A stretch of 64,000 bases of DNA, from assembly GCA_963715195.1 (NCBI GenBank), contig CAVQRT010000031.1, positions 32,001 to 96,000 of the forward strand. Direction: 5' to 3'. The notes under the pieces were generated by a model, which worked only from the letters and a program-made list of their open reading frames with translations, did not search any database and was not told the DNA's origin. This DNA is from Thermodesulfovibrionales bacterium (lineage in GTDB: Bacteria; Nitrospirota; Thermodesulfovibrionia; Thermodesulfovibrionales; SM23-35). Both the position numbers and the translations under genes were made by a program. This document shows, piece by piece, positions 1-64,000 of this stretch. The first letter of the stretch is position 1, and every line of letters starts with the position of its first letter.

Positions 1-2
1 TC

Positions 3-617
3 ATCCCGGTCTCTCCTGCTGCCCATTACAGTATGGGAGGTGTTAAAACGGATACAGATGGTGCAACAAATATCGTGGGATTATATGCAGCCGGGGAGGT
101 TGCATGCACGGGAGTTCATGGTGCGAACCGGCTCGCGTCGAACAGCCTCCTCGAAGGCCTGGTTTTTGGCGCCAGGGCAGGGAGGTCGGCCGCTGTCTAT
201 GGGATCACAAAGAAGGGGGAAAGAACGTGCAAGGTGATCCTTCCCCCGCAGGGAGCGGAGCAAGAGGGTATCCCTCACCGATCACGCCCTTCACGGTTTG
301 ATATTGAAGAGGTCAGGCATTTATTGAGAAAAACGATGTGGGAAAAGGTTGGCATTATCCGCTGTGCTGAATCCTTGGGCGAAGCAAAGGCGAAACTGAG
401 TGAATGGTCATTCATCCTGGAAGTATCATTTTCGACAAGGCGCGAACTTGAGCTGCAGAATATGATCGAAGTTTCACGATTGATTACAGAGTCGGCCATT
501 TTGAGGAAGAATAGTGTTGGCGCGCATTACCGCTCTGATTATCCGGATAAAAGGGAAGGATGGGATAAACACATTATATTCAGAAAGAGAGAAGGACTAC
601 CGCATGAGTTCGTTTGA
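3..617 (+). CDS. nadB: L-aspartate oxidase, C-terminal part (runs off the left edge)
   Basis: IPVSPAAHYSMGG, GLYAAGEVACTGVHGANRLASNSLLEGLVFG and S-x-GAHYRSDYP motifs of the NadB/flavoprotein family. Confidence 0.85.
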   Translation: MPVSPAAHYSMGGVKTDTDGATNIVGLYAAGEVACTGVHGANRLASNSLLEGLVFGARAGRSAAVYGITKKGERTCKVILPPQGAEQEGIPHRSRPSRFDIEEVRHLLRKTMWEKVGIIRCAESLGEAKAKLSEWSFILEVSFSTRRELELQNMIEVSRLITESAILRKNSVGAHYRSDYPDKREGWDKHIIFRKREGLPHEFV

Positions 618-2028
618 CAGTAAACAACGGAAAGCGAAGATAGTCTGCACTATCGGGCCTTCTTCAGCGAACGAAGAAACAATAACTGCATTAATCAGGA
701 ACGGGATGAATGTGGCGCGGCTGAATTTTTCCCATGGCGACCATCAAACTCATAAAACCGCCCTGCAGCTTGTACGGCAAGTATCAAAAAAATTAAAAAA
801 GCCTGTGGCCATTCTTCAGGACCTTCAGGGGGTGAAGATCAGGGTCGGGCGCATTCAGGGCGGAGAGGTTCAACTAAAAAAAGGGGGGATACTCTCCCTG
901 ATGCCCGGAGAGGGGATCGGCAATCAAGAGCGCATATTTATTTCATATGCAGGACTGTTGAAGGATGCGAAAAAGGGGGACAGGATTCTCCTTGACGACG
1001 GTATGATACAGCTATCTGTTGTTGCGAGGGAGAAAAATGCACTCAAGACAAAAGTTATTGAAGGCGGGATATTACGGGACAGGAAAGGGGTGAACCTTCC
1101 CGGTATGAAGCTTTCAATCAAATCTTTTACCGAAAAGGATAAGAGGGACCTGTTGTTCGGTGTTCAAATAGGAGTTGATTACATTGCAATTTCCTTTGTC
1201 CGTGAGGCCGGAGACATCAGGGTAGTCAGGGGATGGCTCAGAAGAAGAAAAAAGGATATCCCCGTCGTCGCGAAGATAGAAAAGCCTGAGGCATTATGCA
1301 ATATCGACGAAATTCTATCGGAAGTGGACGGGATTATGATAGCACGGGGCGATCTCGGTGTTGAAATACCTCCTGAGGAAGTGCCGTTGATTCAGAAGGG
1401 ACTCATCGAAAAGGCGAATAAAAAGGGAAAGATTGTGATTACCGCGACACAGATGCTCGAATCCATGACCGAACACCTGAGGCCAACGAGGGCTGAAGCA
1501 AGCGATGTTGCCAACGCAGTTCTTGACGGCACCGATGCACTCATGCTCTCGGCTGAGACGGCAATCGGCAAATATCCGGCTGAGGCCCTCAGAATGATGG
1601 ACAGGATTATCAGGCATACGGAATCCATGCGGATACACGAGTCGCCTTACATCGGCGGCCACACCTTTGCTGAGGCTGCAGTGGATGCAGCATGCAGGGC
1701 TGCGGAAGACATGAACGCCAGAGTGATCGCGGCCTTCACCCAGTCCGGTTTCACAGCACGGCTTCTGTCAAAGACCAGGCCGAATGTTCCTTCCATCGCT
1801 TTTACTCCCGATGAGGCAATAAAAAACAGGGTATGCCTTTACTGGGGCGTCACTCCCAAGATCATGAAACTGCCGGCCACAACTGACGAAATGATTGTTG
1901 AAGTTGAGAGACTGCTCGTTCAGGAGGGTATTGTCAAGAAAGGTGACAGCATTGTTATAACCGCAAGCTCACCCCTTTCAACACTGGGTAAAACGAACTT
2001 CATGAAACTGCACAGGGTAGGGGAGTAA
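604..2028 (+). CDS. pyk: Pyruvate kinase
   Basis: KIVCTIGP, ARLNFSHG, DLQGxKIR, IMIARGDLGVE, TQMLESM, PTRAEASDVANA. ATG at 604 overlaps the nadB end. Confidence 0.95.
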   Translation: MSSFDSKQRKAKIVCTIGPSSANEETITALIRNGMNVARLNFSHGDHQTHKTALQLVRQVSKKLKKPVAILQDLQGVKIRVGRIQGGEVQLKKGGILSLMPGEGIGNQERIFISYAGLLKDAKKGDRILLDDGMIQLSVVAREKNALKTKVIEGGILRDRKGVNLPGMKLSIKSFTEKDKRDLLFGVQIGVDYIAISFVREAGDIRVVRGWLRRRKKDIPVVAKIEKPEALCNIDEILSEVDGIMIARGDLGVEIPPEEVPLIQKGLIEKANKKGKIVITATQMLESMTEHLRPTRAEASDVANAVLDGTDALMLSAETAIGKYPAEALRMMDRIIRHTESMRIHESPYIGGHTFAEAAVDAACRAAEDMNARVIAAFTQSGFTARLLSKTRPNVPSIAFTPDEAIKNRVCLYWGVTPKIMKLPATTDEMIVEVERLLVQEGIVKKGDSIVITASSPLSTLGKTNFMKLHRVGE

Positions 2029-2447
2029 GATGATCGATCCCATGCCTTCTATTTAACTCCCGAAAGGATTCTTCATCGAAAAGGCATTACCGAAATATGG
2101 TGAAAATAATTTTCCTTATAGTCTTTATTAATATTTTCTTCTCTGCACGTCATGCGCATCATAGTCGGCAGTAACCAGCAAATAGTCGATGATGTATTTC
2201 TCACAGAACAAACGTTATTACTGCATCGAATTACCATGGCTATTTCTTCGCACAACAGATACTGTCAGGAATCAATCTGTCTGTGATGTTCACATAGTAC
2301 TAAAGTGCGACCGTTTTCAAAAGTTTCCTTTCCTGTTGAATACCTCGTTAAAATCGACATTTAAAAATCAAATCTATCGTTATCTCTCAATACTCTCTAA
2401 GTTAGCTGTCTATACTAATCGTGCCTTTATTCTTAATAAGCTTTATA

Positions 2448-5125
2448 TTACTTTGCGATCCTTTTCAAAAGTTGCTCGAGTTTCTTAATTTCCTCACCAT
2501 AGCCTGCCCAGTTCCCCTGCCTCTGTAGTTCAATTGCCCTTTCAAATACCCCCATAGCCTCCTTCGCAAGGTCTGTGGTTGTTGACTTTATATCTTCAGT
2601 CCTATCAGCTTTTCCGACCATTGCTTTTGCGCCGAACAGCCTCTGGAGTGCAAGCTCAAGGTTTTCCTCCATGACCACATCGTTTTCATAGGCAACAATG
2701 ACCCTCCTTAGTTCAGGCAGTCCCACCTTGTCGGATGCTGCCAGGTAAAGGGGCTGAACATATAAAAGAGACCGCTCTATGGGTATTACAAGGAGGCTCC
2801 CCCTTATGACCTCTGATCCATATTGACCCCAGAGGGTAAGCTGCTGGGATATATAGGAGTCCTGGTTTATCCTTGCATCTACCTGTTTTGGTCCGAAGAT
2901 GAGCCTGTCACGTGGAAAGGTATAGATAATTAGCTTTCCGTAATCCGGCTCGTCACACCGCGCGGCAAGCCATGCAGCAAGGTTGTCTCTCTTCGCCGGG
3001 GTATAGGGCAGGAGCAGGATATATTCCTCTTTCTTTTCCCCTGGGAGTTTCATTATGGTGTAATACGGCTCCATCAGCATTTCTCCGAAGGCAGGCACCT
3101 CCCACAGGTTTTCCTTATTGTAAAAAACCTGAGGATCCGTCATGTGATATGCAGCGAACATGGATGCCTGTATTTGAAGAAGCCTGTGCGGATACCGTAT
3201 ATGCTGTCTCAATTCTTCAGGCATCTCTTGAGGAGACTTGAATACATTAGGGAATATTTTCGAATAAACCTTTATAAGAATATCAGAGGAGTCGCTCACA
3301 TAAAAACCCATCGAGCCGTTATAGGCGTCAATAATCACCTTTACTGAGTTCCTTATGTAATTTATACGTTTTTCTATGGGCTTGGAATAAGGCATTCTGT
3401 TTGAAACAGTATAGGCATCTGCAATCCAGAGAAGTCTGCCTTCCTTTGTCACAATCATATAGGGGTCCTCGTCAAAAAGGAGAAAGGGCACCACTGCCCT
3501 GACCCGGTCCAGTATATTTCTGTAATACAGGATTTTGCTCTCTCCGGAGATATCAGAGGAAAGCAGAATCTTTTCTGTCTTATACTTCACCGAAAATAAC
3601 GCCCTTTTAAACAGAGAGTCCAGCCTGACTCCACCGCTGCCCTCATATGTTGTATACACATTGCCTTCAGATGTCGGATAACTGAATTCAGGAACCTTTG
3701 TTTTCACTATTACATAATTATTGGAAAGCTCACCGTAGTAAATCTCCGGCCTTGCAACCTTAAGGTCAGCCTGGCTTACCGGTGGAATATCTTTTATCAA
3801 GAACTCAGGCAGTCCTTCCCTGCTTATCCTGCTGACAGGCCCTAAGGTAATGCCGTTTCCATGGGTGAATATCAGTCTTTCGTTTATCCAGTTTTTGCTT
3901 GGAAGGTCATTATAGGAGAGCTCACGCGGAGCAAGCATCACCTGCATATACTCGCCGTTTATGGTATACCTGTCATTATCAACATCCGCAAATTTATAGT
4001 ATGTTCTGATCTGCTGCAGCTGGCTGTATGTCCTGAGAAGCGGGCTGTGGTCCCATAATCGTATATTCTTAATGGTGGCATCATTTTTTTCTATGTCCTT
4101 ACCCGAAAGATTATAGTCGACATCAAATGGCCTTACCTCGATCTTGTCAAGGTTATAGCCAAGCCTTGTAAATTTTATGTTTTGCTCTATGTAGGGGGTC
4201 TCGAGAGCAAGCTCATTCGGCGCAACCTTGAATTTATGAAGAACGTACGGATATGCCACGATTCCGATAATATATACTGCTAAAACTAGGACAGGGGGAA
4301 AAATGTCAGTTTCCGTGAACCCCTGACTATCCCTGCAATAAAAGCAAAGCCTGCTAACGGGGTTATAACCATAAGTATCCTGTAGAAAAAGAGTTTTGCG
4401 TGGACATCCATGTACCCTGCACCGTAGACAGCGCCGTGTTCCGAGAAGAGCAGCCTGAAGGTATCGAGGTAAAAGCCAAATCCGATATTAAGGATAACCA
4501 GGCCTGCAAGGATGCTGAGATGTTTTTTTACTTTACCGTCGACAGAAATTATCCTCTCCAGGATAAAGATGCCACCTCTTAAAAAGTAATTTGCAGCCAC
4601 TACAATAATTGTTAATGCCAGTGTAAACCCTGCAAAACCATTAAGAGATTCTATCAAGGGAAGCTTGAACAGATAAAAACCGATATCTTTACCCAAGAGG
4701 GGATCATTGGTTCCCATATCCAGACTGTTTCTAAAGAGCAGGAAGTCTTCCCATCTCAATGCGCCCCACTGCACTGCAAAGATGGCCATAATAACTCCTG
4801 CAATTATAGTGAGGGGCTTGACGACCTTTTCGATACCGCCCGCTCTAAATGGATTGATAACGCCTTCGATCGCAGATATCTCTCTTTGAGGGAAATTAGT
4901 CCTGTTTGCGATGATGATATTCGCTAAAACAAAGGCAAAAAAGGCTATGCCGAAAAATATGCCTGTGCTGATTTTAGTGGAGAGTGTTTTAAGAAAGACA
5001 GAAGTGTATCCTGTTTCCGTGAAAAAGAGCCAGTCGGTGTATAGATTCAAAACAGAAAATAAAAGCGGCAGCAGTAAAAAAATAAACCCGAACAGAATTA
5101 TATTCCTTGCTTTGTTTTTAGTCAT
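2448..5125 (-). CDS. UPF0182 family membrane protein, split by a 1-nt frameshift at the G5A5 run (4294-4303)
   Basis: ORF 4286-5125 (YTDWLFF...DPLLGKDIGFYLF) and ORF 2448-4259 (NIRLWD, NYIRNSVK, LLYVQPLYL) join into one UPF0182 protein if one base is restored. Confidence 0.85.
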
Positions 5126-5463
5126 AGCAGCCTCCGTGTCCTTTAATTTATTGCATGTTTATTTTATGATTCTATCTTAAAATAGTCCAACCATTTAAAA
5201 AATATGGTCAACATTGGTTTGTTCGAGATCTTATCCATATTATTTTCTATGCCATAAATTGGTATCGGATCTATTGATATAAATCTTCCGAAATTTGCTG
5301 GAAAAGCACTCCATCTTTCCGATCTCGCCAATGACAATGATGGACGTAGTCGGATCAAGGAGTCTAAAGCCATAAGTCAGTTGAACGTTTTTGTTGTAAA
5401 AGAAGCCTGAAAGTAAAGTATTAGCCGCCCGTTACAAGCATTCATAAATTGACATCTTTTAAT

Positions 5464-6924
5464 TTAATATACTCTTTCTATAACTCTAAAATACATATCG
5501 CCTTCTCTTGCATAATATCCAACTTTCCGACAATCAGGACTGAACTGCGGAGCGTCAATAATTGCATCATATTTCTTCTTTTCCTCATCATTAACAACAA
5601 CAAACATTTTCCCGTCTTTTTTTGCAGTAAATAAGATTTTTTTGCTATTGGAACAAAATCTCGGAGAGGAAGTAATTTCATCATATTTTTTGCTTTCCTG
5701 GCTGTTTGTAACGACAAAAGAGTTTCCATCTTCATGAGCAACATAGGACAGCTTGTTGTTGTCCTGGCTGAAGATCAGATGAGAAGTAATGTCAGCATAA
5801 CGTTTACCTTCCCTGCCATTTACAACAACATAGAAATTATTACCTTCTTTAGCAACGTATGCTAATCTGCTGTTATCAGGACTGAATGAAAAATCATATG
5901 CATTGCGATGTCTCACTGATCTCTTATCGCTTATAACAAACAGATGCCCTTCCTGTTTGAGTCCATAGTATTCCGCTCTGTAGGCTAATTCATTACTATC
6001 AGGACTAAATGACAGGCTATTAGAGAATAGTATCAGCTTCGAACCGGGAGTTCCTTTATCTACTAGGAATTCTTTGTTATTTACTACTACAAAAATGTTC
6101 TTATTGTTAACTGCGAAAAATGCTAATTTCCTATTATCAGGACTAAATACCGGAAGGGCTACAATTTTGTCATATCTATTCCCCTCCTCACCATTGACAA
6201 CAACAAAAGATTGCCCCCCCTCTTGAGCAATATAAGCTAACTTACTACCATCGGGGCTAAATGCCGGTGGGGAAATATTGTCATATCTTTTCCCTTCTGT
6301 ATTATCTAAACAGACAACCCACTTTCCTTCCTCCTTGGCAGCATAAGCTAATTTTTTACTGTCAGGGCTGAAAACATGCGATAATATTGCGTCGTATTTT
6401 TTATTCTCTTTATTGTTCAAAACAATAAAGCTCTTTCCCCGATCTGATACTACATAAGCTAATTTTTTACTGTCAGGGCTAAACAGTAACGAAGAAATGG
6501 CGGTAAATCGACCTCTACCGAATAATGGCGGGGGTATGAGAGCATCATACCGTTTAATTTCTTTGCCATTTACAAAAATAGACCATTTTCCCTCTGCCCC
6601 AGCAATATAAGCTATCTTCTTACTATTGGGACTGAAACCTGTCAAAATAATGTGGTCAAAAAGGTTGCTTTCTAATCCATTATGAACAACATATTCCTTG
6701 TCCTCAAGAATATAACCTTCACCCTCTGTATGACGCTTGAGTGTCCTTGCGGAATGAATTACCCAATTATTCAAATCTCTGGATACTTTAATTTCCTTTA
6801 TTCTTTCAGTGCTTTTACGCTCAAAAATCTTCTTTTCACCAACTATCCTAAAGGGGTCTTTTGTGGTACAACTGATGAAGACTGATAGACCTATTAATAT
6901 ATATAAAATTCTTTTTACCATCAT
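5464..6924 (-). CDS. Lipoprotein with about 10 PD40/WD40-like repeats (TolB-like beta-propeller)
   Basis: Lipobox-like VFISC; recurring ~37-38 aa unit FSPDxxKLAYxAxxxxKxFVVxNxxExKxYDxI. Confidence 0.75.
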   Translation of the reverse strand: MMVKRILYILIGLSVFISCTTKDPFRIVGEKKIFERKSTERIKEIKVSRDLNNWVIHSARTLKRHTEGEGYILEDKEYVVHNGLESNLFDHIILTGFSPNSKKIAYIAGAEGKWSIFVNGKEIKRYDALIPPPLFGRGRFTAISSLLFSPDSKKLAYVVSDRGKSFIVLNNKENKKYDAILSHVFSPDSKKLAYAAKEEGKWVVCLDNTEGKRYDNISPPAFSPDGSKLAYIAQEGGQSFVVVNGEEGNRYDKIVALPVFSPDNRKLAFFAVNNKNIFVVVNNKEFLVDKGTPGSKLILFSNSLSFSPDSNELAYRAEYYGLKQEGHLFVISDKRSVRHRNAYDFSFSPDNSRLAYVAKEGNNFYVVVNGREGKRYADITSHLIFSQDNNKLSYVAHEDGNSFVVTNSQESKKYDEITSSPRFCSNSKKILFTAKKDGKMFVVVNDEEKKKYDAIIDAPQFSPDCRKVGYYAREGDMYFRVIERVY

Positions 6925-7409
6925 ATCTTCCTATGCTTGCAAAGTGTGGCTAACTTACTCACAAATGTACCTCTATTTTTACTTTTTGTTCCAATTTAAT
7001 ATGATCCATACCTTTTCCGGATGACGTTTACAAATAACTTTGACTTGGTTATCGAATTTCAGAAATATTATTTTGACAGTATCCATGAAAGTTCCCCTGT
7101 GAATAATTTCCCTGAGGAAGAATTGTACTGGGTTAAATGGATTGTAAATCTACTTTAGCCGGTTCTTGTAACCCGAGAGGGAACAAAAGTGTAAGCTACA
7201 AACTTGAGACGGGCAAATATCAGCTGCCTATTGTTCCTCAGGACAATCCAATATTTTGCATTTCGAACAATCCTTTTCGTTCTTTGGACATTTATCATGT
7301 CCATAATTTTTATTTTTTGTACTCAGAGATTTACTCTCTTTGATTATTTTCTTTTTCTGTGCAATCATTGTTTTCCCCTACCTTTCTTTTCTAAGGGATT
7401 GTCATCTAA

Positions 7410-7826
7410 TCACACAATACCTACGAGTTTTATCGCAAAAATCAAATTTCTGTCAGAAAGAGGATGATGTAAATCAACTCTTACCCTTGAGTCCGAGAAA
7501 CCTACAACCTTTACCGAGAAACGTTGACCGGGAATTCTTATCCGTTTGCCGATTTCTAATTTGAAGTTATCTACGTTTTGCCGATCTATTTCGATTATTT
7601 TCTCTTTTCGGTGGTGTCCGAATAGCTTCTCTCCTTGAACTGTGGTAATTTTAGATTCACCCGGATTCATTCCAACCACCGTCTTTTCAAAGTCCTCGAT
7701 TACATGACCAGCACCCAAAGTAAATTTTAAAGGTTGGTCATTTGCGGTAGCAGTCAGAACAGTACCATTACCTAATTTCGCTGTGTAATGAACTTCTACC
7801 GTATCACCATATTTTGCGTTTGACAT
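7410..7826 (-). CDS. FKBP-type peptidyl-prolyl isomerase (SlyD/SlpA-like, no His-rich tail)
   Basis: AKYGDTVEVHYT, PLKFTLGAGHVI, VDLHHPLS; SD AAGGAGG before ATG 7826. Confidence 0.8.
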   Translation of the reverse strand: MSNAKYGDTVEVHYTAKLGNGTVLTATANDQPLKFTLGAGHVIEDFEKTVVGMNPGESKITTVQGEKLFGHHRKEKIIEIDRQNVDNFKLEIGKRIRIPGQRFSVKVVGFSDSRVRVDLHHPLSDRNLIFAIKLVGIV

Positions 7827-8581
7827 AATATCCTCCTTTCTCTTTTTACCATTAGGTATAACTTTATTATCCATCTATACTATTTTTAAAAACAAAAAGT
7901 CGAACTCCTAAGAAAATATTATTCTTTTCAGTCCGACTCGATCTTAAAAACCAGCCAGCTATTTATTAAAACTGGCTGCAAGTATGACAGCTACATGATG
8001 TTAACATACCAAAATAAATTTATGGCGTCAATGACAAGAAATGGTAAGAAAACAGAATATTTCTTAAAGGATGTAAGAAAATGGACGGTATTAAAACATA
8101 ATTGTTAATAATCACATCTCATTGTGACTATGGTTTAGTGTTGCATTATTACATTACAATTCCGAACAATTCCGATAGAACTCGCAAAACGGTTGTGACG
8201 ATCACAAGTGATAGCGTTGTTAGGGGAATCTCAAATGGAGGAAGTCTGAATCATATTTCTAGGTTACAAGCACTGTCGTATGTTTTGTACCATATCTGGG
8301 CAGTCAGTATCCAATTATTTTCGATGATTAATGAATAATTGAACTAAATAGGTTTTGCTATTCTCTAAAAACGTGAGGGGTTCATATAGAAAAGAGCAGC
8401 AACTTCATTAAGTACTGAAACTCTAAAATCCCTTTTCTATTGATACTCGGAATATCCTGTAAGGATTAATTTATATTTGAAGCAAAATTTCAATTATTTT
8501 CTATTTATTCCTCTGTGTAAATTTTATCAGAAGTTAAGATATGGTATATTTGAATCAATTGATGTCCATCATCAGCAATAA

Positions 8582-9775
8582 ATGGAAATGTCAGTGAAAG
8601 ATAGAATGAAAAAACAAAGGATTGTCAAACGCAAGGTCAAACAAAGGGATGAGCTATTAAAGGAAATCGAATTAAGATATAAGGCTCTCTACAACAGTCC
8701 TCTTTTTAGTGTCTTTGTTGTTGATTTTGAGGGCAGATTACTCGATGTTAATAATACTGCTGCAAGATTATTAGGCTATCCCAAAAAAGAACTCACGGCC
8801 CTTAAAATCTCATCCCTTCTTGATAATGATCAATTGAGGCTTGCTTTTAGAACTATCAAACATGTTAAAAAAACAGGATTTTTGAAAGACCCCATCCTGT
8901 TACAAGTGAGAAAAAAGAAGAGTGGATATGTGTTGATGGAGATTGTAGGCACTCTTATATATACAAAAGGAAAACCTTACGCAATTCAGGGTATAGCACG
9001 CGACATTACTGAGCGTAAGCATGCAGAAGAAAGGATACAAAAGCTCAATAAAAAACTAGAACAGCATGTTCTTGAACTCAAAGAAACTAATGAAGACTTG
9101 AGTGCTTTCAATCATTCTATTGCTCATGATCTTCGGACACCACTTGTGATAATTGGTGGATACACAAATAGATTGCTTAAAAAATATGGGGATAACCTTG
9201 ATGCAAATGGAAGAGATATGCTTCAACACATTCAGATTAGTGTTAAAAACATGGAAAGACTTATTAGGGGTCTCCTGGGATTCTCCTATTCTGGTCATAG
9301 AAGAATAGAATCAAAAATCATTAATATGGGAAATCTCGCAAGAATTGTTATAAATGAATTAAAACCTTTGTATGACCAGGGAAAGGTCAAAGTTGATATA
9401 AAAAGACTTCCCAAAGGGTATGGAGATATCGTCTTGATGAAACAAGTGTTTAATAATCTCCTAATTAATGCTTTCAAATTCACGAGACCGATAAGAAAGA
9501 CCCCAGTGATTGAAATAGGAAGTTATCCTAAAAAAGAAGAAAATATCTTCTATGTCAAAGATAATGGTATTGGGTTTAATCCTCGAGATAAAGAGAAATT
9601 ATTTGCTATTTTTCAGAAAGTACATAATAAGGAGGAAATAGAGGGTTCGGGCATAGGGCTTCCAATTGTAGAGCGTATTATTAAAAGGCATAATGGGCGA
9701 GTTTGGGCAGAGGGAAAAATCAATAAAGGAGCAACATTCTATTTCTCACTTCCAAAAGTAGTCGTTAAGAAATAA
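8582..9775 (+). CDS. PAS-domain sensor histidine kinase
   Basis: PAS/PAC (GIARDITERK), H-box SIAHDLRTPL, N-box NLLINAFKF, DNGIGF, GSGIGL. Confidence 0.9.
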   Translation: MEMSVKDRMKKQRIVKRKVKQRDELLKEIELRYKALYNSPLFSVFVVDFEGRLLDVNNTAARLLGYPKKELTALKISSLLDNDQLRLAFRTIKHVKKTGFLKDPILLQVRKKKSGYVLMEIVGTLIYTKGKPYAIQGIARDITERKHAEERIQKLNKKLEQHVLELKETNEDLSAFNHSIAHDLRTPLVIIGGYTNRLLKKYGDNLDANGRDMLQHIQISVKNMERLIRGLLGFSYSGHRRIESKIINMGNLARIVINELKPLYDQGKVKVDIKRLPKGYGDIVLMKQVFNNLLINAFKFTRPIRKTPVIEIGSYPKKEENIFYVKDNGIGFNPRDKEKLFAIFQKVHNKEEIEGSGIGLPIVERIIKRHNGRVWAEGKINKGATFYFSLPKVVVKK

Positions 9776-10357
9776 TTGTGGTGGGAATCATTCTTAATTT
9801 TTATCACATATCTAAACAGTAATATTCAATCTTAATTCATCCTTTCAAGAGAAGAATAGTAGGTAACAGAACCGAAAAGACTATGTTGCCTTCAGGGTAA
9901 AAGATGCACCCCGTCGGATAAATGACTCATTGGCAAGCATGCTTCCTGAATTCCGCATGACCTCTAATCCTGAAATAAGAAGTGCAATTCTCCTGAAATG
10001 AATACATTTTCTTGCATAATTTGACAAATCATCATAGGAAAAATTCCACGGTAGAAAAGCATTGATTCGGTATATGTCAAGAAATGATAGTTGACAGAAG
10101 AGAAAAAATTAATAAAATTAGAAAAAAGGGGTAGTTTTGATGTTTGCGTCAGATCATATTATCGATGCTCACATTTTGGATTTTTTTTGTTGCTCTTCAC
10201 AAATTTTGGGGGTTCGACATTTCACCTCCAGAGTTCCACATAGCCAGCTGTCAGAAACATCGGTAGGTTTTTCGTCAGGGGCACCCGCAGTATAAAAAAA
10301 CAAAAAACATTGGGTTAGGGTGTTCAAGTATACCTTTGTAAAATAAGGGAGGACCCT

Positions 10358-10789
10358 ATGGGATTATTCGATAAGATTTTGGGAGGACAGAAGAAGGAAT
10401 ATCCTCCGCTCGATCTGTCTAGCCCAACCGGGCAAACCGTTCAACAGTTAAAGGGTGCACTTGAAATGATCACGAAACAGATCAACGATCCGATGGAAGT
10501 CGTGCCGGGAAGTGATAAAACATTCGTTTTCGTCGGAAAACCACCGCAACAATTCGGCATGCTCTGGATTCAGGGGGGAGCGGTTCATAACTTTGCGAAA
10601 CTTGCAAAAGAGAAAAATATACCCCAAGTTCAGTTTCAGTTGCTCTCTGAGAAACTCCGTGAAGCCTACAAAAAAAATGCACCCCAAGAGAGATTCTCGA
10701 CGAAGGTTGCAAACAAAACGATTACGATTATGCCATCTGATTCCTTAGGAATGGAAGTAAATCGTATAATAGAGAATCTCAATGGTTGA
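10358..10789 (+). CDS. Hypothetical protein (143 aa)
   Basis: Strong SD GGGAGGA, clean ORF, followed by a terminator. Confidence 0.7.
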   Translation: MGLFDKILGGQKKEYPPLDLSSPTGQTVQQLKGALEMITKQINDPMEVVPGSDKTFVFVGKPPQQFGMLWIQGGAVHNFAKLAKEKNIPQVQFQLLSEKLREAYKKNAPQERFSTKVANKTITIMPSDSLGMEVNRIIENLNG

Positions 10790-10818
10790 TAATGAAGGTT
10801 TGTTAAGCAAGATCAGTG

Positions 10819-10849
10819 AGGGCGAGGTTAAAATCTCGTCCTTTTTTTT
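10819..10849 (+). terminator. Rho-independent terminator
   Basis: AGGGCGAGG-ttaaaa-TCTCGTCCT followed by a T run, just after the 10358 ORF. Confidence 0.7.
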
Positions 10850-10879
10850 GAGTAGTTCTCCTCCTAATAATCTAAGCTT

Positions 10880-11170
10880 TTCGTTGAAAGTGTCATTCAA
10901 TACCCTTACAGCCTTTGCCATGTGAGCCGGTGCAAGATTGGAATGCCGGATGGGTCATACCCCAAAGATTTATGACCTAAGAGCCTCGACACAGTTGTCA
11001 GGTCAACACCTGCCACTACTAAATGAGAAGCAGATGTATGCCTGAGATCATGAAAATGAAAATCCTTTATACCAGCTTTTCTACATACTGAATGAAAGCT
11101 TCTCTTGACGTCATCATATTTCATACCAGTTGAGGGATAATAAAAAACATGAGGAATGTCAAGACTTCTA
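10880..11170 (-). pseudogene. Tyrosine recombinase/phage integrase C-terminal remnant
   Basis: KDFHFHDLRHTSASHLVVAGVDLTTVSRLLGHKS, then a frameshift to RHSNLAPAHMAKAV where the catalytic Tyr position reads His; N-terminus absent. Confidence 0.8.
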
Positions 11171-11213
11171 TCTGTAAAAAGAGCAAAATCGTGCATGAAT
11201 TGGTTTAAGACGC

Positions 11214-12587
11214 TCATCGACTGGTAACGTGTTTATGCGGTCGGTATTTGCGTTTTATTGTTGTAATGGAATGCCGGGGAGCGGACACCTGCTGTTGTGA
11301 CATCCTTTGGATACCTGCACTTTTGAACTTCTGTCCTTCCTCTCTTCTTCCTTGGCACTTATTCTGAGAAATAGTGCCGATTTTGTGGGCTTCAAATGTT
11401 TCCGGTTTTTTCTGCTTACAGAGGCGTTGCGAACCGGTAAACTGGGTATCGTACACAGGCGCCACCTTTTTATAATCGAATCCCTTCATGGTGCGACGCT
11501 CCATCTTTTCTCCGAGCACAAGCTCGATGTTGAGCACAACGCCCTCGTCTTCACGGGTAATGAACGAGAAGGCATCGCCGCTCTTTTCTGCTCGGCCGGT
11601 TCGTCCTATCCTATGCGTGTACGCATCGATAGTATCGGGCATATCGTAGTTGATGACGTGGGATATGCGTAAGATATCGATACCGCGGGCTGCGATATCA
11701 GTCGCAACAAGAATCCGATAGAAGCCGTTACGGAATCCGTCCAGTGCCGCTTGGCGCCTATTCTGAGAAAGGTTTCCTTGCAGCGATACGGCCCGGTAGC
11801 CGGCCTTCTCCAGCTGCTGTCCCACGCGCTTTGCGCGGTGTTTGGTACGAGTAAAGATAAGGACTGACTCCGTATCGTTCTGGTCCAGCACTTCAAGGAG
11901 GAGCGAAGTTTTGAGGTGTTGATCCACAGGGTATAAAGCATGAGCGACCGTACGTGCCGGTGCAGCAGGATCGACTTGCACGGTGATTGGTATGTGCAGG
12001 ATTTCGCGGACAAGCCGCCGGATATCATCTGGCATAGTTGCCGAAAACAACAGCGTCTGCCGTTTAGCCGGCACATGCTTGATGATCTTCCTGATATCGG
12101 GAAGGAAACCCATGTCGAACATCCGGTCCGCCTCATCCAAAACGAGCACTTCCAGATGCGACAGGTTTATCATACCGTGATTTATGTGATCGAGCAGGCG
12201 GCCGGGGCAGGCAACGACGATCTCTACCCCGCTGCGCAGTTTCTGTATCTGCAGGTTCATACTTACGCCGCCATATATGCTTACGCTCCTGAGACGGGTC
12301 TGTCGTCCCATAGTGTTGATTGCTTCGTGGATCTGCTCGGCAAGCTCGCGAGTGGGGGCGATGACGAGGGCTCTAACATGCCGGCCTCCCCCTTGCATCA
12401 GACGATGCAAAATCGGTAGTATGAAAGCGGCGGTCTTTCCGGTACCGGTCTGTGCGAGGGCCACAACGTCTCGCCCCTCTAGGACCGGAGGTATTGCCTG
12501 CACCTGGATCGGCGTTGGTGAGACATAGCCTGCTGCCGTTATCCCAGCTGCAACCCGGGGGTGAAAATTAAAAGCGTGAAATTCCAT
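11214..12587 (-). CDS. rhlE: DEAD-box RNA helicase (RhlE-like)
   Basis: Q motif PTPIQ, AQTGTGKT, PTRELA, LDEAD, SAT, HRIGRTGRA. Confidence 0.9.
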   Translation of the reverse strand: MEFHAFNFHPRVAAGITAAGYVSPTPIQVQAIPPVLEGRDVVALAQTGTGKTAAFILPILHRLMQGGGRHVRALVIAPTRELAEQIHEAINTMGRQTRLRSVSIYGGVSMNLQIQKLRSGVEIVVACPGRLLDHINHGMINLSHLEVLVLDEADRMFDMGFLPDIRKIIKHVPAKRQTLLFSATMPDDIRRLVREILHIPITVQVDPAAPARTVAHALYPVDQHLKTSLLLEVLDQNDTESVLIFTRTKHRAKRVGQQLEKAGYRAVSLQGNLSQNRRQAALDGFRNGFYRILVATDIAARGIDILRISHVINYDMPDTIDAYTHRIGRTGRAEKSGDAFSFITREDEGVVLNIELVLGEKMERRTMKGFDYKKVAPVYDTQFTGSQRLCKQKKPETFEAHKIGTISQNKCQGRREEGQKFKSAGIQRMSQQQVSAPRHSITTIKRKYRPHKHVTSR

Positions 12588-12696
12588 AAATTCTTCAAAC
12601 TCCTTTTTTAGGTCTTATCCAGTTTAATCCAATAGATTTGCCCACGCGATACGTGTTCATATTCTCTGTCCGGCTGAGGGAGCCTTGCCCAATTCC

Positions 12697-12897
12697 TTAG
12701 AGTTTAACTACATTAATCGCCTTGGGACCTTTCGGGCCTTCTTCGGTATCAAAGCTAACGATGTCACCTTCGGTGAGGCTCTTAAAGCCATTACCCTGGA
12801 TAGACGTATGGTGTACAAAAACATCATTGCTGTCTTCACTGGTGATGAAGCCAAACCCTTTGCTGTCGTTGAACCACTTCACAGTTCCTTGTTTCAT
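12697..12897 (-). CDS. Cold-shock protein (CspA family)
   Basis: [40 protein letters not shown]. Confidence 0.95.
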
Positions 12898-12943
12898 GCT
12901 GTTTACCTCCTTATCCTTAAATTAAAATCTCAGAAGGACTCAA

Positions 12944-12979
12944 TAAAAAAGGCCACAAAGCTAAAAGTCTTTGTGGCCC
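12944..12979 (-). promoter_or_regulatory. Terminator-like hairpin in the csp 5' leader
   Basis: Minus strand GGCCACAAAG-acttttag-CTTTGTGGCC then T6, about 50 nt upstream of the ATG. Confidence 0.55.
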
Positions 12980-13208
12980 TCTGTGAACGCAAAAACTCCT
13001 AAAATCTTGTCTATACGGTAGCACTTCCCAGCAGGTTAGTCAAGGTAATTCAGGAGTGACAGGGTATCGGGGGAGGTGAGTAATGCTTTCTTAAAAAACT
13101 TTATTGGGTAATTCTCCAGCATTATTATCTATGCCTTTTCCAATTGTCTCACATCATGACAGATAGTGCCCCGGATATGAATCTGTTCAGTTGGGATGTT
13201 TCCAATTG

Positions 13209-16200
13209 CTAATTATCTGTGGTGAGTATTCTCACCTCGACAAAGTGTTCCTGATGATCGTCAACAAGGGGAATAGCTTGGTCGTCGCGCTCAACGCCGT
13301 CGACTGTTACACTCATCTCTCTTTTCCCATTGCGCTCTTGCATGATGATAATATGATAAACAGTTTCTCGGTATCGGTAGTGCACCTTGAACATCTCCCA
13401 ATCAGCAGGGAGGCACGGAACGATTCGCAGTTTTTCCTTTTCAAGTTTCAAACCTAGGAGCGACTCCACGATAAGCCGGTACATCCATGCAGCTGAACCC
13501 GTGTACCACGTCCATCCGCCGCGGCCTGTATGCGGCGAGAGCGCATAGACGTCGGCTGCGACAACATAGGGCTCCACTTTGTAGGTCGCAATTTCCTCAG
13601 GAGATCGTGCATGGTTCAAGGGGTTGATCATTGCCAACAGTTCCCATGCACGCTGGCTATCGCCCAATTCAGCGAACGCCATTGCTGTCCAGATTGCTCC
13701 ATGAGTATATTGTCCGCCATTCTCTCTAACACCTGGGACGTATCCTTTAATGTATCCGGGGTTCAAATCCGACGTGTCGAATGGGGGGTCCAGGAGGCGG
13801 ATTAACGCGTGGTCTCGGTCAACGAGGCGCTTGTCAACTGCTTCCATTGCTTTACGCGAGCGCGCGGTGTCCCCTGCTCCAGATAAAACGGACCAGCTTT
13901 GTGCAATCGAGTCAATCTGACATTCGGAATTGTTGGCCGAACCGAGCGGCGAGCCGTCGTCGAAGTAAGCTCGGCGGTACCACTCACCATCCCAGCTATG
14001 CTGTTCGATGTTCTGGCGCAGTTGAGCCGCCTCCCTTTGGCATCGCTCGACAAAGGGCAGGTCACCATGCATGCGGGCAACCTCAGAGAACCGCGTAAGC
14101 ACTGTGTAAAGGAAGAATCCCAACCAAACACTTTCGCCTTGGCCTTTTGCCCCCACAAGGTTCATACCATCGTTCCAGTCACCGGAGCCTATGAGAGGCA
14201 GGCCGTGCTCACCAGTCTTGAGGCCCTTAAGAACGGCTCGCACACAGTGTTCGTACAAACTGGCTGTTTCTTCGGACTGGCTGGGCAGGTCGTAATACGA
14301 GTCCTCCTCTGCATTTATCGGGCGGCCTCTAATGAAATGGATAGATTCGTCCAAGACCCCAGTGTCCCCTGTGTTCAGAACGTAGCGGCACGTCACCAAC
14401 GGCAGCCACAAATAATCATCCGAACAGTGTGTCCGTACGCCTCGCCCTGAATGGGGATGCCACCAATGCTGTACGTCTCCCTCTTGGAACTGGCGGGCTG
14501 CGCAGCGGAGCAAGTGCTCCCGCACGAGACGCGGCTCAGCGTGCACGAGTGCCATCACGTCCTGCAACTGATCACGGAAACCAAATGCGCCTCCCGGCTG
14601 GTAGTATCCGTTCCGAGCCCAGAGGCGGCACGCTATCGTTTGATACAAGAGCCAGCCGTTGGTCATAACGTTGATGGACTGATCGGGTGTTTCTACATTC
14701 ACTGCTCCGAGAGAGTGATTCCAGTAGTGCCAGACTGCCTCGAGTGCGACTCGTGCCGCGCCAGATCCACGAAATCTATGCACCAAGTTTCTGGCATCAT
14801 TGGCATCTCTCCCTACACCGAGTCTGAAGATGATCTCACGCTCTTGCCCGTCCGACAGATCGAATGGGACCTGGATAGCAGCGCAAGGATCCAAAGCGGC
14901 CCCCACCTTTCCCGAAAGCCTCGACTGCGTCATAGCAGCAGGATTTCGAAGTGTGCCATTACGGCCAAGGAACTCAGTCCGGTCGCAGCTTACGGTACGT
15001 GTCGTATCGTCCGCATCGAAGAAGGCAATCCGTTCGGCGAACTCCGTGTTGTATGGGTTCCTTGCGAAGAGAGCGCCGCTGCTGGGGTCAATTTTGGTCA
15101 CTATATGCATTGCCGACTTCGGACGCAGATTCCCAAGCACCCATTCCACGTATCCCGTAGCGGAGAGTCGTCGCGGGCGGCCTGATTCGTTCCTGATCTT
15201 TAACACCATGAACTTGATCGATGCGTCCAAGGCCACATAAACCCACAGCTCAGAGACAATGCCGGCCTCCGTATGCTCGAATATGCTGTAGCCAAATCCG
15301 TGCCGTATGACGTAAGGCGTCATTCCACGACTGGGCAGCGGCGTAAGGGACCAGAAGTGGCCGCTCTCTTCGTCACGGAGGTAAAAAGCTTCTCCACTCG
15401 AATCGCTCACGGGATCGTTGTACCAAGGTGTGAGGCGGAACTCGTGGGCATTCTCGCTCCAGGTATAGGCAAAGCCATGCTCTGAGATAATGGTTCCGAA
15501 ATTTGGGTTCGCTATCACATTCGTCCACGGTGCCGGTGTGACTTGACTGTGTGTCGTCGTAACCACGTACTCCCGACCGTCAAGCGTGAACCCTCCTAGC
15601 CCATTGAAGAAAATCAGATCTTGTCGAGAAAGCCCTGAGTTCGCCAAAGGTTCAACGCGATGCATTGTGGTCGGTATGATAGGCGGAACGCTCACTTCCG
15701 GCAGACGTCGACGGTGAATCTGGTCCCACAGTGTCCCTCTGCTATCGGTGAGGATAGCGCGAGCGACCACTTGGAGGAGAATGCGGTCCTCGTTCGGTAT
15801 CTGGTCGGCAGCTCGCACAAAGATGCCACCTGGGCGATCGGTCATGTTCGCCTCGATGCCTGCGATCAGATCCATGATTTGTTCGTGGAGCAGTTGCCGG
15901 TAGCCGGTGTGATCTTCGTTCCAGATCACCAGGTCCACCGCCAACCCTTTCAACCGCCAGTATGCGTGGGCCTGGACGAGTTGGCGCACCAGTTCGATAT
16001 TAGCAGGGTTTCCAATCTGAAGCAGCACAATTGGCAAATCGCCGGAAATGGAGTAGCCCCACAGTCCGGATTGACCGCGGCGGTTACTGATAAAAACGCT
16101 CGCGTCTGCGCGCAGCGAGGCATTAGCGTAAATTACCGGCCCTGCAAGGTGTTCGTAAAGTTGCGCGTCCGCAGACGTGGCGTTGAGATGCTGCAGGACC

Positions 16201-19200
16201 ACCTGGCTGTGGGTCCATGCCAGATCAAAGACGCGATCAGCGAGGCGCCGATCCTGATATTTCTCGACAAGGCTTAAGGCAGCGTTACGAGTCTCCCCGA
16301 TGCCGGAGACAATATTGATCGTCGCCGTCTTTTCCGGTTCGAGTGTTATGTGATGACGGATCGCGACAATCGGATCGAGCACGGAGCCCTGGCTGCCCGA
16401 GAGCGGAGCGGATCCCTTCATTGCTTGAGGATTGGTGACCGTGTTTCCGCGGCCGATGAATCGCGAGCGGTCGGTCTCGTAGGAAACCGCTTCGATGTTT
16501 GCCCCGTGCACAGTCATTAGGTGAAACATCCAGGGCACCGGTTCGCCGAGGGAGCGGGGCCGGCGGGTGCAAAGAATCGCCTTGCTTTGGGGGAGGATCT
16601 CCGTCTGAACAAATAGATTACTGAACGCTGGATGCAGAGCGTCCGCGGTTGGCGATGTGAGTACGACTTCCGAGTAACTTGTGACATCGATCGCCTTACG
16701 CGTCGCGGCTCGGTTGGTGATGTTGATCCTGCGGATTTCAATATCATCCTCGGGTGAGACGGTGATCTCCGTATGAGTATCAAAGTCGTAATCGCGGCGT
16801 CGAAACTCCGCTCGCGCCTCCGAGAAAATTGCTTCGTAATTGTCCGATCGCTCGAGTGTTGGCTGATAAGCGCTTGACCAGAATTTCCCACTCGTTACGT
16901 CGCGAAGATAACAGAACATGCCCCAGTTGTCAGAGGTAGTGTCTTCGCGCCAACGTGAGACTGCGATGTCCTTCCAACGGCTGTAACCGCCCCCTGAGTT
17001 CGTTACCATCACATGGTATCTGCCGTTCGATAACAACTGCACTTCAGGAATCGGCGTATCCGGGCTGTTGAAAACGCGCACCCGCGGCTTATCACCGCCG
17101 GAAGTTATATGTAAATCGGATAGCTCGGCAGGCGAATAGTATGACGTGGTCTTTGGAATCCGCTCCTGGAGTAACAGAGTGGTTGCCTGAACCAACGGAT
17201 CCGACTCGAATCGTTTTTGCATTGGACGATTCAGGAGAAAAGAGGCCAAAGAGAGGAGGCTCATGCCCTGATGATGCGCCATGAAGGAGCGAACAACGGT
17301 GCTCGATTGCCCTCGGGGTAGACGCGACTGAGTGTAGTCAACCGCCTCATAGAAGCCGTATTTTCCTTCCAGTCCATCCTTGGCTAGTCGCTGTAAATTC
17401 AGACACGCCTCCTTAGGTTCCAGCATCAGCGCTAAGGCCGAAGCATACGGCGCAATAACCAAATCCTCGGTGAGTCCGCGTTTAAGCCCCAGGCCGGGCA
17501 CTCCAAAAGCGCGGTACTGATAGTTGAGACGGATGTCGACCATGTTGTAGCCCGATTCCGACATGCCCCACGGTACACCGCGCTGCTTCCCATACTCGAT
17601 CTGCATCTTCACCGCCGCCTTACAGGTCCGGTCGAGCAGCGTGTTTTCGTAGGTCGGCATTATCAGGAGCGGCATAAGGTACTCGAACATCGAACCGCTC
17701 CATGAAAGGAGAATCGGTTCTCCATCGGCGGTTGTGAGCAGGCGCCCTAGCGCAAACCAACTCTCCTGCGGTAGTTGTTCCTGTGCAATTCCGACGAAAG
17801 TACACAATCTCGCTTCAGAAGCCAGCAAATCGTAGTAGCTTTCGTCCCGACGACGCTCACCAACGTTGTATCCGATAGCCAGAAGATGACGCGCCTCATC
17901 ATACAGGAAGTCATACTCAATGCGAGCGAGTTCGCTGGATTGTTGTGCAAGGAGTTCTATAGCCGCAAGCCTGGCTTTGGCGTGGCCGCTTGCGTTCGCA
18001 ATGAGTCGTCTGAGATCTCCTAACCACTCGCGCTCATTGATGGTCATGTGCTTGTCGAGCCGATCTTTTGTTGTCAACAAAAACTCGTCCTCAAGTCCTG
18101 CCAGTCCGAGCAGCGTTGGGATCTCATCGAGACTGTCAATATCAATGAGTTTATTCTGAAAAGCAGGCAATAATGTCCACGGAGCGAGAAACGTCAACTC
18201 ATCAAGGGCACTTTGGCATTGCCGGGAAAAAGCACGTGCCCAAAACTTCGTGAGACTCTCAGAGTTCCCGTCGAGGCTGTTCACCACCTCCTCAGCCGAC
18301 GTCACCAGACGGTTAAGGCAGAGCCACAGGAGCGTGAGTGTGGTTGGCCGGGAATCGCACGCGGACGCCAGGTCCTCCTGAAGTTGAGCGAATTGCGCGT
18401 TAGCTGTTTCTCCTGCCACATCCGCGAGGACCTTTACCGTGTCGCTAAGTCCGTCAAACAACTCCCCTCCCAGAATTTTCTGATCGGGAAGTGCGAGCAG
18501 ACCCGGCCGTAGTGTCATCAGATTGCCCGCGAGGTTCCCGCTGTCTACCGTCGAGATGTAAGTGGGTAACAGCGGTTTCAGGGAGAGCGTATCGTACCAG
18601 TTGTAAAAGTGCCCTCGGTAACGCTCCATGGCTTCCATCGTGCGGAATGTATTCTCTGTTCGCTCGATAAACTGTCCGGCCGTTATATATCCAAAATCGT
18701 AAGCGGACAGATTTGCCAGCAGCGAAAGCCCTATATTGGTGGGGGATGTGCGATGTCCGACCAAGGGTACACCATACTCTTGATAATTATCAGGCGGTAG
18801 CCAATGATCTTCTGGACCGACGAATGTCTCGAAGAACCCCCACGTCTTTCGGGAAAGCATCCTAAGAAAGATGGTCTGATCGGTAGTCAGACTTGCTTGG
18901 ATGCGAGCGAGCGGACGGCTGATCCACCAGGCGATAGCGGGAGAGGCAAACCAGATGGCCAGCATGGGTCCAGCAAATGCCAGTGCGGACGGTCTTGCAA
19001 GAGTAAGATAGGCAAGCATGGCAAGGGCAATGATGGGAGCGATCCACATCTTCCGATAGAAGGCAAAGAGGTCCACACGGCTCGTTCTATCTGAATCGCT
19101 CGAAGGATTCCACTCTAAGAGTCTTCTGCGTATGGCAAGCCGCCCGGCCGTACGCAGAATCGCATCTAGACTGAAGAAGGCATCGTAGGGGAGACACGCG

Positions 19201-21929
19201 AGCGTAAATGCCGCCTGTGCGGAGTGGAGGCCAGCCGAACGCACCGCGGCAGCGATATGTTGCCTGAGCAGCATATCGCCCGGCTTCTGAAACATATCCA
19301 GAGTAGAGGCAATCCAAGGAGGAATAAGGATGGTTCCTATGACCACTAAGGTCCACAGCCATATCGGAGACAAGACTGTCCAAGCCATTAGAAAGAGTAG
19401 TGTCAAAGCTGAAGGCACGAGACTACGACGAAGATTGTCGAAGATCTTCCATCGCGACAGTCCGGACAGCGAATTTTTCTGGCGACGCGTGCCGAGACCG
19501 GGAACGCCTGGCAGAAGCCAGCGTGCAATCTGCCAATCCCCGCGAATCCAGCGATGCCGCCGGATCACGTCCGTGCCGTAGTCAGATGGGTATTCCTCGT
19601 ACAACGGTACATCGCTCAGCAGTCCCGCTCGTGCGTAGCAACCTTCCAAAAGATCGTGGCTGAGAATGCGGTTCTCCGGAAAACGTCCACTGAGTGAACT
19701 CTCGAACGCATCGACATCGTAAATCCCCTTACCAATGTACGAGCCTTCCTGAAAGAGGTCTTGGTAAACGTCAGAGACGGCGCGTGTGTAGGGGTCGATG
19801 CCTGGCTCGCTCCCGAAGAGGTGCGCGTAACGCGACCGGTTTGTGCCCACCAAGCTTGAGGCAACGCGCGGCTGAAGGATGCCATACCCCTCAGAGACAC
19901 GCTGTTTGTCTTTATCATACTTCGCACGATTGAGCGGGTGCGACATGGCTCCCACAAACTGCCACGCGGAATCGCGTGGCAGTTGAGTATCTGTATCAAG
20001 GGTGATTACATATTTTACGTTCGATAAGATGTCCGTATTACCAACGATGAGTGAGAAATGATCCCCAGAGACACCATGTGGGCTACCACGCAGAAACGCG
20101 TTCAATGCCGCGAGCTTCCCACGCTTGCGCTCGTAACCCATCCAAATCTTCTCCCGGGGATTCCATCGGCGTGGACGGTGAAAAAGGAAGAACGTGTCGC
20201 TTTTTACGCTCCTGTACTTTTCATTCAGCTCTTCGATTCCTTTCTGAACCAGCTCTAACAGCAGTTCGTCCTCCGGTATCGTTTCCGCATGTGCATCCCG
20301 GAAATCAGTTAGCAGACCGAAATGCAGGTTATCGTCCCGATTTGCCAGAAATCTGACTTCAAGCGCTTCTACTAGATTCTTGATCTCTTGAACGCCCGTG
20401 AGCATAGTCGGGATCACAGCCAGTGTGCGCGATTCCGGGGGAATTCCCCTGGAAAAGTCCATTCGCGGCAGCACTTGCGGCTTGGCCAGTAAAGTCGCTA
20501 GCCAGTTCACCAGTGCCACCGCAATATGACTTATGCTGAGCACTGAGAGGATAGCGGTCAGCGCGAGCAGCCAATCATTTAATCCGCTACCATAAGTCTT
20601 CACCAATAAGCCCCCTGCTAAGGCCACAGTAATCAGCGCGATCGCGCCAAGATAGAGAAACAAAGGAAATGAGCGTCCCATTTTCTGAAGAGATCCAAGG
20701 GTTGAAAGACGCACTTTCATCGTTCGTTCAAGCTGCGTTAAACCCTTGTCGATCAGATAGAAGCCGACGTGTGCCGTTCGGTCATTACTGCCTTTGCTTT
20801 CTGCAGCTTCATGCGCCAGATGGACCGCATTACGTGACACTTCACTTTCGGGTAGCCCGCTGTGCTTCGCCATCTTCTCCACAACATGACGGTATCTATC
20901 ACGGGTAGTAAAATCCATCTTGTCATAGACGCCGGCCGGATCCTCGCACAGTGTCCGCTCAACAATGCTCAGTCGCTCGACGAACTCGCGCCAGTCCACC
21001 GCCCCGAGTAAACGGAGACTATTGATACTGTTGCTTATGGAAACCTGGTCGGCGGCTTGTTGCTGGTTCTCCGCCTGCACTAACTGTTCAATCGTTAGGC
21101 CATACTCGGAGAGTCGCTGTTTAATCCAGGTTAGAGGCATTGCCAACGCGGGACCTTGCCCCTGCAATCGGCGCGTAAATTCTGCAACAAATGAACTCAC
21201 CATCGGTGGTTTTGAGCGTGCCATATCAGCAATCGCCAAAATTAGGCTCTTCGGATCCTTCCCGGCAGTCTCCGTGATCTGGTCTACCCAATAGTCGGCG
21301 AGGTTTCGGTCTATTATGTCAGCGGCGATCCGAGTTCCAATGCGGCGGAGATTTTCGATTAATGCGAGGCGCAGCATAATAGGGATCGCCCACAATTCTC
21401 CCAACTTCAGGGAGTTGACCGTTTGGTAGGCTGTAACAAAACTACTGAGACTTTCCGGGTACACACTTCCGTCGCCGTGCGAGATTGTCTCCAAGGCGAG
21501 GTCATACACGCGCGGAAGCCCGGCCGATTGTCCTTCCTGCAAGCGTGGCAGTTCACGGCTGTAACCTTTTGGCAGGTGTCGTTTGGCTGTACGAATCTGT
21601 TCTTCAATCAAATAGAAGTTATCAAGCAGCCATTCACCGGCCGGCGTAATCCGGCGGTTGGTCTTAACGGCGTCCGTCAGCAGGTTGCGGGCTCCGATCA
21701 GGATGCTTTCATTTTCAGCCAGCCGTTTCAGAAGCTGGCCCCGTGCACGTGCCAGACCTAACTTGTGCAAGCCTGCCAGGGTCTTGCCATGCTGCTCCAT
21801 CTGATCGCTACTGAAGAGTTCTGATCGCAGCGGAGTCTCACTGCTGGCGTACTTTAGCGCCAAGGCGTTTCCGCGGAGGCTCGTCCATAAATGGGACAGG
21901 TGTTTAAGAATACTGCTGCTTATCTGCAC
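13209..21929 (-). CDS. ndvB: Cyclic beta-1,2-glucan synthase (NdvB/ChvB/Cgs; glycosyltransferase plus GH94 phosphorylase), 2906 aa
   Basis: EWLLDNFYLIEEQI, WMGYERKRGKL, LSHDLLEG, RRHRWIRGDWQI, SWSGSMFEYLMP, GAFGFRDQLQD, GDWNDGMN, GWTWYTGSA. Confidence 0.93.
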   Translation of the reverse strand: MQISSSILKHLSHLWTSLRGNALALKYASSETPLRSELFSSDQMEQHGKTLAGLHKLGLARARGQLLKRLAENESILIGARNLLTDAVKTNRRITPAGEWLLDNFYLIEEQIRTAKRHLPKGYSRELPRLQEGQSAGLPRVYDLALETISHGDGSVYPESLSSFVTAYQTVNSLKLGELWAIPIMLRLALIENLRRIGTRIAADIIDRNLADYWVDQITETAGKDPKSLILAIADMARSKPPMVSSFVAEFTRRLQGQGPALAMPLTWIKQRLSEYGLTIEQLVQAENQQQAADQVSISNSINSLRLLGAVDWREFVERLSIVERTLCEDPAGVYDKMDFTTRDRYRHVVEKMAKHSGLPESEVSRNAVHLAHEAAESKGSNDRTAHVGFYLIDKGLTQLERTMKVRLSTLGSLQKMGRSFPLFLYLGAIALITVALAGGLLVKTYGSGLNDWLLALTAILSVLSISHIAVALVNWLATLLAKPQVLPRMDFSRGIPPESRTLAVIPTMLTGVQEIKNLVEALEVRFLANRDDNLHFGLLTDFRDAHAETIPEDELLLELVQKGIEELNEKYRSVKSDTFFLFHRPRRWNPREKIWMGYERKRGKLAALNAFLRGSPHGVSGDHFSLIVGNTDILSNVKYVITLDTDTQLPRDSAWQFVGAMSHPLNRAKYDKDKQRVSEGYGILQPRVASSLVGTNRSRYAHLFGSEPGIDPYTRAVSDVYQDLFQEGSYIGKGIYDVDAFESSLSGRFPENRILSHDLLEGCYARAGLLSDVPLYEEYPSDYGTDVIRRHRWIRGDWQIARWLLPGVPGLGTRRQKNSLSGLSRWKIFDNLRRSLVPSALTLLFLMAWTVLSPIWLWTLVVIGTILIPPWIASTLDMFQKPGDMLLRQHIAAAVRSAGLHSAQAAFTLACLPYDAFFSLDAILRTAGRLAIRRRLLEWNPSSDSDRTSRVDLFAFYRKMWIAPIIALAMLAYLTLARPSALAFAGPMLAIWFASPAIAWWISRPLARIQASLTTDQTIFLRMLSRKTWGFFETFVGPEDHWLPPDNYQEYGVPLVGHRTSPTNIGLSLLANLSAYDFGYITAGQFIERTENTFRTMEAMERYRGHFYNWYDTLSLKPLLPTYISTVDSGNLAGNLMTLRPGLLALPDQKILGGELFDGLSDTVKVLADVAGETANAQFAQLQEDLASACDSRPTTLTLLWLCLNRLVTSAEEVVNSLDGNSESLTKFWARAFSRQCQSALDELTFLAPWTLLPAFQNKLIDIDSLDEIPTLLGLAGLEDEFLLTTKDRLDKHMTINEREWLGDLRRLIANASGHAKARLAAIELLAQQSSELARIEYDFLYDEARHLLAIGYNVGERRRDESYYDLLASEARLCTFVGIAQEQLPQESWFALGRLLTTADGEPILLSWSGSMFEYLMPLLIMPTYENTLLDRTCKAAVKMQIEYGKQRGVPWGMSESGYNMVDIRLNYQYRAFGVPGLGLKRGLTEDLVIAPYASALALMLEPKEACLNLQRLAKDGLEGKYGFYEAVDYTQSRLPRGQSSTVVRSFMAHHQGMSLLSLASFLLNRPMQKRFESDPLVQATTLLLQERIPKTTSYYSPAELSDLHITSGGDKPRVRVFNSPDTPIPEVQLLSNGRYHVMVTNSGGGYSRWKDIAVSRWREDTTSDNWGMFCYLRDVTSGKFWSSAYQPTLERSDNYEAIFSEARAEFRRRDYDFDTHTEITVSPEDDIEIRRINITNRAATRKAIDVTSYSEVVLTSPTADALHPAFSNLFVQTEILPQSKAILCTRRPRSLGEPVPWMFHLMTVHGANIEAVSYETDRSRFIGRGNTVTNPQAMKGSAPLSGSQGSVLDPIVAIRHHITLEPEKTATINIVSGIGETRNAALSLVEKYQDRRLADRVFDLAWTHSQVVLQHLNATSADAQLYEHLAGPVIYANASLRADASVFISNRRGQSGLWGYSISGDLPIVLLQIGNPANIELVRQLVQAHAYWRLKGLAVDLVIWNEDHTGYRQLLHEQIMDLIAGIEANMTDRPGGIFVRAADQIPNEDRILLQVVARAILTDSRGTLWDQIHRRRLPEVSVPPIIPTTMHRVEPLANSGLSRQDLIFFNGLGGFTLDGREYVVTTTHSQVTPAPWTNVIANPNFGTIISEHGFAYTWSENAHEFRLTPWYNDPVSDSSGEAFYLRDEESGHFWSLTPLPSRGMTPYVIRHGFGYSIFEHTEAGIVSELWVYVALDASIKFMVLKIRNESGRPRRLSATGYVEWVLGNLRPKSAMHIVTKIDPSSGALFARNPYNTEFAERIAFFDADDTTRTVSCDRTEFLGRNGTLRNPAAMTQSRLSGKVGAALDPCAAIQVPFDLSDGQEREIIFRLGVGRDANDARNLVHRFRGSGAARVALEAVWHYWNHSLGAVNVETPDQSINVMTNGWLLYQTIACRLWARNGYYQPGGAFGFRDQLQDVMALVHAEPRLVREHLLRCAARQFQEGDVQHWWHPHSGRGVRTHCSDDYLWLPLVTCRYVLNTGDTGVLDESIHFIRGRPINAEEDSYYDLPSQSEETASLYEHCVRAVLKGLKTGEHGLPLIGSGDWNDGMNLVGAKGQGESVWLGFFLYTVLTRFSEVARMHGDLPFVERCQREAAQLRQNIEQHSWDGEWYRRAYFDDGSPLGSANNSECQIDSIAQSWSVLSGAGDTARSRKAMEAVDKRLVDRDHALIRLLDPPFDTSDLNPGYIKGYVPGVRENGGQYTHGAIWTAMAFAELGDSQRAWELLAMINPLNHARSPEEIATYKVEPYVVAADVYALSPHTGRGGWTWYTGSAAWMYRLIVESLLGLKLEKEKLRIVPCLPADWEMFKVHYRYRETVYHIIIMQERNGKREMSVTVDGVERDDQAIPLVDDHQEHFVEVRILTTDN

Positions 21930-22341
21930 GTTTGAGGATTCCTTTTGAGAAACGAAGTCTCAGTAAATAGGATTGCAATCAGAGCGGTGGCTTTAGCCTA
22001 TCCCCTTTCGGTAGTCAGTGTTCATGTTTCCTATTGAAGCTTCTATGATGGTATTATAGATCCGCTATGGTACCAATGTGCTGTTCAGCGACCGAGGACA
22101 GAGTGGTGAGCCCGGCTCTTGTGTATCGTCAAACAGGAGGAATAAAGTTATTCATTCCGATTGGTAATATACAGCATTATAACAGATCACTATCTTAAAG
22201 AATCTTGTACGCAAGGGCCTAATGCCTCTCTGCGACAAACAACTTGAAATAGAAACAACATTTTTGTCTGAAGTTCTGTTTTATCAGAAATTAAACTTCA
22301 TAAGGAATCGTGTTTTTCTCGCGTTTGAATTCTGATTCCTG

Positions 22342-22455
22342 TTACGGGTTTTTTGGTTGCTGCTTATCCTGTTTCTTTTTTGCCTCTTGTTCATGTTTTT
22401 TTATCTTCTGTTTCTGTATCTTGTTCTTATCCTTCTTGCCGCCTTTGTCTCCCAT
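22342..22455 (-). CDS. 37-aa Lys/Gln-rich small protein MGDKGGKKDKNKIQKQKIKKHEQEAKKKQDKQQPKNP (below the ORF-track cutoff)
   Basis: ATG at 22455 with SD AAGAAAGGA, TAA at 22342; co-oriented with the RRM gene. Confidence 0.6.
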   Translation of the reverse strand: MGDKGGKKDKNKIQKQKIKKHEQEAKKKQDKQQPKNP

Positions 22456-22796
22456 ATGTATCCTTTCTTGTTGTCAGTCAACCTCTCGTAAGGCCCGATC
22501 TTGTGTGGCCAGTAGCTGTTTTACATATCTAAAAAAAATCTTATCATACTTGTTTGTTTTTTTATAGATTCTCTTTTATATTAGACAGTTGAGATATGGG
22601 ACACAAAGGAGCGTAGAACTTATGCTTAGAGAAAATATGATGTGAAATGATATGTGCTTGGTTTTTGAATCGATCACTGATGCATCGGGCAATGAGTTAT
22701 TTTTGGTAATCAACAGGAGACAGAATTGTTCGATGTATGCACCTCCTACAAAAATAAGACTATGGTTTTCTGATTGTTGAGCAGAGAAACCTGCAA

Positions 22797-23093
22797 TCAC
22801 CAGGCTTTCTTCAAATTCTTATCTCTACCAACGCTCCCTTTTCTCTCGTGAAAAACAGCTCTTGGTTGTTGCTGGATCGCTTCAGACACAGTGAGTGTCT
22901 TCTCAAGAAACCGTTTACCGTTAAGCTCTGAAATCGCTTTTTTTGCTTCGTTGTCCGATCCCATCTCAACAAAGCCAAACCCTTTGGATCGTTTCAATTT
23001 CACTGATATAATCTCACCATATTCCGAGAAAAGATCCTTTATATCTTGTTCTGTTGTATTCAAGGCAATATTTCCAACGTAAATTTTTCTCAC
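22797..23093 (-). CDS. RRM (RNP-1) RNA-binding protein
   Basis: KIYVGNI (RNP2), RSKGFGFVEM (RNP1); GTG start with SD AGGAG. Confidence 0.9.
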   Translation of the reverse strand: MRKIYVGNIALNTTEQDIKDLFSEYGEIISVKLKRSKGFGFVEMGSDNEAKKAISELNGKRFLEKTLTVSEAIQQQPRAVFHERKGSVGRDKNLKKAW

Positions 23094-23127
23094 TCTGTTT
23101 CAATCTCCTGTTTTTTTTAACAATAAG

Positions 23128-24537
23128 CTAATCGATTAATACCTTTAGTTCGTTGCGTCTTTTTGGATGTTGAAGTTTTCGTAGTGCTTTATATTCAATC
23201 TGCCTCACCCTTTCACGTGTAATAGAAAACTGTCTCCCAACTTCTTCGAGAGTGAAGTCCTTTCCAAATCCTATACCAAATCTCCTTCTTATAATCTCCG
23301 ATTCTCTTGGAGTTAAAGTATTGAGAACCTTCAGTATCTGCTCTGTAACATTATTTCTTTCTGTATCAGAATATGGGGTAGGACTATCTTTGTCACTAAC
23401 AAATTCCTCAATGGTTGTACCATCATCACCAATGGGAGTTTGAAGAGCTATCGGGTCCTGAATAGCCCTGCATACTTCTTCGATCTTTTCTGTTGATACT
23501 TCCAATCTTTTGGCAATTTCCTTTTTACTCGGTTCTCTTCCAAGTTGTTGTCTTAATGCTCTGGATGCTCTGCTAACCTTGCTATAAAAATCCATCATAT
23601 GTACGGGGACTCTGATGGTTTTTGCCTGATCCATTAATGCCCTTGTTACTGCCTGCCTTATCCACCATGTTGCATAGGTACTGAATTTAAAACCCTTTTT
23701 ATAGTCAAACTTATCGATAGCCCGCATAAGACCGATATTCCCTTCCTGAATCAGATCAAGCAATGAAAGACCCCTGCCGATATAATTCTTAGCTATATTA
23801 ATCACTAATCTTAGATTGTGATTTATTAACGTATCCTTTGCTTCGCTGACAAGGATTCTTGCCCTGGTTATTCTGTCCCACTTATCTTTCAATTCATCAA
23901 TTTTGATCCCAATCTCTGATTCAACTTTCTTATACTCATTCTGCACTCCCTTTGCAATTGCAGTAAGTTGTAAGGGATTGATATCCTTTTTCTTTTTTTC
24001 ATGTATCAATTTTTTTAAATCTTTCAAAGTGCCATATTTAGCAACCGTTCTATCTGCCGCTTCAATGTTTATCATAAAATTTTCAAGTACCTTCAGGCTC
24101 ATTTCAAGAGATCCCTTTGTTATATCTTCCTCTTCATTGCTCAGGTCTTCGCTGTTATAGCTATGCAGACTCGCTCCGTTTTTCTTGAATAAAGGCAGTG
24201 CTGTAACAATTGCTTCAATTATCTCTTTCCCTTCTTCCAAGCTTTTCGCAAGCTCTACTTCTTCATTTCTTTTCAGGATTGAAATATTTCCCAGCGAGTG
24301 CAAATATGTTTGAACAATGTCCTCGGTCTTTTCATGCTCCTCTTCTTCCTCAGGAATGTCGGTGACCTGATCATCCACGACTTCAACTCCCATATCGTGA
24401 AAGATGTCCATAAGTTCTTTTAACTCATCCGGGGGAAAGTATTCTGAAGGAAGAGCATCATTTATCTCATCATATGTAATCTTTCCACGCCTTATTCCTA
24501 TGTCTATAATCTCTTCAAAAATATCCTCTTTCTCCAT
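23128..24537 (-). CDS. RpoD-like sigma-70 factor (divergent paralog)
   Basis: Region 1.1 (GKITYDEINDALP), NLRLVINIAK, DLIQEGNIGLM, KFSTYATWWIRQ, TLEEVG...TRERVRQIE; SD AAGGAG before ATG 24537. Confidence 0.88.
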   Translation of the reverse strand: MEKEDIFEEIIDIGIRRGKITYDEINDALPSEYFPPDELKELMDIFHDMGVEVVDDQVTDIPEEEEEHEKTEDIVQTYLHSLGNISILKRNEEVELAKSLEEGKEIIEAIVTALPLFKKNGASLHSYNSEDLSNEEEDITKGSLEMSLKVLENFMINIEAADRTVAKYGTLKDLKKLIHEKKKKDINPLQLTAIAKGVQNEYKKVESEIGIKIDELKDKWDRITRARILVSEAKDTLINHNLRLVINIAKNYIGRGLSLLDLIQEGNIGLMRAIDKFDYKKGFKFSTYATWWIRQAVTRALMDQAKTIRVPVHMMDFYSKVSRASRALRQQLGREPSKKEIAKRLEVSTEKIEEVCRAIQDPIALQTPIGDDGTTIEEFVSDKDSPTPYSDTERNNVTEQILKVLNTLTPRESEIIRRRFGIGFGKDFTLEEVGRQFSITRERVRQIEYKALRKLQHPKRRNELKVLID

Positions 24538-24726
24538 GGCACTCCTTAAAATAAGTTTATCAATGCTACATGCACAATACAAAAGTACTTACAGCTTAAA
24601 AGGTAGTAGTACCTCCATTTGATTTTACAAAAGGAGGAAAGGCGATAGGGTTAGAAAATAAAATTCATCAAATGCTTAAACGACCTAATGACTATTATAA
24701 CAATATTGATGCTTTTGAATTGGGAT

Positions 24727-24748
24727 GGGTTCAATTCCCTTCGCGCCT
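24727..24748 (+). repeat. Copy of the tRNA-Val(GAC) 3' end (att-like), inverted relative to the tRNA
   Basis: GGGTTCAATTCCCTTCGCGCCT versus tRNA GGGTTCAATCCCCTTCGCGCCT (59955-59976, minus): 21/22. Confidence 0.7.
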
Positions 24749-24767
24749 GGCATATACAGAACATCAA

Positions 24768-25082
24768 TCAATCTTTCCCGGTTGTTTCATCAAATAAAGC
24801 TCCTATCTTGAAATTACTGAAGTACTTTCGCAGGGACCATTTGACTATACATTTACGGGGAGCATCAAATATTTCGGGAATACTGACTTCCAGCACAGAG
24901 CCCTTCTTAAGATCTACGTCAGTGTAAAGACAAACACCTGAATCACTGAGATCACCGGTCGTTGCCTTTCTCGTTGAGGTGAAATGGTCTCCGGTTACCG
25001 TGTAGAGAAGGGGAAGGTTAATCTTGCGCCTGTAATGTATTCTTCTTTCTCTGAGCATTGTATATGCCCTCTCGTAATTCAC
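24768..25082 (-). CDS. Single PilZ-domain protein (c-di-GMP binding)
   Basis: ERRIHYR (RxxxR) and DLSDSG (DxSxxG) motifs. Confidence 0.75.
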   Translation of the reverse strand: MNYERAYTMLRERRIHYRRKINLPLLYTVTGDHFTSTRKATTGDLSDSGVCLYTDVDLKKGSVLEVSIPEIFDAPRKCIVKWSLRKYFSNFKIGALFDETTGKD

Positions 25083-25278
25083 ACCGCCCGGACCGAAGAG
25101 GTATATGTACCGCTAAGCTTCTGCTGAAAGAGATTTGATGCAGCGTGCGGCGCCCCCGAGTGTTAGCTACAGTATAATGAAGCCTTTCTATTCCGTCAAG
25201 CACTGCAACTCACTGAAAACAGGTACAATTTATCATGAGAATTATGTATATTATCTAAAAAAGGATTTCGAGGAAACA

Positions 25279-26220
25279 ATGATGGCTTCCCCGGTATCTG
25301 CATGCTCGTGTGCGATAATTCTGTTCCTGTCAATATCAGCAGGGTGCTCCAGGCAGTCATTTATAAACCCGCCTCCCGACCCTACTGATAAACAGGAGAG
25401 AATTGCTAGAATCAGGCAAGCAACGGTACGCATCTATGTCGATGGCAAACCAAAAGGAACAGGGTTTATCATCACGGAGAATGGGCTAATCGCGACCGCC
25501 TTTCATGTGATTGCAAAAACCTTTCCCACGCCGCATGAACAGGCCCTTATTACGTATGCTTCATCGATCGAAGTGCAATTCGATGACAGGGAACAGGTTC
25601 CTGCAATCGTCCACAAATCATGCATCGGCAAAGGCCTGCACGGATCTATCCTCAGAGATTTCTGCATCCTGGAAACTAAGACATCGAAAAAACGCATCCC
25701 TCTCAAGCTGGGCGCCTTTAATGATGTCCACGCAGGAACCCATGTTTATCTTTCCGGATATCCCTTAGTCTCTGACAGGCTCTACATATCATTCGGAGTT
25801 GTTTCTGCGAAATGGAAAGATCCTGTTCTCTCTTATTATGGTCAGTTGTTCCGCGAAAAAAGAAACAATACGGAGATTGCCCTGCTTGATGTTCCGATGG
25901 GCATGGGGGTTTCTGGCGGCCCGATTGTCCTCATCGGAAATACCCCGGGAGAAGACAGGGTCGTCGGTATTGCGTCATTCATTATGTCTCCACTGGATCA
26001 GGAATTGGAAAAACTCGTGAATGCGATTAAACGTTACACGGAAGGACATTATGACGTTGTCTGTCCGATTGAACTCTTCCAGGTATTGCGAAAAGAGCAC
26101 GGCAGCCAGTCGTTATTTGTCTCCGGATGTATATCTATAGATCCGCTCAGGCAGCGTTTTCAAAAAATCGTGGAGGGTCAGCACGATGAAGATGCCCGCA
26201 GAAAATTCATTCTGTTTTAA
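25279..26220 (+). CDS. Trypsin-like serine protease, probable lipoprotein
   Basis: GTGFII, ATAFHV (His), DFCIL (Asp), GVSGGP (Ser); ISAGC lipobox-like. Confidence 0.75.
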   Translation: MMASPVSACSCAIILFLSISAGCSRQSFINPPPDPTDKQERIARIRQATVRIYVDGKPKGTGFIITENGLIATAFHVIAKTFPTPHEQALITYASSIEVQFDDREQVPAIVHKSCIGKGLHGSILRDFCILETKTSKKRIPLKLGAFNDVHAGTHVYLSGYPLVSDRLYISFGVVSAKWKDPVLSYYGQLFREKRNNTEIALLDVPMGMGVSGGPIVLIGNTPGEDRVVGIASFIMSPLDQELEKLVNAIKRYTEGHYDVVCPIELFQVLRKEHGSQSLFVSGCISIDPLRQRFQKIVEGQHDEDARRKFILF

Positions 26221-26241
26221 TAATTCCTGTTTGATGATTAT

Positions 26242-27072
26242 GTGATCAGAGCACAGAGAATAACCACTGCTCACATACGGCGCTTTCAGAAGACGATATG
26301 GGAGTACTACCGCAAACATGGGCGGAGCCTGCCGTGGAGAAAAACCCGCAATCCCTATCATATCCTCGTATCGGAAATGATGCTCCAGCAGACCCAGGTA
26401 GAACGGGTACGAGAAAAATACCGGACATTCATTGCTGCATTCCCTGATTTTTCCTCCTTGTCACGGGCACCGCTCAATGACGTACTCTCAATCTGGCAGG
26501 GGCTCGGATATAACCGCCGTGCTATTGCCTTGAAACAGACAGCTCAGGAAATCATGAAAAAATATAACGGGCTCCTTCCTCCTTCCGTCGATGTATTAAT
26601 GAAGTTCCCTGGGATTGGCAGAGCTACGGCTTCAGCGGTCGTCTCATTCGCTTTCAATCAGCCGGTCGTATTTATAGAGACAAATATACGGCGTGTTTTT
26701 ATCCATTTCTTCTTTCAGGAAAGAGGGGATGTTCATGATGCCGAATTGTTTCCTCTTGTGGAAAAAGCGCTCGATCGGTCTGATCCCCGTGGGTGGTATT
26801 ATGCCCTGATGGATTATGGGACAATGTTAAAAAAGTCTGTCTCCAATCCCAACAGGAAAAGTCTGCATTATCAGAGGCAGGCACCGTTTGAGGGCTCCCA
26901 CCGGCAACTCAGGGGGCTGCTTCTCAGGACCATACTGCGAGTGTCGGAAATTACTGAATCCGCCCTCGTGAAAAATATCGAGAATAACCCGGAAAATATT
27001 AAAGGTGCCCTAGAACAACTTCAGAAAGAAGGATTTATCAGAAAGAAGAACAATACTTACTCGATAGCGTAA
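26242..27072 (+). CDS. mutY: A/G-specific adenine glycosylase (short MutY-like)
   Basis: LPWR, PYHILVSEMMLQQTQV, WQGLGYNRRA, PGIGRATA, ALMDYG. Confidence 0.85.
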   Translation: MIRAQRITTAHIRRFQKTIWEYYRKHGRSLPWRKTRNPYHILVSEMMLQQTQVERVREKYRTFIAAFPDFSSLSRAPLNDVLSIWQGLGYNRRAIALKQTAQEIMKKYNGLLPPSVDVLMKFPGIGRATASAVVSFAFNQPVVFIETNIRRVFIHFFFQERGDVHDAELFPLVEKALDRSDPRGWYYALMDYGTMLKKSVSNPNRKSLHYQRQAPFEGSHRQLRGLLLRTILRVSEITESALVKNIENNPENIKGALEQLQKEGFIRKKNNTYSIA

Positions 27073-27081
27073 AATTATATT

Positions 27082-27810
27082 TTATCCCTCTGCTTTGAAA
27101 AGCTTATCCGCCGGAATATCCTCTAAAAGACTCATGTATGCTGATGACAGGCTTGAGGCATCAAGGGATTCAAGCGTTATCATCACCGAATAATCTTTGT
27201 TCTCCATAATGGGATACGACCCAATCTTGACTTTCTGATAGCGCTTTACGATCTTATTCAGCACAGGCGCTATTCTTGTCTCAGATTCATTCACATAAAT
27301 CTTCTTCAGATATATGACCGGCTCGTGGAACACCTTTTCAAGAGCAATGAATTTTTTTCTCAGTAACTGCGGGATACCCGGGAAGATAAAAACATTCCTG
27401 AATTTTATGAGGGGGAATGAAAGTGAGTCGTCATTGAAAAGTTCGGCGCCTTCGGGCACCTCTGCCATCCTGAGTTGTGCAGGTGACAGGGTTCCCTGTC
27501 GCGTTTCGAGAACTCTCTTCAAGGTCGGATCAATAACCGTCCTGACGTTAAACGCCTTTGAAATCCCCTCAATCGTAATATCGTCATGCGTCGGCCCGAT
27601 ACCCCCTGAGGTAAAAACATAATCAAACCGGCCAGAGAATTTCCTGACCTCTTCGGCTATTTCATCAACAGAGTCAGCAATGACAGAAATTTTACACAGC
27701 TTCACCCCATGCGACCAGAGCTCCTGTGCCATGAAAAAAGCATTCCCGTCCTGCACCTTGCCGGAGAGAATCTCATCCCCGATAATTATTATCCCGGCTG
27801 TCTTTGCCAC
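27082..27810 (-). CDS. CinA N-terminal / molybdopterin-binding domain protein
   Basis: IIIGDEILSGKVQDGN, TSGGIGPTHDD, PGIP. Confidence 0.85.
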   Translation of the reverse strand: MAKTAGIIIIGDEILSGKVQDGNAFFMAQELWSHGVKLCKISVIADSVDEIAEEVRKFSGRFDYVFTSGGIGPTHDDITIEGISKAFNVRTVIDPTLKRVLETRQGTLSPAQLRMAEVPEGAELFNDDSLSFPLIKFRNVFIFPGIPQLLRKKFIALEKVFHEPVIYLKKIYVNESETRIAPVLNKIVKRYQKVKIGSYPIMENKDYSVMITLESLDASSLSSAYMSLLEDIPADKLFKAEG

Positions 27811-27870
27811 AGAGCCTCGCTCATTCTTTGGAAAAAATATACCGGCTCCCGAAACATGTATACCTCTTTA

Positions 27871-28329
27871 CTACCAGGTTATGGTTACCGAGACTGTTTC
27901 GCTGTAAGCTCCTACTGAAACATCCTGTCCAGCAGGGATTCTTCCATACAATGTTGTAACCCACGGTTTGTTCTTGTGCACTTTACCAGAAACTGTTGAT
28001 GTCCCCTGTGTGCCATCGCCCCAGATGACAGACATCGAAGAATCAATAAAGAGATTGTAATTTAACCGGTCAGGCCTTGTTGTATGCCTCATCTGCCTCG
28101 GTTTGAAGCCGCCTGAACCAAAGCTGGGACCGATCCTGATCACCACAATAGGAGGCGGGGCCTCATCGCAGTCAACGCTGACGGTCCCTGTCGAATCCTT
28201 CGACGAATTCGAAAAAACATCGTAAATTCCGAAATTAATATTTGTTGCGGATACATTGCAGGCTGCTTCAGCCTCATGGACACACAAGAGGATAAGAAAG
28301 AAAAAGATTGATCTAATCGCCAGCTTCAC
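27871..28329 (-). CDS. Spore coat U (Csu-type) pilin/tip subunit
   Basis: Signal peptide, CNVSATNINFG, LNYNLF, YGRIPAGQ, GAYSETVSVTITW. Confidence 0.85.
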   Translation of the reverse strand: MKLAIRSIFFFLILLCVHEAEAACNVSATNINFGIYDVFSNSSKDSTGTVSVDCDEAPPPIVVIRIGPSFGSGGFKPRQMRHTTRPDRLNYNLFIDSSMSVIWGDGTQGTSTVSGKVHKNKPWVTTLYGRIPAGQDVSVGAYSETVSVTITW

Positions 28330-30680
28330 AGATAACCTCTTTGAGATCTACAATCATATCAGTGCGCTCTGGTATTATCATATCAAAAATGCATTCTTTC
28401 CCGACATAGTTCAACATAGTTTTATACCGTCCCGGTTTTATATTTTCAAAATAGAACTCCCCTCCCTTTCCTGTTGGGAAGATTATCTCTTGTCCGTCCA
28501 CAAGCATACTCACTTCGGAGAATTCCGCGGGCTTTATCTCTTCTTTCATTTTGATCTTTAGCATCCCAGTGATAGCCTGGAATTTCACAACATCAAACGG
28601 AATAAACGATCCGCTCCTGAGCGGAGGTGAAACGAATTTCATGACTTCTGAAATAGTGTAGTCCATAGGGATATCTTTGTCATTAATTGTTATCTGGTTA
28701 TCGTAGTAAGCACTGAGATTCGGGATGAAGACTTTCCCCGACGGAGTTAGTCCGGCCAATCTCGTCATTGTTATAAAATACTTTCACGTCCTTGAGATCT
28801 CCGACCTTTACGAGCCCGAAGCTGTCAATAACCGGCCGGCTGAGGCCTATCGTTCCGCCAACATATGCGATGCTCCCCGATGCAGAAAGCCGGTATGACT
28901 TCGTGTGTTCTGCCTTGCCCGTCAAAGTCAAGTTTGGTCTCTGCTGCTACAATTGCCGTGCTTTTCATTATATTGAACGGAAGGATTCAGCGAAGTAAAA
29001 TCATCGCCTCCGTTATCTGTCCTCTCTATTGATGCCCTGTAGCTGATGCCTTCCCCCACCGGTATATTTTTCGTCACCTGCAGCACCTCCTGATGTGTAT
29101 CTTCGGTTTGCCTGTAACTTGCCGATACAGTGTGGTCCTTGCCCGGATAATAATTGATCCCGACAAAAAACTCATTGGAGGATCTCTCCTCATTGGTATT
29201 TCTGAATGTCGCAAATACTGTGGACCTGCCGGACAGGGCCTTCGAATATGAAGCGGTAAATGCCTGCCGGTCATCCCCGTAAAACCTCTCCAGGTTCAGG
29301 TAATCAACCGAAAACGAACCGAAGCGTTCCGTCGCATACCCCAAGCCCACGCTTGCTTCGAACTGCGGTTTTTCATTCGTAAGGTCGTCGGATATCCGTG
29401 CATGGTTTTCGGTATACCCGGCTACAAAGAATCGGGCGTTGAACCTCCTGTCCTGATAGGTATATCCCAGGATTCCGGCCGCACCGTCATTTCCCCCGGT
29501 ACCAAGGCTTTTGGAAAGAGAGACCGAAACGATGCCTTTATCCCGGATAAGATATGAAACCTGTGGACCAAAATTGTAAAGGTCTTTGATGGCCTCGGCA
29601 TGATATCCGAGCGTCAGCATTATCCGAGAATCCGTACCTGTGAAAAGCTGTCAAAGCGACGTCACTGTATTCATTGCTTTCCTCTCCAAACTCTTCCCGT
29701 ATCGCGCCGAGATTGTAACTGTATTCATGGAGGCCCTTTTTCAGGAGCAAGTCTGTGAAGTAAAACGGGAAATTGAGCCGTTCCTCCTTTCCGAAAGGAT
29801 CCCTGATAATCACCTCAAGCAATCCGGCCCCTCCGTAGTAGTTTATGTCTCTGAGATCGAATCCTCCCGGTGAAAGTCTCTCCGTTCTCAAACGCATGCC
29901 GTTCAGGTATATCTCGACCTCTGAGGGAAGCGTCACAAAGCCTGAGACATTGAGCATAGGGTTTTTTATCAGGTAAGGGTCCATGCGGTATACCTTCGAA
30001 AAACTGATACCACCCATGGTCAACGTGCTGCCGAGATCACCCGAGAATGCGACAAAATCTCCGGCGATGAATCTCTGCAGTCCCCCACGGTAGTCATAGG
30101 TAACATTTGTCATGAGTCTTACAAACTTTTCGTCATCGGGTTTTTTGGTATAGAATGCATCCGAGAAAAAAAGGATATCACCCGTCCTGAAGCCCGCTTC
30201 ATTCGTGACATTGAAGCTATTAAAGTCAAAGGAATCACCGGCATAATAGTCTAGCCGGTAATTGAAGAAAGCACTGGTGTCCCGGGGGTAATAGACTTTC
30301 GGCTGCCTGCCGGGCATAGAAATCGATAATCTTTCTGGGAAGAAGCGAGGGATCAACAATAATTTCGACCATAAGCTTTTTCTCATTGAAGTTAAATTGC
30401 ACTCCATGCATTGATCGCAGGGAAATATGGGACTCTTTGTCGATTTCTGTAATCATGTCCTTCAGGGGTTTCAATTCCTATTTCCTGAATATCGGCGATC
30501 CGCATGAGAATGTCCCGGTCTTCCGTAAGTTGCACATAATATTCACCTTTGGACTGTCCGTTCAGGGTAACAGTCACAATGACGATATTCCGAACTTTGT
30601 GCATATAAATAAAGACAAGGGGAAAAGCAGATGATGAGGAAAAAAAGAATTGGTGGTCTGAGTAATGTGTTGATATAAGC
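28313..30680 (-). pseudogene. Fimbrial outer-membrane usher (CsuD-like), broken by at least 5 frameshifts
   Basis: Consecutive fragments in different frames: VTLNGQ, GFVTLPSEVEIYLNG, DPFG, LLKKGLHEYSY, GLSRPVIDSF, G-x-FYFENIKPG. Confidence 0.8.
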
Positions 30681-30690
30681 GGATTTCGAT

Positions 30691-31461
30691 TTAATTAACG
30701 CACATTGCCTTATCGACATCCGCCTGACCGTTTAGGGTAAGTTTGTCGGTTACAACTTGAACATCGATTTTTGATACATCTTTGCAGATCTCCTGTGGCA
30801 CCTCTGCGTTATAGATTCTTGATATGTCACTCAGGAGGTACCAGCCGTTGATATCTTTTGAGAATATCTCTTCACCCTTGTCATTTTTCCCTCTGATGCT
30901 CACCGTATTGATCATAAAGTGAATGTTGCCAGTGTTTCTGAGTGTTGCCGAAACTACCCCATTTGCGATCTCAATTTTTTGTATCTCACCTTTCTGTTCC
31001 GACTTGAGTGGTTTGACAAAAATGGGTACCCCGAAACGGATCACGATTGCGACGTTAACGCCTTCAGATTTTTTCGGCTCAGGGATTTCCTCAACAAATA
31101 GACGATAGGTTTTTTCTTTCGCAACAGCAGGAAACTTAATCCCCGCGCGAAGGATGCGGTCCTCCTTTGGATCAATAGTCATGATCTTCGGGAAAAAAAT
31201 GAGGTCCTCCGTCTCTGTATAGACGTCCTTTCCTTCGGCATCCTGCGTCCATTCAAAAGCCTTCATCTGAACATTTAGCTTTTCGGCCCCTTCGTTTACG
31301 ATCGTGACGACTCCGCTTTTTGCGTTCTTGTCGAGGTCTATTCTGATGGGTGTGACCCTCCATTCTCCCCCGACGGCATTTGATGGGACAAAGAGAATGA
31401 CCAGGAGAAGAACCTTTAGAAAAAATGTAAAGAATACGGGCGAGACGTTTGCCTTTTTCAT
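30691..31461 (-). CDS. Periplasmic pilus chaperone (CsuC/PapD-like)
   Basis: VTPIRIDL, FPKIMTI, EKTYRLFVEEIP, RFGVPIFV, NTGNIH. Confidence 0.85.
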   Translation of the reverse strand: MKKANVSPVFFTFFLKVLLLVILFVPSNAVGGEWRVTPIRIDLDKNAKSGVVTIVNEGAEKLNVQMKAFEWTQDAEGKDVYTETEDLIFFPKIMTIDPKEDRILRAGIKFPAVAKEKTYRLFVEEIPEPKKSEGVNVAIVIRFGVPIFVKPLKSEQKGEIQKIEIANGVVSATLRNTGNIHFMINTVSIRGKNDKGEEIFSKDINGWYLLSDISRIYNAEVPQEICKDVSKIDVQVVTDKLTLNGQADVDKAMCVN

Positions 31462-31632
31462 GGTGGTTACTATAGCAAAAGAGCAACGAAGTTACAATAT
31501 GAAGGCTATAACAAAAATTCAAAGTGACGTGAGTCGTCATTCTGAGACAAAGTCGAAGAATCTACTCTTTTCTAATCCCTTAATTTATAAGACTGTGTAG
31601 GATGGCTGTAATAGTGGTGTGGAATTGATTAC

Positions 31633-32118
31633 TTAAGGTTCTAAAGTAATGATAACCGTGTCAGAATAATTTCCAACCGCTGCATCTTGGTAGTCTGTTC
31701 CATTAACCAAACCTGATATTGTTAATATCTGAACTGTATTCTTTGGTACGGTACCAGATGTTGGATTTAATGTAAACGTATATGGGAGGTATTCTGTGCC
31801 TATCGTCGTGTGCCTCATCCTGTTCGCATTCGGACTGATTTCATGCAGGCCATCGTCATCAGTGATAAAAAAAGTTGCTGTTGGACTGCTGCCCATGCAC
31901 CGAAAATTAACAGATGTGCTAACTGTCTTATCCACGGGATTAGCCGGATCAAGAATACCGAAAGCAAGTGCTGCAGAAGCGGAACTAAATTTGCACTGGT
32001 TCTTGGAAAGGATCGTTGCACTAACGGTAACGACTCCGGTATCAGAGGCATCAGCGATTTGGGAAAAAGCAATGACCAGGAAAAATGCCATAAATGAGAT
32101 GAGAAATTTATTATTCAT
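31633..32118 (-). CDS. Spore coat U (Csu-type) pilin
   Basis: Signal peptide, VSATI...CKF, LAFGILDP, LPY, GNYSDTVIITLEP. Confidence 0.85.
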   Translation of the reverse strand: MNNKFLISFMAFFLVIAFSQIADASDTGVVTVSATILSKNQCKFSSASAALAFGILDPANPVDKTVSTSVNFRCMGSSPTATFFITDDDGLHEISPNANRMRHTTIGTEYLPYTFTLNPTSGTVPKNTVQILTISGLVNGTDYQDAAVGNYSDTVIITLEP

Positions 32119-32140
32119 ATTTAAGTCTCTTGCATTGGTT

Positions 32141-32228
32141 TTCATTCCCGCTTGTCGGGAATCCTTCTGATTCCTTTCGTAATAACAGGAGTGCTTCGAA
32201 GAAAGATTCCGGCCATACCGGAATGACA
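32141..32228. repeat. REP-like inverted doublet
   Basis: TCATTCCCGCTTGTCGGGAATCCTTCT ... AGAAAGATTCCGGCCATACCGGAATGACA. Confidence 0.7.
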
Positions 32229-32301
32229 TCTCTAAAGATCTAAAACAGTTCCAAATATCTTCAAAGTTTAATTGCATTATTTGTTTTTTCCTTGAAAAAT
32301 A

Positions 32302-32330
32302 AGAGGGCGGGTTTTGACCGCCCACCCTCT
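32302..32330 (-). terminator. GC-rich hairpin after the major pilin gene (terminator or stabiliser)
   Basis: AGAGGG-CGG / CCG-CCCACCCTCT imperfect inverted repeat with TTATTTTT downstream on the minus strand. Confidence 0.5.
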
Positions 32331-32364
32331 CGCTGCACGTTTATTAGATCAACAAAAATGCATC

Positions 32365-32838
32365 TTATGGGGTAATTGTTAGAGCCACAGTGTCTAAATA
32401 GCTGCCAGCTGAGACATTAATGTAATCAGCATTGAGAATGGTACCGGAAATAGTTGCCGTCAAAGGATTCCCTTTACCTGCTCCCGTTTGAGTGTGATTA
32501 GTGAGATTAAAGCTGTAAGGTATAAAATCAACTCCATTAGTCATTCTTCTTGAACCTGAATAGTTAAGACCATTATCAGCTGATGTAGCAGCAACACTTC
32601 CCTTAGTACACCAATATTGGTAATTTACCGTCGCATTAGCATCAGCAGTTGAACTTGGATCAAGTGAGCCAAAAGCAAGAGTCGCAATGTTCGTTCCGCC
32701 AAGTCCTCCTCCTACGCCGAATTTGCATGTTCCTACAACACTTGCAGTTACATCAACAGTTGCTGTATCCCCTGCCAAAGCCATCCCACTGAACGCAAAC
32801 ATCGCTATCGCAACGATCAGGGTAATTCTTTTAACCAT
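32365..32838 (-). CDS. Spore coat U (Csu-type) major pilin
   Basis: Signal peptide, VTASVVGTCKF, LAFGSLDP, CTKG, GSYLDTVALTITP; SD AAGGAGG. Confidence 0.85.
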   Translation of the reverse strand: MVKRITLIVAIAMFAFSGMALAGDTATVDVTASVVGTCKFGVGGGLGGTNIATLAFGSLDPSSTADANATVNYQYWCTKGSVAATSADNGLNYSGSRRMTNGVDFIPYSFNLTNHTQTGAGKGNPLTATISGTILNADYINVSAGSYLDTVALTITP

Positions 32839-32975
32839 GTTTCCTCCTTTTTTTGCTTTTCAGATTAACCCCGAAAGCATTCGGGGCTGCGGTAACATTA
32901 TCTTTTGCTGCCTACCGTCTACTAACAACTACCTACTTAATTGCATCACCTCCTTGTTACATTTCAAACATTTTT

Positions 32976-32992
32976 AGCAAATTTCAGGCCAA
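32976..32992 (-). promoter_or_regulatory. Sigma54 (-24/-12) promoter of the pilus operon
   Basis: Minus strand TTGGC-CTGAAAT-TTGCT fits TGGC-N7-TTGC spacing. Confidence 0.7.
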
Positions 32993-33106
32993 TTCACATC
33001 ACAGCTTATATATTTACAACTGATTGATTAAATGGAATATTTTTCTTCACGAGAAAAGTTATGAGCATATCTCTGTCATGAAAACCTGCCAAATTTTGCC
33101 ATCCTA

Positions 33107-33607
33107 TCATTTCTTGTCTCTCGCTTTTTTCAACAATTCAACCATAGCACTCTCTCTCTGAACTAAAGCATATCGCAGGGCTGTCCATCCGTCTTTATCC
33201 CGTACATTTATGTCAGCCCTGTTTTTTATCAACAGCTCTGCGATTTGAAGATTTCCTTTATATGCGACATACATCAGCGCAGTATAACCGTCAATATTCT
33301 TTGCATCGACGTCAGCTCCATTCTGTATGAGCAACTGAGCCATCTCAAGATCGCCCTTTTCCGAAACTATCATGAGTGCAGTGCTTCCATCTTTATCCCT
33401 TGAATTGATATCCATACCCGCTTTGATAAATAATTCCATATGCTCTTTATTGCCTGACCTGACTTCGTTAAGAAATGCCTCCTGTGTAAATGACATCCCT
33501 TTCTTTTCGATCTTCTTTCTGTAGTCTTCCCCCCGAATGCACGAGAAAAGAATCATGCCGACAATGAGAATTATCGCTGCCTGAAAAGAAATTTTTTTTC
33601 TGCCCAC
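33107..33607 (-). CDS. Ankyrin-repeat lipoprotein
   Basis: LFSC lipobox-like; GSTALM, GYTALM and GWTAL repeats with GADVD/ADIN. Confidence 0.85.
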   Translation of the reverse strand: MGRKKISFQAAIILIVGMILFSCIRGEDYRKKIEKKGMSFTQEAFLNEVRSGNKEHMELFIKAGMDINSRDKDGSTALMIVSEKGDLEMAQLLIQNGADVDAKNIDGYTALMYVAYKGNLQIAELLIKNRADINVRDKDGWTALRYALVQRESAMVELLKKARDKK

Positions 33608-33711
33608 TCAACTCCCTGCCTTTCTCTCTTATTACACTCACGGAAATTATAAATTCTATTTGTAGTTTAGACAACACAAAAGGTAAACTCAAAATGGAAG
33701 GAGGATACCCG

Positions 33712-34617
33712 ATGGACAGGAGAAAATTCCTCAAATGTGTCGCGGTAACAGGGTGCGGATTGGCTTTGGGAGAGAACTTGTACTGCCTCCGCTTTTCAGA
33801 ATCAGCCGAAAAATACGATCTCATCGTAGCCCAGGGAAACGGAAAATCACCTGCATCAATTACAAAAGCCGCGATCGATGCATTTGGAGGCATCAGGAAA
33901 TTCATCTCCCGTGGCGACATCGTAATCATTAAACCCAATATCGGATGGGACAGGCTGCCTGAACAGGCGGCAAACACAAATCCTGAGGTTGTGGCTACCG
34001 TTGTGAAGCTCTGTTTCGAGGCAGGCGCCAAGAAGGTTAAGGTTTTCGACAGGACAGTCAATGATCCGAGAAGGTGTTATAAACAAAGCGGGATTGCCGG
34101 TGCCGTCAGTGCGCTCGGTGCAGATTTATCTTATATCGACGATCGGCGGTTCAGCGACATTTCAATTAAAGGGCAGGCCCTCAAATCATGGCCGCTTTAC
34201 CGGGACGTATTTGAAGCCGATAAAATCATCAACGTTCCGATAGCGAAACATCACGGCCTTGCGAAACTGACCATGGCGATGAAAAACTGGATGGGCATAA
34301 TGGGTGGTAAAAGGGGCAGGATACATCAGAAGATCGGTGAATCCCTCGCTGACATATGTCTTGTGGTAAAACCAACCCTCACCGTTTTGGATGCGGTTCG
34401 GATACTCACCGCGAATGGGCCCCAGGGAGGGAATCTGAACGATGTAAAAAGGATCGATACCATCGTGGTCGGCACAGACCAGGTTGCTGTCGATTCTTAC
34501 GGAGCAACATTGTTCGGAATGAAGGGTAGCGATCTTTCGTATGTGAGAGCCGGAGCGGCAATCGGTATCGGTATGATGGATCTGTCGAAATTGAAAATTA
34601 GGAATATCAGCGTTTAA
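33712..34617 (+). CDS. DUF362 family protein with Tat-like signal
   Basis: MDRRKFLK, IKPNIGWDR, ANTNPEVV, INVPIAKHH, LTMAMKN. Confidence 0.85.
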   Translation: MDRRKFLKCVAVTGCGLALGENLYCLRFSESAEKYDLIVAQGNGKSPASITKAAIDAFGGIRKFISRGDIVIIKPNIGWDRLPEQAANTNPEVVATVVKLCFEAGAKKVKVFDRTVNDPRRCYKQSGIAGAVSALGADLSYIDDRRFSDISIKGQALKSWPLYRDVFEADKIINVPIAKHHGLAKLTMAMKNWMGIMGGKRGRIHQKIGESLADICLVVKPTLTVLDAVRILTANGPQGGNLNDVKRIDTIVVGTDQVAVDSYGATLFGMKGSDLSYVRAGAAIGIGMMDLSKLKIRNISV

Positions 34618-34652
34618 TACAAAGAGAGGGATATCGTATTTGCGCTCATTCT

Positions 34653-34846
34653 CGGTCAAGATCCCGAGAACCTATCTCAAAATTAAGTCATACCGGCGAT
34701 GCCGGATCCAGTGACTGTAGTATACTGAATTGGCTATTCATAGCTCTTCTTTTATATAATAATAAGGCAAATTCACTGGATTCGGGTCGAGCCGAATACA
34801 AGAAAACTCGCGCAGAAAGGTTCTAGTACATTCGGGATCTTGACTG
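34653..34846. mobile_element. Nested non-autonomous element: hairpin containing MITE-like ends and a REP-like doublet
   Basis: Outer IR GTCAAGATCCCGA/TCGGGATCTTGAC; inner IR AGAACCTATCT/AGAAAGGTTCT; core GTCATACCGGCGATGCCGGATCCAGTGA...TCACTGGATTCGG. Confidence 0.55.
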
Positions 34847-34901
34847 CCGGCAAAAAAATCCGCCCAAATATGATATCCCTCTCTTCGAGACAACTGTATT
34901 T

Positions 34902-36444
34902 ATGAAAAAACTGAGAATAGTCTCTCAGGGCATTTTCCTGTTACTTTTCGTCTTCCTCTTTATCCAGACGGAATCAAAAGGGGATGACACGCTCGGCTAC
35001 CCCGTAAGGCTTTTCCTCGACTTTGACCCGCTTATTTTTCTCACCACATTTCTGGCAGCGCGGGCGAAGGAACTACCTGCCGCCTTCTTTCTCTCCCTGA
35101 TTGTAGTGCTTATGACCATGGTGCTCGGAAGGGTATTCTGCGGTTGGATATGCCCCCTGGGGACGCTGAATAATATCGTAGGATCTTTGAAAAAGCGCTC
35201 CATCAAACCGATATATTCCCTCTACAGAATCAAATACTACATCCTCATCATGCTCATCATTACATCGGTATTCACGCTCCAAATTGCCGGCATCATGGAC
35301 CCCTTATCCTTACTCATCAGGTCTTTTTCACTGAGCGTTTACCCTCTGATAAACTACGGCTTGCACAGTTTTTTTGACACAATTTACCATGCAAATATTT
35401 CTCTGATCGTTGACCTGTCTGAATCAGTCTACGCCTTTCTGAAAAAGTCTTTTCTCGCATTCCGTCAGCCTCACTATCTTCAGGCGGTATTTATCGGCTT
35501 GCTGTTCTTTTCGATATTAGCCCTGAATATCGTCGAGAAAAGATTCTGGTGCAAATATCTCTGCCCGCTGGGTGCCCTTCTCGGGCTCTTGTCCCGGTTC
35601 TCCCTCCTCAAGCGCGAAGTAAGTGAAGGGTGCACCTCATGCGGAATATGTAACGCCTCTTGCCAGGGAGGAGCACTTGCCGAGAACAAACAGGAATGGA
35701 GAAACACAGAATGTTTCGCCTGTTTCACCTGCGATGATGTCTGTCCGAACAATGCGGTACGCTTCGGCATCGGGGAAAAAGATGGTTCCGTCCATGGATC
35801 TCGGCAGGAGGCAATTGATCCTTTCGATGCTCTCGGGTTTCATCGCTGTGCCGCTGATACGGTCAACGCCTTTTGCCCGGACGCATTTTTCAAACCCTGA
35901 ATTGCTGAGACCGCCGGGTGCACTCGAAGAAAAGGAGTTTCTGAAACGATGTGTAAAATGCGGCGAATGCATGAAAGTCTGCACAACAAATGGCCTGCAG
36001 CCTGCCTTTCTCGAATCAGGATTTGAAGGCCTCTGGTCTCCGCGGCTTATCCCGAGAATTGGATACTGTGAATACCGATGCTCGCTCTGCGGGCAGGTCT
36101 GCCCGTCCGGCGCAATCCAAAAACTGCCCCTGGAGGAAAAAGTAAAAGTTAAGATCGGTCTTGCAATGATTGATACAGGCAGATGCCTGCCTCATGCACA
36201 CGGAATCCCCTGCATCGTATGTGAAGAAGTCTGCCCGACACCAAAAAAGGCGATATGGTTCGAGGAAAAGACGGTAAAAAACAGAGAAGGGCTGGATACT
36301 TTCGTAAAACAGCCGCATGTTGACCTTGATCTCTGCATTGGCTGCGGCATATGTGAAGCAAAGTGCCCCGTCGGGACAAAAGCAGCTATCTACGTGACCA
36401 GTATCGGGGAGTCCCGGTCACCATCAAATCAACTTCTCCTGTAG
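34902..36444 (+). CDS. Membrane polyferredoxin (NapH/MauN-like fused to NapG/MauM-like), frameshift near 35772
   Basis: GRVFCGWICPLG, RFWCKYLCPLG and CxxCxxCxxxC clusters; the second frame continues DLGRRQ...LRPPGA...CVKCGECMKVC. Confidence 0.8.
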
Positions 36445-36454
36445 TAAACAATCA

Positions 36455-37075
36455 CTATTCCTGAGATTGTTTGACGAATTTTTCCCTGAACCATCTCATA
36501 ATGTCATCATATGACGGAGGGGTTATGAGAAAAACTTCAATATCCTGTGGGAACTGGATTTTTGACCTGTCTTCATCTTTCATAAAAAGCAGGCCCGCCT
36601 CTGATTCAGTAAGATTGCTGTCTATTACGTTCGTGAAATGCTGAAGCCTTTTCTCTGAAAAATCCTTGTAGAAGTCAAGAATTTTGGAAAATACTTCTTT
36701 GGTAAAAACAACCCGCAGGCAGTTGCCCCAGTCTGTATAAGGTCCGAGTATGTCCTTGTTTTCGAGCGGGACGAGGGTGCTCCCTTCATCCAGCTTCTTT
36801 TTGATAATCTGGAGCATTCGCTCGTTGATCTTGCCGAGAAGATCGAGCGCCTCATCTCCCTGCTGATACACAATTTCGCAGAATATCTTCTGCGCCTTTC
36901 CGGCTGCCTCGATCTTTTCTATCTGGCGGTCAACCTCATCCCAGTATTTGGTGACAAGCTCCCGATAATCACTATCCGCTTCATCAAACGTGTAGATATT
37001 GGCAATACAGTAAAGTTTCCGTTTCCCGGAAAACTCTCCTGCGTGCGGCCTTTGAATCTGTCCTAATTCAACCAT
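36455..37075 (-). CDS. Hypothetical protein (206 aa)
   Basis: Long ORF 5 nt downstream of hisG, same strand. Confidence 0.7.
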   Translation of the reverse strand: MVELGQIQRPHAGEFSGKRKLYCIANIYTFDEADSDYRELVTKYWDEVDRQIEKIEAAGKAQKIFCEIVYQQGDEALDLLGKINERMLQIIKKKLDEGSTLVPLENKDILGPYTDWGNCLRVVFTKEVFSKILDFYKDFSEKRLQHFTNVIDSNLTESEAGLLFMKDEDRSKIQFPQDIEVFLITPPSYDDIMRWFREKFVKQSQE

Positions 37076-37080
37076 GCCGG

Positions 37081-37956
37081 CTAAGGGATTACCTTATTCA
37101 GTTGATACTCGACAATTCCCTCTGCGCCTGCCATCTTCAGCTTCGGAATCAATTCACGCACCAGCTTTTCATTGATCATAACCTCAAGGGCAAACCAATT
37201 CTGATCCGACAGTGATGATAAGGTAGGAGAGTGCATGGCGGACAGCAGGCTCATTACCCTTTTCAGCGCCCGGACAGGGACATTCATCTTCAGTCCAACT
37301 TTTTCCTCCGCAGCAAGAGCGCCCCTGAGAAGCAGCACGATGTTTTCCATCTTCTGTTTTTTCCACCGGTCATTCCACGCCTTCCTGTTCGCAATAAACC
37401 GGGTACTGGACTCAAGAATCGTGTCGATAACCCTGAGGTTATTCGCCCTGAGAGAGGTCCCCGTTTCTGTAAGCTCAACAATGGCATCCGCAAGATGCGG
37501 CGGCTTCACCTCTGTAGCGCCCCAGGAAAAATCAATCCGAGCGGTCACGTTCTTTGATTTCAAATATCGTTTGGTAAATCCGACGAGTTCTGTTGCAATG
37601 CGTTTCCCGTTCAGATCCCTGACCGTTTTAATCTTCGAATCGTTCGGGACCGCGATGACCCACTTGACGGGCCTGAGTCCCTCTTTTGCATAAATAAGCT
37701 CGGCAACTTCATGCACTGATGCATTCTGCTCAAGGATCCAGTCTTTCCCGGTGAGACCGCAATCAAGAATGCCGGATTCGACGTATCCTGCCATTTCCTG
37801 GGCCCTGATCAGCATAGCCTCTATCTCAGGGTCGTCAAAAGAGGGATAATAAGAACGGCTTGATACCGAAATATGATATCCTGCCTTTCTGAACAATTTC
37901 AGCGTCGACTCCTGAAGACTTCCCTTGGGAAGCCCCAGTTTTAATATCTTGCTCAT
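37081..37956 (-). CDS. hisG: ATP phosphoribosyltransferase (long form)
   Basis: [35 protein letters not shown]-terminal regulatory domain. Confidence 0.95.
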
Positions 37957-38061
37957 GATTGAACCTTCCTTATAATAACGTTCTGTGTGCTATAATGGAG
38001 TTATACTTTATCATATCAATACTCCTGTGACAACCTGATCGTACGCAATTACAAATCCCCT

Positions 38062-41000
38062 GTGACGTTCTCAATGGATTTTACACCTTTACACAATATT
38101 ATTGAGTCCGGCTTCAAAGAAGGGCGTGTCTATAACCTAACCGGTTCTGCATCCGCCCTTCTCTTCGCACTGTGTGATGAACCATTTTTTGTCGTTGAAT
38201 TCACAGACGAGCTTGCACAGCAGCTCTGCAAAGACATCAATTTCTTCAGGGAAGCACTGAAAAAAGATCCGGTTCGTTTTCTTCCCGAGCCCGACGGGCC
38301 TGCCCGCGCCGGAAAGAGGGCAGAAATAATTGCCTCTTTTACCCCGCAGGTCTCTCTGGTCAGCTCATTCAGAAATCTTGGGCAATGCATCTGGTCGCAT
38401 GCCGATATACAGAGGGTCTCAGTAGAACTGGTTAGAGGGCATGAGACCAGCAGGTCTGCCAATGATAGAAGACTCCAGGATATGGGTTACCGGCATGTTC
38501 CACTTGTAACAGAACAAGGAGAGTTCAGCAGGCGCGGATGGCTGCTGGATATCTTCCCTTCAACGTCGGATGTGCCGCTTCGACTCGAATTTTTCGGAGA
38601 TGAAATAGAGAGCATAAAAACCTTTGCCGTCGACACCCAGCGATCGGCATCGGATATTTCCACTTTCACCCTTTTTCCTGCGGAGGAACCATCCTCAGGC
38701 ATCAGCCTGCTCGAATTCACAAAAGGGATACAGTACTTTTTCTCTGATTCAATCCAGGAGCGTGACGGCCTGCCCCAGGGAATAACATTTTTCTCTCGTT
38801 ACTCGATAAAGGGACCCGGATATGAAGCGGAAACTCTCCCGCTTAAGGGTCTGGGCATCCTTCCTGAAGAGAGGAGGAACATCTATGATCTCGCGCACAG
38901 CATCAAACTTCTTCAGAATGAAAACAGGATCATCTTTGTCACTTCATCGCAAAGCCAGGCAGAAAGGCTGAAAGATATACTTCGGGAAGGCGATATTATC
39001 GCACCAATTGTGGAACAAACTGATATGTTGACCTATAAAGGACACGTTGCGATAACGACCGGGGCCCTTTCAGAAGGCCTGCACCTCCCGGGATTCTTCA
39101 TGCTGACCGAACGGGAACTGTTCGGCAGCAGGCCGGAATACAGGCCGATTAAAAAATCAAGGGTGTCGCAACTCCTCACCTCTCTTGATGATCTTATGCC
39201 GCAGGATTTTGTCGTTCACAAGGATCACGGGATTGGAAAATTCACAGGCCTCATCAACCAGAATATTGAAGGTGTGCAGGAAGACCTCATGGTCATCGAG
39301 TATGACGGCGGCAGGTTATACCTGCCGCTCCAGGGTATCACGAGGATCACGAAATATCATAGTGAGGAAGGTTTTTCACCAAAGCTTGACAGACTCGGCG
39401 GAAAAACCTGGCAGAAGACAAAGGAGAAAGCACAGAGGAAAATCAGGGAGCTGGCGGAAAAACTCATTGCGCTCCATGCCCGGAGAGAGATTCACAAGGG
39501 GTTCTCATTCAGCCCCGATACCGAACTTCACAGGGAATTCGAAAGTTTTTTTCCTTATGAAGAGACTCCCGACCAGATAAAAGCTACAGAGGAAATCAAG
39601 AGAGACATGGAGTCTGGAAAGCCGATGGACCGTCTCCTCTGTGGCGATGTCGGGTACGGAAAAACAGAGGTCGCGATGAAAGCGGCTTTTAAGGCAGTCT
39701 ACGACGGGATGCAGGTCGCTGTGCTTGTGCCTACTACAATCCTCTGTGAACAGCATTGCCGGAATTTTCTTTCACGGTTCTCGGCCTTTCCCGTTCGTGT
39801 CGACTATCTCAGCAGGTTCAAATCAAGAAAACAGCAGGCAGAAACCCTGAAAGCACTTGCACAGGGTGATATTGACATCATCATCGGCACCCATAGCCTC
39901 CTCGGAAAGGGAACGGCATTTCATAAGCTCGGGCTCCTCATTATCGATGAAGAGCACAGATTCGGCGTCAGACAGAAGGAAAAGATCAAAGAGCTCAGAA
40001 CAGGCGTTGATGTTTTGACCCTCACGGCAACCCCGATACCAAGAACGCTCTCTATGGCTTTGTCGGATATACGGGATATGAGTGTCATTGAAACACCTCC
40101 CGAGGAAAGGTTTGCTGTCAAAAGCACCGTATGCCGGTTCGACAGGGACTTGATCAGGGAGGCAATCGAGAGAGAGCTGGAGCGGAACGGCCAGGTCTTT
40201 TTCGTACATAACAGAATCAAGGATATTCATAAGATTGCAGGGTTTCTTCAGGGGCTTGTTCCTTCATCGCGAATTACGGTTGCACACGGGCAGATGGATG
40301 AAAAGCAGCTCGAAAAGGTCATGCTCGATTTTTACCGGCACAATACGGATGTCCTTGTATCAACCGCAATCATCGGTGCCGGTCTTGATATACCGACTGC
40401 AAACACCATCATGATCAATCGTGCCGACTTGATGGGGCTTGCCGATCTCTATCAACTGAAAGGCCGTGTAGGACGATCCAGCATCAGGGCTTTTGCGTAC
40501 TTTCTCATCCCCGGAGAAGATGCCATTACTGAGGAGGCCAGGATGAGGTTGCAGGCAATCCAGGAAATGAGCTATCTCGGAGCAGGCTTCAGGCTTGCGC
40601 TCAAGGACCTTGAGATCAGGGGCGCCGGCAATCTCCTGGGAGCCGAGCAATCCGGTCATGTCCATGACGTCGGGTTCGACCTCTATATGGAAATGCTGGA
40701 AAAGGCTGTTGCAGAATTCAGGGGGCTGAAAATTGAAGATGAATTTGAACCCTCCATTCAGTTAAAAATCAATGCCTTCATTCCTGAAGAATACGTCGAT
40801 GATATGACATTACGCTTAAGCCTCTACCGGAAAATCGCATCCGCAAAAAGGCATGAGGCAGTGGAGGAAATCGAGTCTGAAATGAGAGACCGTTTTGGCA
40901 AGATTCCCGCACAGGTTACAAACCTCACAGATATTATGAGACTGAAAATTCTTGCACGCGAACTCCTGATAACAAAAATCCAGGACAGAAACAGATGGAT

Positions 41001-41199
41001 TCGGATCGAATTTTCTCCGGAAACCGGTCTTGAAGCGCATGACATCCTGTTGCTCGGCAAGGAAATGGATCGGAAAATACGCTTTCTCCCTGAGGGATTT
41101 GAGATGAACATTGGGGGAATCGGGTGGCCGGCGGTTTACAGGGCAATAACCGAAGCTCTCCAAAGATTAAAAAAATCCTCCGCTTTACTTGTTCCATGA
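38062..41199 (+). CDS. mfd: Transcription-repair coupling factor
   Basis: VVHKDHGIGKF, MDRLLCGDVGYGKTEVA, DEEHRFGV, TATPIPRTL, QLKGRVGRS, DLEIRGAGNLLG. Confidence 0.95.
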   Translation: MTFSMDFTPLHNIIESGFKEGRVYNLTGSASALLFALCDEPFFVVEFTDELAQQLCKDINFFREALKKDPVRFLPEPDGPARAGKRAEIIASFTPQVSLVSSFRNLGQCIWSHADIQRVSVELVRGHETSRSANDRRLQDMGYRHVPLVTEQGEFSRRGWLLDIFPSTSDVPLRLEFFGDEIESIKTFAVDTQRSASDISTFTLFPAEEPSSGISLLEFTKGIQYFFSDSIQERDGLPQGITFFSRYSIKGPGYEAETLPLKGLGILPEERRNIYDLAHSIKLLQNENRIIFVTSSQSQAERLKDILREGDIIAPIVEQTDMLTYKGHVAITTGALSEGLHLPGFFMLTERELFGSRPEYRPIKKSRVSQLLTSLDDLMPQDFVVHKDHGIGKFTGLINQNIEGVQEDLMVIEYDGGRLYLPLQGITRITKYHSEEGFSPKLDRLGGKTWQKTKEKAQRKIRELAEKLIALHARREIHKGFSFSPDTELHREFESFFPYEETPDQIKATEEIKRDMESGKPMDRLLCGDVGYGKTEVAMKAAFKAVYDGMQVAVLVPTTILCEQHCRNFLSRFSAFPVRVDYLSRFKSRKQQAETLKALAQGDIDIIIGTHSLLGKGTAFHKLGLLIIDEEHRFGVRQKEKIKELRTGVDVLTLTATPIPRTLSMALSDIRDMSVIETPPEERFAVKSTVCRFDRDLIREAIERELERNGQVFFVHNRIKDIHKIAGFLQGLVPSSRITVAHGQMDEKQLEKVMLDFYRHNTDVLVSTAIIGAGLDIPTANTIMINRADLMGLADLYQLKGRVGRSSIRAFAYFLIPGEDAITEEARMRLQAIQEMSYLGAGFRLALKDLEIRGAGNLLGAEQSGHVHDVGFDLYMEMLEKAVAEFRGLKIEDEFEPSIQLKINAFIPEEYVDDMTLRLSLYRKIASAKRHEAVEEIESEMRDRFGKIPAQVTNLTDIMRLKILARELLITKIQDRNRWIRIEFSPETGLEAHDILLLGKEMDRKIRFLPEGFEMNIGGIGWPAVYRAITEALQRLKKSSALLVP

Positions 41200-41247
41200 T
41201 TTCTGATACCTTTAAAAGATTATGATAAATATTCAGGAGAACACAGG

Positions 41248-41955
41248 ATGCTGAGATTATTCGCCTTCTTTATTGCTGTTACCATTGCGGGTTCGTGTTC
41301 CGGGATATCAGAAAAAAATATCAAGAATGCACAGTATCATTACCAGCTTGGCATTTCGTATCTGAACGACAACAATATTCAACCCGCTTTTACAGAACTG
41401 CACATGGCCATGGAACTCAATCCTCATGATAAAGAGACGCACAATGCCCTCGGCGTCATCTATCTTACAAAGCTCGAGGATTATGGCAAAGCAATAGAAC
41501 AATTTCAGAAAGCCCTCGAGATTGACGAAGACTATTCTGAAGCCGCAACGAACCTGGGGAATACTTATGCGAATATGAAGCAATATGACAAAGCTATCGA
41601 ATCATACAAGAAAGCAGTATCCAATCCCCAGTACAAAAATGCAGCAATGGCACTGAATAATCTCGGTATGGTATATTATAGACTTTTAAAATTTGATGAG
41701 GCCCTCTCCGCATTTAAAGAGGCTTTAAAGAGATATTCGGATTTTCAAGCCCCGTATTACGGGCTTGCCCTCAGCTACAACGCCAAGGGACACTATGGCG
41801 ATGCTGCCGTTGCCATAAAGCGGGCCATTGAACTCGATCCGCTGTATAAAGGGAACTTTGACCAGGCAATAGCTGATCTCCGGAACCAGAAATTACGGGC
41901 AAGAGACGAGCAGGAGCAGGATATCGCTGATTACCTTGAAATCATCCAGTATTAG
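41248..41955 (+). CDS. TPR lipoprotein (PilF/PilW-like)
   Basis: IAGSC lipobox-like; TPR units HYQLG, HNALG, TNLGN, LNNLG. Confidence 0.75.
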   Translation: MLRLFAFFIAVTIAGSCSGISEKNIKNAQYHYQLGISYLNDNNIQPAFTELHMAMELNPHDKETHNALGVIYLTKLEDYGKAIEQFQKALEIDEDYSEAATNLGNTYANMKQYDKAIESYKKAVSNPQYKNAAMALNNLGMVYYRLLKFDEALSAFKEALKRYSDFQAPYYGLALSYNAKGHYGDAAVAIKRAIELDPLYKGNFDQAIADLRNQKLRARDEQEQDIADYLEIIQY

Positions 41956-41966
41956 CTGTCATCATT

Positions 41967-42046
<80 letters not shown>

Positions 42047-42397
42047 TAAAATCCCTATTTTTCAATAAGTTACAATCATAAAAACGTCAAAAATACTGTG
42101 TCTGAACTGTGTCTAGAAATTCAAAAGGAAATACTCCCCACCTGCATAAAACCTTTAATTCTTTTTCGATTGCTTATGCCGTTTTCGCTATGTTTTTTTC
42201 CGCGTTACTTTTGTTGACTCCCCAAAAAGTCTTTACTACAACAAATCTTTACCTTTCCTTACTGCTTACTGAATGAGGCATTAAAAAGACGTATTCAGGC
42301 AGTGGAGCAGATTTTATAAGAACACATATGAATGATTTCGCAGAAGTATTAATGGAGATACTTTATACTAAGGTTTGAAGTGTTAAAAAATGTGAAA

Positions 42398-42595
42398 ATG
42401 AACGGTTACCAAAAAATTGTCTTAATCTTTGGAATATTGATTCTGTTCATAAGCCTTATTCCATCTGATGACATAAGTCACGCTGCTTTCTCGATGGAAA
42501 CACTCCTCAAAGGGTTGGGAATTGCAGCGGTAATGGGTCTGTTTCTTTATGCATTTAAAGATCTGGGAAAAGGAAAAGTTAAGAAGAAGAAATAG
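42398..42595 (+). CDS. Small two-TM hypothetical membrane protein
   Basis: Two hydrophobic stretches and a basic C-terminal tail. Confidence 0.45.
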   Translation: MNGYQKIVLIFGILILFISLIPSDDISHAAFSMETLLKGLGIAAVMGLFLYAFKDLGKGKVKKKK

Positions 42596-42741
42596 AACAA
42601 ACCAACATTACCCAAAACTCAGAGTATAAAGAAATGATTCACCCAGTTCCTGAAAAGTGCTCACCGAAGCAAATCTTCTTAAATCAACCCGTCCCTGTGT
42701 ATTCCTCTGCATAACAGACAAGCGCGAACTAACAACGGGTC

Positions 42742-43271
42742 GTCTGGTAGCCAGGGTTCATTGCTGAACCCCAGCCCCATTAGAACTGTGCTTGTCAGTT
42801 TCCCGACACACAGCTCAAGCTTTTCCTAAGCCACTTTCAGCAGCCGGTTTCACAACATCCAACGTCCAGCCCAAAACCTTTCTATGGCAACCACGATGAA
42901 TCAATCTCAGGTTTGACAAATTGTCTCTCCTCCGATAGCCGTGACGTCCGTGTAATCCCATATTAAAAGAGATTAACCGGCTATTCACCTTTTTGGTTCA
43001 AGCCTCTCAGCATCTTTGGCTTGTCTATGTTCACGAAGTTTATCAGCAGTTCACATATGTTGGTCATGCCATCAAGCCCGACACCTTATCCACCGCGATG
43101 CTGGCAGATATCTCATTGCCTCACGGCTTTGATTAGATCTTTCGATCAGGTTATCCTTTTCCTGCCACGCACTTTATTCAGGGCAGTAGGCTACCTCTAA
43201 CGGAATAGAGGGTTCCCTGATAACAATACTCTGCTATCTGAAACAATTACTTATGCGACTTCTTGTCGCAC
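42742..43271 (-). ncRNA. Group II intron, 530 nt, intron-encoded RT deleted
   Basis: 5' GTGCGACAAGAAGTCGCA; domain V GAGCTGTGTGTCGGGAAACTGACAAGCACAGTTC; domain VI ending CTACCAGAC; residual HNH-like tail DNLSNLRLIHRGCHRK. Confidence 0.85.
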
Positions 43272-43460
43272 TCAATATCACATAGTACTCGTCAGCAGGC
43301 TTATTTGTTATCAATGAAGTTTTCTAAATCAAATATGCATACAGTGTATATTTGTTCAAAGGGAAGGTTTGCTATGTAAACTGCTAGTGGATATTCTCTT
43401 ATTCAATATTTCTACTTCAAAGCCATTTCTATGAATGGCGATGGGCGTAATTCAAAATCA

Positions 43461-44255
43461 TCAGGGTTTTTTTGCCTTGACGTATGCCGAAAACACCATA
43501 TTCTCTACCCCTTCTCCGAAATTCCATCCTCTGATTATTTCATTACTCTTTTCTTTTTCCTTAATTATAGGTTTGGCAAATCCAGCTTTTTGGAGCATCC
43601 TCTTCAGTTCCTCCACGGGAACCGCACCGGTGATTCAGCCACTGTAGGCTTTCTCATTCTGCTTTATCGCTTCAGAGAATTCACCCTTTTTCAGGATATC
43701 CGAGATTGCCAGCCTCCCTCCCGGCTTTAGTACCCTGAATGCCTCCTGGAAGACCGCTTGTTTGTTTGGAGACAGATTGATTACGCAGTTCGATATAATC
43801 ACATCGACTGAATTGTCATCAACAGGAAGATGCTCAATATCTCCGTGCCTGAAATCAACATTCTTAAAGCTGAGTTTTTCTGCATTATCTTTAGCCTTTT
43901 GAACCATTTCCGGCGTCATATCCACTCCGATGACATATCCTTTCTTCCCCACTTTCATTGCGGAAAGAAACGCATCAAAGCCGGCACCACTTCCGAGGTC
44001 AAGAACGTGCTCTCCTTCTTTCAGCTCCGCTATTGCAAGAGGATTACCGCATCCAAGTCCGAGGTTTGCTTCGCCAAGCCCGATCTTCAAATCTTCTTCG
44101 GAATATCCTATAAGTTTTCCCGTTTCGAGAAGGCTCAGAGGTTTTATCTCAGGCGAGCAACATGTTGCGGGCATCGCACAGCATGAACCTTGTGAAGCGA
44201 TATTCGAATAGGTCTTTATCACAAGCTGTTTCAGTTTTGTTTTTTCTTTGTTCAT
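43461..44255 (-). CDS. arsM: Arsenite S-adenosylmethyltransferase with in-frame TGA (probable Sec) at 43635-43637; 264 aa
   Basis: [25 protein letters not shown]; readthrough gives [24 protein letters not shown]...SAYVKAKKP*, a complete ArsM C-terminus. Confidence 0.85.
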
Positions 44256-44266
44256 TATGATCTCAC

Positions 44267-44950
44267 TTATATGATTTCAAAAATATATGCAAGGCTGTAG
44301 TAGATTCCTACCAGAATAAAAATAGTACCAGTCACCTTTTTTGTATAAAACTCAATTCTTGCAATTCTGTAATAGAGATTGTTGATATACCCTGTGCCTG
44401 CTGCGACAAGAAAAGCAAAGAGCAGGACCGGAAGAGCTGTTCCGATCCCATAAATTAATGGGAGCCCTATCCCTGACTGTGCTTTCACTGCAATGGGAAT
44501 CAACCCTCCGAAGAACAGGGCGGCAGACACAGGACAAAATGCAAGGGCAAACAGGATTCCCAGAGGTAGTGAACCAATTGCTCCCTTATCAATCAACTTC
44601 TTTGTGACATCTTCGGATACCGATGGGATAGGTAAGGGTATTCGCAACAGGTCAAGCAGTACCATCCCGACGAGAATCAGTATGATGCCGAGGATTTTGT
44701 TGACATATCTCTGGAGGAAATCCGACAGGATCGGAACATCTACCAATGTTTTCACAATAAGGACACCAAGAACGATGTACGTGAGGCTTCTTCCAATGGT
44801 ATAGAGTATGCCGGATAAGAACACGACATTTTTCTGTGTAATTCTCTGTGATATAAATGATACAGCTGCTATATTCGTAGCCAATGGACAGGGACTGACA
44901 GATGTCAAAATCCCAAGCCAGACGGCTGAAGCCAGTAAGAACAATTCCAT
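44267..44950 (-). CDS. arsG: ArsG-family (DsbD/CcdA-like) aromatic arsenical efflux permease
   Basis: [34 protein letters not shown]; ars context. Confidence 0.75.
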
Positions 44951-44953
44951 TGG

Positions 44954-45538
44954 TTATGTTTCCTTGAGAAATTTTCCTACTTCTTCTTTTACATACTGAA
45001 AGAATTTGTCTTTGTCTCTTACATGCTTCCATACGTCAGTAAGGTTCTTCCAGGTTACTTCCTTATCCTGCTTTACAAGAGAAATCACGAGGGATTTACT
45101 AAATAACTGGTAATCTTGAACATAGTGACGGTTTTCTGCTTCTTCAACATTAATAGGTTTAAATTCAAGTGTTCCGTTCTTCAGCTCGTTTGCGAAGTAC
45201 TGTTCAATGGCTTCTTTTGAATACTTCTCAATAGTCTGACATGTCGAACATCTGAATGTACCATGGAAATAATAGGCAATAACCTTTGCATTTTCAGCCT
45301 TTATTGTGGTTTCAGGCGAAGGAAGAGGCTTCTGTTGTTTCGTTGTAGTTTCTTCTGATGACTGGCTATCCGGGGCCGGTGCAGATTTCTCGGATGTGGC
45401 AATTGTATTGCTCTGTGTTGCTGTGATGTCTGTGGCATTACTTTCACTTCTCGGTGAGAATTCCTTATACATAAGAACCCCCAAACTCACAATCACGAAA
45501 ATGAAGAGCAGACTTTTAATCGTTTTTCTGATATCCAA
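44954..45538 (-). CDS. arsF: ArsF-family thioredoxin-like membrane-anchored protein
   Basis: YYFHGTFRCSTCQTIE, WKNLTDVW; adjacent to arsG. Confidence 0.7.
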   Translation of the reverse strand: MDIRKTIKSLLFIFVIVSLGVLMYKEFSPRSESNATDITATQSNTIATSEKSAPAPDSQSSEETTTKQQKPLPSPETTIKAENAKVIAYYFHGTFRCSTCQTIEKYSKEAIEQYFANELKNGTLEFKPINVEEAENRHYVQDYQLFSKSLVISLVKQDKEVTWKNLTDVWKHVRDKDKFFQYVKEEVGKFLKET

Positions 45539-45557
45539 TTACAACCTCCTTAACTAT

Positions 45558-46736
45558 TTATTCAATTATTGCTCCAAAAATTATTCCAGAAATCGTTGCC
45601 ATTATGACAACCAGACATACAAACACAATGGTCTTCTTTGTCCCTATTGCACGCCTGATAACCAGCATGTTGGGTAAGCTCAAAGCCGGACCTGCAAGAA
45701 GAAGGGCCAGCGCAGGACCTTTGCCCATTCCTGATCCAATCAGCCCCTGAAGTATCGGCACTTCTGTAAGGGTTGCAAAATACATGAATGCGCCAACAAA
45801 AGAAGAAAAGAAATTAGCGAAAAAGGAATTGCCACCGACCAGGTTGCGATATACTGTGAAGGGATGATTCCTTCATATCCGACTCTCCCGAGGAGAAATC
45901 CTGCAGCGAGAACGCCGCCTAAAAGAAGAGGCAGGATTTGTAGTGCAAGAATCCAGGATTGCTGTGTCCATTCTTTCAGTTCATCTTTCTTGAACCACTT
46001 TATAAGCATGACTGACAAAGAAAGAGCAAAAAAACCTGTAATCCACCATTTGTAATGATAGATCAGCCACCAGAGATTATGGGTCTCTTCAGGCGGTTTT
46101 CCCCAGTTTGCAAAGACGAGTATTGCGACCATCGAAAAGAAATAGGGGATTGTTTTCCCAAGAGAACGAACCTCTTTGGCATCGCTGAAATCGAAATCTT
46201 CTCCTTCCTGACGTGCTCTCTCCTCTTTCAGGAAGATAAGATGCATCAGGAGTCCGATCACAACACTGAAAACAACCGCACCGATTGCCCTTGCTAATCC
46301 CAGTTCCCATCCGAGTATTCGGGCGGTGAGAATGATAGCCAGCACATTGATTGCAGGACCGGAATAGAGGAATGCGATTGCAGGACCAAGACCTGCTCCC
46401 TCTCTGGTAGATGCCCATGAACAGGGGAAGGATTGTACATGAACATACCGCAAGGATTGAACCTGATACAGAAGCGACCGAGTATGAAAGGAATTTATTC
46501 GCCTTTGCCCCGAAATATTTCATTACCGAAGCCTGGCTGACAAATACCACGATGGCGCCTGCGATGAAGAAAGCAGGAATAAGGCAGAGCAGGACATGTT
46601 CCCGTGCATACCACTTGGTCAATGCAAGAGATTCATTGACTGCATTGGTAAACCGTGCATTCTCGATCGGCAGAAAATAGCAGATGAGAAACACTGTCAG
46701 GACAATCAGAAATTTGTATCTTTCTTTCATTTTCAT
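45558..46736 (-). CDS. arsP: ArsP/DUF318 permease with two 1-nt frameshifts
   Basis: HVLLCLIPAFFIAG, LAVCSCTILPLF, GAGLGPAIAFLYSGPAIN, MYFATLTEVPI, LLAGPALSLP across three frames. Confidence 0.8.
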
Positions 46737-46751
46737 AAAGGCTTTGTACTT

Positions 46752-47811
46752 TCAATCTTGCAATACTCGGTCAGCAAAGTATTTCCTCTGAAAATAGAGT
46801 GCTACATTTACCAGTCCGATTAACACAGGAACTTCTACGAGAGGACCTATAACGGTTGCAAAGGCTACTCCGGAATTAATGCCAAACACTGCTACAGCAA
46901 CAGCAATGGCCAGCTCAAAATCATTGGAGGCAGCGGTAAAGCTCAACGTGGCGGATTTCGGATAATTCGCTCCAATTTTCTTTGCGATATAGAATGTGAC
47001 CAGGAACATAAAAACAAAATATATGAAAAGAGGGATGGCAATCCTTACCACATCAACAGGAAGCTTGATGATATATTCTCCTTTCAGGGAAAACATCACA
47101 AAGATGGTAAAAAGGAGTGCAACAAGGGTAATAGGGCTTATCTTGGGAATGAATTTATCATGATACCATTGCTTGCCTTTTGCGCTGACGAGAGTGAAAC
47201 GGGTGATTATGCCTCCGAGGAATGGTATCCCGAGGTATATGAATACACTCTTGGCAATTTCGCCAATCGTTACGTCAACAACAGCACCGCTAAGCCCGAG
47301 CATGGGAGGAAGTATCGTGACAAAGATCCACGCATAGACTGAATATGTAAGTACCTGAAACAGGGCATTAAAGGCAACCAGTCCGGCAACATAATCTGGG
47401 TCACCGCAGGCAAGATCATTCCATACGAGCACCATTGCGATACAGCGGGCAAGTCCTACAAGGATGATGCCGATCATATAGTCGGGATAACCTGATAGGA
47501 ACAATAATCGCCAGAACAAACATTACAATCGGCCCGACAATCCAGTTCTGGATGAGGCTTACTGCAAGAATCTTATAATTGCTGAAGACCTTTGGCAGTT
47601 CTTCATATCGGACCTTTGCCAGAGGCGGATACATCATCAGGATTAATCCAACAGCTATCGGGATATTGGTTGTACCAACCTGGAAAATGTTCCAGAAATC
47701 GGTAATCTTCGGATAAAAATACCCTGAAATAACCCCAACAGCCATAGCAAGGAAGATCCACAAGGTGAGAAATCGGTCAAGGAATGAAAGTTTTTTCACT
47801 ACTTCAGCCAT
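46752..47811 (-). CDS. acr3: Acr3-family arsenite efflux transporter, one frameshift near 47500
   Basis: [61 protein letters not shown]. Confidence 0.88.
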
Positions 47812-48223
47812 GCTGTACTTCCTTGATAAAATCCAAAAGTCGCTCCTTGATTTCATTTCGGATTCTTCTAAACTCATTCAGTATTTCTTCCTCGGTGCCC
47901 TCAGCCTTTGCTGGGTCTTGAAGAGGCCAGTGAATTCTTGTGATCCCGGGAGGTGTCCATGGGCAGGCTTCAGCAGCATTGTCGCAGAGGGTGATAATAA
48001 CATCCATCTTCTTGAGCAGTTCTTCATCGACTGATTTTGACGTCTGGTTTGAAATATCTATGCCAATTTCTTTCATCACAGCGACAGCACGGGGATTTAC
48101 TCCCTGAGGACTGAGACCAGAGCTGTGTGCTTCAATCAGACCTTTCCCCAATTCCCGTGTAAAGCCCTCTGCCATCTGGGAACGGCAGGAATTCCCTGTG
48201 CATAAAAACATGATTTTCAGCAT
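47804..48223 (-). CDS. arsC: Thioredoxin-coupled arsenate reductase (LMW-PTP fold)
   Basis: [19 protein letters not shown]...[11 protein letters not shown]. Confidence 0.92.
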
Positions 48224-48224
48224 A

Positions 48225-48597
48225 CTACCTCCCGCAGCAACTGCTCCTGAATTTCATCGGAACGACTTTCTCTTCTTTAGATTTGAGAAATTCTTGGAGT
48301 CTTATTTTGTCTGAATGAATTAAATCTCCTGTAGCTTTTTCGATAGTCGAGAAAAGAAGAAACCTCCTGAATATTTCTGAATCATCAAGACGATAATGAA
48401 TCCACTTGCCTACCCTTCTGTCTTTAACAAGTCCCGCTTCCTTGAGTACCCTTAAGATGAAAGGATATTTTCGGCTGAATAATATCAAGCGATGCGATAA
48501 TATCGCATACACAGAGTTCACCATGTTCCAATAGTTTTATTATTCTCAGCCGTGTCTCATCGGAGAGAGCCTTATACACTTGCAAGAGATCTTTCAT
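48225..48597 (-). CDS. arsR: ArsR/SmtB repressor, one extra base near 48450
   Basis: MKDLLQVYKALSDETRLRII...ELCVCDI...ISFHL, then a shift to VLKEAGLV...GKWIHYRL; C-terminal CC. Confidence 0.85.
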
Positions 48598-48598
48598 C

Positions 48599-48838
48599 CT
48601 ATGACTCCTTCTTGAGTAAATCTTTTACTTTTTCAATCGTCGGAAGTGGTTTGCCGGAATATTTCAGCTTGCCGTTTATCACAATCCCGGGAGTGGACAT
48701 CGTATACTTCATAATCTCGAACATGTCTGTAACCTTTTCTACCTTTGCGTCAATTCCAAGCTCCTTAACAGCGGCTTTTACCATCTCCTCTACCTTTTGA
48801 CAATTTGGGCAACCGGGTCCCAATACCTTAATTTCCAT
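48599..48838 (-). CDS. Small redox-active disulfide protein (MTH895/ArsE-like thioredoxin)
   Basis: IKVLGPGCPNC, STPGIVING; first gene of the ars operon. Confidence 0.85.
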   Translation of the reverse strand: MEIKVLGPGCPNCQKVEEMVKAAVKELGIDAKVEKVTDMFEIMKYTMSTPGIVINGKLKYSGKPLPTIEKVKDLLKKES

Positions 48839-48985
48839 ACCTTAATCCTCCTTATTAAATAGTGCTGAAATTAACCTGATAAATTCTTATATTAGATAGA
48901 AGCATGTGTATGTGAATCGGATAAATTGCTTTAAATAAAAAGAATCATGTTCAAAATATAAATTATTATTTATATGTAAGTCAAC

Positions 48986-49294
48986 ATGAAAATTGATTGT
49001 TACCTATCAAGAGGCTGTGCAGCCGAGAGTGTTTTAAGGGAGAACATAAATCAGGCCCTTATCCAAGAAGGTCTGCATGCTGAGGTAAATTATTACAGAA
49101 TATCAGAAGGGGAAGCAGAGAAGCTCAGTCTAAAAGGTTCCCCTTCGATATTGATTGATGGAAGGGATATACAGCCGATGAATGTGCAGGGGTTTTCTTG
49201 AAGAACGTTTATGGATGAGTCTGGAAGGCTCTCGCCAGCCCCTTCTATTGCAACACTGAGGCGTGTTATCAGAGAATCAATAATAAAGACTTAA
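48986..49294 (+). CDS. Thioredoxin-fold protein with in-frame TGA (probable Sec) at 49199-49201; 102 aa
   Basis: GC near the N-terminus, GSPSILIDGRDI, then GFS-U-RTF...PAPS...; the frame stays open for 30 more codons; hairpin GAGTCT-GGA-AGGCTC downstream. Confidence 0.72.
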
Positions 49295-49542
49295 CCCGCA
49301 TGCTTTAATCCCAAATCAACACTATTATCTCTGTACGATTCTAAAGATTTTCAGATGTACTGTTGTTTCTTATTTTTTAGCCGGTGTGCGTCTTTGATGA
49401 AGCTCCAATATTTTGAAACGATGAAAACTCTTTGTTCGTAGATGAAGCCCTCGAAAATGACATGTTTCCTTCGGAACTGTTCCCAAGGCAAAAAATAGTG
49501 TATTATTTATACGATAGAACAAAAAGTTATGGGTCGAGGTAC

Positions 49543-49569
49543 GAGGTTCAAATTCTCTCGCCCTGACCA
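49543..49569 (+). repeat. attR-like copy of the tRNA-Pro 3' end
   Basis: GAGGTTCAAATTCTCTCGCCCTGACCA versus 42019-42045 GAGGTTCAAATCCTCTCGCCCCGACCA. Confidence 0.85.
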
Positions 49570-49605
49570 GGTAAATGTATGAATTTACAACAAGAGGAGG
49601 GTACT

Positions 49606-50865
49606 ATGAAGAAATTTGGGGTTGTCATCTTGGTTGTACTGTTTTTGTTGTCGTTATCTGCCATCGCTTCGGCAACAAACGGATACTTTACTCACGGTTA
49701 CAGTATCAAAAACAAGGCATTGGCCGGTGCCGGAGTTGCGCTGCCGCTTGATGCTCTGTCAGCATCAATGAACCCGGCAGGAATGGTCTCTGTAGGCACG
49801 AGGATTGATGTTGGCCTCACATTATTTAACCCCAACCGAGAATATACGATAAAAGGAACCCCATCTCCACCTCCTGCTTTTGGTCTGATGCCGGGTACAG
49901 TCGAAAGCGATTCGGAATGGTTCGTAATCCCTGCATTTGGCTTCAATAAAATGCTGAATGAAAGGAGCTCACTGGGGGTATCGATTTACGGCAACGGCGG
50001 AATGAATACTGATTATGACACCAATACATTTTATCTTTCATCTCCGACGGGAGTCGACCTCATGCAATTATTTTTGGCCCCTACTTATGCAATAAAGCTT
50101 CATCCGAAACATGCAGTAGGTATCAGCCCGATTCTGGCATATCAGAGTTTTGAGGCACAGGGACTTCAGGCTTTTGGCAATTTTTCAACCAATCCGTCAA
50201 AACTTACTAATAATGGGCATGATAAATCATTTGGATATGGAGTGAGGATCGGATATCTCGGTGAGGTCCTAACAGATTTGTTCCTCGGTGTTTCATATCA
50301 GACCAAAATTTTTATGGACGAATTTGACGATTATAAAGGTCTCTTTGCGGAACAGGGAGATTTTGATATTCCTTCCAACTGGACTATTGGGGTTGCCTAC
50401 AAGGCAACCCCGTCCCTCACCTTTGCGGCCGATGTACAAACTATTTATTACGGTGAAGTCGATTCAATCGCAAATCCTCTTGTCGCAAGCAAATTAGTGC
50501 AGGGCAAAACACCTCTTGGAAGCGACAAAGGAGCGGGGTTTGGCTGGGATGATATGACCATCTTTAAATTTGGAGTTCAATGGCAGAGCAGTGAAGACTG
50601 GATATGGAGAGGCGGTTTTTCATACGGGGAACAGCCGATTCCTGACAGTGAGGTGCTCTTCAATATCCTCGCTCCCGGTGTTATTGAATACCATGCGACA
50701 TTGGGAGTGACAAAGAAAATGGGCAATAACCATGAACTGGATTTTACCATCATGCGGGGATTTCCGAAAGAAGTCGAAGGCACGAATCCATTAGACCCGC
50801 AGCAGACGATCAAACTGAAAATGGATCAGTGGGAATTCTCGGCAGGGTATTCCTATAAATTCTAG
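49606..50865 (+). CDS. FadL/TodX-family outer-membrane transporter
   Basis: Signal peptide, ATNGYF, MNPAGM, GNGGMNTDY, C-terminal YSYKF beta-signal. Confidence 0.85.
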   Translation: MKKFGVVILVVLFLLSLSAIASATNGYFTHGYSIKNKALAGAGVALPLDALSASMNPAGMVSVGTRIDVGLTLFNPNREYTIKGTPSPPPAFGLMPGTVESDSEWFVIPAFGFNKMLNERSSLGVSIYGNGGMNTDYDTNTFYLSSPTGVDLMQLFLAPTYAIKLHPKHAVGISPILAYQSFEAQGLQAFGNFSTNPSKLTNNGHDKSFGYGVRIGYLGEVLTDLFLGVSYQTKIFMDEFDDYKGLFAEQGDFDIPSNWTIGVAYKATPSLTFAADVQTIYYGEVDSIANPLVASKLVQGKTPLGSDKGAGFGWDDMTIFKFGVQWQSSEDWIWRGGFSYGEQPIPDSEVLFNILAPGVIEYHATLGVTKKMGNNHELDFTIMRGFPKEVEGTNPLDPQQTIKLKMDQWEFSAGYSYKF

Positions 50866-50877
50866 TTTCCTTCCGTT

Positions 50878-50919
50878 AAAAAAGGGGGGAGAGCACATTG
50901 TGCTCTCCCCCCTTTTTTT
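50878..50919. terminator. Bidirectional rho-independent terminator
   Basis: A6-GGGGGGAGAGCAC-att-GTGCTCTCCCCCC-T7 between convergent genes. Confidence 0.9.
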
Positions 50920-50944
50920 ATTCAGAAATAACCAGACGCCTACA

Positions 50945-51406
50945 CTATGTGTAAAGGAGGACCTTGCAGTCCTTTGCGTGTTTGAGAAAATCTTCTGCTG
51001 ACTGGATTACTACTCCATCAATAAAATCCTTCTGTTTAAACCCCATCATATCAGTTGTCATCTTGCAGGCTATAAACTTCACTCCTTCAAGCAGAGCCAT
51101 CTCCTGGAGATCTCCGAGCCCCGGGATATTGGCCTTTGTCAGCTTGCTTTTCATCATCCAGGTAGCAATTGAAGACATTCCCGGAACAGCTCCCATAAAT
51201 CCGGGGGGTTGAAATTTAGCCTTGTCAACCCATCCTTGACGTATTACGTTCAGTCCCATAAAAGTGTAAAAGATTGTTGCATCCATACCCAAACGCACAG
51301 CATTGATCCCAAGAACAAGCCCTGGGTAGGCACCATCAAGGGTATCCTTTGATGTAATAAACGCTGCTGCTTCTTTGATCTTTTTCCCTTCTTCACCTGG
51401 TTTCAT
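50945..51406 (-). CDS. DsrE/DsrF-like (DsrE2) family protein
   Basis: TLDGAYP, IFYTFMGL, FIACKMTTDMMG. Confidence 0.8.
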   Translation of the reverse strand: MKPGEEGKKIKEAAAFITSKDTLDGAYPGLVLGINAVRLGMDATIFYTFMGLNVIRQGWVDKAKFQPPGFMGAVPGMSSIATWMMKSKLTKANIPGLGDLQEMALLEGVKFIACKMTTDMMGFKQKDFIDGVVIQSAEDFLKHAKDCKVLLYT

Positions 51407-51540
51407 ATACTCCTCTCTTTCATTTTCTATCGGGCCTGTTTTCATTCATTCTTGAACCATCTTTGATTGAAAGCAGACCTGAATATATTTAATCCTAATA
51501 ATGATACAGCACGCGAGAAAAGTCAAATGTTCTAATGAAT

Positions 51541-54500
51541 CTATTGTCTTACGCTCACTTCAGATTCAGCCGTCATTTCTTTTCCCTTCCGTATGTAGGT
51601 AATGGAAATTTTATCTCCTGGTTGCAACGCTTTGAGGATATCAGAAAGATCCTTGAGTTTCCGCACAGGGGTTTTGTTTATTTGGATGATAATATCTCCT
51701 TTCACGAGTCCTGCTTTTTCTGCAGGAGAGTTTTGAACAACTCCGGAAACCCTGCATCCTTCACCTTTATATCCGAAGTCCGGAATAACACCGAAACTCA
51801 CTTTTCTCTCTTTCTCCAATTCAGATGCGGTTTTCTGTACAGGTATGATTGTTGCAGTCAAAGGTTCCCGCCTCTTTGCAAGATATTCGATGACCTCTTT
51901 TGCAACAGAAGCAACTTTGATTAGTCCATCAGTGTCAATTTTGTCTGCAGTATCAGTTGGTCTGTGATAATCAAGGTGTGGGCCTGAAAAAAACTGGACA
52001 GCCGGAATTCCTCCTTCCTGAAAACTTTTTTGGTCACTTGAATCAAGTTCCTCCGATACCAGTTCGATCCCGACACCAGTCATATGACCAGTTCCCTTAA
52101 AAATATGCTCCCATTCCTTTGCAGAACCTGAACCAAGGATTAGTAATCCGTTTTTATTCAACCGGCCGACCGTATCAAAGTTCAGCATGCCTATAATCCC
52201 CTCTTTCGGATAACGTTGCTGATGAGCTACATAATATTTTGAACCTTTTCTGCCGCTCTCCTCACCTGTGAATGCGATAAATATCACACTCCTGTCCGGA
52301 TTCATTGTCTTGCCGAGCACACGTGCAATCTCCGTAATTACTGCAATCCCGCTCGCATTATCATCAGCACCATGATAGATCTGTACTTTTTCATCCTGTA
52401 TGACTTCGGTGCCTAAATGATCATAGTGAGCACCGACAACAACACTCTGTGATGACCATTCAGGTTTTTTGCCGGGAATAACACCTACAACATTTTTCAT
52501 CAGCATTCTTTGACCGGCACGATCATTTTCTTCCCATATCTGAAAGTAATTGTCTCCCACATGATCGGCTGGCTTAAGACCAGCTTCCCTGAATTGCTGC
52601 GCAATGTATTCCGCTGCCCGGTCAAGTTCCTGCGAACCCAATGCCCTTCCCTTCATTTCATCGCTTGAAAGAAAATTGATCGTTTTCATCATTCTCTCCG
52701 TGGAAAAATTCTGGGAGACTGGTGCGAGGGATTTCCGCTTGTTCAGCTTTCCTTTCTCAACATTCAAAGAAGTCCCTTTCTCGTTTGGCAGGAAAATACT
52801 CATCGGGGAATCGGTGACCGGCCATCTTCCTTTCGCGATATTCTGCGGTTCATCTCCCCTGAAGGCAAGGTAGCTGTACTTATGATAATGTGGCAGTTTC
52901 CTGCTCAATCCTTTCAGTGCTTTAGGGCTGTCGGTGGTAACAAACAGCAATGCAGCATCTTGATTTCCAGGGTTTCTGCCTGTAAAAACTAACGAATGAT
53001 TTTCAAGTGATATAGTAGAGGTCCCAATCTGCAAGCTCTCTTGATCCATTCGGAGTTCATATCGTGACAGTGTTTCCAGTACTTTCTGAAGGAAACGGTT
53101 TTCCATGCCTAGTATGCATACTGCACTTTCAGAGGGGAGTGATGAGATCTCATGATCACCCTTTATTTCAACCCGCTCAGGACCTGCGTTGCTCAGCGCT
53201 TCAGCAAAAGTGCGATACGCTTGAAGCAGATGTGATCTTGCAGAAGACGGAAGAAGAACAAGCAATTTCTTCGCCCCAAGAACCTGTGTAATCGCAGGTG
53301 GAATCTCATTACGGTCAAGCCTTCGAAAGATATCAAATTCAGGATCAAAATCGACCCTCAATGGTCTTGCATGAAGATTGAGTTTGAGTTCGGCTCGCGT
53401 TTTGTCAATGAGCAGAGACGTCTGATAGGCTTGTTCCTGACCTTCCATGGTTATCGCAACAGGCAGGAGAAAATGATATGGTTGTCCCTTCTGCACCTGT
53501 TCAATTGCTGCGGTCAAAACATATGTATCCTTCTCGGTATGAATCTGCACATCATTGATCCTTAATTCAGGAGCACCTGTGCGCATTATCCATTGTTCGA
53601 ACATAACTCGCAAATCCTTCCCTGAGACATCTTCGAAACTTTGCCTGAGACTGTGGAATGATGCATAGCGAAACTTGTTTTTCCGGTAGAACTCCTGTAG
53701 TCCTCCGATAAAAATCTCGTCCCCCAGTTCAAGACGGAGCATGTGAAAGAACATGAGGGATTTGCCATATCCAATCGCCTCTGAAGATGAGCTATGGCGC
53801 GAACGGAATGCGGTAAGTGGAAAGTCGTTTCCTCCAGTTACATAATCGGCATATTTCTGAAGAGTCGTCTGCCGATAAGCCAAGCCTTCTCCCTGCTGTT
53901 CAGCATTAAGATGGTCAGAAAGATACGCTGTTAATCCTTCTGACCAATTACCATATTCATTGTCTGGGAAGATGCTGTTCCCCCACCATGTGTGCAGAAT
54001 TTCATGAGGATATGACGTGTTGATGATAAAGGGGAAGCGAATGACCTTTGGGCCAAGGAGAGTAAAGGAGGGCATTCCAAAGCCTGTTTCCCAGAAGTTT
54101 TCGACAAGGGCAAATTTTTCATATGGATAAGGCCCGATAAGCTTTTCATACATGCTGATATAACGAACAGTTGCATCAAGATATTTTGCGGCAAGTGCCT
54201 TATCAGGCGACCGTAAAAATACCATCGCTTGAAGATTATTCGCTGATTTGACATACTCCTCAAATCTCCCCGCTACAAGAAAAATCTCCTCCTGGGGTTC
54301 AGGAGATATCCAGCGAACATATGTTTTTGTATCAGCTCTCTTGTGTAGAGCCCGTTCCCCCTGACTGACTGCATCCCAGTCACGGGGCAATTCTACCGCA
54401 AGTGAAAAAGTCAGAAATGCGGTATCGAATCCGGGATACCAGTGCGAATGTCCTGAGAGATAAACACCCTCGTCAGCTATCTTTCCCAAAGTATGGCTGT

Positions 54501-54909
54501 AACCCCGCGCCTGTTCTTTACCTACCTGCTCCAATGGATGATCAATAATTCCTCCGAAACTGAGCGCAAATGTGTTCAATCCCTGAGGTAATCTGACCCT
54601 AAACGACTCAACACTTGCATAAGGTAATGTTTTGTTCTCCTTCGTAATACGTACATTTTTTGACCGGGATATAGGATTCAGTCCCTCGTGGAGAAGAAAG
54701 CGGAAATCGCGAGGAAAATGATCAGGAATTGTTACCGTATCCTCTGCAGTGAATTGGTGTTCCTGCGGGTAAACAACTACGCTGAGGTCGTGATGGATAA
54801 CTGTATTGCCGAATGGCGGCTGGTCGGCGTCCAAAGAAAGCAAGGGAAGTCCAAGACTGATAATAATTCCAAGTATAATCGTTTTTAGAGAAAGCTTAAA
54901 CAATTTCAA
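51541..54909 (-). CDS. Secreted multidomain peptidase: M1-like + M28 + PDZ
   Basis: HEILHTWWGN...WSEGL (gluzincin), VGAHYDHLG, GADDNASG, FTGEE, SSDQ, DYHRPTD; C-terminal PDZ (SPAEKAGL). Confidence 0.85.
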   Translation of the reverse strand: MKLFKLSLKTIILGIIISLGLPLLSLDADQPPFGNTVIHHDLSVVVYPQEHQFTAEDTVTIPDHFPRDFRFLLHEGLNPISRSKNVRITKENKTLPYASVESFRVRLPQGLNTFALSFGGIIDHPLEQVGKEQARGYSHTLGKIADEGVYLSGHSHWYPGFDTAFLTFSLAVELPRDWDAVSQGERALHKRADTKTYVRWISPEPQEEIFLVAGRFEEYVKSANNLQAMVFLRSPDKALAAKYLDATVRYISMYEKLIGPYPYEKFALVENFWETGFGMPSFTLLGPKVIRFPFIINTSYPHEILHTWWGNSIFPDNEYGNWSEGLTAYLSDHLNAEQQGEGLAYRQTTLQKYADYVTGGNDFPLTAFRSRHSSSSEAIGYGKSLMFFHMLRLELGDEIFIGGLQEFYRKNKFRYASFHSLRQSFEDVSGKDLRVMFEQWIMRTGAPELRINDVQIHTEKDTYVLTAAIEQVQKGQPYHFLLPVAITMEGQEQAYQTSLLIDKTRAELKLNLHARPLRVDFDPEFDIFRRLDRNEIPPAITQVLGAKKLLVLLPSSARSHLLQAYRTFAEALSNAGPERVEIKGDHEISSLPSESAVCILGMENRFLQKVLETLSRYELRMDQESLQIGTSTISLENHSLVFTGRNPGNQDAALLFVTTDSPKALKGLSRKLPHYHKYSYLAFRGDEPQNIAKGRWPVTDSPMSIFLPNEKGTSLNVEKGKLNKRKSLAPVSQNFSTERMMKTINFLSSDEMKGRALGSQELDRAAEYIAQQFREAGLKPADHVGDNYFQIWEENDRAGQRMLMKNVVGVIPGKKPEWSSQSVVVGAHYDHLGTEVIQDEKVQIYHGADDNASGIAVITEIARVLGKTMNPDRSVIFIAFTGEESGRKGSKYYVAHQQRYPKEGIIGMLNFDTVGRLNKNGLLILGSGSAKEWEHIFKGTGHMTGVGIELVSEELDSSDQKSFQEGGIPAVQFFSGPHLDYHRPTDTADKIDTDGLIKVASVAKEVIEYLAKRREPLTATIIPVQKTASELEKERKVSFGVIPDFGYKGEGCRVSGVVQNSPAEKAGLVKGDIIIQINKTPVRKLKDLSDILKALQPGDKISITYIRKGKEMTAESEVSVRQ

Positions 54910-54912
54910 GAG

Positions 54913-55983
54913 TTATTCAATCCAGTCGGCGATGAAAATATCTGTTGCCCTTGGTTTCTGAGGATTTCTGTTCGATGCGAAGGCAAGTTTTTTCCCGTCC
55001 GGTGAAAACATCGGGAACCCATCGAAGACCGTGTTATAGGTCAGTCTTTCCAGTCCTGAGCCGTCAGCATCTATTAAATACAGTTCAAAATTATGTCCAA
55101 ATCGTTGGATATCATCCCGCCAATCATCCATGTTGCTCGAAAAGATGATGCGTTTTCCGTCAGGATGCCATGACGGAGCAAAATTCGTTGCTTTATTGTG
55201 GAGTATTTTTCTTTTGTTTGATCCGTCTGTATCCATAACCCAAAGGTCAAGCGGCACAGGAACAATGTAATTGTTTTCCATGCAGTCATGCCATAGTGCC
55301 TTTTCCTCATCCGTCTCAGGATACCAAGCTCTCCAGACAATACTATTGCCATCAGGCGAAAACCACGGCCCTCCGTCGTACCCGACACGATCAGTCAGCC
55401 GCCTTACATTCAGGCCGTCTGAATCCATGATGTAGATATCAAAATCTCCGTCTCGCTGCGAGCCGAAAACGACCTTTTTCCCATCCGTCGAGATAATCGG
55501 CTCTGCATCATAACCCGGATTATCAGTTATTCTCTCCATGTTCGAACCATCGCTCTTTCCAATAAAAATATCGTATGGATAGAGAGGCCAGACATGTCCG
55601 GCAACCTGCGGAAGATTCGGCTTCGGTGGACAATCACCAGGCAGATGGCTTGTTGATGAAAAAATAATCCGCTGATTATCAGGAAAGAAAAAGGAGCACG
55701 TATGTGCTCCGTGATCAGGGCTGACCATGTGCTTGTCGGACCCGTCAGTGTTCATAATCCAGATCTTGTCACAGTTGTAACCACTCCTGTTTGATTGAAA
55801 TATAAGTTTATTGCCGTCAGGGCTGAAATAGGCCTCACCATTGTCGCCGTCAAAAGTTAGCTGGATAATGTTTGTCAAATGTTTTTCTACAAATGCCGGC
55901 CCAGCAGGTTTCACTACCTCGCTCCGCTGAGTACAGCCGGATATCAGGAGAAGCAATAAAGAATTGAGGACAATTGTTTTCAT
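54913..55983 (-). CDS. TolB-like PD40 repeat lipoprotein
   Basis: LISGC lipobox; GEAYFSPDG, YDGGPWFSPDG, FDGFPMFSPDG. Confidence 0.85.
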   Translation of the reverse strand: MKTIVLNSLLLLLISGCTQRSEVVKPAGPAFVEKHLTNIIQLTFDGDNGEAYFSPDGNKLIFQSNRSGYNCDKIWIMNTDGSDKHMVSPDHGAHTCSFFFPDNQRIIFSSTSHLPGDCPPKPNLPQVAGHVWPLYPYDIFIGKSDGSNMERITDNPGYDAEPIISTDGKKVVFGSQRDGDFDIYIMDSDGLNVRRLTDRVGYDGGPWFSPDGNSIVWRAWYPETDEEKALWHDCMENNYIVPVPLDLWVMDTDGSNKRKILHNKATNFAPSWHPDGKRIIFSSNMDDWRDDIQRFGHNFELYLIDADGSGLERLTYNTVFDGFPMFSPDGKKLAFASNRNPQKPRATDIFIADWIE

Positions 55984-55995
55984 TGTTTATTGTAC

Positions 55996-56023
55996 CTCGC
56001 GCACAACATATATTACGTAAACC
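55996..56023 (+). other. Candidate dif (XerCD) site
   Basis: CTCGCGCACAA-CATATA-TTACGTAAACC has the 11-6-11 layout resembling E. coli GGTGCGCATAA-TGTATA-TTATGTTAAAT; intergenic. Confidence 0.55.
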
Positions 56024-56092
56024 TCATCGGGAGATGCATCCTTTCGAACCATCTCATTGTATAATTATAGCGGATACAAACAGGGAAGATAT

Positions 56093-56602
56093 ATGGAGAA
56101 AAAGCTTCTCGAGACCATAAAAAAAGTTCATGTCTTTTTCAAACAGAATGGTTATACCCTGTCAGTTGCAGAATCATGCACTGGGGGCCTCATCAGTCAC
56201 CTCATCACTGCGCTCCCGGGTGCAAGCATTTTTTTTGAGGCAGGAGTTGTATCATACTCGGCAGACGCAAAAAGCTCTCTCCTGGAAGTCTCACGTGATT
56301 GCATAAATAGATATGGGGTCGTGAGTCCAGAGACTGCCCGTGAAATGGCTGAAAAGGTTCGGAGACTGACAGATACAGATTTTTCGCTCTCAACAACAGG
56401 GAACCTCGGACCAGATGTCCTTGAGGGAAAAGAGCGGGGCTTGATCTTCATTGCAGTCAGGATGAGAAGAAAAACCGCTGTCAGGGAACTGAGATTAAAA
56501 GGTCCCAGGGGAAAAATCAAAGAAGAAGCGTCTCTTTTAGCGTTGCAATTTCTGCTTGAAATAGCTGACAAACAAGAAACAGATCAAAGAAAGTTTCGCT
56601 AA
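56093..56602 (+). CDS. pncC: CinA C-terminal / NMN deamidase (PncC)
   Basis: LSVAESCTGGLI, PGAS, GVVS, STTGNLGP. Confidence 0.85.
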   Translation: MEKKLLETIKKVHVFFKQNGYTLSVAESCTGGLISHLITALPGASIFFEAGVVSYSADAKSSLLEVSRDCINRYGVVSPETAREMAEKVRRLTDTDFSLSTTGNLGPDVLEGKERGLIFIAVRMRRKTAVRELRLKGPRGKIKEEASLLALQFLLEIADKQETDQRKFR

Positions 56603-56604
56603 TC

Positions 56605-58668
56605 ATGGGGAAAAAGCCACCAAAGGATATCAGAGACGAAATAGAAAGGCTGGTCAATGACCTGAACTACCAGAGTTACCGTTATTATGTCCTTGATTCG
56701 CCGGTCATATCGGATGAAGAGTACGACCGCCTTTTTTTCCATCTAAAAGACCTTGAGGAGCGGCATCACTTTATCCTGCCGGATTCGCCGACACAGCGCG
56801 TTGGAGCCCCTCCCCTCGACAAGTTTGAGAAGGTGAAACATACAGAACCGATGCTCTCACTTGACAACGCTTTCACATACGGGGAGATGCACGAATTCGA
56901 CCGAAGAATCAGACGGCTCCTCAAAATTGATGAAGAGATTGAGTATACGGTTGAACCCAAGTATGACGGTCTTGCCATTGAACTTACCTATCGGGATGGA
57001 ATTCTCCAGAAAGCATCCACGAGAGGTGACGGATATGAGGGTGAAGATGTGACCCGGAATATAAAAACCGTTAAGTCCATTCCGATAAAAATCACTGAGG
57101 TCAGCATAATCCCTAAAGAAATTGATATCCGTGGCGAAGTGTATATGGATATCGAAGAGTTCAATAATCTCAATAGAGAAAGAGAGCAGACAGGGAAGCC
57201 CCTCTTTGCCAATCCGCGAAATGCTGCTGCCGGTTCGGTGAGGCAGCTCGATTCCGCTGTTACAGCTGCGCGGAGACTTCATCTCGCCTGTTACGGAGCA
57301 GGCTCAATACAGGGGATTGAGTTCGAAAGCCAGTGGGAATTTATCGGTTGGCTGGAAAAAGCGCGGTTTCCCATCCCTGCAATAGTAAAAAAAGAACGCG
57401 GAATTGGAAAGGTCATTACATTCATCAGGGAGCTTGAGGAAAAAAGAAAGCACCTTTCATTCGAAACAGACGGATCGGTAGTGAAGGTAAACGATTTTGC
57501 CTTGCAAAAGCAGCTCGGCATAAAAACAAGAGAACCCCGCTGGGCAATCGCTTACAAATACGCTGCCCACCAAGGCATAACCAAAATTCTGGATATACAG
57601 GGGAGCGTCGGAAGAACCGGCGTCATCACCCCGTTTGCCATTTTTCAACCAGTCAGGATTGGGGGGGTTACCGTCTCGCGCTCCACGCTTCATAATTGGG
57701 ATGAGATGAGCAGGAAGGACATCAGGATCGGCGACACGGTGGTTGTGGAAAGGGCGGGGGACGTCATCCCCCATGTTATTGCTGTCATAAAAGATAACCG
57801 TACAGGAAAAGAAAGGCTTTTCCCTGTGCCTCAGAAGTGTCCGGTTTGCGGCTCAAGGGTCACCAATGAAGAAGGAGAGGTTGCTGTGCGATGTGTCGGA
57901 TTGAATTGTCCTGCGCAGGTTCAGGAGAAGATCATCCACTTTGCCTCAAGAGGTACTATGGATATTGAGGGTCTCGGCGAGAAAAACGTCGGACTCCTTT
58001 ATGCAAATGGACTGATTTCCCATTTCGTCGACATGTACAAACTGAAAAAAGAGGACCTTTTGAAACTGCCCCGGTTCGCAGAAAAATCCTCCCAGAATCT
58101 CATCGATGCTATTGAAAAAAGCAAGCACACCAGCCTTGCGCGGTTCCTCTTCGCTCTCGGCATCCTGCACGTTGGTGAGTATGCGTCAAAACTCCTCGCC
58201 AGAAATTTCGAAAAGCTCGAGGATCTGTACTATGTGAAACCCGAACGAATCATGCAGATCAAACAGATGGGTGAAAAGATCACCCGTTCAGTATCAGACT
58301 TCTTCCACGATGCAGACAATCTGAACACCCTTAAGACATTACAGTCCCTGGGATTGGAGATCAAAAATCCTGATTTTGAAGGAAAAGGACCCGGAAAGGA
58401 AAAGGGGACACTGGAAGGACAAACAATTGTTGTCACTGGAACCTTGCCGAAACCAAGGGAAGAAGTTGAAGAACTCATTGAACGTCTCGGAGGACATGCC
58501 TCTTCTTCTGTTTCAAAAAACACCGATTTCGTGATAGTGGGACAAAATCCGGGATCAAAACTGCAGAAGGCTCGGCCACTTGGAATCAAAACTATTTCCT
58601 ATGACGAATTTCTGAAGCTCATCGAGCAGAGCAAAAGCGGAAGAACACACAGTAATAAACTTTTTTAA
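56605..58668 (+). CDS. ligA: NAD-dependent DNA ligase
   Basis: PMLSLDN, EPKYDG, STRGDG, ANPRNAAAGS, PRWAIAYK, zinc finger, BRCT. Confidence 0.97.
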   Translation: MGKKPPKDIRDEIERLVNDLNYQSYRYYVLDSPVISDEEYDRLFFHLKDLEERHHFILPDSPTQRVGAPPLDKFEKVKHTEPMLSLDNAFTYGEMHEFDRRIRRLLKIDEEIEYTVEPKYDGLAIELTYRDGILQKASTRGDGYEGEDVTRNIKTVKSIPIKITEVSIIPKEIDIRGEVYMDIEEFNNLNREREQTGKPLFANPRNAAAGSVRQLDSAVTAARRLHLACYGAGSIQGIEFESQWEFIGWLEKARFPIPAIVKKERGIGKVITFIRELEEKRKHLSFETDGSVVKVNDFALQKQLGIKTREPRWAIAYKYAAHQGITKILDIQGSVGRTGVITPFAIFQPVRIGGVTVSRSTLHNWDEMSRKDIRIGDTVVVERAGDVIPHVIAVIKDNRTGKERLFPVPQKCPVCGSRVTNEEGEVAVRCVGLNCPAQVQEKIIHFASRGTMDIEGLGEKNVGLLYANGLISHFVDMYKLKKEDLLKLPRFAEKSSQNLIDAIEKSKHTSLARFLFALGILHVGEYASKLLARNFEKLEDLYYVKPERIMQIKQMGEKITRSVSDFFHDADNLNTLKTLQSLGLEIKNPDFEGKGPGKEKGTLEGQTIVVTGTLPKPREEVEELIERLGGHASSSVSKNTDFVIVGQNPGSKLQKARPLGIKTISYDEFLKLIEQSKSGRTHSNKLF

Positions 58669-58898
58669 TCTCGGTTCGCGCATAACATGAAATTTCGTCT
58701 TCAATGAAATTAATGACTTACAATTTTTTCTTGCAGATAAATCAGCAAGAAAATTGCACAATTAATGCAATTCCCCGAAAAAGGATGATTTAAAGGTTTG
58801 AGCACAGTCCCGGATTTCTTCAACTCAACACCATAGATACTTTTCGATTGGTGAGACTTACAATTGGAAATGAATGGAAGTGATACGTGTTAGCTCTT

Positions 58899-59392
58899 TC
58901 ATTCATTTCCACCTACCTCTGATTTACTGTTCGACATGAACTCTGTAATGTAGTAGAAAACATCTCTTTCATACAACATCCCAATAACGCTGCCTTCTCT
59001 ATTCAAGACAGGGACTCTCTTGACATTATGTTTCAGCATATGATCGATACACTCCATGATTGGTGAATCTTCCTTGACGGTGGTAACCGTTTTTGTCATT
59101 AAATCGCTGACTTTTCTGTCCGCCATTTTTGAGCAAGAGCTTCTACCATCCCATCCCACGTAAAGCTTCCTAATTCCATGAGATACATATATTTCGGATA
59201 AACTGCCTTGAGGATATCTCCGATCGAAAGAATACCTATCAATTTGTCTTCTGAATCAAGCACTGGCAAAGCCTTAGCTCCAGTCTTCTCTTCGCCTCTC
59301 CGGGCTATCCTGAGGATATAACCTGCTTCTTTGAGCGTATGATCAGGACTTAAATATTCCAGCAAAGGAATCATCAAATCCTTAGCCTTCAT
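58899..59392 (-). CDS. CBS-pair protein, 1-nt frameshift in the T5 run near 59128
   Basis: MKAKDLM...LPVLD...IGILS and VSDLMT...RVPVL in two frames; adding one A joins them. Confidence 0.75.
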
Positions 59393-59421
59393 TCACACCT
59401 CCCTGAGATAAATTATTCGCA

Positions 59422-59462
59422 ATAAAAAAGCCGCTATAGGTAGATATCCACCTAATAGCGGC
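59422..59462 (-). promoter_or_regulatory. Terminator-like hairpin in the CBS gene leader
   Basis: Minus strand GCCGCTA(T)TAGGTGG-atat-CTACCTATAGCGGC then T6, about 30 nt upstream of the start. Confidence 0.55.
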
Positions 59463-59950
59463 CCCACTATCCTTTTGTGCTCCCTTCAGAAATAGAAACA
59501 ATTTCTGAACCCTAGCTATTTCCCAATTCTAAGAATGAATTGTCAAGCGATAAGTGATTTGTGTCGACAGTGCTTATCTCTCTAAAATATCCTTCAAAGG
59601 CATGTATTGTCGTCAATGAGTTGTTATAAATTTTAGTGATTACTTTTTAAGCATATTAATATACCTCGATTAGTATGTGAAAAGCATAGAGACTTTGATA
59701 CTCGAAGTCCTGTGGAGGAAGAATGCTTGCCTCTCAGGATTCTCATGAATGCTATGTGAAATTTGCCCCGTAAGACGCATGCCCTTTTTCTCTCTGCCAC
59801 CTACACACAAAAATGTTTAGCTGATTGCAGAATTTAATGATTATAGAAAGAAAGTTTGTGCGTTAAAAGAATGAGGCGGTGACCTGCATATTTACTGCAT
59901 AGTTCAGGGAGTTAGAGCGATGATAAGGGATTGTAAGTCTTTGATTTATA

Positions 59951-60025
59951 TGGTAGGCGCGAAGGGGATTGAACCCTTGGCCTCTTCCGCGTCAAGGAAG
60001 CGCTCTCCCACTGAGCTACGCGCCT
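59951..60025 (-). tRNA. tRNA-Val(GAC)
   Basis: AGGCGCG acceptor, CTTCC-TTGACGC-GGAAG anticodon arm, GGTTCAATCC, CCA end. Confidence 0.97.
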
Positions 60026-60105
60026 GCAAGAACATATAAAATAACATTTTTGCCCTCATCCCTGTCAACCTCCGAAGAGCTATGCAGGGCGGGAAGGACG
60101 ACAAA

Positions 60106-60519
60106 TTAGAAAATCTCAAGAGCAGGGAAGAAGTACGGAATCTCATATCCAGCGGATTCTGATGAATCCGATCCATGCACGATATTGTGCTCGATATCCG
60201 AGGCAAAATCGGCTCTGATTGTTCCAGATGCTGCATCTTTTGGATTTGTTGCACCCATGACCTGCCGGACTTTTTGAATTGCGTTTTCGCCTTCAACAAC
60301 CATCACCACGATCGGCCCTTCTGACATGAACTGTGAGAGGCTTCCATAAAAAGGCCTTTCCTTGTGAACGATGTAAAAACCCTTCGCATCATCCACTGAC
60401 ATCCTGAGCATCCTGAGTGCAGAGATCCTGAGTCCCTGCTGTTCAAATCTCTTTATCACCTCACCGATCAGGTTCTTTTTCACTCCATCCGGTTTTACTA
60501 TTGATAACGTTCTCTCCAT
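60106..60519 (-). CDS. ndk: Nucleoside diphosphate kinase
   Basis: [28 protein letters not shown]. Confidence 0.97.
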
Positions 60520-60529
60520 CTATCCTCCA

Positions 60530-61456
60530 CTATATTGAAAGATTCTCAACCAATTTTCTGACAGTTGCACTGGACTTCCTGAACTGGGTCTTTTCTTCTT
60601 TTGTTAATTTTACCTCGATGATTTTTTCAACTCCCTCTTTTCCGAGGATGACAGGCACGCCCATATAAATGTCTTTTATCCCGTATTCCCCGTTCAGAAA
60701 TGCTGCACAGGGCAGCAGACGTTTCTGGTCAAGGAGAATCGATTTGACCATCTGGTATGTTGATGCAGCCGGAGCATAATAGGCGCTCCCTGATTTCAGG
60801 AAGGAGACAATTTCAGCGCCTCCTTTTCTGGTCCGCTCTATCAGAGCGTCGATTTTCTTTTTTGGCAGGAGTTCGGTCATCGGGATACCCTTCACGGTCG
60901 TAAATCTTGGAAGAGGCAGCATGTCATACCCGTGACCACCAAGCACGGTTGCTTCAATATCTTCAGGTGATACATGCACTTCCCAGGCAAGAAAAGATGT
61001 CATCCGCGCAGCATCAAGGATTCCACCCATCCCCATTACCCGCCGGCAGGAAAACTCGGTGGTTTTCCATGCGAGTTGAGCCATGATGTCCATCGGATTT
61101 GTGACGATAATGATGATAGCGTTCGGTGAATGCTTTGCAATCTCGATACATGCTCCTCTGACGATGTCAGCATTTGCGTGGAGCAGGTCACTCCGGGACA
61201 TCCCGGGCTTTCTTGCAAGCCCTGCGGTAACAACAACGAGATCAGAACCGGCTGTATCAGCATAGCTGTTTGTACCAGTAACCGAAGATGATGAATTCCA
61301 GAGCGGACAGGCCTCTGCCATGTCCAGGGCCTTTCCCTGGGGCATCCCGTCTACAATATCAAAGAGCACAACATCGGCTATGCCTGACTGCACAATGAGC
61401 TGTGCAGTGGTAGCGCCGACATTCCCTGCTCCGATGACTGATACTTTTTTCTTCAT
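60530..61456 (-). CDS. mdh: Malate dehydrogenase (LDH-like)
   Basis: VIGAGNVG, TAGLARKPGMSR, VTNP, VLGGHG, GSAYYAPA. Confidence 0.93.
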   Translation of the reverse strand: MKKKVSVIGAGNVGATTAQLIVQSGIADVVLFDIVDGMPQGKALDMAEACPLWNSSSSVTGTNSYADTAGSDLVVVTAGLARKPGMSRSDLLHANADIVRGACIEIAKHSPNAIIIIVTNPMDIMAQLAWKTTEFSCRRVMGMGGILDAARMTSFLAWEVHVSPEDIEATVLGGHGYDMLPLPRFTTVKGIPMTELLPKKKIDALIERTRKGGAEIVSFLKSGSAYYAPAASTYQMVKSILLDQKRLLPCAAFLNGEYGIKDIYMGVPVILGKEGVEKIIEVKLTKEEKTQFRKSSATVRKLVENLSI

Positions 61457-61516
61457 GGCGGAGTAAAATTATAGACGATGTCCGGGAAGAATGGCAAGGA
61501 AACGACAGATATCCTA

Positions 61517-62812
61517 TTAGGCAGCTGGCTTTTCAGGCATATTTTCAAGTTTCACTTTGGAAATTCTCTGCCCTACCATCTCTGATATGGTTATCCTTTT
61601 CTCCTCGATATCGACGACATCACCGACCTTGGGGATTTTCTGAAGGCTTGTGAGCAAAAAGCCGCTGAGTGTTTCGTATTCCGGGGATTCAGGGATCTCG
61701 ATATGATGGTCTTCCTTTAAGTCACGTATGCTGATTGATGCATCAACGAGTAATATCCCCCCGCCAAGCTGTATGACAGGACTCTCAATATCGTATTCAT
61801 CCCTGATTTCTCCAACAATTTCTTCGAGGAGATCTTCCATCGTTACGAGGCCTGAAACACCGCCGTATTCATCGATGACCAAAGCCATATGAACCCGCTT
61901 CCTTTGCATCTCTCTGAGGAGATTGCTTATCTTCATGGTCTCAGGAATGAAGAAGGGTGGTTTTATGAGTTTTCTGATATCAACAGTGCCTTTTGCCATG
62001 GCATTGAAGAAGTCCTTGACGTACAAAATTCCTCTGATGTCATTCAGGTCTTTCCCGATTACCGGATAGCGAGAGAACTGTTCTTCGGTGATTACTGTTT
62101 TCATATCATCAACAGGCAGGTTCAGGCTGATCGTCACCATCTGTGTGGTTGGAACCATAACTTCTTTGACTGACATGTCTGTAAATTCAAATACGCTGTG
62201 AATGAGTGCCTGCTCGGTTGGTTCAAATACCCCCTGTTCGCCCCCTTCCCGGATGAGCATCCGGATTTCTTCCTCTGTGATGGCCCTTCCGGTATGAGTT
62301 TTTTTGCCGAATGGTTTCAGCAGGATGTTTGTGCTGTAAGTCAGTATCTGCACAAAGATGAACGCAGTCTTTGAGAAGAGGTGGACGACTTTTGCTGTTT
62401 TCATGCCGATTCGCTCAGGGTTTGTCAGGGCGATGGATTTGGGGATCAGCTCCCCGAAGATGAGAAGGAAATAAGTAATGAAGACCGTCACAACTGCGAT
62501 CGATAGCCCTTCAGCCGATGCCGATATTATTTGTATGGGAACTTCCTGGATGACGGGTTTGATAACCTGAACCGCGGTTGCACCTCCGATGGCCGCGGCA
62601 ATTACTCCGGCGAGCGTGATGCCGATCTGAATTGTTGCAAGAAATCTGTCAGGGTTTTCCTTGAATTGCTGGAGGATGAGTGCGTTCTTGTCGCCTTTTT
62701 CCGCGAGCTGCCGGATCCTGATTCTTCGAGTAGCAACGACGGCTATTTCCGCGGCAGCAAAGAACCCGTTTATGATGATGAAAATGATGATCAGAACGAT
62801 ATCAGACCACAT
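61517..62812 (-). CDS. Hemolysin/CNNM family protein (DUF21-CBS-CorC)
   Basis: NGFFAAAEIA, FLATIQIGIT, GELIPK, FSRYPV, VIDEYGG...EDLLEEIVGEI. Confidence 0.9.
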   Translation of the reverse strand: MWSDIVLIIIFIIINGFFAAAEIAVVATRRIRIRQLAEKGDKNALILQQFKENPDRFLATIQIGITLAGVIAAAIGGATAVQVIKPVIQEVPIQIISASAEGLSIAVVTVFITYFLLIFGELIPKSIALTNPERIGMKTAKVVHLFSKTAFIFVQILTYSTNILLKPFGKKTHTGRAITEEEIRMLIREGGEQGVFEPTEQALIHSVFEFTDMSVKEVMVPTTQMVTISLNLPVDDMKTVITEEQFSRYPVIGKDLNDIRGILYVKDFFNAMAKGTVDIRKLIKPPFFIPETMKISNLLREMQRKRVHMALVIDEYGGVSGLVTMEDLLEEIVGEIRDEYDIESPVIQLGGGILLVDASISIRDLKEDHHIEIPESPEYETLSGFLLTSLQKIPKVGDVVDIEEKRITISEMVGQRISKVKLENMPEKPAA

Positions 62813-62899
62813 GTTCAGGGAGAAGAAGTTGCAGTTTCCTTTTGAACTGCGAAAAGGCTTCTGTGCAGAGGTAAGTCTGCCTGATACCTATATCACACT

Positions 62900-63033
62900 G
62901 CATTCCCGCCCGGCGAATCACCTCGGCGACTCGCCTGAGACGAGGATTCTTCTGCACACAAATATATGCAGAAAATAAACGAGGAAAGATTCCGGCTCGT
63001 CCAAAATGACGGCGGGCTCGCAAGCCGGAATGA
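62900..63033. repeat. REP-like inverted doublet with internal expansions
   Basis: GCATTCCCG...GGATTCTTCT ... GAAAGATTCCGGC...CAAGCCGGAATGACA; same family as 32141-32228. Confidence 0.6.
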
Positions 63034-63186
63034 CACTGTACTAATGCAAATGTCTTGTTTCCATTTTTCAGCAGGGTATGACTTTTCAATATTGGAAATT
63101 GCTTGGGATTTGGAATTTGGGGTTTGGTATTAAATTTGGTATGTGGTGGTTTATCTCTTGATGAACTGTCACTTTCCATAGACGGG

Positions 63187-64000
63187 TTATTTCATGCGGG
63201 CGATGATTGCATCAGCCATCCCCGATGTTGAGGCAGCCGAAGGATCATCGGGCTTTGGTTTGAGGTCGTAGGTAACGTATTTCCCCTCTGCAACGACTGA
63301 CACAACAGCCTGTTCCAGTCTGTCTGCAGCCGTGAACTCGCCTAAATGTCTGAGCATCATCACACCTGAAAGTATCATAGCAAGTGGATTCACTTTGTTC
63401 AACCCTTTATATTTCGGGGCGCTTCCATGAACAGGTTCAAAAACTGCATACTCTTCTCCGAGGTTTGCGCCGGGAGCAACTCCCAACCCGCCGATAAGAC
63501 CCGCTGCCAGGTCGGAAACGATATCTCCGTAAAGATTGGGTAGCACGATCACATCGTAGAGTTCGGGTTTCTGGACAAGCTGCATGCACATGTTATCAAC
63601 AATGCGGTCTTCGAACTCAATATCAGGATACTGTGATGCAATGTTCCGGGAGATTTCCAGGAAGAGTCCGTCCGAATGTTTCATGATGTTCGCCTTATGA
63701 ACAGCGGTGACTTTTTTTCGCTTGTTTTTCTTCGCATATTCAAAGGCATACCGCACAATGCGTTCAGAACCAAAAACGGATATCGGTTTGACGCTTATCC
63801 CTGAATCAGACCTGATGACCTTTCCCGTTAATTCCTGAACCAGTTGAATGACCCTGAAAGCATCCTGCGAGCCCTTTGCAAATTCAATCCCTGCATAGAG
63901 GTCTTCAGTATTTTCCCGAACGATGACAAGGTCGATGTCCTGGAACCGTGTCCTTACACCCTGAAATGTCCTCGATGGTCTCAGGCAGCAATACAGATCC
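63187..64000 (-). CDS. icd: Isocitrate/isopropylmalate dehydrogenase family protein (probably Icd), partial; runs off the right edge
   Basis: [45 protein letters not shown]; near mdh. Confidence 0.75.

Follow-up and report, generated by a model that had tools for sequence, protein, structure and literature searches.

A predicted selenocysteine-containing ArsM encoded across an in-frame TGA in a Thermodesulfovibrionales bacterium

Introduction

Selenocysteine-containing forms of ArsM are already part of published selenoprotein catalogues. In their accessible parts, the family is described by the model NF008823/PRK11873, with one Sec, the motif UxxG and WP_011987699.1 as representative (PMC13188914, PMC9312934), and it is placed under 'Experimentally verified' with reference to Fomenko et al. 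2007, Science 315:387 (PMC13188914). The available portions of two other sources report eight seleno-ArsM sequences in GOS (PMC2398784) and, across 39 genomes, a total of 41 proteins (PMC5029168); arsenic is unmentioned in PMC1794560. Since seleno-ArsM is thus already catalogued, the gene described here is a further family member and no new kind, and its novelty was overrated in the initial annotation. Our search for literature on a purified seleno-ArsM, which left subscription papers mostly outside, found no title. The enzyme tested by Fomenko and colleagues was reportedly a mammalian Cys enzyme.

For CmArsM of Cyanidioschyzon, the accessible text describes a Cys174/Cys224 pair that binds As, an N-terminal pair that reduces the intermediates, and Cys224 as the residue that last holds DMAs(III) (PMC6138428); the conserved ArsM Cys positions are confirmed in the available part of a further source (PMC5552862). 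The catalogues also list UxxG for multi-Sec fusions with a homologous methyltransferase domain, i.e., ArsM/AhpD (NF041537), ArsM/DUF2284 (NF041536) and methyltransferase/UXPK-star (NF047649).

The window analysed here, a stretch of 64,000 nt from a Thermodesulfovibrionales bacterium, carries an arsM candidate that shares with the catalogued seleno-ArsM family an above-cut-off match to the same HMM, one Sec, the UxxG motif (as U-I-T-G) and a single domain. This likeness is one of HMM, motif and catalogue description, and the difference lies in the host lineage. The multi-Sec fusions, in contrast, have a second domain and two to three Sec, whereas the candidate has no fused domain and a single TGA, and scores 160-174 bits against their cut-offs of 460-575. 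The PDB chains of CmArsM (4FSD, 4KW7), CrArsM (5EVJ) and AS3MT (8XT7) have the same fold as the candidate, which is shorter (264 aa vs. 321-387 aa); Cys72, Cys174 and the Cys224 position of CmArsM correspond to its C69, C157 and U207, so that Sec stands where CmArsM has Cys224.

The arsM gene and its predicted product

The features of the gene on which the argument depends are the following.

43461..44255, minus strand: arsM, 264 aa with the TGA read as Sec
43635..43637, minus strand: in-frame TGA, predicted Sec207 (SG-U-ITG, UxxG motif), at the CmArsM Cys224 position
43785..43787, minus strand: Cys157 (SNCV), equivalent to CmArsM Cys174, predicted partner of Sec207, invariant in 33/33 rows
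43980..44000, minus strand: SAM-binding motif DLGSGAG (residues 86-92), from sequence; PF13847 at 147 bits
44049..44051, minus strand: Cys69 (GCG), equivalent to CmArsM Cys72, invariant in 33/33 rows
44157..44162, minus strand: Cys32-Cys33, by conservation the best candidates for the N-terminal (Cys44-like) Cys

Translation gives 206 aa up to the TGA and 57 sense codons behind it, ending in SAYVKAKKP, which confirms the initial claim that the ArsM frame stays open for 57 residues beyond this codon. The gene closes with a terminal TGA, with a second TGA directly behind it, and contains no indel; a promoter/terminator scan of its vicinity gave no signal above chance. Judged from sequence, this is very probably one intact arsM in which UGA is decoded as Sec. 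Cys157 and Sec207 are the predicted arsenite-binding residues of the 264-residue product, which would methylate arsenite via SAM.

Scored with C substituted for U, the product matches NF008823 (ArsM) with 334.4 bits (cut-off 263), the match spanning positions 2-268 of the 272-position profile. The models for arsinothricin/arsenosugar ArsM stayed below their cut-offs (NF040538, 143 against 500 bits; NF040539, 90 against 240; NF038099, 110 against 400). In alignment with CmArsM, CrArsM and human AS3MT, U207 falls on their 'GECL' Cys, and the proposed equivalence of the TGA with a conserved Cys is thus borne out against solved structures. The DLGSGAG-type motif is known for SAM binding in class I methyltransferases. 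An AlphaFold model built from a 33-row alignment reached a pLDDT of 86, and CmArsM and CrArsM occupied the top 10 Foldseek ranks; it was built with Cys at position 207 and is uninformative on Sec itself. A single-sequence model was discarded (pLDDT 36). Four N-terminal cysteines are present (C25, C26, C32 and C33), of which C32 and C33 are the best conserved, both being kept in 22 of 25 close homologs, with the other three not aligned there. The PDB alignments begin only at residue 67-68, with the N-terminal Cys outside the aligned part, and the Cys32-Cys33 region has a pLDDT below 50 in the model.

Following established Sec biology, SelB carrying Sec-tRNA(Sec) would bind the hairpin 17 nt downstream and Sec would be inserted at UGA codon 207. 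By the CmArsM model, As(III) would then be held by Cys157/Sec207, and methylation would turn it into MAs(III) and DMAs(III); Cys69 and an N-terminal Cys would reduce the arsenic intermediates, and Sec207 would by analogy be the position that last holds DMAs(III) before release. From the gene neighbourhood, one may guess that the thioredoxin-like protein encoded first in the cluster recycles ArsM.

Codon 207 in related sequences

The nearest homologs carry Thermodesulfovibrionales/Nitrospiraceae titles. Of 49 GTDB loci, 18 have TGA and 27 have Cys at codon 207; one locus, a distant methyltransferase, has another codon, and three do not cover the site. Among 61 related genomes, 31 gave a match, with a single TGA in 24 of the 33 matched places, and this TGA is codon 207 in all 23 of those 24 that were fetched. 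Merging both sets (E<=1e-20, site covered, duplicates removed) left 67 distinct homologs, 34 with TGA (the candidate included), 33 with Cys and none with another codon. The TGA is kept down to 55% identity, TAA and TAG never occur at the site, and the frame behind the TGA is open for 46-76 codons in all 34 distinct TGA homologs. These homologs are kin, and the counts therefore reflect one or two lineages rather than independent events. Together with the Cys alignment and the Sec machinery of the host, the retention of the TGA supports the initial reading of a seleno-ArsM with a Cys/Sec pair for arsenic binding. Between the 25 closest sequences (>=64% identity), pN/pS amounts to 0.16 ahead of the TGA and to 0.23 behind it; the 57 codons that follow are under purifying selection.

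An exact database look-up found six of seven TGA-terminated products, all of 204-211 aa, one of them named 'arsenite methyltransferase'. The initial annotation expected pipelines to call such a gene a pseudogene; the form stored in the databases is a truncated protein.

The TGA forms group in Thermodesulfovibrionales and in deltaproteobacteria-type bins. We built a quick tree from the 65 of 67 rows that were long enough, with the Sec/Cys column removed. One branch (SH-aLRT 90, below the starred level) has 31 of 32 TGA rows on one side and no Cys row among them, and this side splits into 23 Nitrospirota-type and eight other rows; the result is compatible with a single origin of the Sec form. 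The remaining TGA row, L096 (G053:C34:28933-29421), is a long branch elsewhere in the tree. It is a divergent ArsM-like gene with a TGA at the same site (WSQ-U-IGGA) and without C69 and C157, and is perhaps a separate family. A TGA form in a bin titled Woesearchaeota (L035) was rejected as an archaeal case and is probably mis-binned: no selA was found in the 0.5-Mb bin, and a Desulfobacteraceae contig matches it over 1917 nt at 99.9% identity.

The selA gene is present in all 23 relatives whose match contains a TGA, and in four of five further genomes tested. Since selA occurs in 56 of the 61 related genomes, finding it together with a TGA form says little; three relatives with selA have a Cys ArsM instead.

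Predicted SECIS element and selenocysteine machinery

The hairpin behind the TGA is the following feature.

43605..43624, minus strand: predicted bacterial SECIS, CGGTTCC-CGTGGA-GGAACTG, 7-bp stem with the 6-nt loop CGUGGA

The hairpin has 17 nt between the UGA and the loop, and G and U at loop positions 2-3. The bSECIS consensus, in the accessible part of its source, comprises a loop of 3-9 nt, a stem of 4-16 bp, a G in loop positions 1-2, a spacing of 16-37 nt and an energy of <=-7.5 kcal/mol (PMC13188914). With 7 bp, a 6-nt loop, G at position 2, 17 nt and -7.9 kcal/mol for the stem alone, the hairpin falls within it, as assessed by our own script coding the published model and not by bSECISearch. 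Position, spacing and loop GU of the initially proposed SECIS thus stood, supported by the consensus and by low synonymous change. The folding energy taken alone gave no support, as it was not unusual compared with shuffles (z 0.02 to -1.01). Among the 25 closest sequences, pS was 0.32 at codons 211-217 and 0.75 in the median; no 6-codon windows between codons 60 and 263 were lower. Pair covariation in 12 sequences, four of them with the hairpin in another register, revealed no two-sided compensatory change.

At -5 kcal/mol, the script accepted 25 of 34 TGA forms and 4 of 33 Cys forms; acceptance among the controls was 31 of 482 for ordinary TGA stops and 104 of 1500 for Cys codons. At -7.5 kcal/mol, with only the ungapped stem scored, it accepted 13 of 34 TGA forms (the other 21 missing the threshold under that scoring) and 1 of 33 Cys forms, and 14 of 482 TGA stops and 37 of 1500 Cys codons among the controls.

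The hairpins occur in two registers one codon apart. Register 1 has a spacing of 17-18 nt and mostly the loop CGUGGA, and is found in 25 close forms; register 2 has a spacing of 20-21 nt and mostly the loop CGGNGA, and is found in eight deltaproteobacteria-type forms. The SECIS is accordingly one codon farther from the UGA in L030, L031, L033-L036, L039 and L041 than in L070-L089 (Nitrospirota), with a similar CG..GA loop, and the peptide behind Sec differs (VPVEEL vs. ISPGEV).

The host genome, 2.8 Mb in 36 contigs with 97.8% completeness and 6.6% contamination, has the Sec machinery that the initial annotation had asked to be looked for: selA (624 bits), selB (356), selD (369) and tRNA-Sec (selC, 73) are all present and over cut-off. 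Its selD carries a single in-frame TGA of its own, with a similar hairpin. A rough genome scan gave 11 candidate read-through TGAs, including the motifs ARYUHS and DPDUPYC, which we take to be those of formate dehydrogenase and of a thioredoxin-fold protein, respectively.

The ars gene cluster

The arsM gene is the last of a minus-strand cluster in the order thioredoxin-like (MTH895/ArsE), arsR-like, arsC, acr3, permease, arsF, arsG and arsM.

48599..48838, minus strand: MTH895/ArsE-family thioredoxin-like protein (CPNC), first gene of the cluster; TIGR00412 at 91 bits, cut-off 62
48225..48597, minus strand: arsR-like regulator in two frames, frame change near 48450 relative to intact relatives
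47804..48223, minus strand: arsC, thioredoxin-type arsenate reductase; TIGR02691 at 179 bits, cut-off 174
46752..47811, minus strand: acr3 arsenite efflux in two frames, TIGR00832 at 324 bits (C-terminal frame), frame change near 47500
45558..46736, minus strand: permease in three frames, frame changes near 46400 and 45850 relative to intact relatives
44954..45538, minus strand: arsF-family protein; NF040494 at 126 bits, cut-off 60
44267..44950, minus strand: arsG-family permease, upstream of arsM; NF040495 at 274 bits, cut-off 200

The regulator at 48225..48597 is presumably arsR-like, a name given from resemblance, and its C-terminal frame alone has no Pfam match. The permease, with weak matches to SaoE/SO_0444 below cut-off, is assumed to be ArsP-like. 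A further extra base lies near 46770, at the end of acr3. At least one of these ars genes lies near arsM in nine of 15 related loci, and none in the other six. A plasmid search gave a best match of 53% identity and none that was close. The same genome has a second copy of part of this neighbourhood (G000:C6:26107-28492; DF-family gene, thioredoxin, arsR-like and permease, at 63-88% identity), in which arsM, acr3, arsF and arsG gave no match.

Alternative explanations

It is very improbable that the TGA is a true stop, whether with a truncated ArsM of 206 aa as the product or with the gene as a pseudogene of an ars cluster in decay. Databases do call the short products, and four frame changes fall within ~3 kb in arsR, acr3 and the permease gene, compared with four in 71 kb of sampled orthologs. 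Against a stop speak the TGA kept in 34 distinct homologs, never exchanged for TAA or TAG over the whole identity range, and the pN/pS of 0.23 downstream; truncation would also lose the Cys224-equivalent residue together with a predicted helix and strand. The frame changes could as well mean that arsM codes for Sec by descent, but that the cluster is inactivated or silent in this strain and no enzyme is made, which we consider unlikely, as arsM, arsF, arsG, arsC and the thioredoxin gene are intact and several observations favour indels introduced locally by the assembly. In this assembly, the matches to a second acr3 and to one copy of tuf are broken up, and a related contig (depth 3, different strain) is one base short at 47507, the acr3 break. 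Genome-wide, three of 67 sampled orthologs have frame changes, all within one 4-kb stretch including trpE and trpD; relative to a related genome, four clustered frame changes lie there in trpE, trpD and a dehydrogenase gene (G000:C2:264266-268512). Since these other frame changes are clustered too, clustered assembly indels are plausible, and the ars frame changes are plausibly of this kind; if they are real, the ars cluster may be decaying in this strain.

Indel-type frame changes elsewhere in the assembly could also raise the suspicion that a TGC or TGT was turned into TGA in sequencing or assembly. The chance of this is close to nil, as the TGA occurs in 33 other distinct homologs from independent assemblies, including all 24 closest, which refutes an error at the family level. 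Among the sequencing runs, none contained half of the sampled words, and no RNA run was listed. Two contigs from the read runs (from four of 23 runs) cross the TGA, one over 547 nt with six differences and one over 715 nt with 27; the TGA is untouched among the differences listed for both, and we do not count this as evidence. Hardly any weight falls on a genome-wide reassignment of UGA to Trp or Gly, or on read-through without Sec, either: 482 ORFs longer than 250 aa end at TGA, the TCA anticodon is found only on tRNA-Sec, with CCA on tRNA-Trp, and all 33 non-TGA homologs have Cys at the aligned residue. An intact arsM with Sec at codon 207 remains our preferred reading.

Implications

The annotation of the gene is corrected by these results: as far as its sequence indicates, the enzyme is very likely full-length and selenium-dependent, and its close relatives are stored as fragments of 204-211 aa that lack one As-binding residue. 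The seleno-ArsM family itself is not new. For any effect of Sec on ArsM catalysis, the Sec and Cys forms make a natural test pair, at a position to which crystal structures assign a defined role.

We put forward only tentatively, and with more doubt than confidence, a broader proposal. It holds that a Sec-ArsM lineage of single origin would be common to anaerobic Nitrospirota and deltaproteobacteria-type bacteria, with no return to Cys in the sample and a SECIS in two registers one codon apart that rewrites the post-Sec peptide; that Sec at the product-release position would alter how fast arsenic is methylated or which products arise; and that truncated annotations would hide these arsenic methylators. 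Both a two-register SECIS in one lineage and a catalytic effect of Sec may be unrecorded so far.

A second likely selenoprotein gene

Another gene likely to encode a selenoprotein (48986-49294, plus strand; TGA at 49199-49201; 102 aa, GFS-U-R) is divergent from the ars cluster, and its product matches NF049942, 'DF family (seleno)protein', with 50.6 bits, below the cut-off of 70. Genome G008 (96% complete) has a DF-family gene with TGA, yet no selA match. Among the 61 related genomes, 27 have matches to this gene, and each of the 30 places matched holds a TGA, its position having been checked for the two copies of the host itself, and a weak hairpin lies at 21 nt in the gene at 48986-49294.
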